DNA of 64,000 nt from Squalus acanthias. Taxonomy: Eukaryota. This document shows, one piece after another, positions 1 through 64,000 of the stretch. The notes under the pieces were generated by a model. It worked only from the letters and a program-made list of their open reading frames with translations. It was not told the origin of the DNA and did not search any database. Within the stretch, counting starts at the first letter, position 1, and every line of letters starts with the position of its first letter. Location of the stretch: NCBI GenBank assembly GCA_030390025.1, contig JASTWF010000048.1, positions 806,001-870,000 on the forward strand. Reading direction: 5' to 3'. A program made the translations under genes and the position numbers.

Positions 1-60
1 TCTGTGCGGCTGGTGATGGAGCGCAGCGTTTCACAACCGTCCAGCGCCGTGACAAGAACC
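1..60 (+). pseudogene. 3' end of a TCR V segment (..FCAAGDG) with a defective 23-RSS
   Basis: TC TGT GCG GCT GGT GAT GGA G, then heptamer CGCAGCG (22-28, invariant CAC broken), 23-nt spacer and nonamer ACAAGAACC (52-60). Confidence 0.75.
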
Positions 61-99
61 CCTGTCAATGAAGAAACCAACGCCATCCGTTTGGTCTCA

Positions 100-445
100 A
101 ACTCCTGACTATCCTGGGCTGTCCATCAGACGGCGAGCAGGCGGGGCTCACGATCAAAATGTTCGGGGGCGGGCTGTCAATTGGAGTGTGCGTGAGCGCA
201 GCTGTCAATCAGAATGTGAGGGGGATGGGGCTGGGATAGACGGAGCCGTGAAAGTCAGTGGTCTGTGAGGGAGCAGGGGGCTGTCAATCAGACTGAGTGC
301 GTGCGGGGCTGTCCATCATTCGGTGAGGGGGCGGGGCTATTAATCAGAACGTGAGGGGTTGACCTCTGAAACAGACTTTATGAGGGAGGGGCTGTCAATC
401 AGAATGTGAGGGGGCGCAACTGCCAACCAGACTGTGAGGGAGCCG
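100..445. repeat. Degenerate GC-rich tandem array (GTGAGGGGGCGGGGCTGTCAATCAGA-like units) upstream of V1
   Basis: Recurring GCTGTCAATCAGA or variants at ~173, 201, 280, 391 and others, interleaved with GGGGCGGG GC boxes. Confidence 0.7.
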
Positions 446-799
446 AGGGCACATTGGCAGCCACGCTTCCTACGTTACAACCGTGACTACACTGCAAAGT
501 ATTTTATTGGCTGTGATGCGCTTTGGGACGTTCCAGGGTCGTGGAAGGTGCTGTAGAACTTCAATTCTTTATTTATTTTTTCTTTCCGTCTTTCATTCCA
601 TTATGCCACGGAAACGCAAAAGGCATAACAGGACAAACATATCTCCTTCCTGCTGAAGCAAAAAGGCCACTTCCGCTGGACGATCACGGCACTTCCTGAT
701 TGGATGGGAGAAAAAACAAACGGAAGCGGAAGTAACAGCTTGGGGTAGATGCTAGCGGAGTGAATACGAGGACATATCATCTGCTGAACGCCTGAAAGC

Positions 800-1674
800 A
801 TGACCTCTACCGTTTTGGTGTGTTCCCTGTTGCTGCTTCTCTTAAGTAAGTACATTCTCTGTGGCGGAGCTCTTTCAATTGTCAACTTACTTGTGGCATC
901 TCAAATTGTGTTTGTTTCTAACGCAGTTACTCAATTCTCGTTTGAATGTACTCCGTTATCTAATAAAAACAGGGAGCGTCACGCCCCAGTCCCAACCCTA
1001 ACTCAGGACAGATCGGAAAAAAGGAAATAAAAACTTGCATTTCTTTAGCGCCAGTCACGTCCTCAGGACTTCCCAAATCGCTTCACAGGCAGTGAAATAC
1101 TTTATGAAGTGTAGTCTCTCTCATACTGTAGGAAAGGCGGCAGCCATTTGCGCACTGCAAGGTCACACAAACAGCAATATGATAATGACCAGACCACCTG
1201 CCTTTGTTCAGTGCTGTTGGCTGAGGCACTACCTGGAGTATTCCTAGTATGAATGTATCGATGTCAGATTGCTCCATGTATTTACCCAAGCCCCAATTGT
1301 TCAGTCAGCTTGTCTGTTGATCAAACACTTGGCTGTCCTTCTTTTCAATCCGCTTTCATTTGTGTTCTTCAGCCCCATCTGGATGTTTCTTCGTCCACCA
1401 GTGGGGGAGATGGTTGTCCGTTGGAAAGGGTCAAGAGGTGAAAATTCACTGTTACCAGAACGACACCATCAATACCTACATGTACTGGTACCGGCAGAAC
1501 AGCGGGGCAGAGTTGCAGTTCATAGCGGCCTCGGCGTCCGGCAGCGAGCCAACACACGGGGATGGATTCAAGGAAAGGTTTGAAGTACAGAGGCCTGATC
1601 GGAAGTCCTGCAACCTGAAAATACTGAGCGTCGAGCCGACTGACACGGCGGCGTATTACTGCGCTATTACACAG
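800..1674 (+). CDS. TRBV: TCR beta-like V segment V1, apparently functional. Leader 800-845, V exon 1373-1674, 23-RSS 1675-1713
   Basis: Leader MTSTVLVCSLLLLLL|GTAAGT; AG acceptor 1371-1372; IHC..WYRQ..YYCAITQ; CACAGCG-23-TCAAAAACT. Confidence 0.88.
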
Positions 1675-1932
1675 CACAGCGATTCAAATAGGTGCAGAGC
1701 CGGTTCAAAAACTCACTGCAACAGCGAACAGGAAGATGCCGGGACTCCCAGACCTACCGTCGCACGCTTAACGCGCATGACATTGCTCTGTCCGCTATAA
1801 TAACGCTGATTTGTGCGAAACCAGTTAACTTCTTCGCGAAAACAGACGATAGGATATCATTATACTTAAGGGATACGATTCTGCCTTTAACAATGCGACT
1901 GTCATTTCAGCACAATCATCTTCTTTCACGGA

Positions 1933-1946
1933 CCGCTAGGGGGAGC
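1933..1946 (+). promoter_or_regulatory. CTCF-like motif 220 bp 3' of the V1 RSS
   Basis: CCGCTAGGGGGAGC, close to the CCASYAGRKGGCRS core. Confidence 0.6.
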
Positions 1947-2049
1947 TCTGGTATAACAAGAGGAAGCGTACATTGAAACTTGCAGACTCATCGGAGCATA
2001 CTAACAGCAGTAGATCATTAAGCCGCTCAAGCTTGTTACATTGCAACAG

Positions 2050-2546
2050 AAAGACAGACTTGCATTTATACAGCACCTTTCAAGACCACCGGACGCCTCA
2101 AAGCGCTTTACAGCCAATGAAGTACTTTCAGTGTAGTCACTTTTGTAATGTGGGAAACGCGATGTCCAAATCGCGCACAGTAAGCTCTCACAAACAGCAC
2201 TGTGATAATGACGAAATAATATATTTTTGTTCTGTGGATTGAGGGATAAATATTGGCCAGGACACCGGGGATAACTCCCCTGCTCTTTTTCGAAATAGTG
2301 GCCATGGGATCCTTTACGTCCACATGAGAGAGCAGATGGGGCCTCGGTTTAACGTCTCATTAGAAAGACGGCAACTCCGACAGTGCAACACTCCCTCACT
2401 ACTGCCCTTCCGACACTGCAACACTCCCTCAGCACTTCACTGGAGTGTCAGCCTAGTCCTATGTGGTCAAATCCCTAAAGTGGGACGTGAACCCACAACC
2501 TTCTGACTCAGAGGCCATTGTGCTACCGACTGAACCACAGCTGACA
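2050..2546 (-). mobile_element. tRNA-derived SINE (DeuSINE/SacSINE1-like)
   Basis: Minus strand begins GTCAGCTGTGGTTCAGTCGGTAGC..GGTTCACGTCCC (A and B boxes), carries a central GGATCCCATGG..GTGTCCTGGCCAATATTTATCCCTCA domain and ends ATAAATGCAAGTC. Confidence 0.75.
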
Positions 2547-2559
2547 ATGACACAGTGTA

Positions 2560-3540
2560 CCATTTAGCCCCTCGAGCCTATTCCACCATTCAAACAGATC
2601 ATGGCTGATCTGTATTTTAACTCAATCTACCTGCCATTGTTCCGTAACCCTTAATAATCTTGCAGATCAAAAATCTACCAATCTCAGTTTTCAAATGTAA
2701 ATTGACCCACAGCCTCAACAGCTTTTTGTGGGAGCGAGTTCCCGGGTTCTCTACCCTTTGTGTGAAGAGGTGCTTCATGACATCACCCCTGAATGGCCTG
2801 GCTCTAATTTTAAGGTTCTGCCTCCTTGTTCTGGAGTCTCCCACTGGAGGTAATCGTTTCTTTCCATTCACCCTACCGCAGCCCTTAATCACCGTAAATA
2901 CATCAATTTGCCTCATGGGAAAGTTGGATTGATGCAGAAAAGCGCTAGTATGAAATAAGCAAGAGAAAGTATGAGATAAATATCAGGAACTAAGTTTGTT
3001 TTCTTTTTGTTCATTCTCGGGATGTGGGCGTCGCTGGCAAAGCAGGCAATTATGGCCCATCCCTAGTTAGCCCATCAGTGGTGGTGGTGAGCCTTCTTCT
3101 TGAACCGCTGCAGTCCGTGTGGTAAAGTTGCTCACACAGCACTGTTGCAGAAGGAGTTACATGATTCCAACTCAGTGACAATGAAGGACCGGCCTATATA
3201 TGTCCTATTCGGGATGCTGTTTGTGTGTATATGTGTTACTTGGCAGGGATCTTGAAAGTGATGGTGTTCATATTGGACCTGATGTGGCATTGGTTTATTA
3301 AAGCCAGAGACTGGTGAACCTGTGGAATTCTCTACCACAGAGGGCAGTTGAGGCCAATTCATTAAATATATTCAAGAAGGAAATATATATATTTCTTAAG
3401 GCTAAAGGGATCAAGGGATATGGGGAGAAAGCAGGGACAGGGTACTGAATTTGGATGATCAGCCATGATCTCATTAAATGGCGGAGCAAGCTCGAGCGGC
3501 CGATGGCCTACTCCTGCTCCTATCTTCTATGCTTCTATAC
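2560..3540. mobile_element. Cluster of LINE 3' fragments: CR1 (-) 2560-2910, second LINE (-) ~3005-3280, CR1 (+) 3300-3540
   Basis: CR1 ORF2 C-terminal motifs (FTQRV, IKGYG) and 3'UTR with TATGCTTC-type tail. Confidence 0.7.
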
Positions 3541-4078
3541 ATGTATCAAGTTAGTAATACTGAGCTCTAAAGCTCGGAGAATCCCGCTCTCGAAGCCCCA
3601 CTGGACCAAACCACTTCCACTCAGGGACAGGGATTCAAACAGGGAAACGGGCCGTTCCAACGAGCCAGCCCCTGTAATTAACCCTGCACGCCAGGAGATA
3701 GTTCGCATCACATTTACTTGCCATTCCCCGTAAACGGTCGACGTCTCTTCCTTCATCAAACATTCAAAGAGATGGAAGACCCCCGTAGGGGTATAGATCT
3801 ATCGAGCTCACCTTAGTGAGAACCAGGGGTCCAAGCAACCGAACCATTTTCCCAACTCGCCCCTCCCAACAGTCAGACACATACAATGAGTCCTGGATAC
3901 GGACCAGAAAAAGTTCATTTTCACACTGCTTTCTACCAGTGCGTCTGAACGCGATGTCATCCCGGAGGTGACGGTTTGGAATGGAAACCTACTTCTCGTG
4001 ATGTCATGTCCGGCAGTCAGTTTTACGTTTTGCTGCCTGAAATTGGTCAACTTGCAGATTCGGCCCCTCGTCTGCAGG

Positions 4079-5366
4079 ATGAAGTTACACATTCTCCTCG
4101 TTATTCTCGGGCCTCTGTTTTTATGTACGTATTCTCCGTTTATTAAGACACTGGAGCTCCAATTGTTTTTGCGTTTTCCTTCACTATTAACTCGTGATCA
4201 AACTAGATAGAAAACTGAACGTCTCTGCGGTCGAATTACTAACAATTTTATAAATTATTGTTTAAACTGCTTTAAAATGATAATTGAACGGAATATCGTT
4301 CTGAATAATTTTGTCCACGGAAGTTTTTGTCTAAATAGACATTACGTACATTTTCGTAACGCTACGATTTAAATTTTAACGTTAAGTTTTCCCTAATTCT
4401 AGATCAATTCACTCGATCGATCTATATATATATATATGTCTATCTACCTCTCTGCTGATCTAACCATTTTTCATATTTCTTTTTAATTATTCATGGCCAG
4501 CATTTATTGCCCCAGAGAAGGTGGTGTTTAGCCGCCTTCTTGAACCGCTGCAGCCAAATCAGAGGGCAGTTATGAGTTAACCACATTGCTGTGGGTCTGG
4601 AGTCACTTATAGGCCAGACCGGGTCAGGACGGTAGATTTCCAGTTCGGTTTATCCCGAAAATCCGGTAGTTTCATCGTTAGTTCACCATTACTGATCCTA
4701 GTTTTTTATTCCAGATGTATTTATTTAACTGAATTTGAAATCTCCAGCTGCCGTGGTGGGATTTGAACTCACAGTCTCCTGGATTGTTAGTCCTGGTCTC
4801 TGAATTACTACTTCAGTAAAATAACCAATATGATACCGTACCCCTGACATGCGCTGTGGTATCGTTAATCCGCCGGCGGATGCTCCTTGTTAATCGGAGG
4901 TGAAGCTCAGTATGTTCGGTTAAGAGCGGGTTTCCTTTTACAAAACGATAGAAAATGAGAATTCCACTCTGAAGATACAGAGAGATAAACCCACCCGCGT
5001 GGTGGGTTTCTGTATATGTTACATGATGCACTGATCTATGTAAACGTTCTCCTTACTTCCCAAGGTAAAACATTAGCAGAGGTGGTACACCAGTGGCCAA
5101 GTCTGGTGGCGGTGAATAAAGGCGAACCAGCAGAATTAAACTGTTACCAGAACGACAGCAGCAACAGCGTCATGAGGTGGTATCGGCAGTACGCCGGTCA
5201 GAGCCTCAACCTAATAGGCTATTCTCGTACTGCAGTACCATCCAGTTTGGAAGAAAACTTTGACAAGGAGGTCGAGATTGTAAGGCCCGAGGCGAAAAAG
5301 TGCACCCTGAAGGTCTTCAAGGTGAAGGCTGCGGATACAGCCGTGTATTACTGTGCAGCCAGTGAG
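4079..5366 (+). CDS. TRBV: TCR beta-like V segment V2, apparently functional. Leader 4079-4124, V exon 5065-5366, 23-RSS 5367-5405
   Basis: Leader MKLHILLVILGPLFL|GTACGT; acceptor AG 5063-5064; VVHQWP..LNC..WYRQ..YYCAASE; CACAACG-23-ACAAAAACC. Confidence 0.85.
4480..4840 (-). mobile_element. tRNA-derived SINE (second family) in the V2 intron
   Basis: Minus-strand head with B box GAGTTCAAATCCC; its tail matches the LINE 3' end seen at 3060-3120 and 13700-13740. Confidence 0.6.
4844..5020 (+). pseudogene. Decayed V-exon relic inside the V2 leader intron
   Basis: CTGACATGCGCTGTGGTATCGTTAATCCGCCGG matches V3 CTGACATGCTGTGGTATCGGCAATCCGCTGG; reads WYR*SAGGCSLLIGGEAQY..STLKIQRDKPT. Confidence 0.7.
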
Positions 5367-6019
5367 CACAACGCTGCAGACTGCGCGAGTGCCAGTACAA
5401 AAACCAACAGCGTGAACAACACAACTCACTGAAATACAGAAGGAATTATCATGACTGATATCTGCACGCTTCAAGGGCAGAATGACAGGAAATGCCAGAA
5501 AGTGNNNNNNNNNNNNNNNNNNNNNNNNNNNNNNNNNNNNNNNNNNNNNNNNNNNNNNNNNNNNNNNNNNNNNNNNNNNNNNNNNNNNNNNNNNNNNNNN
5601 NNNNNNNNNNNNNNNNNNNNNNNNNNNNNNNNNNNNNNNNNNNNNNNNNNNNNNNNNNNNNNNNNNNNNNNNNNNNNNNNNNNNNNNNNNNNNNNNNNNN
5701 NNNNNNNNNNNNNNNNNNNNNNNNNNNNNNNNNNNNNNNNNNNNNNNNNNNNNNNNNNNNNNNNNNNNNNNNNNNNNNNNNNNNNNNNNNNNNNNNNNNN
5801 NNNNNNNNNNNNNNNNNNNCTTAAAAGATGCGATTCAATATCCTTGGCTGCGTTCTTTTCTTTCTGGCAGTAATAATGTTAAAATTCAGTCGCAATCAAT
5901 GTTCCATGCTTCATCAATTAAAAATGAAAATTAATGATCTAAGTAATGCAATTCATTAACATCACCGCGGTGATGTGATATATGAGCAATCAATGAATTA
6001 ATACAAGATAGATGAATCT

Positions 6020-6412
6020 ATTACAATATCAAAATACTGCGGATGCTGGAAATCTGAAATAACAACAGAAAATGCTGGAAATACTCAGCAGCTCAGGAAG
6101 CATCCGTGGAGAGAGAAACCTAAGTTAACGTTTCAGGTCTGTGACCCTTCGTCAGAACTGGAAAAAGTTAAAGATTTAAGAGATTTTAAGCAGGTGCAGA
6201 GGCAGGGAAAGTGGGAAGGGAACGAATGAACAAAAGTGGAGGGTATGTGATAGGGTGGATGGCAGGAGTGGTTAAATGTTGCGAATGGGGATGGCACAAT
6301 CATCAACAGCTGCCGCCTGAAAACCAAAGTGCAGAGGTTATGGTCTGAAATTGTTGAACACCGTGTTGAGTCCAGAAGGCTATGAAGTGCCTAATTGAAA
6401 GATGAGGTGCTG
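6020..6412 (-). mobile_element. Penelope-like element fragment containing a hammerhead-like motif
   Basis: Same element repeated at 10066-10420; minus-strand CTGACGA..GAAACGTTAAC core. Confidence 0.6.
6123..6159 (-). ncRNA. Minimal type I hammerhead ribozyme motif (Penelope-type)
   Basis: Reverse complement AGTT-CTGACGA-AGGGTC-ACA-GACCT-GAAA-CGTT-AACT: stem I, core, stem II, GAAA and palindromic stem III. Confidence 0.6.
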
Positions 6413-6496
6413 TTACACTTTAATCTGTTTATTTTTGACAGTCCTCCGGCGGAAGCTCTGTGTTAATCGGAGGTGAAGCTCAGTATGTTCAGTTAA

Positions 6497-7130
6497 CTGG
6501 ACCAGCCACATGAACACTGTGGCAACAAGAGCAGGTCAGAGGCTGGGTATTCTGCGGCGAGTGTCTCACCTCTTGAATCCGCTAACCTTTCCAACATCTA
6601 TAAGGCACAAGTAAGGAGTGTGAAGGAATACTCTCCACTTGCCTGAATGAGTGCAGCTCCAACAAAACTCAAGAAGCTCGACACCATCCAGGACAAAGCA
6701 GCCCGCGTGATTGGCACCCCATCCACCACCTTAAACATTCACTCCCTCCACCACCGGCGTACCGTGGCTGCAGTGTGCACCATCTACAAGATGCACAGCA
6801 GCAACTCGCCAAGGCTTTTTCGGCAGCACCTCACAAACCCGCGAATTCTTCCACCTAGAAGGACAAGGGCCGCAGGCGCATGGGAACACCACAATCTCCA
6901 AGTTCCCCTCCAAGTCAGACACCACCTGACTTAAATGTATATCGCCGTTCCTTAATCTCTGGGTCAAAATCCTAGAACGCCCTTCCTAACAGCACTATGG
7001 GAGGACATTCAACACACGGACTGCAGCGGTTCAAGGAGGCAGCTCACCACCACCTTCTCAAGGGTATTTAAGGATGGGTAATAAATCGCTGGACTTGCCA
7101 GCGTCGCACACAACCCATAAACGAATGAAA
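6497..7130 (+). mobile_element. LINE 3' fragment (second non-LTR family, CR1/L2-like)
   Basis: KLDTIQDKAARVIG..IHSLHHRRTVAAVCTIYKMH; same family as 13622-14412 and 52160-53425. Confidence 0.75.
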
Positions 7131-7349
7131 AAAGAGCTAGTTTGCTGTTACAAAACGATGTAAAATAAGAATTCCACTCTGAAGACAGAGAAAGATAAAC
7201 CCACCACCGTGGCAATATATTTGTGTGCATGTGCAGTTGTTTATGGGACGAAACATCTTAGATTCATTCACCGCCAATCAAATAACCACATACAAGCTGA
7301 CCTCAAATTCACGTACTTTTATCGAGGAGCCTGAGAAAAGTGCCTCCTG

Positions 7350-8060
7350 CACAGTTCTTGCTTCATACAGCTTGGTTATACCGCACTTGGAGCACTGTGC
7401 ACAGTTCTGGTCTCCCGATACCTTGGTTAGACCAGACTTGCAGCACTTTGCGCAGTTTTGGTCTCCATATACCTTGGTTAGATTACATTTGGAGCACTGT
7501 GCGCAGTTCTGGTCTCCATATACCTTGGTTAGACCACACTTGGAGCACTGTGCGCAGTTCTGGTCTCCATATACCTTGGTTAGACCACACTTGGAGCACT
7601 GTGCACAGTTCTGGTCTCCGTATACTTTGGTTAGACCACAATTGGAGCACTGTGCGCAGGTCTGGTCTCCATATACCTTGGTTAGACCACTCCTGGAATA
7701 CTCTGCACAGTACTGGGCTCCATATACCTTGGTTAGAACAAACTTGGAATATTGTGCTAAGTTCTGGTCTCCATATACCTTGGCTAGTCCACACTTGGAG
7801 AACTCATGCTCAGTTCAGGTCTCCATATACCTTGGTTAGACCACACGGAGTACTGCGCACAGTTTTGGTCTACATAAAGATTGGTTAGACCACACTTGGA
7901 ATATTGTGTCCAGTTCTGGTCTCTATATACCTTGGTTAGAGCACACTTGGAGCACTCTCCACAGTTCTGGTCTCCGTTTACCTCGGTTAGATCACTCTTG
8001 AAGTACTGTGCACTGTTCTGGTCTCCATATACCTCCTCTAGATCATACTTAGAGTACTCA
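7350..8060 (+). repeat. 51-bp minisatellite derived from CR1 ORF2 (LVRPHLEHCAQFWSPYT)n, followed by a CR1 3' end to ~8440
   Basis: Unit CCATATACCTTGGTTAGACCACACTTGGAGCACTGTGCACAGTTCTGGTCT, ~13-14 copies; matches RALVRPHLEYCAQFWSP in the CR1 ORF at 18417-19793. Confidence 0.9.
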
Positions 8061-8444
8061 ATGTTTTAAACAGCAGGAAAGACTACTCAGGCTGGAATTC
8101 TTTTCTCTAGAACAGAGAAGACTGAGGGGTAACCTGATTGAGATCTTTAAGATTATGAAAGGATTTGGTAGGATCGACGTAGATAAGATGTTTCCACTTG
8201 TTGGGAGGCCAAAACTAGAGGCCATAAATATACGGTCGTTACTGATAAATCCTGTGGGAATTCAGGTGAAACTTCTTTGTCCAGAGGGTGGTAAGAATGC
8301 GGAAGTCGCTACCACAGCGAATGGTTGAGGCAAACACCATAGATGCATTGAAGGGGAAGCTAGATATACATACGAGGGTCAATGGAATAGAAGGGTATGC
8401 TGATAGGGTGAGATGAAGAGGCGGAGCAAGAGGCTGGTGTGGAG

Positions 8445-8900
8445 AAAGAAAGACTTGCATTGATATAGCGCCTTTCACGACCACTGGACGTCTCAAATCG
8501 CTTTACAACCAATAAAGTACTTTTGGAGTGTAATCACTTTTGTAATGTGGGAAACACAGCAGCCAATTTGCGCACAGCAAGCTCCCACAAACAGCCATGA
8601 AGTAATGGTCAGATAATCTGTTTTTTGTTATGTTGATTGAGCGATAAATATTGGCCAGGACACTGGGGACATCTCCCCTGCTCTTCTTCGAAATAGTGCC
8701 ATGGGATCTTCGAAGTTCACTTGACAGAGCAGACGGGGCCTCGGTTTAACATCCCATCCGAAAGGCGGCAACTCCGACAGTGCAGCACTCCCTCAGTATT
8801 ACATTGGAGTGTCAGCCTAGATTTATGTGCTGAAGTCCCTGGAGTGGGACTTGAACAAACAACTTTTTAACTCAGAGGTGAGTCACTGAGCCACAGCTGA
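8445..8900 (-). mobile_element. tRNA-derived SINE (DeuSINE/SacSINE1-like)
   Basis: Collinear with 2050-2546. Confidence 0.75.
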
Positions 8901-10065
8901 TACTGCACGGGCCATTTCGGCTGAATGATCTGATTCTGTGCTGGTCATTCTATGTAATTCCATGTAGCAAATGTCAGTATCTGAAGCAGAGGAGAACATT
9001 GGAAGATGGGGCTATGTCAAGATATGATTTGAAAAGACCTACGATTGCACTGGGACAACCCCGAAGTAACAGGTGCTTGTAGTCGCATTTTGCAGCCACT
9101 AATTGGCTCTGTAACTCCATTAAAGCCTGCGCTGTCACTCCATTGAAACATAAATGAATTGGCTCCAATTGAGAAATGTCGCAGCAGATGTAAGATTGCC
9201 TTAATGGTCAATTCGGTTGGTTCTGCACACCGTTCAGTTCTCGACAATTAAAGACAAGAAAGAAGGGAACAAAGAAAGAAAGAAGGAAAGAGAGAGAGAA
9301 AGAAAGAAAAGAGAGAAAAAGAAAGGACAGAGAGAAAGAATAAAAGAGAGGGAGACAAAGAAAGAAAGGGAGAGAGTAAGANNNNNNNNNNNNNNNNNNN
9401 NNNNNNNNNNNNNNNNNNNNNNNNNNNNNNNNNNNNNNNNNNNNNNNNNNNNNNNNNNNNNNNNNNNNNNNNNNNNNNNNNNNNNNNNNNNNNNNNNNNN
9501 NNNNNNNNNNNNNNNNNNNNNNNNNNNNNNNNNNNNNNNNNNNNNNNNNNNNNNNNNNNNNNNNNNNNNNNNNNNNNNNNNNNNNNNNNNNNNNNNNNNN
9601 NNNNNNNNNNNNNNNNNNNNNNNNNNNNNNNNNNNNNNNNNNNNNNNNNNNNNNNNNNNNNNNNNNNNNNNNNNNNNNNNNNNNNNNNNNNNNNNNNNNN
9701 NNNNNNNNNNNNNNNNNNNNNNNNNNNNNNNNNNNNNNNNNNNNNNNNNNNNNNNNNNNNNNNNNNNNNNNNNNNNNNNNNNNNNNNNNNNNNNNNNNNN
9801 NNNNNNNNNNNNNNNNNNNNNNNNNNNNNNNNNNNNNNNNNNNNNNNNNNNNNNNNNNNNNNNNNNNNNNNNNNNNNNNNNNNNNNNNNNNNNNNNNNNN
9901 NNNNNNNNNNNNNNNNNNNNNNNNNNNNNNNNNNNNCCATCAAAATCAGATGGTAAGTTCTCTGGCCCAATATTAAAGTTTTGCTGTTAATTTTGGGGGC
10001 AATTGCAACTGTTTGATCCGACTTCCGGATCTGGAGCTATGTCAATCAAACTGACCCGGATCTAT

Positions 10066-10420
10066 TACAATAGCAAAATACTGTGGATGCGGGGAATCTG
10101 AAATAACAACAGAAAATATTGGAAATACTCAGCAGGCCAGGTAGCATCCGTGGAGAGAGAAACAGAGTTAACGTTTCAGCTCGGGACCCTTCATGAGAAC
10201 TGGAAAAAGCTGCAGTTGTAACAGATATTAAGCAGGTGCAGAGACGCGGGGGTGGGGGCGGTTAGGAGGGGAGGAAGGACTGTGCTTATGAAAGAGGCAG
10301 GATAGATGAAATGTTGCAGATGGGAATGGCAAAATCATACAGCATGAAAAATGGGGGCAGGGATTATTGTCTGAAATTGTTGAACTCGATGTTGAGTCCG
10401 GAAGGCTGTAATATTTCGAT
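10066..10420 (-). mobile_element. Penelope-like element fragment with a degenerate hammerhead core (CTCATGA)
   Basis: Homologous to 6020-6412. Confidence 0.55.
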
Positions 10421-11466
10421 TAGGCACTTTACAGACATGTTTGTCACTGAGACACCTGCCTCCTGACGGCTGTGTCGGAATCTGTTGAAAAGCGTTAACA
10501 TACTTCTCTATCACACTCCAGGGGCCTTTTGATGTGTTTTTCAAAGAATCTAGGAGTTCAACCCAGCGAATTATGCAACCTTTTAATTCCCCTTTAGCAC
10601 ATGTGAACAGAGACATGAAACAAGAGAGCACTTTGACCAAACAATGTTCTTCGTTTTATAGAAACTTAGAATGGTACAGCACAGGAGGAGGCCATTCGGC
10701 CCATCATGCCTGTGCCGGTTCTTTGGAAGTGCAATCCAATTAGTCCCACATGGCCCCCATCAAATACCTCTTCTTCTCATATCCTTCCATTACTTTCTTA
10801 CTCAAGTAATTATCTAGCTTCCACTTAAATGCTTCTATGCATTTGTCTCAACTATTTCACACAGCAAGTTCCACATTCTCAGCACTCTCTGGGCAGCGAG
10901 ATTTCTCCTGAATTCCCTGTTGGATTTATTAGTGACAATCTTAATGTTTATAAATCCCACTATTGGTCTCCAAGTATCCAATTCCTCCCAATAATGCTCT
11001 TTCTACATTGCTCTGCAGTTTTCCCCTTTCAAGTATTTATCCAATTCCCTTTTGAACGCAACTATTGAATCTGCTTTCACCGCCCTTTGAGACACTGCAT
11101 TGAAGATCATAAGTACTTGACTAGTTCCTGATCTACCCACCGGCTCTTTTACCAGTTACATTCAATCCGTGTTCACTGGATACTGATTGTCCTGCCACTG
11201 GAAACGGTGTCTGACCAGCCATTCTATCAAATCCCTCTGAACACCTCTATTAAATTTCTCCTTAACTTCCTCTGCTCCAAGGAGAACAATCCCAACTTCT
11301 TTAGTCTCTCTGCATTACCGAACTCCCACATCCTTGTTATTATTCAGTGTCGACATAAAAAACCAGGTTCCACAATGATCATTGTCTCACTTTGATGGTG
11401 CCACTAATCCCACCTAAGTCAAAGTAACAAACATACACTGTTCGTTGTAGAATATTGTATTGTATT

Positions 11467-11815
11467 GTCAGCCGTGGCTCAGTTGGTAGCTCTCTCGCAG
11501 CTGAGATAGATGATTGTGAGTTTGAGTCCTACTCCAGAGACTTGAGCGCATAATTAAGGCTGACACTCCAGTGCAGTAGTGAGCGACTGCTGTTCTGTTG
11601 GAAGGGCTGTATTGCAGGGGTTCGGCACTGTTGGATGGGCAGTACTTACGGAGTGCTGAACCGTCGAAGAGACAGTACTGTCGGAGTGTTGCACTGCCAG
11701 AGGTGCAATACTGAGTGAGTGCTGCACACTTGAAAAAGAACCTCATTGGTTGTAATGCACTTGGGAACGTTGTGAGGTCATGAGAGGCGCGATAGAAATG
11801 CAAGTCTTTTACTTT
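11467..11815 (+). mobile_element. tRNA-derived SINE with internal ~33-bp repeats, upstream of the V3 promoter
   Basis: GTCAGCCGTGGCTCAGTTGGTAGC head and AATGCAAGTCTTT tail; paralogous copies at ~24759-25035, 35529-36125 and 48303-48900. Confidence 0.7.
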
Positions 11816-11927
11816 TAATTAAGGCAACATCCGGTTCTGACCTTGAATGTGGCTTTTGCTTAATGACGAACGTCACTTTCTCTGTCAGTCCTCAGTTGGT
11901 GGATTATATCGTCGATTGCTCTCAGCC

Positions 11928-12724
11928 ATGCGTTTAAATTTGCTGGTCTTGGCTCTTTTATTTCTGGCGTCGAGTAAGATAATGCTGAATAATTACAAGT
12001 GATGTACTCCTATCATCCATTCATAAAAATATTAACTAAGCTATATTGTGGTATTCGAGCATATTATTACTGAGCAGTTATATATGAACAATCAAATATT
12101 AAAAATCGATAGTTTATGTTAAACTGGAGACTGTTTGCCTCTAAGGCAGTTAATGTTCTTTTAGTTGTGCAAATATTGATTGATACATTGATGTTCTCAT
12201 TATAATTTAAGTCTGCAAATCCTTTACTTTCTTCTCTAACTTCAAGTTAGTCGCCAATCTATTGTTACTTTGCCGATAACTCCAGATATAACGGGGTAGA
12301 TTTTACTGCCGTAGAACTAGCGTTGCGAATCGGCGGCTCCACATCCTTGGTTTAACGCCCGGGCTTAATTTGACAATCCAAATAAATTTCTCAATTTCAT
12401 TCGATGTTTTTTCAGAACGTACGCTGGCGGATGTGATCCATCAGTGGCCGCCTTCGATTACTGTTGCTCAGGGAGGAGAGGCCGAGTTAAATTGTTATCA
12501 GAATGGAACAGACCGCGCTGACATGCTGTGGTATCGGCAATCCGCTGGACAAGGATTCACGTACATCGGGTATATATTTAGGGGCAGCAAAGCTGTATAT
12601 GAAGAGGATTTCAAAACCGGATTTGAAATCACAAGAACAATGAACGATAAGATGTCCAGCCTGAAGATCCACAGCGTTAAACCCACAGACGCGGCGCAGT
12701 ATTACTGTGCAGCTAGTGATGTTG
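11928..12724 (+). CDS. TRBV: TCR beta-like V segment V3 (family A), apparently functional. Leader 11928-11973, V exon 12416-12724, 23-RSS 12725-12763
   Basis: MRLNLLVLALLFLAS|GTAAGA; VIHQWP..LNC..WYRQ..YYCAASDV; CACAGTG-23-ACAAAAACT. Confidence 0.92.
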
Positions 12725-13201
12725 CACAGTGCTACAGACTGATCGGGTGCTCTGACAAAAACTGCCACAGAGAAACGTGTGGTTCTCCTGTTGCCTCAAA
12801 CAGCTTGTTACTTTCAATCTCCCGCTCGGTGACGCGTGACAATAAATTGAGAAAAAACGAGAGTGACGGTATTTTCAGCGAAGCCTAAGCGGACGAATGG
12901 GAAGAAGATGGAAAGAAAGAAGAGAGAAAGAAAGAAATAAAGCAAGAAATACAGAAAAAAAGGAATAAAGAAAGAAATGAAAGGGGGAAGTAGATAATGA
13001 AAAGATAGAAAGAAGTAAAGAGAAAAATAATTAAAGTAACAAAAATAGAAATAAAAAAGGTGGACAAATTAAAGATCCGGAGTGAGGTATTTGCCATGAC
13101 CTAACTTCCGCTTATGACGTTCTATTTTGCATGCATTAATCTGCGTCTCTCCCTCAAAGACAGAACAACCAGTGGAATGTGTCCTAGATCCCCCCGGAAA
13201 G

Positions 13202-13502
13202 ATGCGATTCCATTACATCTTCTTTGCTTTTTTCTTTCTGGCGTTAAGTATGTTAAATGCATTCGCAATCACGGATATATGCTTGTACAACTAAAAAGGA
13301 TAGGTAATGATCTAAATAATGCAAGTCGTTAATGTCACTGCGGTGAAATTCTATTCAAGCAAACAATTATTTATTATAATATATTTGACTGTTTAATCTG
13401 TTAATTTTTGAACTTTATGTGTCACGAATATTAGTTTAAACTTTTAATAGTTGCGGACATATCCAAATTTGTAGATTTCGCCGTTCCACTTTAGAAAAAG
13501 CC
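13202..13502 (+). pseudogene. Orphan family-B leader (13202-13247, intact GT donor) whose V exon has been deleted
   Basis: MRFHYIFFAFFFLAL|GTATGT; intron sequence joins directly to a nonamer remnant GAAAAAGCC (13494-13502) and post-RSS sequence homologous to 27151-27200. Confidence 0.8.
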
Positions 13503-13621
13503 TGACACGTGTTGGACTCAACCTCGGGTAAATTTACCGAGCAGTGAGAGAACAGCGCCCCGTGCATAGTTCTGGTGTCTATATACCTTGGTTAGATCAC
13601 ACTTGAACTACCGTGCACTGT

Positions 13622-16600
13622 TCTTTTATTCTATTCGTTCCTGGGATGTGGGCATTATTGGCAAGGCCAACATTTGTTGCACAACGCTAGTTGCCCTTGA
13701 GAATTTGGTTGCTTACCGCCTTCTTGAACCGCTGCAGTCCGTGTGGTGAAGGTACTCCCACAGTGCTGTTAGGGAGGGACTTCCAAGATTTTGACCCAGC
13801 GACGATGAGGGATCGGCGACATACTTCAAAGTCAGGATGGTGTGTGTGACTTGGAGGGGTACTTGGAGGTGGTGGTGTTCCCATGTGCCTGCTGCCCTTG
13901 TCCTTAGAGGTGGTAGAGGTCGCGGGTTTGGGAGGTGCTGCCGAAGAAGCCTTGGCGAGTTGCTGCATTGCATCTTGTAGATGGTTCACACTGCAGCCAC
14001 GGTGCGCCGGTGGTGGAGAGAGTGAATGTTTAAGGTGGTGATTGGGGTGCCAATCAAGAGGGCTGCTTTGTCATGATTGGTGTCGAGCTTCTTGAATATT
14101 GTTGCAGCTGCACTCATCCAGGCAACCGGAGAGCGGTTCATCAGAGTCCTGGCTTCTGCCTTGTTGATGGTGGAAATGATTTCAGGAGTCAGGAGGTGAG
14201 ACATTCGGCGCAGCATACCCAGCCTTTGATCTGATCTTGTAGCCGCACTGGTCCAGTTGAGTTTTTGTGTATTGGTGCCCCCAAGATGTTGATGTTGCGG
14301 GTTTCTGTGACGGTAACGCCGTTGAATGTCAAGGAGTGGTAGTTAGCCTCTCCTTGTTGGAGATGGTCATTGCCTGGCACTTGTGTGGCTCGAATGTTAC
14401 CTGCCACTTATCAAGGACAAGTGACCATAATATGATTGAATTTTACGTTAAATTTGAGTGTAATGTAGTCCAATCTGAAACTAAGTTCCTCAAACTAAAC
14501 AGAGGAAACTACAAGTGTATGAGGGACAAGTTGGCCATTGTAGATTGGGAGACTACACTAAAAGGTTTGAAGGTGGAAATACAGTGGCTAACATTCAAGG
14601 AAATAATGCACAATTTGCAACAAACATATATATCTCTAGGGCATAAAAACCCAAAAGGCAAAGTGATCCAAACAAGTCTAACAAAATAAATTAAAGCTAG
14701 TATTATGTCAAAGGAGGATGCTTATAAAGTTGCCAGAAAAAGCAATCAGCCTGAGGATTGGTATCTTTTTAGATATCAGCAAAGGGGGACCAATAAATTG
14801 ATAAAGCAAGGGGAAATGCAATATCAGCATTAACTAGTAAATAATATAAAAACGGATTGTAAAACTTTCTATAGTTCTGTGAGAAGGAAAAGACTGGCGA
14901 AGCTAAATGTAGGTCCGTTACGATCAGAGACGGATGCATTTATAATGGGGAATGAGGAAAAGTCTGAGAAATTAAATACATACTTTGTTTCTGTCTTCAC
15001 GGAGGAAGACACAAAGAACCTCCCAGAAATACGAGAAAACCGAGGGTGTGGCGAGAATGAGGAACTTAAAGAAATTATTATTCGTAAAAAAACAGTACTA
15101 GCTAAATTAATGGGACTAAAATTCGATAAAACCCAAGGACCGGATGACCTACATCCTAGGGTTTTGAAAGAGATGGCCATTGGGATAGTGGACGCATTGG
15201 TTATCATCTTCCAAAATTATATAGATTCTGGAACGGTTCCTCCAGATTGGAGGATAGCAAATATAACCCCGCTATTTAAGAAAGCAGGGAGAGAGAAAAC
15301 GGGGAACTACAGACCTGTTATCCTCATACCAGTAGTTGGGAAAATGCTGGAATCTGTTATAAAAGATGCAATAACTGGACAGTTAGAAACTAATAGCAAG
15401 ATTGGGCAGAGTCAACATGGTTTTATGAAAGGGAAACCCTGTTTAACAAGCCTATTGGAGTTCCTGCGGATGTAACTAGTGAATTAGACAAAGGGGAGCC
15501 GGTAGATGTGGTGTATTTGGATTTTCAGAAAGCCTTCGATAAGGTCCCACCCAAGAGGTTGGTGAACAAAATTAGGGCACATGGAATTGGGAGTAATATA
15601 GTAGCATGGATTGAGATAATGGTTAACAGACAGAAAACAAAATGTAGGGATAACCGAGTCTCTTTCAGGATGGCAAGCTGTGACGAGTGGAGTACCGCAG
15701 GGATCGCTGCTTGGGTCACAGCTATTTACAATCTATATCAATGATTTGGATGAGGGGACTAAACGTAACATTTCCAAATTTGCTGATGATACAAACATAG
15801 GTGGCAGTGTCAGTTGTGAAGAGGATGTGAATAGGCTGCAAGGGGATCTCAACAGGCTCAGTGAGTGTGCGAGAACATGGCAGATGGAATATAACGTGAA
15901 TAAATGCGAATTTATCCACTTTGGTAGAAAAACCAGAAAGGCAGAGTATTTCCTAAATGTTGAAAGATTGGGGAATGCAGATGCTCAAAGGGACTTGGGT
16001 GTCCTTGTACACGAGTCTCTGAAAGTGAATGTGCAGGTGCAGCAAGCCATTAGGAATGCAAATGTTATGCTGGCGTTCATTACAAGAGGATTTGCGTACA
16101 GGAGTAAAGAAGTCTTGCTCCAATTATATAGGGCCTTGGTGAGACCACGCCTGTAGTATTGTGTGCAATTTTGCTCTCCTTACTTAAGGAACAATTTACT
16201 TGCCATAGAGGGAGTGCAACGAATGTTCACGAGATTGATTCCTGGGATGGCGGGACTGTCGTATGAGAAGAAATTGAGTAAACATGTCTGTATTCTCTTG
16301 AATTCAGAAGAATGAGAGGGGATCCCATTGAAGCATACAACATTATTACAGGGCTTGATAGGGTGGATGCTGGGAGAATGTTTTCCTTAGCTGGGGAATC
16401 TAGAACCAGGGGCCAAAGCCTCAGGATAAAGGGTAGGCCATTCAGGACTGAGATGAGAAGACATTTCTTCACACAGTGGGTGGTGAATCTTCGGAATTCT
16501 CTACCCCAGAGGGCTGTGGAGGCTCAGTCATTGGGTATATTCAAAACAGAAGTCGATAGATTTCTGACTAGTAAGGGCATCAAGGATTATGGCGATAGGG

Positions 16601-17030
16601 CCGGTGAATGGAGTTGAGGCAGAAGATCAGCTATGATCTCATTGAATTGCAGAGCAGGCTCGAAGGGCCGAATGGCCTACTCCTGTTCCTATTTTGCATG
16701 TTCTTATGTTCTTATGTTTCCATCAGCCCAGCCTAAATCTCGTCCAGGGCTTGCTGCATGCGGGCAAAGACTGCTTCACTATCTGCGGAGCTGCAATAGG
16801 AGTGAACACTGTACAAAAATCCCCACTTCTGGCCTTATGATGGAGGGAAGGTCAATGATGAAGCAGCTCCAGATGGTTGGGCCTAGGACAGTGCCCTGAG
16901 GAAATCCTACAGCGATGTCCTGGCGCTGAGTTGATTGTCATCCAAGAGTCACAACCTTCTTTCTTTGTACGAGTTTTGACTCCAGCCACTAGAGAGATTT
17001 ACCCCTGATCTTCATTTATTTTTCTAGTGC
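13622..17030 (-). mobile_element. LINE (second family, minus strand: 13622-14412 and 16720-17030) interrupted by a nested CR1
   Basis: The two flanks are collinear with the uninterrupted copy at 52160-53425. Confidence 0.75.
14413..16720 (+). mobile_element. CR1 LINE, 5'-truncated ORF2 (RT) with frameshifts and stops, plus 3'UTR
   Basis: NYRPV..QHGF, YLDFQKAFDKVP, GVPQGS, KFADD, FFTQWVVNL; (TTCTTATG)n tail. Confidence 0.92.
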
Positions 17031-17037
17031 TCCCGTT

Positions 17038-17520
17038 CCACATATACCGTGGTTAGACCGCACTTTGAAAACTGTGCACAGTTCTGGTCTCCATATAAAC
17101 CTTGGTTAGACTGCACTTTGAGTACTGGGTACAGTTCTGGTTTTCATGAACTTGGTTAGACGCAACCTGGAGTATTGTGCACAGTTGCGATCTCTATACA
17201 CCTTGGTTGGACCATAAATGGTGTACTGTGCACAGTTCTGGTCGCCGTATGCCGTGGCTAGACCACACTAGGACTACTATGCACGGTTCTGGTCTCCATA
17301 TACCTTGGTTAGATCACGCTTGGAGTATTCTGCACAGTTCTAGTCTTTATAAACCTTGAATAGACTACACTTGGCGTACTGTGTACATTTCTGTTCTCCA
17401 TATACCTTGCTTGGAGCACACTTAGAGTACTGTGCACATTCTGGTATCCATACACGTCCATTAGAATATTGTGCGCAGTTATGTTCTCCAAATGCCATGC
17501 TTGGACCACACCTTGTGTAC
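17038..17520 (+). repeat. Degenerate 51-bp CR1-derived minisatellite (starts at ~13560, interrupted by the LINE insertion)
   Basis: CCATATACCTTGGTTAGACCACACTTGGAG-type units. Confidence 0.8.
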
Positions 17521-18104
17521 TGGGTGACAAAAGTCTAAACAGTCTGCGTCTATTTTCTGTTGAAATGTAAAGCTGAGATGTCATCTGATAGAAGTCTTTA
17601 GGATAATGAGAGGTGTCGATAGGGTAGGCTTAGGAAAGATCATTACATTTGTGGCAGAGACTAAATCTATGGGCCATAGCATGGGATCGTCTCTAATAAA
17701 TCTAAAAAGTAATTTAGTAGAAACTTATTTGCAGAGTGAGTGTTGACAAAGTGGAACTTGATACCACATGGAGTAGTTGAGGCAAATAACATAAATGCAT
17801 TTAAGGGAGAGCTGGATAATCAAATGAGGTAAAATAACGAGAAGGTTATGCTGATAGGGAGAGCTGAAATAATTTTGTCGGAAGTCCGTGTGGAGCGTAA
17901 ACTCCGGCAGAGACCGGTTGGTCCGAATTACCCGATCGCTGCAGTACCGTCGATGTAATTGTATGTAACAAGCGTCAGCGTCTTCTCGAGTGCAGAAAAG
18001 AATTGGAAACAGGATCAATTTCCCGACACGACTTGAAAATGTCTAAGATATCTGTTGTACTGGGAAAGTCTCAAAACGCATTTGCTTATAGTTGTACGTT
18101 CTAG

Positions 18105-18118
18105 CCACTATGTGGCGC
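18105..18118 (+). promoter_or_regulatory. CTCF-like motif (degenerate copy)
   Basis: CCACTATGTGGCGC, paralog of 29447 with one core mismatch. Confidence 0.45.
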
Positions 18119-18317
18119 TGTATCTCCATTGTTTCATGAGCCACGACCTGCTTTGGTACAGAATGAGCAACGCCGGCGCAGATCTACGGCTCCCCTTCAG
18201 GTTCAACTCCACTGCTTCTGTAACACTTTCACTTTTCGACCATTTCGCACCAAAATGAAGTTACATATCCTCATGTCTGCTCTTTCATAGTGACGAGACA
18301 TGAGCAGCACCTGTTAC

Positions 18318-19809
18318 ATAGAAACATGGAAACATAGAAAATAGGTACAGGAGTAGACAATTCGGTCCTTCGAACCTGCACCGCCATTCAATGCGTTCAT
18401 GGCTGAACATGCTACCTCAGTACCCCATTCCTGCTTTCTCGCCATACCCCTTGATCCCCTTAGTTGTGAGTGTTATATCTAACTCCCTTTTGAATATATT
18501 TAGCGAACTGGCCTCAACAACCTTCTGTGGAAGAGAATTCCATAGATTCACCACTCTCTGGGTGAAGAAGTTCCTCCTCAGCTCAGTCCTAAATGGCTTC
18601 CCCTTAATCCTTAGACTGTGACTCCTGGTTCTAGTTTTCCCTACCATTGGGAACATTCTGCCCGCATCTAATTTGTCTAAACCAGTCAGGATTTTAAATG
18701 TCTCTATAAGATCCCCCCTCATTCTTCTGAACTCCAGAGGATACAAGTTCAGTTGACCCAATCTTTCTTGATATGTCAGTCCGGCCATCCCAGGAATCAA
18801 TCTAGTGAACCTTCGCTGCACTCCCTCAATAGCAAGAATGTCCTTCCTTAAGTTAGGAGACCAAAACTGCGCACAATACTCCAGGTGTGGCCTCACCAAG
18901 GCCCTGTACAACTGTAGCATCACCTCCCTACTCCTGTACTCAAATCCCCTTGCTATGAAGGCCATCATTCCGTTTGCTTTCTTGACTGCCTGCTGCACTT
19001 GCATTCCCACCTTCAGTGACTGATGTACCATGACGCCCAGGTCTCGTTGCACGTCCCCTTTCCCTAATCTGCCACCATTCAGGTAATAGTCCGCCTCTCT
19101 ATTTTTACCACCAAAGTGGATAACCTCACATTTATCCACATTGTACTTCATCTGCCATACATTTGCCCATTCACCCAACCTGTCCAAGTCACTCTGTAGC
19201 CTCCTAGCATCCTCCTCATTGTTCACACTGCCTCCCAATTTAGTGTCATCCGCAAATTTGGAGATATTACATTTAATCCCTTCGTCCAAATCATTAATAT
19301 ATAATGTAAACAGCTGGGGTCCCAGCACCGAACCCTGCGGTACCCCGCTGGTCACTGCCTGTCTTTCTGAAAAGTACCCATTTACTCCTACTCTTTGTTT
19401 CCTGTGTGCCAACCAGTTCTCAATCCACGTCAACACATTACCCCCAATCCCATGTGCTTTAACTTTGCTCACCAATCTCTTGTGTGGGACCTTGTCGAAG
19501 GCCTTCTGAAAGTCCAAATACACCACATCTACTGGTTCCCCCCTGTCCACCCTATTGGAAACATCCTCAAAAAATTCCAGAAGATTTGTCAAGCATGATT
19601 TCCCTTTCACAAATCCATGCTGACTTGGACCTATCATGTCGCCACTTTCCAAATGGTCTGTTATGACATCTTTAATAATTGCTTCCATCATTTTACCCAC
19701 GACCGATGTCAGGCTGACCGGTCTATAATTCCCTGCTTTCTCCCTCCCTCCTTTTTTAAAAAGAGGGGTTACATTGGCCACCCTCCACTCCATCGGAACT
19801 GATCCAGAG
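18318..19809 (-). mobile_element. Young CR1 LINE, 5'-truncated, with an uninterrupted 458-aa RT/C-terminal ORF (18417-19793)
   Basis: Complete RT motifs; (CATAGAAA)n tail; TGTTAC duplicated at 18312-18317 and 19810-19815; empty site in the paralog near 29660. Confidence 0.93.
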
Positions 19810-20591
19810 TGTTACCAATTAATAAATACCGTATTTCTTTCACGGCATGTTTGATTTGCAACAGGACATAAACTGCACATTGTGATTAATTAAATAAGAA
19901 AGACAGGAAGGAAACGAAGAGGGAGCAAAAGAAGCCAAAGAGTTAACGATAAAGGTGAGAAAGTAAAAAGCGAAATGGAAAGAAAGCAGCAAAGAAAGAT
20001 AGTCCAGAAGGCAAAGAGAATGTGAGAGATTTAAAGAGAGAGAAAGAAAGAGAGCGAGAGAAAGTTAGTTCTGCACCACGTCCTTCATCATCAAAATCAG
20101 ATGGCTAATTATCTGGCCGAATATTATTTGTTTCCTGTCAATTGTGTTTAGTTGTTGTAGGAGCGATTCCAACAGTTTGACGGAACATCCGGCTCTGACA
20201 CGCAGCCAATCAAACTGAAGCCGATTTATACTGAACTGGAACTGTTTGCAAAACCAGCAGCCACCTGATTACAACTTCCACCACGATGCGTTTCAAATTT
20301 CTCCAACATACTGCTCATTCATTATTGGTGCCGTGTCAGAATGGATGTGAGATACAAACTTCTCACAGTATTGTACGGTTTGCTGTCATTTAAAAAAATT
20401 GAAAAACAGTTTTTCCAGCCTTGGCTGTATACTGGTTTCGAAATCTGGGCAACCCACCTTAGGAAGGGTTTCAAGGCCAATAAAGGGCTTGCAGAGGATG
20501 TTTACCAGAATGGTACCAAGGGTGAGAGAGCTCAGTAATTTGGAGAGAGCAGAGAAGCTGGGAGGAGGCGGCGTTGGGCGGGAGGTACCAG

Positions 20592-20653
20592 CAGCTGTCA
20601 ATCAGACCGTAAGGGGGCGGATCTCGAGGTGAGCGGGGAGCAGCTGTCAATCA
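20592..20653 (+). promoter_or_regulatory. Family-C promoter with paired CAGCTGTCAATCA (E-box overlapping a PBX/PREP-MEIS decamer) flanking a GC box
   Basis: Copies at 20592 and 20641; the proximal copy recurs, sometimes as a variant, at ~30490, 43522, 55688 and 62586. Confidence 0.5.
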
Positions 20654-20751
20654 AACTGAACTGCAGCGCCATAAAGCCGCTACGAGGCCGCTGGCAGCGC
20701 ACATTCTTGCACGATTCTAACTCGTTTCACTTCTGCAGACTGTTAAAGGAA

Positions 20752-21182
20752 ATGCATTTCACCTGGTGTTTGTTGTCTGCGGTACTGTTGCAGAGTATGT
20801 CTCTCTCTTAAGTACTTGGGCGGAGTTTAGCTCCCAATGTCAGCGAGCACTTTGTTTTAACCGACTTATTTTCCTCCTATCTATAGGTGCAGCGAGCGGC
20901 AAAGTACAGCAAAGTCCATTTGTAATCTCCGATTCCCTGTACTCCCCGTTGCGGATCCGCTGTTCTGCGGAGAGCACCTTCAGCTCAGAGTTTTCCTGGT
21001 ACCGCCAGCTCCCAGACGGAGAGCTCTTGCTGCTCTTCTACTCTCGCAACGCCGAAAGCATCGAGCCGGCGGGAGAGCTGGACGGCTTCAACGCCTCTAG
21101 ACTCGACCACTCCACCTTCCACCTGCAAACGGCCCGCCTGCGAGCGAACCACTCGGGGGTGTACTACTGCAGCTGGAGTCCT
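20752..21182 (+). CDS. TRBV: TCR beta-like V segment V4 (family C, TRBV30-like), apparently functional. Leader 20752-20794, V exon 20887-21182, 23-RSS 21183-21221
   Basis: MHFTWCLLSAVLLQ|GTATGT; 92-nt intron; SPLRIRC..WYRQ..LLFYS..SGVYYCSWSP; CACAGTG-23-ACAAAAACC. Confidence 0.92.
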
Positions 21183-21856
21183 CACAGTGACACAAGGAGC
21201 CTGGACGGTGCAACAAAAACCCGGTGCAGCAGTGAACGGGGCTCAGGATCGAACCAGTCGCTGCTTTGTTGGGTGTGGAGTCAACGCACAGGGTGCATGA
21301 GAAATGACAGCAGGGGTTAGATAGAGGAACAGCACGGATAAGATACAGGATCAGCACGGATAAGATACAGGGACTGCACGGAATAGATAGAGAGTAAAGC
21401 CCATCATTCACTGTTTAAATACAAAGTAAAACCCATCACTCACTCGTTAGATACGGAGTGAAGACCATCGCTCACAAGTTAGAGAAAGTGTAAAGCCTCT
21501 CACCCACTGGTTAGATATATAATGAGTCAGACAGACACGATAACTCCCCTTTCCTCACTCGCTCACCATCACTGCCATCTCAGATGAAGCCTCCGTGTTG
21601 TTGCAGTTTTAAAGGACGCCAGACCCGTCCATCAAAGAGATGAGACAGACCGCTGATGATCCGTGGTCATAAGCCACGCCCCGGAAATGGGAGCCAATGA
21701 GCAATTAAAGCGAGATTCGCCCCACCTATCTTAACATTCAACATTGAAAAGGATGGGACTTTAAATACTACTCAGTGGCCAGACCATTGAGATATTCTCC
21801 AATAAAACGGCTCAGGGACATCACAAATAAACATTCGGATCTGTCTCGCTCCACAG

Positions 21857-22756
21857 ATGGCTGTTTCTCAGCTGTGGGTTATGTTGTTGGTGTTAACGGG
21901 TAAAAATGATCTGGGCGATCCTCACTATTATTTCCACCTGTGTCCCCTTTGGGATTAACCCACTCCTTGGCACTTTCAATGCGAGTGTTCGTGTAGATTC
22001 TCTGTCACTCGGTTTACATGTACTTCCCCCTGTCTCTCTGTCTGTCTCTCTTCCTCACTCTGTCTCTCTATTTATCTTAATCTTTCTGTTTCTCACTCTC
22101 TGCCTGTCTCTGTCACTCTTCGGCTCCCTCTTCCCCTCACTCGTTTCCATTCCTCTCTCTCTCTCTCTGCTTGTACACCTTCACGCTGATTGGTTTTATC
22201 TCTATCGCTCTGCTTCTGTCTGTCTGTATCTTTCTCTCTCCATTTCTCTCTCTGTATCTCTCTTTCTCACGCTCTTTCTCTGTCCCCCTCTGTATCACTG
22301 CGAATATCTCTGAAGGTCCCAAACCTCTCTCGCTCTCCCTCTTGCGCCTCCTCATGACGGGTGTTGATATATACATTGTCCCTGAGTTTACCTCTATCAC
22401 TCTCACTCTTTTTTACAGATGCGAGAGCCGTGCTGATACAACAGACTCCCGCTTCCATATCCAAATCCCCGGGCACTCCGCTTAGCATCGAGTGGCTTTA
22501 CACAGAAGCAGCAGCTGGCTCCGTTTTCTACTAGTACCGGTGGCATCCTGACCGGGAGCCTCAGAACCTTTTCTATTCTAACGTCCCCGAAACGGTGACT
22601 CCCTCCGGTCAGGTGAACGGTTTCACCGCCAGGAGACACGACCATACCCACTTCTACCTGGAGTCCACCAGTCTGTGTGCGAATCAGTCGGCCGTGTATT
22701 ACTTCGCCTGGAGTCTGCACAGTGACTCAGAGAGATGGAGGAGCTCAACAAAAACC
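21857..22756 (+). pseudogene. TRBV: TRBV pseudogene V5 (family D). Leader 21857-21899, V exon 22419-22717, perfect RSS 22718-22756
   Basis: First Cys to TGG (22493), conserved Trp to TAG (22532), second Cys to TTC (22703); CACAGTG-23-ACAAAAACC. Confidence 0.9.
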
Positions 22757-22789
22757 CCAAATTGGGCAGGAAATAACCGTGTGAGATAG

Positions 22790-22838
22790 ATCTGTCTGTC
22801 TGTCTGTGCGTCTGTCTGTATGTCTCTCTTTCTGTCTG

Positions 22839-22900
<62 letters not shown>

Positions 22901-22990
22901 GATCTATCTAGCTGGCAACGATCTATCTATGCATAGCTCATCTATCTATCTAAATAACTATCTATATACCAGCTGTCTATCGATCTAGTA
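22790..22990. repeat. (TCTG)n/(CTAT)n microsatellite 3' of the family-D V
   Basis: Pure CTAT run at ~22840-22900; paralogous positions are N gaps at 32703 and 45736. Confidence 0.9.
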
Positions 22991-25147
22991 TCTATCCATT
23001 TATTTTTCTGTCGATAATATTTACATCATACTTTATTCGTAAATGCTATATCATTGGTTTCTTTTTTATTTACATTGATTCATCTTCTTTCCCTATTTTA
23101 CATCAAATTCTTTCGATAATTTATAAATTATGAAAAATGCAATTTCAATATTTTGTATGCCGTTCTCTTTAAAGTATGCTCAACGTTTTAACAGGCAAAT
23201 TAGCGACTAGTTAAATGGGTTAAAGGAAGAGTTGAAAGAGCGGACGGAGGAATATGGGCAGGAATTATACATAGCTCCCGTTTGTACCAGTGCATATTTC
23301 CCAGGCTCACGCCATCAGAGGAGGTGCTTAACCCAACTGATATTTACGTTATCTCAATAGCGCGGATTATCAGAGAATCATAGAATGATACAGCACACAA
23401 GAAATCCACTCCGTCTATCGTGCCTGTTTTTGAAAGAGCCATCCAATTATTCCCTTTCCCCTGACCCGTTACCCTTAGCCCTGAAAGATTGTCCCATTCA
23501 ATATTTATCCAATTTCCCTTCGAAAGTTAAATTGAATCTGCTCCCGGCGCTCTTTCACGCAGCGCCATCCAGATTGTAACAACTCGTTTAGAACGGAAAT
23601 TCTGTTCAGCGTCTGCTCTGGCTCTTTTCATGATGACCTTAACTCTGCCTGCTCTGGGTCCCGAAACTCCGCTTGCCCTCACTGCCATAAGAGGAACACC
23701 TCACAGGAAGAGGAAAAAAAAAATCTTAAAATCCTTTGAACGTGTCACGAATGTTTCACACTGTGAAACGGCGAGATGCCTCTCCAGACATGTTTGTCAC
23801 CGGGACACCTGCCTCCTGACGACTGTGTCAGAATCTGTTGAAAACCGTGACCCCACTTCGCTATCAGACTCCAGGGGCCTAATTGATGTGTTTTTAAAAT
23901 AATCCAGGAGTTCAGCCCAGCGACGTATGTAACCCTTTAATTCCCCTTTAACACATGTGAACTGAGACCTGAAACAAGAGAGTACTTTGACCCAAATATG
24001 TTCTGTGCTTTATAGAAACGCAGTATCGTACAGCACAGGGGAAGGCCATTCGGCCCAGCATGCCTGTGCTGGTTCTTTGGAAGAGCAATCCAATTAGTCC
24101 CACACGACCCTCATCACATTCCTCTTCATCTCATATCCTACTAACTTCCCCTTAAATGCATCTCTGAATTTGTCACTATTACTTCACACAGCAACTTCCA
24201 CATTCTCACCACTCTCTGGGCAAAGAGATTTCTCCTGAATTCCCCATTGGATTTATTAGTGTCAATCTTATGTTTATAAATCCCACTATTGGTGTCCCCC
24301 TATCCAATTAGTCCCAATAAGTCTCTTTCCACATTGCTCTTCCGTTTTCCCCCATCAAATATTTATCCAGTTCCGTTTTGAAAGAAACTGTTGAATCTGC
24401 TTTCACCGCCCTTTGAGGCAATGCATTTCAGATCATAAGAACTTGACCAGTTAACAAGATGCACCTGATCTACCCATCTGGCTCTTTTAACAGTTACATT
24501 CAATCTGTGTTCTCTGGATACTGGCTGTCCTGCCACTGGAAACGGTGTCTGCCCACGCAGTCTATGAAATCCCTCTGAACACCTCTACTATTTTTCTCGT
24601 CAACAAACCCTGCTCCAAGGAGAAGAATCCCAGCTTCCTTAGTCGCTCTGCATAACCGAATTCCCACATCATTCTCTCACCTTGATGGCGGCACTAATCC
24701 CAGTATAGTAAAAGTAACAAACATATACAGTGTTCGTTATAGAATATTGTATTTTATTGTCAGTCGTTGCTCAGTTGGTCGCTCTCTCGCCGCTGAGATA
24801 GATGATTGTGGGTGCGAGACCTTTTCCGGAGAATTGAGCGCAGAATCATTAAAACAAAGCACGCTCTGGTCATTTATCACATTGCTGTTTGCGGGAGCTT
24901 CCTGCGCGCAGATTGGCGGTGCGTTTCCTACATTTCAACAGTGACGACATTTCAAAATGTACTTAATTTGTTGGAAAGCACTTGGGAACGTTCTGAGGTC
25001 ATGAGAGATGCTATCGAAATGCAAGTCTTTTCATTTCATTTACGCAACATCCGGTTCTAACCTCGCATGTTCCTTTTGCTGAATAACCAACCCCACTTTC
25101 TCTGACAGTTCCCAGTTGGCGCATTAAGTCGTCGATTACTCTGAACG

Positions 25148-26003
25148 ATGCATTTAAATTTGCTGACCTTCGCTCTTTTATTTCTGGTGCCGATTAAGAT
25201 AATGCTGAATAATTACAAGTGATGTACTAGTATAATCCATTCATCAAAATATTACCTAAGTTACATGCTGCTAATCGAGCATATTATTATCGAACAGTTA
25301 GAGATGAGCAATCAAATATTAAAAATCGGTAATTTATGTTAAACTGTAGACTTTTTGTCTCTAAGGCAGTTAATGTTATTTTAGTTGTTTAAATATTGAT
25401 CGATACATTGATGTTGTCATTATAATTTAAGTCTGCATGCCTTTACTTTCTTACCTAACTTCAATTTAATCGCCCATCTATTTTTACTTTGCCGATAACT
25501 CCAGATATAACCAGGTTGATTTTACTGCCGTAGAACTAGCGTTGCGAATCGGCGGCTCCACATCCTTGATTTTACACCCGGGCTTAATTTGACAATCCAA
25601 ATCAATTTCTCAATTTCATCCGATGTTTTTTTCATCTCTGCCGCCTCTTTTTCAGACTGTGCGCTGGACGATGTGATCCATCAGTGGCCGCCTTCGATTA
25701 CTTTTCATCTCCGAGGTGAGGTCGAGTTAAATTGTAATCAGAATGGGACAGCCCGCGATAACATGCTCTGGTATCGGCAATCCGCTGGACAAGGATTCAC
25801 GTGCATTGGATATATATATAGGGGCAGCAAAGCTGAATATGAAGAGGGTTTCAAAACCGGATTTGTGATCACACGAACCAGGAACGATAAGATGTCCAGC
25901 CTGAAAATCCACAGCGTTAAGCCCACAGACGCGGCGCTGTATTTCTGTGCAGCCAGTGATGTTGCACAGTGCCGCAGACTGATCCGACGCCCTGACAAAA
26001 ACT
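25148..26003 (+). pseudogene. TRBV: V6 (family A): intact V exon 25656-25964 and RSS 25965-26003, but leader donor mutated GT to TT (25194)
   Basis: MHLNLLTFALLFLVP|TTAAGA versus |GTAAGA in V3 and V10; YFCAASDV; CACAGTG-23-ACAAAAACT. Confidence 0.85.
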
Positions 26004-26409
26004 GTCACAGAGAAACGTGAGGTACTCGTGCAGACCCAAACCCCTTGTTACCTTTCATGTACCGCTGGCTTCCGCCCGAAAATAAGTTGAGAAAGAAACG
26101 AGAGTGAAGGTATTTGCAGCGAAGCATAAGCGGACAAAGGGAAAGAAGATGGAAAGGAAGAAAGAAAGAAGGAAAGAGTAAATGAAAGAAAGAGGAATGT
26201 AGACAAAGAAAGGATAGAACGAAATAAAGAAACAAAGAATTGAAGGAACAAAGATAGAAATAAAAAAGGTGGACAACTTAAAGATCCGGACTGAGGTAGT
26301 TGCCATGAGGTAACTTCCGCTTATGAGGTTCCATTTTGCATGCATTAATCTGCGCCTTTCCCTTAAAACCAGAACAATCAGCGGAATGTGTCTTAGATCC
26401 GAGGCAAGG

Positions 26410-27159
26410 ATGCGATTCCATTACATCGTCTTTGCTGTTTTTTTCTGATGTTAAATATGTTCGAATGCATTCGTAATCACGGTTCTACACTTGTCCAACT
26501 AAAAAGGATAATTGATGATCTAAATAATGCAATTCGTTAACGTTACAGCGGTGAAGTGATATTCAGCTAATCATTTATTTAATATAATATAATAGAATGT
26601 TTAATCTGTTAATTTTTGAACCAGAAGTGTCATTAATTACTTCAACCGTTGGATGGATGTTTGTAGATTTCGCGGTTCCATTTTCCAGTTGCTTTGTCCC
26701 TGCTGCTTGTCGGAAATTAGGACAGTGACTGAATTTCCATCGCTAATTCGGAGCAACTCGCACATCTATTGTCGCAAGTTTAACGTAAATTCTCCCATTT
26801 CTGTTTCCAGGTAGGTCCCGGAGCGATGTGCTGCATCAATGGCTTCGCTCCCTTGGCGTCAACGTGCGAGACTCGGCCGAACTGAACTGTTTTCAGAACG
26901 GCACGCTTCGCGACTACATGCTGCGTTATGGTCAGTCCGCCGGTGGATGGCTTGGTGTTAATCGGGTCAATTCAATTATTAGGTGAAGCTCATTATGAAG
27001 TGGGATTTAAGACTGGGTTTGCAATCAAGAGGTCTGTGGAAAACAAGAAGTCCAATCTGAAAATCGTGAGCAGTAAACCCGCAGCTGTGGTGGTGTATGT
27101 CTGTGCCTCTACTCATGGGACACAGCGGTTCAGAGGCATTAATCCCGAGGCAAAAAACC
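26410..27159 (+). pseudogene. TRBV: V7 (family B) pseudogene. Leader from 26410, V exon 26811-27120, RSS 27121-27159
   Basis: Frameshifted leader with an AT donor; Trp to Arg; +1 frameshift in FR2; YVCASTHG; CACAGCG-23-CAAAAAACC. Confidence 0.85.
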
Positions 27160-27202
27160 TCACACGTGCTGAGCTCATTCTCGGGTAAATTTACCAACCA
27201 GT

Positions 27203-27947
27203 GGGCCAAAAATTCGGCACTTCCTGGGTGAGTACGCATTGTGTACTCACCCGTAAGGCGTCCTGAAGTGCCGGTTTCCTGCATACACTGCGCATGCGCG
27301 GGAATCCGGAACTTCCGGTCTAGTGAAGGGGGCTGTTCATCGGTGAACCGCGTGCGCGGCAGAGGCTGCGCGCACGCAGCAAACTTATGTTTTTTTTCAG
27401 ATTTATACGGTAGGGTAAGTATTGAAGAACCTACGCTTTTAAAAAGAAGGCGCAGGACCCGTTTTCAACAAGGTAAGTGGTTAATTAAGTGTAATTTAAA
27501 CATTTTTCAACAAGTTTATCTTTTGTAGATACTTTAAGGAAAGGTAAGTTTATTTTTAGCACTCTTAAAAAGTATTTAAATTTTTTCAAAAAGTTATATT
27601 TTAGATTAAAGTAGTTAATTTATTTAACTTATAGTTATTTTATAAACGTGATGTATTTTTTAAATTTATTTTAAGTTTAGCTGTTCTTTTGTGGCCGATT
27701 TCAATTCATAGCTTTGACAGGTCTTCCTGTCAAATCTATGAATGAATGATGGTCTGCTGCCATTGGCTCTCCATGGCCCACGTGATCCCAGGGGACGCAT
27801 CGCACTAACTACGCCCCTGGGACACGCAATCACTGCGCGCCGGCACTTGGAGCAGGCCCAGGAGCTAAAGTTCCCGTGGGCCCAGAGGTCAATGGCAGGC
27901 GCAGTAGGTAAGTGCGCGCGCAAGCCGGAGATGCGAATTTCAGGGCC
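27203..27947 (+). mobile_element. Non-autonomous DNA transposon/MITE (PIF/Harbinger-like)
   Basis: TIRs GGGCCAAAAATTCG..CGAATTTCAGGGCC; flanks AGT/AAT; empty site at ~13545. Confidence 0.7.
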
Positions 27948-27979
27948 AATAAAAGAACAGAGCCGCGCGTGTAGTTCAG

Positions 27980-28940
27980 GTCCACATAGACCTTTGTTAC
28001 TCCACACTTAGAGAACTGTGCACAATTCTGGTCTCTATATACCTTTGTTAGACTACATTTGGAGCCCGGTGCACAGTTCTGGTCTCCATATACCTTGGTT
28101 AGACCACACTTGGAGCACTGTGCACTGTTCTGATCTCCATATACCTCGGTTAGACCACACTTGGAGCACTGTGCACAGTTCTGGTCCCCATATACCTTGA
28201 TTAGACCACACTTGGAGCTCCGTGCACTTTTTTGGTCTCAATATACCTTGGGTATACCACACTTGGAGCACTGTTCTCAGTTCTGGTCTCCATATACCTT
28301 GGGTACACCACACTTGGAGCACTTTGCACAGTTCTGGTGTCCATATACCTTGGTTAGACCACTCTTGGAGCTCCGTGCACAGTTCAGGTCTCCATAAACC
28401 TGCTTAGACCTCACTTGGAGCGATGTGGGCAGCTGTGGTCTCCATACACCTTTGTTAGACTGCAGTTGGAGTATTGTGCACATTTCTGGTCTCCAGATAC
28501 ATTGGTTAGACCACACCTGGAGTATTGTGCAAAGTTCTGATCTCCATATACATTGGTTAGACCACACCTGGTGCACTGTGAGCAGTTCTGGTCTCCATAT
28601 ACCTTGGTCACACCACATTTGGAGTACTTTGCGCTGTTCTGGTCACCTTATACCTTTGTTAGACCACACTTGGAGTACTGTGCACAGTTCTGGTCTCCAT
28701 ATACATTAGTTTCACCACACCTGGAGCTCTGTGCACGGTTCTGGTCTCCATATACCTTTGTTAGACCACTGTTGGAGTACTGTGCAGAACTCTGGTGTCA
28801 ATATATATTGGTTATTTCATGTTTAGACTACTGCACGTAGAAATGGTCTCCATATACCATGATGCGAAGACACTTAGAGCACTGTGTAGAGTACTGGTCT
28901 CGATTTACCTTGATTAGATGAAACTTAGTATACTGTACAC
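27980..28940 (+). repeat. 51-bp CR1-derived minisatellite (~18 units), followed by a degenerate CR1 3' end
   Basis: (LVRPHLEHCAQFWSPYT)n periodicity. Confidence 0.9.
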
Positions 28941-29446
28941 TGTTCGGTGACCTGATTGAGGTCTTTGAAAAAGTGCAAGATTTTGAGGGGTCGGCGTACA
29001 GCAGATGGAACCACTTGTGGGGGAGACGAATTCTATGGGCCGCAGTAAAGAATAGTCACGAATAAATCTTAAAATTTATTCAGGAGAAACTTCGTTGCAC
29101 AGTGCGTGCTGACAATGTGGAACTTGCTTTCACATCTTGTAGTTGAGGCAAATAACATAGATGCATTTAAGGGGAAGCTGGATCATCGGATGAAGGAAAA
29201 TGACTGGAAAGTTATGCTGATACTTTGAGATGATATAAGGTTGTAGGAAGCCCGTGTGCAGTCCGAGTTACCCGATTCCTTGTAGTAGCCTCGATGTAAT
29301 TGTTTGATAGAAGCGACAGCGTCTTTTCCCGCGCAGAAAACAATTGGAAGCAGGACAAAATTTCCCGAAATGAAATGTAAATGCCGACGCTATCGGTTGT
29401 ACAGGGAAAACCTCTAAACGCATTTGCTTTTATTTGTGCGTTCTAG

Positions 29447-29460
29447 CCACTAGGTGGCGC
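29447..29460 (+). promoter_or_regulatory. CTCF motif
   Basis: CCACTAGGTGGCGC fits the CCASYAGRKGGCRS core. Confidence 0.7.
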
Positions 29461-30600
29461 TGTATATCCATTATCTCCTGAGCGTGCCACGACGTGCTTT
29501 GGCACCGAATGAGCAATGCCTCCCCAGATCTACGACTCCCCGTAATGATCAATTCCGCTGGTTCTGTAACCCTGTCCCGTTCCGAACATTTTGCGCCAAA
29601 ACGCAGTTAGACTTCCTCATGTCTGCTCTTTTATTGTGACGTGACATGAGCAGCGCCTGTTACAAATGAATAACCACGTTATTTTCTTGCGCTGTTTGTT
29701 TCATTCTCGTCAGGCATTTAATAAGCTGCACATTGTGATTGATTAAATAAGTAAGAGAGGTAGGAAGCGAAGAGAGAGAGGGAAATAAGCTAAAGTGTTA
29801 ATGAAAAATGTGTGAAAGAAAAAAGAGAGAAGGAATTAAAGCAGCAAAGAAAGACAGTTCAGAAGAAAAAGAGAATGAGAGAGATTTAAAGAGAGATGAA
29901 GAAAGAGAGAGAGAAAGGTAATTCTGAACCAAAAACATCACCATCAAAATCAGACGGCTCATTATCTGGCCGAACATTATTATTTCCTGTCAACTGTGTT
30001 TATTTGCTATGGGGACGATTGCAAATGTTTGATGCAACTTCCGGCTCTGACACTATGCCAATCAAATTGAAGCCGATTTATACTGAACCGGAACTGTTTG
30101 CAAAATCAGCAGCCACCTGATTACAACTTCCACCACGATGCTTTTCAATTTGCGTCAACATACTGCTCATTCATTACTGGTGCCGTGTCCGAATCGACGT
30201 GAGCAGCAACTTTCTCACATTATTGTTTGTTTTGATTGTATTTTTAAAAATTGAGAAACGGTTTTCTCCAGCCGCAGGAAACAGGTGTCCAAACCTGGGC
30301 ATCGCACCTGAAGGAGGCTGTCAAGGCCAGAAAGGGCTAGCAGAGGAGATGTACCAGAATGGTTCCAGTGGGTGAGTTACCTCATAAATTTGAAGAGAGC
30401 TGAGAAATTGAGAGGAGGCGGGGTTGGGTGTGAGGGACCAGTAGCTGTCAATCTGACCGTATGGGAGCGGCATAGAAGTTAGAGGCCAGCAGCTGTCAAT
30501 CAAACTGAACTGCAGCGTCATAAAGCCGCTACTCGTCAGCCGGGAGCACACATTCCTGTTCAATTCTGGTCCGTTTCTCTTCTGCAAACTGTTGATGAAA

Positions 30601-31031
30601 ATGCATTTCACCGGGTGTCTGTTGTCTGCGCTGCTGTTGCACAGTAAGTCTGATTCTGAAGTGGCTGGGCGGCGTTTAGCTCCCAATGTCAGCGACACCT
30701 TTGATTTAAAACAATTATTTTCCTCCTTTCTGTAGGTGTAGCGAGCGACAAAGTATTGCAAAGTCCGGCTGTAATCTCCGAATCCCTGTACTCCCCGCTG
30801 CGAATCCTCTGTTCTGCGAAGGGTTCCTTTGGCTCGCAGTTTTCCTGGTACCGCCAGCTCCCAGGCGGAGAGCTCTTACTGCTCTTCTACTCTGGCAACT
30901 CCGAAAGCATCGAGCCGGAGGGAGAGGTGGACGGCTTCACCGCCTCTAGACTCGACTACTCCACCTTCCACCTGGAAACGGCCGATCTGCGAGCGGACCA
31001 CTCGGGGGTGTATTACTGCGCCTGGCGGCTC
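30601..31031 (+). CDS. TRBV: V8 (family C), intact ORF. Leader 30601-30643, V exon 30736-31031, RSS 31032-31070
   Basis: MHFTGCLLSALLLH|GTAAGT; YYCAWRL; CACAGTG-23-TCAAAAAAA (weak nonamer). Confidence 0.9.
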
Positions 31032-31699
31032 CACAGTGACACAAGTAGCCGGGGTAGTGCATCAAAAAAACAGTGCAGCAGAGAACGGGCCGCAGGGGCG
31101 AAGCAATCGCTGCTTTGCTGGGTTTAGAGTCACCGCAGAGGTTGCATGAGAAGGGTCTGCATGGGGTTAGATAGAGGAACAGCACGGATTCGATACAGGG
31201 ACAGCACGGGATAGATAGAGAGTAAAGCACATCATTCACCAGTTAAATACAAAATAAAACCCTTCATCACTCGTTAGATACAGCGTGAAGACCATCGCTC
31301 ACAAGTTAGACACAGTGTAAAGCCTCTCACTCACTGGTTAGATATATAATGAGTCAGGCAGTCAGTGTAACTCCCCTTTCTCACTCCGAAACCACAGCTG
31401 CCATCTCAAATGAATCCTCCGTGTCGTTGCAGTTTTTAAAACCCCAGACTCCGCCATCAAAGAGATGAGGCAGACCGCTGAAGAACGGGGGACCTCATCA
31501 GCCCCTCCCCGGACATCAACACGCCGATGTGGAAGCCAATGAACAAGTAAAGAGAGATTGGACCCATCCATCCGAAAATTCAACATTGGAGAGGAGGGGA
31601 CTGTAAACTCCACTCAGTGCTCAGAGCTTTGAGATATTCTACAATAAAACGGCTCAGCGACATCACGCAATAAATACTCGGAGCTGTCTCCCTCCACAG

Positions 31700-32594
31700 A
31701 TGGCTGTGGGTCAGCTCTGGGTTGTGTTGCTGGTGTTAACGGGTAAAGATGGATCTGCGCGATCCTCACTTTTATTTCTTTCTGTGTCCCGTCTGGGATT
31801 AACCCACTCCTTGGCACTTTCAATGCGAGTGTTGTTTTAGATTCTCTGTCCCTCGGTTTCCATGTACCTCCCTCTGTCTCGCTATCTGTCTGTCGCTCTG
31901 TCTGTCTCTCTTCGTCACTCTGTCACTCTATCTCTCTTTATCTCTCTGTTGTCTCACTCTCTGTCAGTCTGTCTCTGTCTCTCTACCTCTCCCTCTTTCT
32001 CTCGCTCTTATTCTATCATCTCTCTCTGCCTGCTTATACTCCTTCACGTAGGCTGGTTTCATCTATCTCTGCTCCTGTCTGTCTGTATATTTCTCGCTCC
32101 TTTTCTCAGTCCTTTTCCCTCTCTGTCTCTCTCTCTCTCTGCCCCACACTCTTCCTCTGTCTCCCTATGTGTCACTGCGACTATATCTCGCTCAACAAAC
32201 CTCTCTCACTTACCCCTCTTGTGTCTCTTCGTAGCGGTTGTCGATCCATACATTGTCCCTGAGTTTATCTCTATCTCTCTCCCTCTGTTTTACAGATGTG
32301 GGGGCCGTGGAGATACAACAGACCCCCGCTTCCATATCCAATTCCCCGGGCACTCCGCTTAGCATCGAGTGCCTTTACACAAAAGCAGAAGCTAACTCCG
32401 TTTTCTACTGGTACCGGTGGCATCCTAACCGGGAGCCTCAGAACCTTTTCTATTCTAGCTACGCCGAAACGGTCACTCCCTCCGGTCAGGTGGATGGATT
32501 CACCGCCAGGAGACCCGACAGCACCCACTTCTACCTGGAGTCCGCTAGTCTGCGAACGGATCACTCGGCCGTGTATTACTGCGTCTGGCGTCTG
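31700..32594 (+). CDS. TRBV: V9 (family D), apparently functional. Leader 31700-31742, V exon 32296-32594, RSS 32595-32633
   Basis: MAVGQLWVVLLVLT|GTAAAG; CT-rich intron; IQQTP..IEC..WYRW..YYCVWRL; CACAGTG-23-TCAAAAACC. Confidence 0.92.
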
Positions 32595-33166
32595 CACAGT
32601 GACTCAGAGAAATGGCGGAGCTCATCAAAAACCCCAAAGGGAGCAGGAAACAACTAAGGGAGATAAATCTGTCTGTGCGTCTGTCTGTCTTGTGTGAGTC
32701 TCNNNNNNNNNNNNNNNNNNNNNNNNNNNNNNNNNNNNNNNNNNNNNNNNNNNNNNNNNNNNNNNNNNNNNNNNNNNNNNNNNNNNNNNNNNNNNNNNNN
32801 NNNNNNNNNNNNNNNNNNNNNNNNNNNNNNNNNNNNNNNNNNNNNNNNNNNNNNNNNNNNNNNNNNNNNNNNNNNNNNNNNNNNNNNNNNNNNNNNNNNN
32901 NNNNNNNNNNNNNNNNNNNNNNNNNNNNNNNNNNNNNNNNNNNNNNNNNNNNNNNNNNNNNNNNNNNNNNNNNNNNNNNNNNNNNNNNNNNNNNNNNNNN
33001 NNNNNNNNNNNNNNNNNNNNNNNNNNNNNNNNNNNNNNNNNNNNNNNNNNNNNNNNNNNNNNNNNNNNNNNNNNNNNNNNNNNNNNNNNNNNNNNNNNNN
33101 NNNNNNNNNNNNNNNNNNNNNNNNNNNNNNNNNNNNNNNNNNNNNNNNNNNNNNNNNNNNNNNNNN

Positions 33167-33374
33167 ATAAGAAGTCGCACAACACCAGGTTATAGTCCAA
33201 CAGTTTTATTTAAAATTACGAGCTTTCGGAGCTGTGCTCCTTCTTCAGGTACAGGTACAGTGAGCTACTGCTCACTGTACCAGCACCTGTACCTGAAGAA
33301 GGAGCAAAGCTCCGAAAGCTCGTATTTTTAAATACAACTGTTGGACTATAACCTGGTGTTGTGCGACTTCTCAT
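33167..33374. mobile_element. Penelope-derived ~205-bp palindrome with two hammerhead motifs in opposite orientation
   Basis: Arms AGAAGTCGCACAACACCAGGTTATAGTCCAACAG.. and ..CTGTTGGACTATAACCTGGTGTTGTGCGACTTCT; motifs at 33217-33251 (-) and 33290-33324 (+). Confidence 0.75.
33290..33324 (+). ncRNA. Minimal type I hammerhead ribozyme motif
   Basis: TAC-CTGAAGA-A-GGAGC-AAA-GCTCC-GAAA-GCTC-GTA. Confidence 0.6.
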
Positions 33375-36239
33375 TTTTGTCCACCCCAGTCCAACACCGG
33401 CATCTCCGCATCATATCTAATTATCGATCTACCTATCCAAAGCTCACCTATCTACCTAAATAACTACATTTATAACATCCATCTCTCGATCTGTTTGTCT
33501 ATTCTTTGTATCATAGCGCATAAATAAATGACATATCATGGAGTGCTTCGTTATTCATGTTAATTCATCTTCTCACTCGGTTTCACTTCAAATTATATCA
33601 ATAAATTATTAATTATTCAATATGTTGTCTCAATGTTTTCGATGCCCTTCTCTTTAAAGCATTATCTAGATTATAACAAGCAAGTTACGCAATGGGGTTA
33701 ATTGCAGGCTTGAAAGTGCGGATCGGAGGATTATGGGAAGGAGTTACACATAATTCCTGATTACCAATGACAATTTGCCAGGGTAACCTCATCAGAGGAG
33801 GTGAAGATCCCTCCTGTTATCAGCCATGGCAATAGCGACGAGTGATGCAATGATTATCATAGAATCATAGAATGATATAGCACAGAAGGAGGCCATTCGG
33901 TCCATCGTGCCTCTGTCGGGTTTTGAAAGAGCTATCCAATTATGCTCATTCCCTTGACACCTTCCCCATAGCCCTTAAAGGATTTACCCTTCAAATATTA
34001 ATCCAATTCTTTTTCGAAAGTTATATTGAATGTATTTCCAACACTCTGTCAGACAGCTCATTCCAGCTGAGAACAGATCGCCGAGGAGAGAAATTCAGCT
34101 CGTCACCCGCTATGTTTATTTTGCCAATTACCTTATCTGTGTGTCCTCCGGTTTACGAATTTCCTGCCCTTGGAAAACGTTTCTCCTTATTTAATGTATC
34201 AGAACCCTTCATGATTTTGAACACCGCTTTCAAATCTCCCTTTACACTCACTGGTCTAAGAGGAACATCTCACATGAAGAGGAAAAAGTTAATCTTAGAC
34301 CTCTGAAACGTGTCACGAATGTTTCATACTGTGTAAATGCGAGATGCCTCTCCAGAAATGTTTGTCACCGAGACACCTGCCTGCTGACGGCTGTGTCAGA
34401 ATCTGTTGAAAACCGTTAACCTAGTTCTCTACCACACTCTAGGGGCCTTTTGATGTGTTTTTCAAAGAGTCTAGGAGTTCAACCCAGCGAATTATGTAAC
34501 CTTTTAATTCCCCTTTAGCACATATGAACAGAGACATGAAACAAGAGATCACTTTGACCCAACAATGATCTTTGTTTTGGAGAAACGTAGAATGGTACAG
34601 CACAGGAGGAGGCCATTCGGCCCATCATGCCTCTGCCGGTCCTTTGGAAGTGCTATCCAATTAGTCCCACACGACCCTCATCACTTTCCTCTTCATCTCA
34701 TATCCTTCTATTACTTTCTCCCTCCTGTAATTATCTAGCTTCCACTTAAATGCATCTAAGCATTTGTCTCAACTACTTCACACAGCAAATTCCACATTCT
34801 CAGCACTCTCTGGGGAAAGAGATTTCTCCTGAATTCCCTATTGGATTGATTAGTGACAATCTTAATTGTTATAAATCCCAGTATTGGTCTCCAACTATCC
34901 AATTCCAAACCAATAATGCTCTTTCCACATTGCTCTGCCGTTTTCCCCCTTCAAGTATTTATCCAATTCCCTTTTGAAAGCAACTGTTGAATCTGCTTTC
35001 ACCGCCCTTTCAGAAACTGCATTTCAGATCATAAGTACTTGACCAGTTCCTGATCTACCCACCGGCAGTTTTCCCCCTTCAAGTATTTATCCAATACCCT
35101 TTTGAAAGCGACTATTCAATCTGCTTTCACCACAGTTTGAGGCAATGTATTTCAGATCACAAGAACTTGACCAGTTAACAAGATGCTCCTGATCTACCCA
35201 TCTGATTTCTTTCCAATTACATTCAATCCGTGTTCTCTGGATACTGACTGTCCTGCCACTGGAAACGGTGTCTGCCTATCTTGTCTATCAAATTCCTCTG
35301 AACACCTCTATTAATTTTCTCCTTAATTTTCTCCGTTCCAAGGAGAACAATCCCAGCTCCTTTAGTCCCTTTGCATAACCGAACTCCCACATCCCTGTTA
35401 TCATTCAGTGTCGACTGAATAAACCAGGTTTCACAATGATCATTGTCTCACAATGATGGCGGCACTAATCCCACCTAAGTCAAATTAACAAACATATACA
35501 GTGTACGTTATAGAATATTGTATTGTATTGTCTGCCGTGGCTCAGTTGGTAGCTCTCTCGCCGCTGAGATAGATGAATGTGAGTTTGAGCCCTACTCCAG
35601 ATAATTGAGCGCAGAATTGAGGCTGATACTCCAGTGCAGTAGTGAGCGACTGCTGTACATTTGGAAGGGCAGTACTGCAGAGGTTCGGCACTGTTGGATG
35701 GGCAGTACTTACGGAATGCTGAACCGTCAGAGAGACAATACTGACGGAGTGTTGCACTGCCAGAGGTGCAATACTGAGGTCGTGCTGCACTGTTGGAAGG
35801 GCAGTCTCCAAATGAGACGGTAACCCGAGGCCCTGACTGCCCCTTCAGGAAGACGCAAAAGATCCCATGGAGATTATTTCGAAGAAGATCATGAACGTTC
35901 CCAGGTGCCCTGGCTAATAATTATCCTGAATGAAGATCACTAGAAAACGCATTATCTGGTTATTTATCACATTGCTGTTTGTGGGAGCTTGCTGCACGCA
36001 GATTGGCGGCCGCGTTTCCTTCATTTCAACAGTGACTACACTTCAAAAAGAACTTCATTGGTTGTAAAGCATTTAGGAACATTCTGAGGTCATAAGAGGC
36101 GCGATAGCAATGCAAGTCTTCTACTTTTTATTGACGCAACATCCGTTTCTGATCTTGAATCTTGCTTTTGCTTAATGACGAGCCTCACTTTCTCTGTCCG
36201 TCCTCAGTTGGCGCATTATATCGTCGATTGCTCTCAGCC

Positions 36240-37058
36240 ATGCGTTTAGATTTGCTGGTCTTTGCTCTGTTATTTCTGGCGTCGAGTAAGATAATGCTGA
36301 ATAATTAGAAGTGATGTACTCGTATCAACCATTCATCAAAATAGTAACTAAGCTATATTGTGCGATTGGAGCATATTATTAACGAACAGTTATATATGAA
36401 CGATCGATCAAATATTAAAAACCGATAATGTATCTTAAACTGGAGATTTTTTGCCTCTAAGGCAGTTAATGTTCTTTTAGTTGTGAAAATATTGATCGAT
36501 ACATTTATGTTCTCATAATAATTTAAGTCTGCATTACTTTAATTTCTTACCTAACTCCAAGTTAATCGCCAATCTATTGTTACTTTGCCGATAACTCCAG
36601 ATGTAACGGGATATATTTTACTGCCGTAGAACTAGCGTTGAGAATCGGCGGCTCCACATCCATCGTTTGACGCCCGGGCATAATTTGTCAATCGAATTCA
36701 ATTTCTCAATTTCATCCGATGTTTTTCCGCTCTGCCTTCTCTTTTTCAGACCGTACGCTGGCGGATGTGATCCATCAGTGGCCGAGTTCCATTACTTTTG
36801 CTCAGGGAGGAGAGGCCGAGATAAATTGTTATCAGAATGAAACAGACCGCGCTTACATGTTCTGGTATCGGCAATCCGCTGCACAAGGATTCACGTGCAT
36901 CGGGTATATTTATAGGGGCAGCAAAGCTAAATATGAAGAGGGTTTCAAAACTGGATTCGAAATCACACGAACCATGAACGATAAGATGTCCAGCCTGAAG
37001 ATCCACAGCGTTAAACCCACAGACGCGGCGGAGTATTTCTGTGCAGCCAGTGATGTAG
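36240..37058 (+). CDS. TRBV: V10 (family A), apparently functional. Leader 36240-36285, V exon 36750-37058, RSS 37059-37097
   Basis: MRLDLLVFALLFLAS|GTAAGA; YFCAASDV; CACAGTG-23-ACAAAAACT. Confidence 0.92.
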
Positions 37059-37374
37059 CACAGTGCCGCAGACTGATCCGGCGCCGTGACAAAAACTGTC
37101 ACAGAGAAACGTGTGCTGCTCGTGCAGACTGAAACCCCTTGTTACCTTTCATGTGCCGCTCGTTTCCGCGCGAAAATAAGTTGAGAAAGAAACGAGAGTG
37201 AAGGTATTTGCAGCGAAGCATAAGCGGACGAAGTGAAAAAAGATGGAAAGGAAGAAAGAAAGAATGAAAGAAGGAAGGAAAGAGTGGAAGAAGGAAACAA
37301 AGAAAGAACGAAAGAAAGTGGGAATTAGACAAAGAAAGGATAGAACGAAATAAAGATACAAAGAATTAAAGGAA

Positions 37375-37944
37375 CATAAGAACTGCGCAAATAGGAGCAG
37401 GAGTAGGCCATTTTGCCCCTAGAGACTGCTCCGCCATTCAATAACATCATGGCTGATCTTCTACCTCTTCTCCACTTTCCTGAACTATCCCCATATCCCT
37501 TGATTCCCTTAATATACAAAAAATTATCGAGCTCTGCCTTGAACATATTCAAAGACTGAGCGTCCACAGCCCTATGGAGTAGAGAATTCCAAAGATTCGC
37601 CATTCTCTGAGTAATGAACTTTCTCCTCATCTCGGTCCTAAATGGCGGACCCCTTATTCTGAGACTGGGACCCCTGGTTCAAGATTCCCCAGCCAGGGGA
37701 ATCATCCTCCCTGCATCTGCCCTGTTAGAATTTTGCAGGTTTCAATGAGATCACCTCTCGTTCTTCGAATCTCTAGAGAATATAGCCCTAGTCTACTCAA
37801 TCTCTCCTCAGAGGATTATCCCCCCACCCGAGGAACCAGGCTGGTGACCCTTCGTTGCATTCCCTCTATGGCAAATATATCCTTCCTTAGGTAAGGAGAC
37901 CAAAACTGTACTCCAGCTCTGGCCTCACCAAGGCCCTATATAAT
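37375..37944 (-). mobile_element. CR1 3' fragment truncated at the duplication junction
   Basis: The same insertion continues to ~51025 in the paralog at 50150. Confidence 0.8.
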
Positions 37945-38153
37945 AAGTGACTACATTTCAAAATGTACTTAATTTGTTGGAAAGCACTTGGGAACGTTCT
38001 GAGGTCATGAGAGTTGCTATCGAAATGCAAGTCTTTTCATTTCATTTACGCAACATCCGGTTCTAACCTCGCATGTTCCTTTTGCTGAATAACCAACCCT
38101 ACTTTCTCTGACAGTTCCCAGTTGGCGCATTAAGTCGTCGATTACTCTGAACG

Positions 38154-39010
38154 ATGCATTTAAATTTGCTGACCTTCGCTCTTTTATTTCTGGCGCCGAT
38201 TAAGATAATGCTGAATAATTACAAGTGATGTACTAGTATCATCCATTCATCAAAATATTAATAAAAGTTACATGCTGCTAATCGAGCATATTATTATCGA
38301 ACAGTTAGAGATGAGCAATCAAATATTAAAAATCGATAATTTATGTTAAACTGTAGACTTTTTGTCTCTAAGGCAGTTAATGTTATTTTAGTTGTTTAAA
38401 TATTGATCGATACATTGATGTTGTCATTATAATTTAAGTCTGCATGCCTTTACTTTCTTACCTAACTTCAATTTAATCGCCCATCTATTTTTACTTTGCC
38501 GATAACTCCAGATATAACCAGGTTGATTTTACTGCCGTAGAACTAGCGTTGCGAATCGGCGGCTCCACATCCTTGATTTTACACCCGGGCTTAATTTGAC
38601 AATCCAAATCAATTTCTCAATTTCATCCGATGTTTTTTTTCATCTCTGCCGCCTCTTTTTCAGACTGTGCGCTGGAGGATGTGATCCATCAGCGGTCGCC
38701 TTCGATTACTTTTGATCTCCGAGGTGAGGTCGAGTTAAATTGTAATCAGAATGGGACAGGCACGATAACATGCTCTGGTAACGGCAATCCGCTGGACAAG
38801 GATTCACGTGCATCGGGTATATATATAGGGGCAGCAAAGCTGAATGTGAAGAGAGTTTCAAAACCGGATTTGTGATCACACGGACCATGAACGATAAGAT
38901 GTCCAGCCTGAAAATCCACAGCGTTAACCCCGCAGACGCGAACGCAGTATTTCTGTGCAGCAGTGAGGGTGCACAGTGCCAAAAACTGATCCGGCGCCCT
39001 CACAAAAACT
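38154..39010 (+). pseudogene. TRBV: V11 (family A) pseudogene. Leader 38154-38199 (TT donor), V exon 38664-38971, RSS 38972-39010
   Basis: 1-nt deletion near 38760 shifts the frame, with further indels near the end; CACAGTG-23-ACAAAAACT. Confidence 0.88.
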
Positions 39011-39415
39011 GTCACAGTGAAACGTGAGGTACTCGTGCAGACCCAAACCCCTTGTTACCTTTCATGTGCCGCTGGCTTCCGCCCTAGAATAAGTAGAGAA
39101 AGAAACGAGAGTGAAGGTATTTGCAGCGAAGCATAAGCGGACAAAGGGAAAGAAGATGGAAAGGAAGAAAGAAAGAAGGAAAGAGTAAATGAAAGAAAGA
39201 GGATGTAGACAAAGAAAGGATTGAACGAAATAAAGAAACCAAGAATTGAAGGAACAAGGATAGAAACAAAAAAGGTGGACAACTTAAAGATCCGGACTGA
39301 GGCAGTTGCCATGAGGTAACTTCCGCTTATGAGGTTCCATTTTGCATGCATTAATCTGCGCCTTTCCCTTAAAACCAGAACAACCAGCGGAATGTGTCTT
39401 AGATCCTAGGCAAGG

Positions 39416-40174
39416 ATGCGATTCCATTACATCGTCTTTGCTGTTTTTTTCTGATGTTAAATATGTTCGAATGCATTCGTAATCACGGTTCTACACTTGT
39501 CCAACTAAAAAGGATAATTGATGATCTAAATAATGCAATTCGTTAACGTTACAGCGGTGAAGTGATATTCAGCCAATCAGTTATTTAATATAATATAATA
39601 GAATGTTTAATCTGTTAATTTTTGAACCAGAAGTGTCATTAATTACTTTAAACGTTGGATGGATGTTTGTAGATTTCGCGGTTCCACTTTCCAGTTGCTT
39701 TGTCCCTGGTGCTTGTCGGAAATTAGGACAGTGACTGAATTTCCATCGCTAATTCGGAGCAACTCGCACATCTATTGTCGCAAGTTTAACGTAAATTCTC
39801 CTAATTCTTTCATTTCTGTTTCCAGGTAGGTCCCGGAGCGAAGTGCTGCATCAATAGCTTCGCTCCCTTGGCGTCAACGTGCGAGACTCGGCCGAACTGA
39901 ACTGTTTTCAGAACGGCACGCTTCGCGACTACATGCTGCGGTATCGTCAGTCCGCCGGTGGATGGCTTGGTGTTAATCGGGTCAATTCAATTATTAGGTG
40001 AAGCTCATTATGAAGTGGGATTTAAGACTGGGTTTGTAATCAAGAGGTCTGTGGAAAACAAGAAGTCCAATCTGAAAATCGTGAGCAGTAAACCCGCAGC
40101 TGTGGTGGTGTATGTCTGTGCCTCTACTCATGGGACACAGCGGTTCACAGGCATTAATCCCGAGGCAAAAAACC
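39416..40174 (+). pseudogene. TRBV: V12 (family B) pseudogene. V exon 39826-40135, RSS 40136-40174
   Basis: Paralog of V7 with an added TAG in FR1; CACAGCG-23-CAAAAAACC. Confidence 0.85.
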
Positions 40175-40217
40175 TCACACGTGCTGAGCTCATTCTCGGG
40201 TAAATTTACCAACCAGT

Positions 40218-40955
40218 GGGCCAAAAATTCGGCACTTCCTGGGTGAGTCCGCATTGTGTACTCACCCGTAAGGCGTCCTGAAGTGCCGGTTTCCTGCATA
40301 CACTGCGCATGCGTGGGAATCCGGAACTTCCGGTCTGGTGAAGGGGGCTGTTCATCGGTGAACTGCGTGCGCGGTGGAGGTTGGGCGCACGCAGCAAACT
40401 TAGGTTTTTTTTCAGATTTCTGCGGGAGGGTAAGTATTGAAGAACCTACGCTTTTAAAAAGGAGGCGCAGGACCCGTTTTCAGCAAGATAAGTGGTTAAT
40501 TAAGTGTAATTTAAACATTTTTCAACAGGTTTATCTTTTGTAGATACTTTAAGGAAAGGTAAGTTTATTTTTAGCACTCTTAAAAAGTATTTAAATTTTT
40601 TCAAAAAGTTATATTTTAGTTTAAAGTAGTTAATTTATTTAACTTATAGTTATTTTACAAACGTGATGTTTTTTTTCAATTTATTTTAAGTTTAGCTGTT
40701 CTTTTGTGGCCGATTTCAATTCATAGCTTTGACAGGTCTTCCTGTCAAATCTATGAATGAATGATAGTCTGCTGCCATTGGCTCTCCATGGCCCACGTGA
40801 TCCCACATCGCACTAACTACGCCCCTGGGACACGCAATCACTGCGCGCTGGCACTTGGAGCAGGCCCAGGAGCTAAAGTTCCCGTGGGCCCAGAGGTCAA
40901 TGGCAGGCGCAGTAGGTAAGTGCGCGCGCAAGCCGGAGATGCGAATTTCAGGGCC
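40218..40955 (+). mobile_element. Harbinger-like MITE (duplicated copy)
   Basis: Near-identical to 27203-27947. Confidence 0.7.
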
Positions 40956-40974
40956 AATAAAAGAACAGAGCCGC

Positions 40975-42000
40975 GCGTGTAGTTCAGGTCCACATAGACC
41001 TTTGTTACACCACACTTAGAGAACTGTGCACAATTCTGGTCTCTATATACCTTTGTTAGACTACATTTGGAGCCCGGTGCACAGTTCTGGTCTCCATATA
41101 CCTTGGTTAGACCTCACTTGGAGCACTGTGCACTGTTCTGATCTCCATATACCTCGGTTAGACCACACTTGGAGCAATGTGCACAGTTCTGGTCCCCATA
41201 TACCTTGGTTAGACCACACTTGGAGCACTGTGCACAGTTCTGGTCCCCATATACCTTGATTAGACCACACTTGGAGCTCCGTGCACTTTTTTGGTCTCAA
41301 TATACCTTGGGTATACCACACTTGGAGCACTGTTCTCAGTTCTGGTCTCCATATACCTTGGGTACACCACACTTGGAGCACTTTGCACAGTTCTGGTGTC
41401 CATATACCTTGGTTAGACCACTCTTGGAGCTCCGTGCACAGTTCAGGTCTCCATAAACCTGCTTAGACCTCACTTGGAGCAATGTGGGCAGCTGTGGTCT
41501 CCATACACCTTTGTGAGACTGCAGTTGGAGTATTGTGCACATTTCTGGTCTCCAGATACATTGGTTAGAGCACACCTGGAGTATTGTGCAAAGTTCTGAT
41601 CTCCATATACATTGGTTACACCACACCTGGTGCACTGTGAGCAGTTCTGGTCTCCATATACCTTGGTCACACCACATTTGGAGTACTTTGCGCTGTTCTG
41701 GTCACCTTATACCTTTGTTAGACCACACTTGGAGTACAGTGCACAGTTCTGGTCTCCATATACATTAGTTTCACCACACCTGGAGCTCTGTGCACGGTTC
41801 TGGTCTCCATATACCTTTGTTAGACCACTGTTGGAGTACTGTGCAGAACTCTGGTGTCAATATATATTGGTTATTTCATGTTTAGACTACTGCACGTAGA
41901 AATGGTCTCCATATACCATGATGCGAAGACACTTAGAGCACTGTGTAGAGTACTGGTCTCGATTTACCTTGATTAGATGAAACTTAGTATACTGTACACT
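40975..42000 (+). repeat. 51-bp CR1-derived minisatellite (one more unit than the paralog at 27980)
   Basis: Same unit; extra repeat near 41170-41220. Confidence 0.9.
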
Positions 42001-42490
42001 GTTCGGTGACCTGATTGAGGTCTTTGAAAAAGTGCAAGATTTTGAGGGGTCGGCGTACAGCAGATGGAACCACTTGTGGGGGAGACGAATCCTGTGGGCC
42101 GCAGTAAAGAATAGTCACGAATAAATGTTAAAATTTATTCAGGAGAAACTTCGTTGCACAGTGCGTGCTGACAATGTGGAACTTGCTTTCACATCTTGTA
42201 GTTGAGGCAAATAACATCGATGCATTTAAGGGGAAGCTGGATCATCGGATGAAGGAAAATGACTGGAAAGTTATGCTGATACTTTGAGATGATATAAGGT
42301 TGTAGGAAGCCCGTGTGCAGTCCGAGTTACCCGATTCCTTGTAGTAGCCTCGATGTAATTGTTTGATAGAAGCGACAGCGTCTTTTCCCGCGCAGAAAAC
42401 AATTGGAAGCAGGACAAAATGTAAATGCCGACGCTATCGGTTGTACAGGGAAAACCTCGAAACGCATTTGCTTTTAGTTGTGCGTTCTAG

Positions 42491-42504
42491 CCATTAGGTG
42501 GCGC
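42491..42504 (+). promoter_or_regulatory. CTCF-like motif
   Basis: CCATTAGGTGGCGC. Confidence 0.55.
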
Positions 42505-43632
42505 TGTATATCCATTATCTCCTGAGCGTGCCACGACGTGCTTTGGCACCGAATGAGCAATGCCTCCCCAGATCTACGACTCCCCGTAATGATCAATTCC
42601 GCTGGTTCTGTAACCCTGTCCCGTTCCGAACATTTTGCGCCAAAACGCAGTTAGACTTCCTCATGTCTGCTCCTTTATTGTGACGTGACATGAGCAGCGC
42701 CTGTTACAAATGAATAACCACCTTATTTTCTTGCGCTGTTTGTTTCATTCTCGTCGGGCATTTAATAAGCTGCACATTGTGATTGATTAAATAAGTAAGA
42801 GAGGTAGGAAGCGAAGAGAGAGAGGGAAATAAGCTAAAGTGTTAATGAAAAATGTGTGAAAGAAAAAAGAGAGAAGGAATTAAAGCAGCAAAGAAAGACA
42901 GTTCAGAAGAAAAAGAGAATGAGAGAGATTTAAAGAGAGATGAAGAAAGAGAGCGAGAGAAAGGTAATTCTGCACCAAAACTATCACCATCAAAATCAGA
43001 TGTCACATTATTATTATTTCCTGTCAACTGTGTTTATTTGCTGTGGGGACGATTGCAAATGTTTGATGCAACTTCCGGCTCTGACACAATGCCAATCAAA
43101 CTGAAACTGATTTATAATGAACCGGAACTGTTTGCAAAACCAGCAGCCTCCTGATTACAACTTCCACCACGATGCTTTTCAATTTGCGCCAACATACTGC
43201 TCATTCATTACTGGTGCCGTGTCCGAATCGACGTGAGCAGCAACTTTCTCACAGTGTTGTTCGTTTTCATTGTATTTTTAAAATTGCGAAACGGATTTCT
43301 CCAGCCGCAGGAAACAGGTGTCCAAACCTGGGTATCGCACCTTAAGAAGGATGTCAAGGCCAGACAGAGCTTGCAGAGAAGATGTACCAGAATGGTTCCA
43401 TGGGTGAGTGACCTCATAAATTTGAAGACAGCTGAGAAATTGAGAGGAGGCGGGGTTGGGTGTGAGGGACCAGTAGCTGTCAATCTGACCGTATGGGAGC
43501 GGCATAGAAGTTAGCGGCCAGCAGCTGTCAATCAAACTGAACTGCAGCGTCATAAAGCCGCTACTCGGCAGCCGGGAGCACACATTCTTGTTCAATTCTG
43601 GTCCGTTTCTCTTCTGCAAACTGTTGATGAAA

Positions 43633-44063
43633 ATGCATTTCACCGGGTGTCTGTTGTCTGCGCTGCTGTTGCACAGTAAGTCTGATTCTGAAGTGGCTGG
43701 GCGGCGTTTAGCTCCCAATGTCAGCGACACCTTTGATTTAAAACAATTATTTTCCTCCTATCTGTAGGTGTAGCGAGCGACAAAGTATTGCAAAGTCCGG
43801 CTGTAATCTCCGAATCCCTGCACTCCCCGCTGCGAATCCTCTGTTCTGCGAAGGGTTCCTTTGGCTCGCAGTTTTACTGGTACCGCCAGCTCCCAGACGG
43901 AAAGCTCTTGCTGCTCTTCGACTCTGGCAACTCCGAAAGCATCGAGCCGGAGGGAGAGGTGGACGGCTTCACCGCCTCTAGACTCGACTACTCCACCTTC
44001 CACCTGGAAACGGCCGATCTGCGAGCGGACCACTCGGGGGTGTATTACTGCGCCTGGCGGCTC
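43633..44063 (+). CDS. TRBV: V13 (family C), intact ORF. Leader 43633-43675, V exon 43768-44063, RSS 44064-44102
   Basis: YYCAWRL; CACAGTG-23-TCAAAAAAA. Confidence 0.9.
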
Positions 44064-44731
44064 CACAGTGACACAAGTAGCCGGGGTAGTGCATCAAAAA
44101 AACAGTGCAGCAGAGAACGGGCCGCAGGGGCGAAGCAATCGCTGCTTTGCTGGGTTTAGAGTCACCGCAGAGTTTGCATGAGAAGGGTCTGCATGGGGTT
44201 AGATAGAGGAACAGCACGGATTCGATACAGGGACAGCACGGGATAGATAGAGAGTAAAGCACATCATTCACCAGTTAAATACAAAATAAAACCCTTCATC
44301 ACTCGTTAGATACAGCGTGAAGACCATCGCTCACAAGTTAGACACAGTGTAAAGCCTCTCACTCACTGGTTAGATATATAATGAGTCAGGCAGTCAGTGT
44401 AACTCCCCTTTCTCACTCCGAAACCACAGCTGCCATCTCAAATGAATCCTCCGTGTCGTTGCAGTTTTAAAAACCCCAGACTCCGCCATCAAAGAGATGA
44501 GGCAGACCGCTGAAGAACGGGGGACCTCATCAGCCCCTCCCCGGACATCAACACGCCGGTGTGGAAGCCAATGAGCAAGTAAAGAGAGATTGGACCCATC
44601 CATCCGAAAATTCAACATTGGAGATGAGGGGACTGTAAACTCCACTCAGTGCTCAGAGCTTTGAGGTATTCTACAATAAAACGGCTCAGCGACATCACGC
44701 AATAAATACTCGGAGCTGTCTCCCTCCACAG

Positions 44732-45626
44732 ATGGCTGTGTGTCAGCTCTGGGTTGTGTTGCTGTTGTTAACGGGTAAAGATGGATCTGCGCGATCCTCA
44801 CTTTTATTTATTTCTGTGTCCCGTCTGGGATTAACCCACTCCTTGGCACTTTCAATGCGAGTGTTGTTTTAGATTCTCTGTCCCTCGATTTCCATGTACC
44901 TCCCTCTGTTTCGCTATCTGTCTGTCGCTCTGTCTGTCTCTCTTCGTCACTCTGTCACTCTATCTCTCTTTATCTCTCTGTTGTCTCACTCTCTGTCAGT
45001 CTGTCTCTTTCTCTCTACCTCTCCCTCTTTCTCTCGCTCTTATTCTATCATCTGTCTCTGCCTGCTTATACTCCTTCACGTAGGCTGGTTTCATCTCTCT
45101 CTGCTCCTGTCTGTCTGCATATTTCTCGCTCCTTTTCTCAGTCCTTTTCCCTCTCTGTCTCTCTCTCTCTCTGCCCCACACTCTTCCTCTGTCTCCCTCT
45201 GTGTCACTGCGACTATATCTCGCTCAACAAACCTCTCTCACTCACCCCTCTTGTGTCTCTTCGTAGCGGTTGTCGATCCATACATTGTCCCTGAGTTTAT
45301 CTCTATCTCTCTCCCTCTGTTTTACAGATGTGGGGGCTGTGGAGATACAACAGACCCCCGCTTCCATTTCCAATTCCCCGGGCACTCCGCTTAGCATCGA
45401 GTGCCTTTACACAAAAGCAGAAGCTAACTCCGTTTTCTACTGGTACCGGTGGCATCCTAACCGGGAGCCTCAGAACCTTTTCTATTCTAGCTACGCCGAA
45501 ACGGTCACTCCCTCCGGTCAGGTGGATGGATTCACCGCCAGGAGACCCGACAGCACCCACTTCTACCTGGAGTCCGCTAGTCTGCGGACGGATCACTCGG
45601 CCGTGTATTACTGCGTCTGGCGTCTG
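44732..45626 (+). CDS. TRBV: V14 (family D), apparently functional. Leader 44732-44774, V exon 45328-45626, RSS 45627-45665
   Basis: V domain protein identical to V9; CACAGTG-23-TCAAAAACC. Confidence 0.92.
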
Positions 45627-45941
45627 CACAGTGACTCAGAGAAATGGCGGAGCTCATCAAAAACCCCAAAGGGAGCAGGAAACAACTAAGGGAGATAAAT
45701 CTGTCTGTGCGTCTGTCTGTCTCTGTGTGAGTCTCNNNNNNNNNNNNNNNNNNNNNNNNNNNNNNNNNNNNNNNNNNNNNNNNNNNNNNNNNNNNNNNNN
45801 NNNNNNNNNNNNNNNNNNNNNNNNNNNNNNNNNNNNNNNNNNNNNNNNNNNNNNNNNNNNNNNNNNNNNNNNNNNNNNNNNNNNNNNNNNNNNNNNNNNN
45901 NNNNNNNNNNNNNNNNNNNNNNNNNNNNNNNNNNNNNNNNN

Positions 45942-46149
45942 ATAAGAAGTCGCACAACACCAGGTTATAGTCCAACAATTTTATTTAACATTACGAGCTT
46001 TCGGAGCTCTGCTCCTTCTTCAGGTACAGGTACAGTGAGGTACTGCTCACTGTACCAGCACCTGTACCTGAAGAAGGAGCAAAGCTCCGAAAGCTCGTAT
46101 TTTTAAATACAACTGTTGGACTATAACCTGGTGTTGTGCGACTTCTCAT
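45942..46149. mobile_element. Penelope-derived palindrome with hammerhead motifs at 45992-46026 (-) and 46065-46099 (+)
   Basis: Paralog of 33167-33374. Confidence 0.75.
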
Positions 46150-49013
46150 TTTTGTCCACCCCAGTCCAACACCGGCATCTCCGCATCATATCTAATTATC
46201 GATCTACCTATCCAAAGCTCACCTATCTACCGAAATAACTACATTTATAACATCCATCTCTCGATCTGTTTGTCTATTCTTTGTATCATAGCGCATAAAT
46301 AAATGACATATCATGGAGTGCTTCGTTATTCATGTTAATTCATCTTCTCACTCGGTTTCACTTCAAATTATATCAATAAATTATTAATTATTCAATATGT
46401 TGTCTCAATATTTTCGATGCCCTTCCCTTTAAAGCATTATCTAGATTATAACAAGCAAGTTACGCGATGGGGTTAATTGCAGGCTTGAAAGTGCGGATCG
46501 GAGGATTATGGGAAGGAGTTACACATAATTCCTGATTACCAATGACAATTTGCCAGGGTAACCTCATCAGAGGAGGTGAAGATCCCTCCTGTTATCAGCC
46601 ATGGCAATAGCGACGAGTGATGCAATGATTATCATAGAATCATAGAATGATATAGCACAGAAGGAGGCCATTCGGTCCATCGTGCCTGTGTCGGGTTTTG
46701 AAAGAGCTATCCAATTATGCTCATTCCCTTGACACCTTCCCCATAGCCCTTAAAGGATTTACCCTTCAAATATTAATCCAATTCTTTTTCGAAAGTTATA
46801 TTGAATCTATTTCCAACACTCTGTCAGACAGCTCATTCCAGCTGAGAACAGATCGCCGAGGAGAGAAATTCAGCTCGTCACCCGCTATGTTTATTTTGCC
46901 AATTACCTTATCTGGGTGTCCTCCGGTTTACGAATTTCCTGCCCTTGGAAAACGTTTCTCCTTATTTAATGTATCAGAACCCTTCATGATTTTGAACACC
47001 GCTTTCAAATCTCCCTTTACACTCACTGGTCTAAGAGGAACATCTCACATGAAGAGGAAAAAGTTAATCTTAGAACTCTGAAACGTGTCACGAATGTTTC
47101 ATACTGTGTAAATGCGAGATGCCTCTCCAGAAATGTTTGTCACCGAGACACCTGCCTGCTGACGGCTGTGTCAGAATCTGTTGAAAACCGTTAACCCACT
47201 TCTCTACCACACTCTAGGGGCCTTTTGATGTGTTTTTCAAAGAGTCTAGGAGTTCAACCCAGCGAATTATGTAACCTTTTAATTCCCCTTTAGCACATAT
47301 GAACAGAGACATGAAACAAGAGATCACTTTGACCCAACAATGATCTTTGTTTTGGAGAAACGTAGAATGGTACAGCACAGGAGGAGGCCATTCGGCCCAT
47401 CATGCCTGTGCCGGTCCTTTGGAAGTGCAATCCAATTAGTCCCACACGACCCTCATCACTTTCCTCTTCATCTCATATCCTTCTATTACTTTCTCCCTCC
47501 TGTAATTATCTAGCTTGCAGTTATATGCATCTAAGCATTTGTCTCAACTACTTCACACAGCAAGTTCCACATTCTCAGCACTCTCTGGGGAAAGAGATTT
47601 CTCCTGAATTCCCTATTGGATTGATTAGTGACAATCTTAATTGTTATAAATCCCAGTATTGGTCTCCAACTATCCAATTCCAAACCAATAATGCTCTTTC
47701 CACATTGCTCTGCCGTTTTCCCCCTTCAAGTATTTATCCAATTCCCTTTTGAAAGCAACTGTTGAATCTGCTTTCACCGCCCTTTCAGACACTGCATTTC
47801 AGATCATAAGTACTTGACCAGTTCCTGATCTACCCACCGGCAGTTTTCCCCCTTCAAGTATTTATCCAATACCCTTTTGAAAGCGACTATTCAATCTGCT
47901 TTCACCACAGTTTGAGGCAATGTATTTCAGATCACAAGAACTTGACCAGTTAACATGATGCTCCTGATCTACCCATCTGTTTCTTTCCAATTACATTCAA
48001 TCCGTATGCTCTGGAGACTGACTGTCCTGCCACTGGAAACGGTGTCTGCCTATCTTGTCTATCAAATTCCTCTGAACACCTCTATTAATTTTCTCCTTAA
48101 CTTTCTCTGTTCCAAGGAGAACAATCCCAGCTCCTTTAGTCCCTTTGCATAACCGAACTCCCACATCCCTGTTATCATTCAGTGTCGACTGAATAAACCA
48201 GGTTTCACAATGATCATTGTCTCACAATGATGGCGGCACTAATCCCACCTAAGTCAAATTAACAAACATATACAGTGTACGTTATAGAATATTGTATTGT
48301 ATTGTCTGCCGTGGCTCAGTTGGTAGCTCTCTCGCCGCTGAGATAGATGAATGTGAGTTTGAGCCCTACTCCAGATAATTGAGCGCAGAATTGAGGCTGA
48401 TACTCCAGTGCAGTAGTGAGCGACTGCTGTACATTTGGAAGGGCAGTACTGCAGAGGTTCGGCACTGTTGGATGGGCAGTACTTACGGAATGCTGAACCG
48501 TCAGAGAGACAATACTGACGGAGTGTTGCACTGCCAGAGGTGCAATACTGAGGTCGTGCTGCACTGTTGGAGGGGCCGTCTCTAAATGAGACGGTAAACC
48601 GAGGCCCTGACTGCCCCTTCAGGAAGACGCAAAAGATCCCTTGGAGATTATTTCGAAGAAGATCATGAACGTTCCCAGGTGCCCTGGCTAATAATTATCC
48701 TGAATGAAGATCACTAGAAAACGCATTATCTGGTTATTTATCACATTGCTGTTTGTGGGAGCTTGCTGCGCGCAGATTGGCGGCCGCGTTTCCTTCATTT
48801 CAACAGTGACTACACTTCAAAAAGAACTTCATTGGTTGTAAAGCATTTAGGAACATTCTGAGGTCATAAGAGGCGCGATAGCAATGCAAGTCTTCTACTT
48901 TTTATTGACGCAACATCCGTTTCTGATCTTGAATCTTGCTTTTGCTTAATGACGAGCCTCACTTTCTCTGTCCGTCCTCAGTTGGCGCATTATATCGTCG
49001 ATTGCTCTCAGCC

Positions 49014-49832
49014 ATGCGTTTAGATTTGCTGGTCTTTGCTCTTTTATTTCTGGCGTCGAGTAAGATAATGCTGAATAATTAGAAGTGATGTACTCGTATC
49101 AACCATTCATCAAAATAGTAACTAAGCTATATTGTGCGATTGGAGCATATTATTAACGAACAGTTATATATGAACGATCGATCAAATATTAAAAACCGAT
49201 AATGTATCTTAAACTGGAGATTTTTTGCCTCTAAGGCAGTTAATGTTCTTTTAGTTGTGAAAATATTGATCGATACATTTATGTTCTCATTATAATTTAA
49301 GTCTGCATTACTTTAATTTCTTACCTAACTCCAAGTTAATCGCCAATCTATTGTTACTTTGCCGATAACTCCAGATGTAACGGGGTATATTTTACTGCCG
49401 TAGAACTAGCGTTGAGAATCGGCGGCTCCACATCCATCGTTTGACGCCCGGGCTTAATTTGTCAATCCAATTCAATTTCTCAATTTCATCCGATGTTTTT
49501 CCGCTCTGCCTTCTCTTTTTCAGACCGTACGCTGGCGGATGTGATCCATCAGTGGCCGAGTTCCATTACTTTTGCTCAGGGAGGAGAGGCCGAGATAAAT
49601 TGTTATCAGAATGAAACAGACCGCGCTTACATGTTCTGGTATCGGCAATCCGCTGCACAAGGATTCACGTGCATCGGGTATATTTATAGGGGCAGCAAAG
49701 CTAAATATGAAGAGGGTTTCAAAACTGGATTCGAAATCACACGAACCATGAACGATAAGATGTCCAGCCTGAAGATCCACAGCGTTAAACCCACAGACGC
49801 GGCGGAGTATTTCTGTGCAGCCAGTGATGTAG
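49014..49832 (+). CDS. TRBV: V15 (family A), apparently functional. Leader 49014-49059, V exon 49524-49832, RSS 49833-49871
   Basis: Protein identical to V10; CACAGTG-23-ACAAAAACT. Confidence 0.92.
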
Positions 49833-50149
49833 CACAGTGCCGCAGACTGATCCGGCGCCGTGACAAAAACTGTCACAGAGAAACGTGTGCTGCTCGTGCA
49901 GACTGAAACCCCTTGTTACCTTTCATGTGCCGCTCGTTTCCGCGCGAAAATAAGTTGAGAAAGAAACGAGAGTGAAGGTATTTGCAGCGAAGCATAAGCG
50001 GACGAAGTGAAAAAAGATGGAAAGGAAGAAAGAAAGAGTGAAAGAAGGAAGGAAAGAGTGGAAGAAGGAAACAAAGAAAGAACGAAAGAAAGTGGGAATT
50101 AGACAAAGAAAGGATAGAACGAAATAAAGATACAAAGAATTAAAGGAAC

Positions 50150-51025
50150 ATAAGAACTGCGCAAATAGGAGCAGGAGTCGGCCATTTTGCCCCTAGAGAC
50201 TGCTCCGCCATTCAATAACATCATGGCTGATCTTCTACCTCTTCTCCACTTTCCTGAACTATCCCCATATCCCTTGATCCCCTTAATATACAAAAAATTA
50301 TCGAGCTCTGCCTTGAACATATTCAAAGACTGAGCCTCCACAGCCCTCTGGGGTAGAGAATTCCAAAGATTCGCCATTCTCTGAGTAATGAACTTTCTCC
50401 TCATCTCGGTCCTAAATGGCGGTCCCCTTATTCTGAGACTAGGACCCCTGGTTCAAGACTCCCCAGCCAGGGGAATCATCCTCCCTGCATCTGCCCTGTT
50501 AGAATTTTGCAGGTTTCAATGAGATCTCCTCTCGTTCTTCGAATCTCTAGAGAATATAGCCCATGTCTACTCAATCTCTCCTTAGAGGACTATCCCCCCA
50601 CACGAGGAACCAGGCTGGTGAACCTTCGTTGCATTCCCTCTATGGCAAATATATCCTTCCTTAGGTAAGGAGACCAAAACTGTACTCCAGCTCTGGCCTC
50701 ACCAGGGCCCTATATAATTGCAGTAAGACGTCTTTACTCTTATACTCAAATCCTCTTGTAATAAAGGCCAACATACCATTTGCTTTGCTAATTGCTTGCT
50801 GTGCCTGCATGTTAACTTTCAGTGTATTGTGTACAAGGACACCCAGGTCCCTCTGAACACCAGCATTTCCCAATCACTCACTATTTAAAAAATACCCTGC
50901 TTTTCTATTTTTCCTACCAAAGTGGATAACTTCACATTTCTCCACATTGTATTCCATTTGCCATGTCCTTGCCCACTCACTTAGCCTGTCTATATCCCCT
51001 TGAAGCCTCCTTGCATCCTCCTCAC
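50150..51025 (-). mobile_element. CR1 LINE 3' fragment
   Basis: QRDLGVLVH..LLQLYRALVRP..NLWNSLPQ. Confidence 0.85.
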
Positions 51026-51186
51026 AACAAAGATAGAAACAATAATGGTGGCCAACTTAAAGATCGGGACGGAGGTCGTTGCCATGACGTAACTTCCGCT
51101 TATGACGTTCCATTTTGCATGCACTTAATCTGCGCCTTTCCCTTAAAGCCAGAACAACCAGAGGAATGTCTCTCAGATCCCCCGCA

Positions 51187-51560
51187 ATGTTGAGATTCAA
51201 TTACTTGGTCTTTGCTGTCTACATTCTGACGTTAAATATGTTCAAATGCATTCGCAATCACGGTTCTATACTTGTCGAACTAAAAAGGATAATAAATGAT
51301 CTAAATAATGCAATTCGTTAACGTCACAGCGGTGAAGTTATGGTCAAGCGATTAATCATTTGCAGACAGATGCAAGTTTGTAGATTTCGCGGTTACAATT
51401 GACAGTTGCATTTTTCCAGGTGCATGTAGAAATTAGGACAAATAATGAATTCTCACCTTACTTCCGGCAACTTCCATATCTATTGTCGAAGTTGTAACGT
51501 AAACCAACCTAATTCTTCCCTCTAATTCCTGTTTCCAGATGGTTCCCGGGCGATGTGGTG
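51187..51560 (+). pseudogene. Family-B relic V16: leader 51187-51235 (AT donor) and the first ~22 nt of the V exon, cut by a CR1 insertion (51560-51965)
   Basis: MLRFNYLVFAVYILTL; acceptor TTTCCAG at 51538 followed by ..TCCCGGGCGATGTG, homologous to 26811. Confidence 0.75.
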
Positions 51561-51961
51561 AGGGGATCTCATTGAAACTTATATAATTCTGACAAGACTA
51601 AACAGACTAGATGCAGGAAGGATGTTCCCGATGGCGGGGGAATCCAGAACCAGGGGGTCACAGTCTAAGGATAAGGGGTAAGCCATTTAGGACAGAAATG
51701 AGGAAGAATTTCTTCACCCAGAGAGTGGTGAACCTGTGGAATTCTCTACCACAGAAGGTAGTTGAGGCCAATTCATTAAATATATTCAATAATGAGTTAG
51801 ATATATTTCTTAAAGCTAAAGGGGTTCAAGGGATATGGGGAGAAAGCAGGGACAGGGTAATGAATTTGAATGATCAGCCATGATCTCATTAAATGGCGGA
51901 GCAGGCTCGAGGGGCCGAATGGCCTACCCCTGCTCCAATCTTCCATGCTTCTATGCTTCTA

Positions 51962-54170
51962 TGCTTAGGACACACATGGAGCATTGTGCACAGTTCTGTT
52001 CTTCATATACCTTTGTTAGACCAAACTTGGAGTACTGTGCAAATTTCTGGTCTCCGTATACCTTGGATAGAACAAACTTGGTGCACAGTGCACAGTTCTG
52101 GTCACCATATACCTTGTTTATAACACATTTGGAGCACTGTGCACAGTTCTGGTCTCCATATATTTATTTAATTCGCTTATGGGTTCTGGGCGTCGCTGGC
52201 AGCGCCAGCATTTATTGCCCATCCCTAGTTGCCCTAGAGAAGGTGCTGGTGAGCCGCCTTCTTGAACAGCTGCAGTCCACAGTGCTGTTAGGTAGGGAGT
52301 TCCAGTTTTTTGTCCCAGCGAGGATGAAGGATCGGCGATATACTTCTAAGTCAGGATGGTGTGTGACTTGGAGGCGAACTTGGAGGTGGTGATGTTCCCA
52401 TGCGCCTGCTGCTCTTGTCCTTCTAGGTGTAAGAGGTCGCGTGTATTGGCAGATGATGCCGAAGAAACCTTGGCAAGTTGTTGCAGTGTATCTTTTAGAT
52501 GGTACACACTGCAGCCACGGTGCACCGGTGGTGGAGGAAGTGAATGTTTAAGGTGGTGGATCGGGTGCCAATCAAACGGGCTGCTTTGTACTGGATGATT
52601 TCGACCTTCTTGAGTGTTGTTGCAGCTGCACTCATCCAGGCAAGTGGACAGTATTCCATTACATTCCTTAGTTGTGCCTTGTAGATGTTGGAGAGGCTGT
52701 TGGGAGTCAGGAGGTGAGACTCTATCCGCAGAATACCCAGCCTCTGACCTGCTCTTGCCACATTATTTATGTGGCTGTTCCAGTTAAGTTTCTGGTCAAT
52801 GTTGACCCCCAGATTGTTGATGGTGTGGGATTCGGCGATGGCAATGCCGTTGAATGTCGAGGGTGGGTGGTTAGCCTGTCGCTTTTTGGAGATAGTCAAT
52901 GCCTGGCACTTCTGTGGCGCGAATGATACCTGCCACTAATCAGTCCAAGCCTGAACGTCGTCCACGTTTTGTTGCATGAGGTCATGGACTGCTTCAATAT
53001 TTGATGAGTTGTGAATGGTGCTCAGCACTGTGCAGTGATCAGCGAACATCCCTATTTCTGAGCTTATGTTAGAGGGAAGGTCATTGATGACGCAGCTGAA
53101 GATGGTTGGGCCGAGGACACTGCCCTGAGGAACCCCTGCAGGGATGTCCTGGGGCTGTGATGATTCAACTTCAATCACCTCAACCATCTTCCTTTGTGTT
53201 TGGTATGACTCCACCCAGTGAAGCGTTTTCCTCCTGATTCCCATTGACTTCAGTTTTACCAGAGCTCCTTGAAGCCACACTCGGTCAAATGCTGCCTTAA
53301 TGTCAAGGTCAGTCACTCTCACCTCATCTGTGGAATTCAACTCCTTTGCCTATGTCTGGACCAAGGCTGTAATGAGGTCGGGAGCCGAGTGATCTCAGCA
53401 GAACCCAAACTGGGCATCAGTGGCCAGGACTCCATATACGTTGGTTTGACCATACTTGGAGGATTATGCACAGTTCTGGTCAGAATATACCTTAGTTAGA
53501 ACACACTTGAAGCGCTGTGCACAGTTCCGGTCTCCATATAACTTGATAAGACCACACTTGGTGTATTTTGCACAGATCTAGTCTCCATACATCTTGGTTA
53601 CACCACACCTGGAGCATTGTATACAGTCCTGGCCTCCATAAATCTTGGTTAGACCACACTTGGAGCACTGTGCACAGATCAGGTCCCCATATACTTCAGT
53701 TATACCAAACTAAGAGCACTGGGCACAATTTTGGTCCCCATATACCTTGATTAGAACACACATGGAGCAATGTGCACAGTTCTGGTCTCCATAAACCTTG
53801 GTTAGACCACACTTGGAATAATATGCGCTGTTCTGGTCTACATATACCTTGGTTAGACCACACTTGGAGTACTGTGCACAGTTCTGGTCTGCATAAAACT
53901 TGGTTACACCACTCTTGGAGATTTTTGCACAGTTCTTGTCTCCATATATCTTGTTTAGATCACACTTGGAGTACTGTGCACAGTTCTGGTCTCCATATAA
54001 CTTGGTTACATCGCACCTGGAGCATTGTGCACAGTTCTGGTCTCAATATATATTGGTTATATTACACTTAGACTACTCTGTGCAGATCTGGTTTGCATAT
54101 ATTTCCATGCGAAGATACTTAGAACACTTTGTAAAGTTCTGGTTTCGATATATCTTGACTAGAAGACACT
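51962..54170 (+). repeat. 51-bp minisatellite (51962-52160 and 53430-54170) split by a LINE insertion
   Basis: Same unit on both sides of 52160-53425. Confidence 0.85.
52160..53425 (-). mobile_element. LINE RT fragment (second family)
   Basis: LDIKAAFDRVW..GVPQGSVLGP..MFADH. Confidence 0.85.
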
Positions 54171-54700
54171 GTTTGGTGACCTGATAGAGATCTTTAGAAT
54201 AATGAACGATTTTGAGGGGTAGGCTTAGAGAAGATGTTACCACTTGTGGGGAGACCAAATCTATGGGCCATAGTAAAGAACTGTCAAAAATAAATCTAAA
54301 AAGGAATTCAGGACAAACGTCTTTGCACAGTGAGTACAGACAATTTGCAGCTTGCTATCACATGGAGTAGTTTAGGCTAATAACATAGATGCATTTAAGT
54401 GGAAGCTGGATCATCACATGAGCGAAAATGAATAGAAAGTTATGCTGATAGGGGGAGATGATATAAGTTGGTAGGAAGCCCGTGTGGCACTGTAAACACC
54501 GGCAGAGAGCGTTTGGTCCGAATTACCCGATTCCCTGCAGTAACGTCGATGTAATTGTATGCAACAAGCGTCAGCGTCTTTTCGAGTGCAGAAAACAATT
54601 GGAAGCAGGATCAATTTCCCGACAGGACTTGAAAATGTCTACGATTTCGGTTAAACAAGGAAAACCTCAAAACGCCTTTGCTTATAGTTGTACGTTCTAG

Positions 54701-54714
54701 CCACGAGGTGGCGC
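54701..54714 (+). promoter_or_regulatory. CTCF motif, with a CRE decamer AGTGACGTCA at 54885-54894
   Basis: CCACGAGGTGGCGC. Confidence 0.65.
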
Positions 54715-55797
54715 TGTTTCTCTATTGTATTCGGTGCCACGACCTGCTTTGGCACCGATTAAGCAATACCGCCGCACATCTACAAGTCCCCTTGATGGCC
54801 AGCTCCCCTGGTTCTTTAATCCTTTAACGTTCCGACCATTTTGCACCAAAATGCAGTTCGACTTCCTCATGTCTGCTCTTTTATAGTGACGTCAAAATGA
54901 GCAGCGCCTGTTACCAATGAATCATCACCGTGTTTCTTTCAGAGCATGTTTGATTTTCAACAGGAGCTTAATAAACTGCACAAGCGAAGAGAGAGTGAAA
55001 GAGGAAAAAGAGTTAACGAAAAAGGTGAGAAAGAAAAAAGCGAGAAACAAAGAAAGCAGCAAAGAAATGCAGTACAGAAGGCAAAGAGAATGAGAGAGAT
55101 TTAAAGAGAGAAAGAAAGAGAGCGAGGGAAAGTTAATTCTGCACCGAAACAAACATCATCAAATTCAGATAGCAAATTCTTTGTTCGAATATTATTATTT
55201 CCTGTTATTTGTGTTTAATTGCTGTAGAGGCGATTGCAAATGTTTGATGCAGTTTCCGGCTCTGACACTATGCCAATCAAACTGAAGCGGACTTATGCTG
55301 AACCTGGACTGTTTGCAAAACTAGCAGCAACCTGATTACATCTTCCACCACGATGCAATTCAATTTTCTCCAACATAATCCTCATTCATTACTGGTGCCG
55401 TGTCAAAATCGACGTGAGCAGCAACTTTCTCACATATTTTACGTTTTGTTTTTATTTCTCAAAAATGAGAAACGTTTTTCCCCAGACCCAGATGGAAGCT
55501 GGTGTCGAAACCTGGACATCGCACCGTAGGAATTATTTCAAGGCCATACAGTGCTGCAGGGGAGAGGTAGCAACATTTTTCCAGAGGGAGAGAGACCAGA
55601 GAAGCTTGGAGGAGGCGGGTTTGTTAGTTAGGGACCAGCAGCTGTCAATCAGACCGTAAGGGGGCGCGTATTCAAGTGAGCGGGCAGCAGCTGTCAATCA
55701 ACTGAACTGCAGCGTCACAAAGCCGCTACTCGGCCGCCGGGAGCGCACATTCTTGCACAATTCTGGTCCGTTTCTCTTCTGCAAACTGTTAAATAAA

Positions 55798-56276
55798 GTG
55801 CATTTAAACCGGTGTCTGTTGTCTGCGCTGCTGTTGCACAGTAAGTCTGTCTCTGAAGTGCCTGTGCGGAGTTTAGCTCCAAATGTCAGCGACCCGTTTG
55901 TTTTAACCGAATTATTTCCCTCTTATCTGTAGGTGTAGCGAGCGACACAGTACAGCAAAGTCCGTTTGTAAGCTCCAAAAGCCTGCACTCCCCGCTGCAG
56001 ATCCGCTGTTCTGCGGAGGGTTCCTTCAGCTCAGTGTTTTCGTGGTACCGCCAGCTCCCAGACGGACAGATGTTGCTGCTCTTCTACTTTCCCAACTCCG
56101 ACAGCATCGAGCCGGCGGGAGAGCTGGACGGTTTCACCCCCTCTAGACTCGACCACTCCACCTTCCACCTGTAAACGACCCGCCTGCGAGCGAAGCACTC
56201 GGGGGTGTAGTACTGCGCCTGCAACCTTCACAGTGACACAAGTATCCGGGGTGGGGGGCGGGGTGCAACAAAATCC
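55798..56276 (+). pseudogene. TRBV: V17 (family C) pseudogene. Leader 55798-55840 (ATG to GTG), V exon 55933-56228
   Basis: TAA and TAG in FR3; RSS spacer expanded to 32 nt by a G-rich run (CACAGTG 56229, ACAAAATCC 56268). Confidence 0.9.
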
Positions 56277-56557
56277 CGGTGCAGCAGAAAACGGGCCGCT
56301 GCTTTGCTGGGCGTGGAGTCAACGCAGAGGGTGCATGATAATGGACAGCAGGTTTTAGATACAGGGTCACCACGGATAAGATATGGGATCTCCACGGGAT
56401 AGATACAGAGTAAAGCCCATCATTCACTGATTAAATACAAAATAAAACCCTTCACTCACTCGTCAGATACAGAGTGTGAAGACCATCGCTCACAAGTTAG
56501 ACACAGCGTAAAGCATCTCACTCACTGGTGCGATTCAGAATGAGTCAGAGAGAGAAT

Positions 56558-57319
56558 GGCCCAGAAATTCGACTGTGAGTCTTGCAGCGGGGGTAAGGAT
56601 CCCCCGCGATATCGCACTCCGCGCCGGCCATTGTGTTCCGGGCCCACACGAACTTCAGCTCCTGGGCCTCTCCCTGGTGCCGGCACGCAGTGTGTGCGGG
56701 TCCCAGAAGCGCAGTTAGTTCGATGCGACCTCTGGGATCACGTGGGGCATGGAGAGTCAATGGCAGCACACCATCTTGCATTCATAGAATTGACAGGAGA
56801 ACTGTCAAAACTATTAATAAAAAATGCCCCTAAAAGAACAGCTAAACCTCAAATAAATTAAAAAAAAACATCACATTAATAAAATAACTATAGTTAAATA
56901 AATTAACCACTTTAAACAAAAATTTAAATTTTTGAAAAAGTTTAAATTCTTTTTAAAAGTTATAAAAATAAACTTACCTTTCTTTAAAGTCTCTAAAAAA
57001 GATAAACCTGTTGAAAAAAATTTAAAATAATACTTAATTAACTACTTACCTTGTTAAAAGGGGATCTTACTCCTCCTTTCTTCATGTGTAAAATCTTCCA
57101 AACTTACCTTCGCGTTGAAACCTGAAAAGATACAAAAGTGCGCTGCGTGCGCACAGCCTGTAGTTTGCACGCGGTTCATTTAGGAACCGCCCCCTTCGCC
57201 ATACCCGAAGTGCCGGTTTCCCGCGCATGCGCAGTGCATGCAGGAAACCGGCACTTCGGGACTGAAGACGCGAGAGTACACAGTTCGTACTCTCCCGTAT
57301 TCAGCCAAATGTTTGGGCC
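56558..57319 (-). mobile_element. Harbinger-like MITE, independent inverted insertion upstream of V18
   Basis: AAT TSD (56555-56557 and 57320-57322); TIRs GGCCCAGAAATT../..AATGTTTGGGCC; empty site at ~63490. Confidence 0.75.
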
Positions 57320-57613
57320 AATATAACTCCCCGTTCCTCATTCGCTCACCATCACTTCCATCTCCGATGAAGCCTCCGTGTTGTTACAGTTTGAAAGAAC
57401 CCCAGACTCCGCCATCAAAGGGAGCAGACAGACCGCGGATGACCGGGGGATCTCATTAGCCCCGACCCGGAAATGATCAGCCCGATGTGGGAGCCAATGA
57501 ATATGTGAAGTGAGATTGGCCCCACCCATCGGAACAGTCAACATTGGAGATGAGGGGACAGTAAATTCCACTCAGTGCCCAGAACTTGGAGATATTCTTC
57601 AATAAAACGGTTC

Positions 57614-57623
57614 AGTGACATCA
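57614..57623 (+). promoter_or_regulatory. TCR V-beta promoter decamer (CRE-like) AGTGACATCA
   Basis: Starts 44 nt upstream of the V18 ATG; identical at 63783; variants at 21814, 31656 and 44688. Confidence 0.7.
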
Positions 57624-57657
57624 CACAATAAACATTCGGAACTTTCTCTCTGCAGAG

Positions 57658-58506
57658 ATGGCTGTTTCTCAGCTCTGGATTGTGTTGTTGGTGTTAACGG
57701 GTAAAGATGGATCTGAGCGATTCTCACTTTTATTTCCACCTGTGTCCCCTTTGGGATTAACCCACTCCTTGGCAATTTCAATGAAAGCGTTGGTGTTGAT
57801 TCTCTATCCCTCGGTTTACATGTACCTGCCTCCGTTTCGCTTTCAGTCTGTCTCTCTGTCTGTCTCTCTTCCTCTCTCTGGCGCTCTTTCTCTCTTTATC
57901 TCTGTGTTGTCTCACTCTCTGTCTGTCTGTCTCTGTGTCTCTTCCATTCTCTCTTTGTCTCACTCTTTCTCTTCCTTTGCTTTCTCTCCGCTTGTACTCC
58001 TTCACGTCAGCTGTTTTTTCTCTCCTTTTTCAATCTCTGTATCTCTCTCTGTGTCTCTCGCTCTTTCTGTCTCCCTCTGTATCACTGCGACTGTACCTCC
58101 CTGAACAAACCTCTCTCTCGCTCTCCCATCTTGTGCATTTTCATGGCGGGTGTCGATCTATCCATTGTCACTGAGTTTACCTCTATCTCTTTCCCTCTGT
58201 TTTACAGATGTGGGGGCCGTGCTGATACAACAGACCCCCGCTTCCATATCCAGTTCCCCGGGCACCCAAGTTACCATCGAGTGCCTTTACACAGAAGCAG
58301 CAGCTGGCTCCGTTTTCTACTGGTACCGCTGGCATCCTGACCGGGAGCCTCAGAACCTTTTCTATGCCAACATCCCCGAAACGGTCACTCCCTCCGATCA
58401 GCTGGACGGTTTCACCGCCAGGAGACCCGACCACTCCCACTTCTTCCTGGAGTCCACCAGTTTGCGGGCAAATAACTCGGCCGTCTATTACTGCGCTTGG
58501 AGTCTG
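57658..58506 (+). CDS. TRBV: V18 (family D), apparently functional. Leader 57658-57700, V exon 58208-58506, RSS 58507-58545
   Basis: MAVSQLWIVLLVLT|GTAAAG; YYCAWSL; CACAGTG-23-ACAAAAACC. Confidence 0.92.
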
Positions 58507-58599
58507 CACAGTGACTCAGAGAGATGGAGGAGCTCTACAAAAACCCCGAAGCGGCAGAAAATAACGGTGGGAAATAGATCTGTCTTTTTGTCTCTGCGT

Positions 58600-59542
58600 C
58601 ATAGTGTCACAGAAACATAACGGCACATAAGGAGGCCTTCGGCCCATCGAGTCCCTGCCTGATCTCTGTAGAGCAATCCATTCAGTCCCATTCCCCCCGC
58701 TCTCTCCCCGTAGCCCTGCAAGTTTATTTCCCTCAAGTGCCTATCCTGTCTCCCCTTGAAATCATTGAGTGTCTTCGCTTCCACCACTTCCGTCGGCAGC
58801 TAGTTCCTGGTCCTCACCACTCGCTGCATACATTTTTTTCCCTCACCTCCACCCTGTATCTCTTGCGCAAAATCTTACATTTGTTGTCCCCTAGTCCTTG
58901 TACCATCAATTAGTGGGAACAGCCTTTCCCCGTCTAGCCTATCCACACCCTTCATAATCTTGTACACTTCTATCAAATCACCCCTCAACCTCCTTTGCTC
59001 GAATGAAAACAAATCCAGCTTCTCCAAACTGTCCTTGCAGCTATGATCCCCGGAACCATTCTTTTAAATATCCTCTGCACCCTCTCAAGGGCCTTCACAT
59101 CCTTCCTAAAGTGTGGATACCAGAACTGGACGTTAAACTCCAGTTGTGGCCTAACCAGCGCTTTATAACGGTTCAGCATAACTCATCTACTTTTGCACTC
59201 AATACCTCTATTTAAGAAGCCCAAGATCCCATATGCTTTGCTGACCACTTTCTCAATATATCCTGCCACCTTCAGGGACCTATGCACATTAACTCCCATG
59301 TCCCTCTGTCCCCGCACACACTTCAAAACTGTGCCAAAAATTGTATATTGCACTGTTCCTTCTGCCAAAATGCATCGCATCACACTTCTCTGTATTAAGT
59401 TCCATCTGCAACTTGTCTGCCCATTCTGTTAGCCTTTCTATCTCCTGTTTCAGTCGATTGGTATCATCATCACTGTTTGCCACGCCCCCAAGTTTGCAGT
59501 CATCGGCAAATTTAGAAATTCTACTCTGTATTCCAATATCCA
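58600..59542 (-). mobile_element. CR1 LINE 3' fragment
   Basis: ISKFADD..YKALVRPQLE..LERVQR. Confidence 0.85.
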
Positions 59543-60494
59543 GTCTGTCTGTGTGTCTCTTCATCAATCCATCCATCTATCTGGCAACGATCTATCTATC
59601 GAAAGCTCATCTATCTGCCTAAATAACTATCTATATAGCATCTCTCTATCGATGTATCTATCTATCCATCTATTTATCTACTGCTACTCTGTACATCATG
59701 TTGTATGAAAATTGATATACATAGGATTGAATTTGTATTGATATAGATTCATCGTCTCACTCTCTTTCACTTCAGATTATTTCAATACTGTATCAAGGTT
59801 TCGGATGACATCCTCGTTGAGGTATCCTTTACATTTTAACAACAGATCATGACGTGTGGTAAATGGGTTAGTGTAAGTGTTGAATGAACGACCGGTGTAA
59901 TATTAGAGGGAGTTACGCATAGCTCCCGACTATACCAATGTTTCTCAAGCTCACGCTATCAGAGGACGTGCTTATCCCATATGTTATTTTCGCTATCGCA
60001 ATAGCGACGAGCGCTGCGCTCATTATCGCAGAATCATAGAATGAAACAGCACAGAAGGTGGCCATTCGGTCCATCGTGCCTGTGTTGGCTCTTTGAATGA
60101 GCTATCCAATTATTCACTTGCCTTTGACCCGTTCCCCAGCACCCTGAAAGGATTTCCCCTTGAAGTATGTTTCCAATTCGTTTTTGAAAGTTACAATTGA
60201 ATCTGCTCCCAACACGCTTTCAGGCAGCGCATTCCACATTATAACAACTTGTTGCGTACAGAAGTTCAACTCATCACGGGCTCTGGTTCTTTAGGTAATT
60301 ACCTTAACTCAGTGTCCTCTAGTTTTCTTGCAGTAACGTCGATGTAATTTTATGTAGCAAGCTTCAGCGTCCGAAGGAGGGGATAAATTAATTGGAAGCA
60401 GGATCAATTATCCGACACGAACTGAAAATGCCTACGATATCGGTTGTACTGGGAAAACCTCAAAACCTCAGTTGCTTATAGTTGTAAGTTCTAG

Positions 60495-60508
60495 CCACTA
60501 GGTGGCGG
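60495..60508 (+). promoter_or_regulatory. CTCF motif
   Basis: CCACTAGGTGGCGG. Confidence 0.65.
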
Positions 60509-60869
60509 TGTATCTCCATAGAATCCTGTGCCACAAAATGCTTTGGCACCGAATGAGGAATCGCGCCGCAGATCTACGACTCCCCTTAATGATCAACTCC
60601 GCTGGTGCTGTAACCCTTTCACGTTCCGATCATTTTGCACCAAAATGCAGTTAGACTTCCTCACGTCTGCTCTTTTATAGTGACGTGACATGAGAAGCGC
60701 CTGTAAATCAATGAGCATTGTATTTCTCACACTGCTTGTTTGAGTTGCATCAGGAACTTAATAAACTGCACATTGTGATTGATTAAATAAGAAGGACAGG
60801 AAGGAAGCGAAGGGAGAGGGAAAGAAGGCAAAGCTTTAATGAAAAAGGTGAGAAAGAAACAAGGGAGAA

Positions 60870-61930
60870 CGATAAACGGATAATTTTCAGGTTGTCAGGC
60901 AGTAAATAGTGGGATGCAGCAAGGATCAGTGTTGGGCCTCAGCTATTTATAATCAATATTAATGTCCTAGATGAAGGGACCGAGTGTAATGTATCCAAGA
61001 TTGATGATGATACAAACCTAGGTGGGACAGTAAGCTGTGAGGAGAACACAAAGAGACTACAAAGGGTTATAGATAGACTTATTGAGTGGACAGTAAGGTG
61101 GCAGATGGAGTATAATGTCGGGAAATGTGAGGTTATTTACTTTGATAGGAAGAATAGAAAAACAGATTATTTTTAAATGGTGAGAAACTTTCAAATGATG
61201 GTGTTCAGAGAGCTTTGGGTGTCCTCGTGCAATACACCCAGAACGTTTTCATGCAGGAACAGCAAGCAATACGGAAGGCAAATAGCATGTTGGCCTTTAT
61301 TGCAAGGGGGTTGCAGTCTCAGAGTAAGGAAGTCTTGCTACAATTGTACAGGGCCTTGGTGAGACCACACCTGGAGTACTGTGCACAGTTCTGGTCTCCT
61401 TATCTAAGGAAGGATATACTTGCCTTGGAGGCGGTGCAACGAATGTTCACTAGATTGATTCCTGGGATGAGAGGGCTGTCCTATGATGAGAGATTGTGTA
61501 GAATGCTACTATACTCTCTGGAGTTTAGAAGAATGAGAGGTGACCTCATTTAAACATACAAGATTCTCAATGGGATGGACAGGGTAGATGCTGAGATGAT
61601 GTCGCCCCTGACCGGAGTGTCTAGAACTAGGGGGCATAGTCTCAGGATAAGGGGTAGGCCATTTAAGACTAAGATGAGGAAGAATTTCTTCACTCAGAGG
61701 GTTGTGAATCTTTGGAATTCTCTGCCCCAGAGGTCTATGAATGCTGAGTCTTTGAGTATATTCAAGGCTGAGATAGACAGATAATTAAACTCTAGGGAAA
61801 TCAAGGGATATGGAGATCGAGCGGGAAAGTGGAGTTGAGGTCGATGATCGGCCATTATCTTATTGAATGGCGGAGAACGCTCGAGAGGCCGTATGGCCGA
61901 CTCCTGCTCTTAATTATTATGTTCTTATGA
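60870..61930 (+). mobile_element. CR1 LINE 3' fragment
   Basis: LLQLYRALVRPHLEYCAQFWSPYL..FFTQRVVNLWNSLP; TTATG tail. Confidence 0.88.
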
Positions 61931-62696
61931 AAGAAAGCAGCAAAGAAAGACAGTAAAGAATGCAAAAAGATGGAGAGAGATTTAAAGAGAGAGGAAGAAA
62001 TAGAGCGAGAGGAAGATAATTCTGCAGCAAATCAAACACAATCAAAATCAGATGGCAAATTCTCTGGACAAACATCATTATTTCCTGTTAACTGTGTTTA
62101 TTTGCTGTAGGGGCGATTGCAATTGTTTGTTGCTACTCCCGGCTCTGACACTATGCCAATCAAACTGAAGCCGATTTATACTGACCCGGAACTGTTTGCA
62201 AAACCAGCAGCCACCTGATTACGTCTTCCACCACGATTCGTTTCCATTTTCTCCAAAATGCTGCTCATACCTTTCTGATGCCGTGTCAGAATCGACGTGA
62301 TCTATACATTTCGCACAGTATTCGTTCAGTTTTTATTTAAAAAAATTGAGAAACGCTTTTCTCCAGCCCCAGGAAACAGGTGTCCAAACCAGGGCATCGC
62401 AACTTAGGAAGGATTTCAAGGCCAGACAGAGCTTGCAGGGGAGATGTACCACAATTTTTCCAGAGGGTGAGTGACCTCAGTAATTTGGAGAGACCAGAGA
62501 AGCTGGGAGAAGGCGGGGTTGAGAGTGAGGGACCAACAGCATTCAATCAGACTGTAAGGGGGCGGGCACAGAAGTGAGAGGGCAGCATCTGTCAATCAAA
62601 CTGAACTGCAGCATCATAAAGCCGCTACTCGACCGCCCGGAGCGCACATTCTTGGTTAGTCCCGGTCCGTTTCTCTTCTGCAAACTGTTAATGATA

Positions 62697-63128
62697 ATGT
62701 ATTTATCCCGGTGTCTGTTGTCTGCGCTGCTGTTGCACAGTAAGTCTCTCTCTGAAGTGCCTGGGCGAAGTTTAAGCAGCAAATGCCAGCGACCCGTTTG
62801 TTCTAACCGAATTATTTTCCTCTTATCTGTAGGTGTAGCGAGCGACAAAGTAAAGCAAAGTCCGTTTGTAATCTCCGATTCCCTGCACTCCCCGCTGCAG
62901 ATCCGCTGTTCTGCGGCGGGTTCCTTTAGCTCAGTATTTTCGTGGTACCGCCAGCTCCCAGACGGACAGCTGTTGCTGCTCTTCTACTCTCCCAACTCCG
63001 ACAGCATCGAGCCGGCGGGAGAGCTGGACGGTTTCACCGCCTCTAGACTCGACTCCTCCACCTTCCACCTGCAAACGACCGGCCTGCGAGCGAAGCACTC
63101 GGGGGTGTATTACTGCGCCTGGAGCCTT
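62697..63128 (+). CDS. TRBV: V19 (family C), apparently functional. Leader 62697-62739, V exon 62833-63128, RSS 63129-63167
   Basis: MYLSRCLLSALLLH|GTAAGT; YYCAWSL; CACAGTG-23-ACAAAAACC. Confidence 0.92.
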
Positions 63129-63826
63129 CACAGTGACACAAGGAGCCGGGGCGGTGCAACAAAAACCCGGTGCAGCAGAGAACGGGCCGCTGCTTTGCTG
63201 GGAGTGGAGTCAACGCAGAGGGTGCATGAGAAGTGACAGCAGCGTTTAGATACAGGAACAGCACGGATAAGATACAGGAACAACACGGATTAGATACAGG
63301 GGCACCTTGGATAAGATATAGGATCTCCACGGGATAGATAGAGAGTAAAGCCCATAATTCACTGATTAAATACAAAATAAAACCCTTCACTCACTCGTCA
63401 GATACAGAGTGTGAAGACCATCGCTCACAAGTTAGACACAGTGTAAAGCATCTCACTCACTGGTTCGAAACAGAATGTGTCGGAGAGACAATATAATTCC
63501 CCTTTCCTCACTCGCTCACCATCACTTCCATCTCCGATGAAGCCTCCGTGTTGATACAGTTTGAAAGAACCCCAGACTCCGCCATCAAAGGGAGCAGACA
63601 GACCGCGGATGACCGGGGGATCTCAATAGCCCCGAGCGGAAATGACCAGCCCGATGTGGGAGCCAATGAATATGTAAAGTGAGATTGTCCCCACCTATCG
63701 GAGCATTCAACGTTGGAGATGAGGGGACAGTAAATGCCACTCAGTGCCCGGAACTTTGAGATATTCTACAATAAAACGGCTCAGTGACATCACACAATAA
63801 ACATTCGGAACTTTCTCTCTGCAGAG

Positions 63827-63869
63827 ATGGCTGTTTCTCAGCTCTGGATTGTGTTGTTGGTGTTAACGG
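63827..63869 (+). CDS. TRBV: Leader exon of the next family-D V (V exon lies beyond the window)
   Basis: MAVSQLWIVLLVLT|GTAAAG, identical to the V18 leader; decamer at 63783. Confidence 0.85.
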
Positions 63870-64000
63870 GTAAAGATGGATCTGGGCGATTCTCACTTTT
63901 ATCTCCACCTCTGTCCCCTTTGGGATTAACCGACTCCTTGGCAATTTCAATGCGAGCGTTGGTGTTGATTCTTTTTCCCTCGGTTTACATGTACCTGCCT

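Follow-up and report, generated by a model that had tools for sequence, protein, structure and literature searches.

The V genes of one T cell receptor (TCR) beta family of Squalus acanthias, here family A, carry behind their canonical 23-RSS (RSS1) a second heptamer followed at 23 nt by a nonamer-like motif (RSS2), which raises the question of whether RSS2 is a selected joining site or a cryptic signal. The window, the 64,000-nt stretch G000:C3311:806001-870000, was analysed as part of about 1.06 Mb of the 2.28-Mb contig. Contig positions given below follow the G000:C3311 numbering, and all other positions are those of the window.

A scan of the fetched part of the contig identified 156 V-RSS units, which fall into 24 families at a threshold of at least 76% identity; it is incomplete and missed, for instance, gene V11, which was put in by hand where stated. 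A D segment, GGGACAGGGGGGA, carries a 12- and a 23-RSS, and another D lies on the minus strand. There are 39 J segments (35 on the plus and four on the minus strand) and two C exons that are 35% identical, arranged in D-J-C clusters at contig positions 960540-1014890 (plus) and 1073376-1098961 (minus). On the plus strand, V-like matches begin at about 50 kb and extend to 952 kb; on the minus strand they range between 1105 kb and 2118 kb. These segments make up a TCR-beta locus in which two D-J-C clusters converge and inward-facing V arrays lie on both flanks. Family A combines a leader and a V-set exon with the Cys/Trp/Cys residues, a 23-RSS, and linkage to D (12/23), J (12) and C-beta segments, and its TRBV assignment is also backed by one V-D-J contig. 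The nearest named homologs of gene V3 come from Heptranchias perlo (78%), Chiloscyllium punctatum (58%) and Heterodontus francisci (50%); a PDB search returned generic V domains, and a protein search at similar length gave a single distant match. The D/J/C linkage and the shark homologs bear out the identification of family A as shark TCR-beta V genes made in a preliminary description of the window. In the first D-J-C cluster, the J heptamer at contig position 961703 (J at 961721) has nonamer-like motifs at both 12- and 23-nt spacing, an overlapping 12/23 signal whose 23-nt-spaced motif scores 17.4 bits. A repeated 23-RSS-like motif (15-17 bits) was also seen after a T run, with no preceding V end, at contig positions 779840, 1557955, 1568330 and 1821184.

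Five family-A genes lie on the plus strand of the window. V3 has a leader exon at 11928..11973, with a GT donor at 11974, and an intact TRBV exon at 12416..12724 that ends in CAASDV and is 78% identical to V1 of Heptranchias XP_067835400.1, of the same family. Its RSS1 (12725..12763) is a canonical 23-RSS, CACAGTG / ACAAAAACT, scoring 25.1 bits, and the cryptic 23-RSS-like RSS2 (12766..12804) reads CACAGAG / TCAAACAGC, with 15.1 bits without and -4.1 bits with the spacer. V6 has an exon at 25656..25964 with an open frame, RSS1 at 25965..26003 and an RSS2-like motif at 26006..26044 (CACAGAG / CCAAACCCC; 9.9 bits). V10 has an intact exon at 36750..37058, RSS1 at 37059..37097 and an RSS2-like motif at 37100..37138 (CACAGAG / TGAAACCCC; 8.0 bits). 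V11, a pseudogene with a frameshift, stops and a TT donor, has its exon at 38664..38971, RSS1 at 38972..39010 and, at 39013..39051, an RSS2-like motif with the consensus heptamer (CACAGTG / CCAAACCCC; 11.3 bits). V15, intact and almost identical to V10, has its exon at 49524..49832, RSS1 at 49833..49871 and an RSS2-like motif at 49874..49912 (CACAGAG / TGAAACCCC; 8.0 bits). Heptamer, 23-nt spacer and nonamer-like motif were thus found behind all five genes exactly where they had been described. V10 and V15 are not independent, since a block of about 13 kb is tandemly duplicated (window about 31000-40200 and 44000-50000, with RSSs at 31032/44064, 32595/45627 and 37059/49833).

Three further copies lie on the minus strand in the inverted arm (contig positions 1405584, 1420077 and 1432390), each with CACAGAG-23-TCAAACTCC. 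Among the eight copies, V3, V10, V15, 1405584 and 1432390 appear intact, while V11 and 1420077 are frameshifted. The read-through peptides reported for four supposedly intact exons were recovered as claimed, with the correction that the leader donor of V6 is TT instead of GT; judging from that donor, expression of V6 is improbable even though its exon is open. CAC triplets had also been pointed out after the nonamers of V1 (1714) and family B (27161); they are present, with neither a good heptamer nor a good nonamer. Family B itself (window 27121 and 40136) shows no open V frame in the scan and resembles, by eye, an 18-member sister family; its signal fits a 22-nt spacer, and the CAC after its nonamer is offset just as it is in family A.

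The tandem arrangement is confined to family A. An exact genome-wide pattern search for an RSS followed within 0-6 nt by CACAGHG gave eight matches, all in family A, and a reversed control gave none. In every copy RSS2 starts 41 nt past RSS1, 2 nt after its nonamer and on the same strand, with a spacer of exactly 23 nt; the heptamer is CACAGAG in 7/8 copies and CACAGTG in 1/8. The common flank shared by the eight copies points to a single ancestral event, in agreement with the shared ancestry noted earlier. To score the motifs, a matrix for heptamer and nonamer was built from the locus itself (135 RSSs of V genes outside family A, from 20 families, family-weighted) instead of a published RIC model. 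RSS2 reaches 8-15 bits, within the top 0.1-0.3% of 31,337 CAC sites; one site of at least 8 bits was counted per 13 kb. At least one of the 24 families would have such a site after its nonamer by chance with a probability of 1.8% for a 10-nt window and 10% for a 60-nt window, or of 0.5% and 2.8%, respectively, for a site of 15 bits; these probabilities are overstated, because the count of sites of at least 8 bits includes true RSSs missed by the scan. In the other 23 families, no site of at least 8 bits lies within 60 nt after the nonamer (best, 6.3 bits). RSS2 is therefore modestly more RSS-like than expected by chance for a single ancestral event, and, like a cryptic RSS, it lies outside the gene's own RSS with matching orientation and spacer class. 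Registers of 22 or 24 nt score higher only for V6 (12.3 bits) and V11 (13.7 bits). A metagenome scan for the tandem pattern gave 0 matches, and a scan of related loci returned three whose match, limited to 19 residues, was discarded as spurious. A splice donor at the invariant GT (AAC|GT) was considered by eye and rejected, as the following bases vary (GAGG, GTGG, GTGC, TTCG, TTGG).

Compared with true RSSs, RSS2 is not as good as a real signal. RSS1 scores 25-26.5 bits with the locus matrix, and only 1-3 of the 135 true RSSs score as low as RSS2 when their own family is left out of the matrix. Once the spacer is scored too, RSS2 falls to between -11 and +1 bits, a range reached by 0-1 of 135. 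The defect lies in the nonamer, the CAC heptamer being close to CACAGTG and the spacer within 23 +/- 1 nt, with the A-tract not intact. As the preliminary description had cautioned, A6 is absent from the second nonamer in 8/8 copies, C standing at position 6 in each, and A7 is also absent in 7/8; its AAAC core is invariant (8/8). A6 is present in 134/135 of the other V nonamers, a count slightly biased because these were called under a mismatch limit, and none of the 135 is without both A6 and A7; all 36 J RSSs have both. The heptamer CACAGAG occurs in 5/135 of the other V RSSs of the locus.

Published data on RSS function, as far as the accessible parts of the sources go, point in the same direction. 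Functional nonamers have purine-A/T-purine in common at positions 4-6 (PMC12711392). The RSS1 nonamer is among the 1000 top-predicted nonamers of that study, and none of the 11 RSS2 registers searched is, although this list represents 0.4% of all nonamers and absence from it is no proof of inactivity. For heptamers, the retrievable SARP-seq data come from a 12-RSS plasmid assay with mammalian RAG (PMC9723617). In these data the heptamer plus 2 nt of RSS2, CACAGAGAA (CACAGAG+AA), accounts for 0.008% of signal joints made by mammalian RAG. The RSS1 heptamers account for 1.15% (V3), 0.128% (V6, V10, V11 and V15) and 0.151% (minus arm) in the same portion of the data, that is 143-, 16- and 19-fold more, respectively, with mammalian RAG. 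The second heptamer of V11 reaches 0.33% of signal joints there, yet V11 is a pseudogene.

To determine whether RSS2 has been maintained, parsimony steps per column were counted on the tree of the eight copies, with intron windows as a reference. The intron changed at 0.54 steps per column, nonamer 1 at 0.00, nonamer 2 at 0.56, and heptamers 1 and 2 at 0.14 each. Nonamer 2 underwent five changes in nine columns and nonamer 1 none in nine. The conservation of heptamer 2 alone is equalled by 40/395 intron windows. Heptamer 2 and nonamer 2 together took six steps in 16 columns, equalled by 84/363 intron windows, whereas heptamer 1 and nonamer 1 took one step in 16 columns, equalled by 0/363. The heptamer and nonamer of RSS2 thus show no purifying selection. 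The constancy of spacer length, to which attention had been drawn, holds in 8/8 copies, but 270/441 intron windows of 23 columns are also indel-free. The last 17 nt of spacer 2 (window 12779-12795) accumulated 17 steps in 17 columns, about twice the intron rate and matched by 4/385 intron windows; this segment is CpG-rich (0.088 versus 0.035 per nt).

The V frame had been described as staying open through RSS1, which is so in 6/6 open family-A exons. This openness is uninformative, because the frame is also open across the RSS in 107/135 other intact V genes, from 15/20 families, and is not above chance. The six open exons encode 3, 2, 2, 2, 1 and 0 Cys in the extension, the values of 0 and 1 belonging to the two intact minus-arm copies. 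The first Cys depends on the TG of the heptamer CACAGTG and the last on the final T of the nonamer; in the minus-arm copies the heptamer is CACAGCG and reads AQRY. The last Cys would fall at the coding end and be subject to trimming. At least two Cys are also found in six V genes from four other families. Among codon positions of spacer 1, the third changes least (0.38 versus 0.75 and 0.57, over 23 columns only), the opposite of protein-level constraint, with the reservation of small numbers. The earlier proposal of an insert with 2-3 Cys, giving a disulfide-looped long CDR3, is not supported by these counts, as the Cys are not family-wide and are lost in the minus-arm copies; no conserved even pair of Cys runs through the family.

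Regarding the history of the flank, CAC stands at +2 to +4 in related V lineages of the locus (contig positions 899515, 890780 and 1451740). The element CAAAC lies at +33 in family A; four related V lineages have it at +17, +22, +31 and +40, and in none of 19 unrelated families is it found in most copies. The 18-member sister family has CAG in place of CAC and mostly carries TCAGAC. The 10-mer GCCTCAAACT, common to family A and the V at 1451740, is the longest exact match among the 23 families; at 1451740 the match implies a 5-nt spacer. Whole-flank alignments of family A with the related lineages are partly significant (p 0.006-0.55), and homology of the flanks is likely, not proven. The distant single-copy V at 899515 shows CACTGCG 2 nt after its nonamer, with CAAAC placed as for a 12-nt spacer, a low-scoring arrangement that may be a coincidence. 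Outside the dogfish, the Heptranchias V and family A form one group, with bootstrap values of 84-90 that stay below the starred level. The gene model of this V reads AQCRRQIGRPYKICHRDT (...KICHRDT), compatible with a retained CACAGAG heptamer. The remainder of the model may belong to a further exon; were it unspliced, the codons 23 nt past the heptamer would be Met-Met-Glu, not a nonamer, and the spacing would be lost. A search for shorter relatives of this V found none. More distant gene models end in DKNFQ (Chiloscyllium) or read HKNSY (Mobula) and YTKFHA (Leucoraja), with no CACAG there.

Evidence of use was sought by placing on V3 the assembled contigs of three runs, guessed to be RNA, such contigs being prone to drop rare variants. 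One family-A contig was placed; positions 12722-12830 are without cover, which in assembled contigs is no evidence of absence. Run X1, presumably RNA, supplied this 954-nt contig, whose alignment covers 12618-12721 and is followed by GGGAC-GACAATGATCCAG. Its two listed variant letters are those of the minus-arm copies, and the continuation corresponds to D2 and the J at contig position 1096409. The CDR3, CAASDGDDNDPVTF, is in frame and without RSS1 letters. The family-A junctions seen are thus at RSS1 in 1/1 cases, and one junction is compatible with rare use of RSS2.

We consider it probable that RSS2 is a degraded 23-RSS-like motif, present in all eight family-A copies as an unselected cryptic signal, and that RAG cuts at RSS1 in nearly all joins. 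This verdict is reached because RSS2 is real, of one origin and RSS-like, yet fails the tests of nonamer quality and selection. RSS2 would have originated once in the family-A ancestor, when a CAC just after the nonamer and a CAAAC element of the flank came to stand 23 nt apart, and gene duplication would then have spread it through the family. Offered two 23-RSSs of unequal strength at an offset of 41 nt, RAG would pick the stronger, and its use of RSS2 may amount to well under 1% of family-A joins. Rare joining at RSS2 is possible in principle. In a join of this kind RSS1 would remain part of the coding joint; the join would gain 41 nt or about 14 codons and be in frame about one-third of the time; the retained RSS1 would face the downstream J 12-RSSs and could be cut again. 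These joins would represent recombination noise rather than a device of the repertoire.

Alternatively, the RSS itself could have been duplicated head to tail long ago with a 41-bp period, leaving RSS2 as a decaying, now functionless relic and the CAC and CAAAC of related lineages as more decayed remnants. The period of exactly one RSS plus 2 nt fits this history, as do the heptamer-like and nonamer-like remnants in those lineages and, for two minus-arm copies, an identity of 10/23 positions between spacers 1 and 2 (p about 0.05 by shuffling). However, the identity falls to 5-8/23 in the other six copies (p 0.23-0.72), within the range of spacers from unrelated families, and RSS2 scores at background level once its spacer is counted, so that we regard a duplication as unlikely. 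It is quite improbable that the 13-bp block CACAGAGAAACGT and CAAAC are protein-binding sites next to the RSS, comparable to the CTCF sites of other V families, with an incidental resemblance to a signal. Heptamer 2 and the following 6 nt did undergo one change in 13 columns (as in 1/389 intron windows), CAAAC recurs in related lineages, and family 8 is also conserved right after its nonamer (divergence 0.022 versus 0.16-0.25 further out). The 13-column block was nevertheless picked post hoc, a window scan of the flank is not significant (p = 0.08-0.14), and no common gapped 7-mer is enriched after nonamers across families, nor is the motif CAGnGAAC.

The functional reading originally offered holds in so far as the motif is RSS-like. 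In its full form, RSS2 would be a selected alternative signal, in use often enough to place about 14 germline residues with Cys in CDR3-beta and to leave inside the joined gene a 23-RSS through which it could rearrange a second time, V to J or V to D2. The exact 23-nt spacing in 8/8 copies, the outlying RSS score, the conserved heptamer block, the His-Arg retained in the Heptranchias member, the frame open in 6/6 open exons and the precedent of poor-nonamer signals in use all speak for it. Against a selected long-CDR3 route stand a nonamer 2 that evolves at the intron rate (5/9 columns changed versus 0/9 in nonamer 1) and lacks A6 in every copy, the disappearance of the Cys from the minus-arm copies, a spacer 1 without protein-type constraint (small numbers), the single observed junction at RSS1, and the fact that the best heptamer, CACAGTG, belongs to the pseudogene V11. 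We hold selection of RSS2 to be highly improbable. The most far-reaching form of this reading, in which this TRBV family uses the weaker RSS2 in at least 1% of its joins, has RSS1 translated as a 14-residue, often Cys-bearing CDR3-beta insert and available for re-editing, and has kept the signal since before the Heptranchias split, seems to us equally improbable.

A degraded cryptic signal in this position likely belongs to a type for which mouse TRBJ genes provide documented examples, to judge from the sections of Mika et al. 2019 available (PMC6857471). As at TRBJ1-2 (signal at -31) and TRBJ1-7 (-40), a second RSS with a good heptamer and a poor nonamer lies 30-40 nt outside the annotated one, and its use leaves the first RSS in the coding joint as germline sequence. 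In the same sections, the -31 signal of TRBJ1-2 serves in <0.1% of joins, and at TRBJ1-7, whose two signals are equally poor, the -40 signal is the only one used. Unlike the family-A motif, the mouse cases are 12-RSSs of J genes whose use is proven by coding and signal joints; RSS2 is a 23-RSS of a multicopy shark V family, known from sequence alone. Retention of the RSS on the V side is also described there, without a recognisable second RSS and at about 0.001-0.003% overall. Genomic cryptic RSSs likewise lie above background and below the physiological level; in mammals the RIC threshold is exceeded at a density of about 5 x 10^-4 per bp, according to the available text of Cowell et al. 2003 (PMC2193808). 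RSS2 differs from them in being directly tandem with a true RSS and amplified with a V family. VH replacement, in the portions at hand of PMC3526766 and PMC3906580, similarly rearranges a joined gene again through a retained signal; there, an embedded heptamer in the V coding end allows an upstream V to supplant the old one. In family A, by contrast, it is the complete 23-RSS of the V itself that would be retained, facing downstream, so that this V would be joined afresh to a later J or D. In the mouse, the beyond-12/23 rule prevents V genes from joining J segments directly (PMC2642999), a mouse and not a shark finding. No report of such an arrangement was found in the openly accessible literature on V genes with a tandem, double or second RSS or on the germline organisation of shark TRB.

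If RSS2 were regularly used, a recombination signal would also serve as coding sequence, and TCR-beta would gain a germline route to antibody-like long, disulfide-bearing loops together with a re-editing site. The tandem signals of family A constitute a natural experiment on the choice that RAG makes between neighbouring 23-RSSs.
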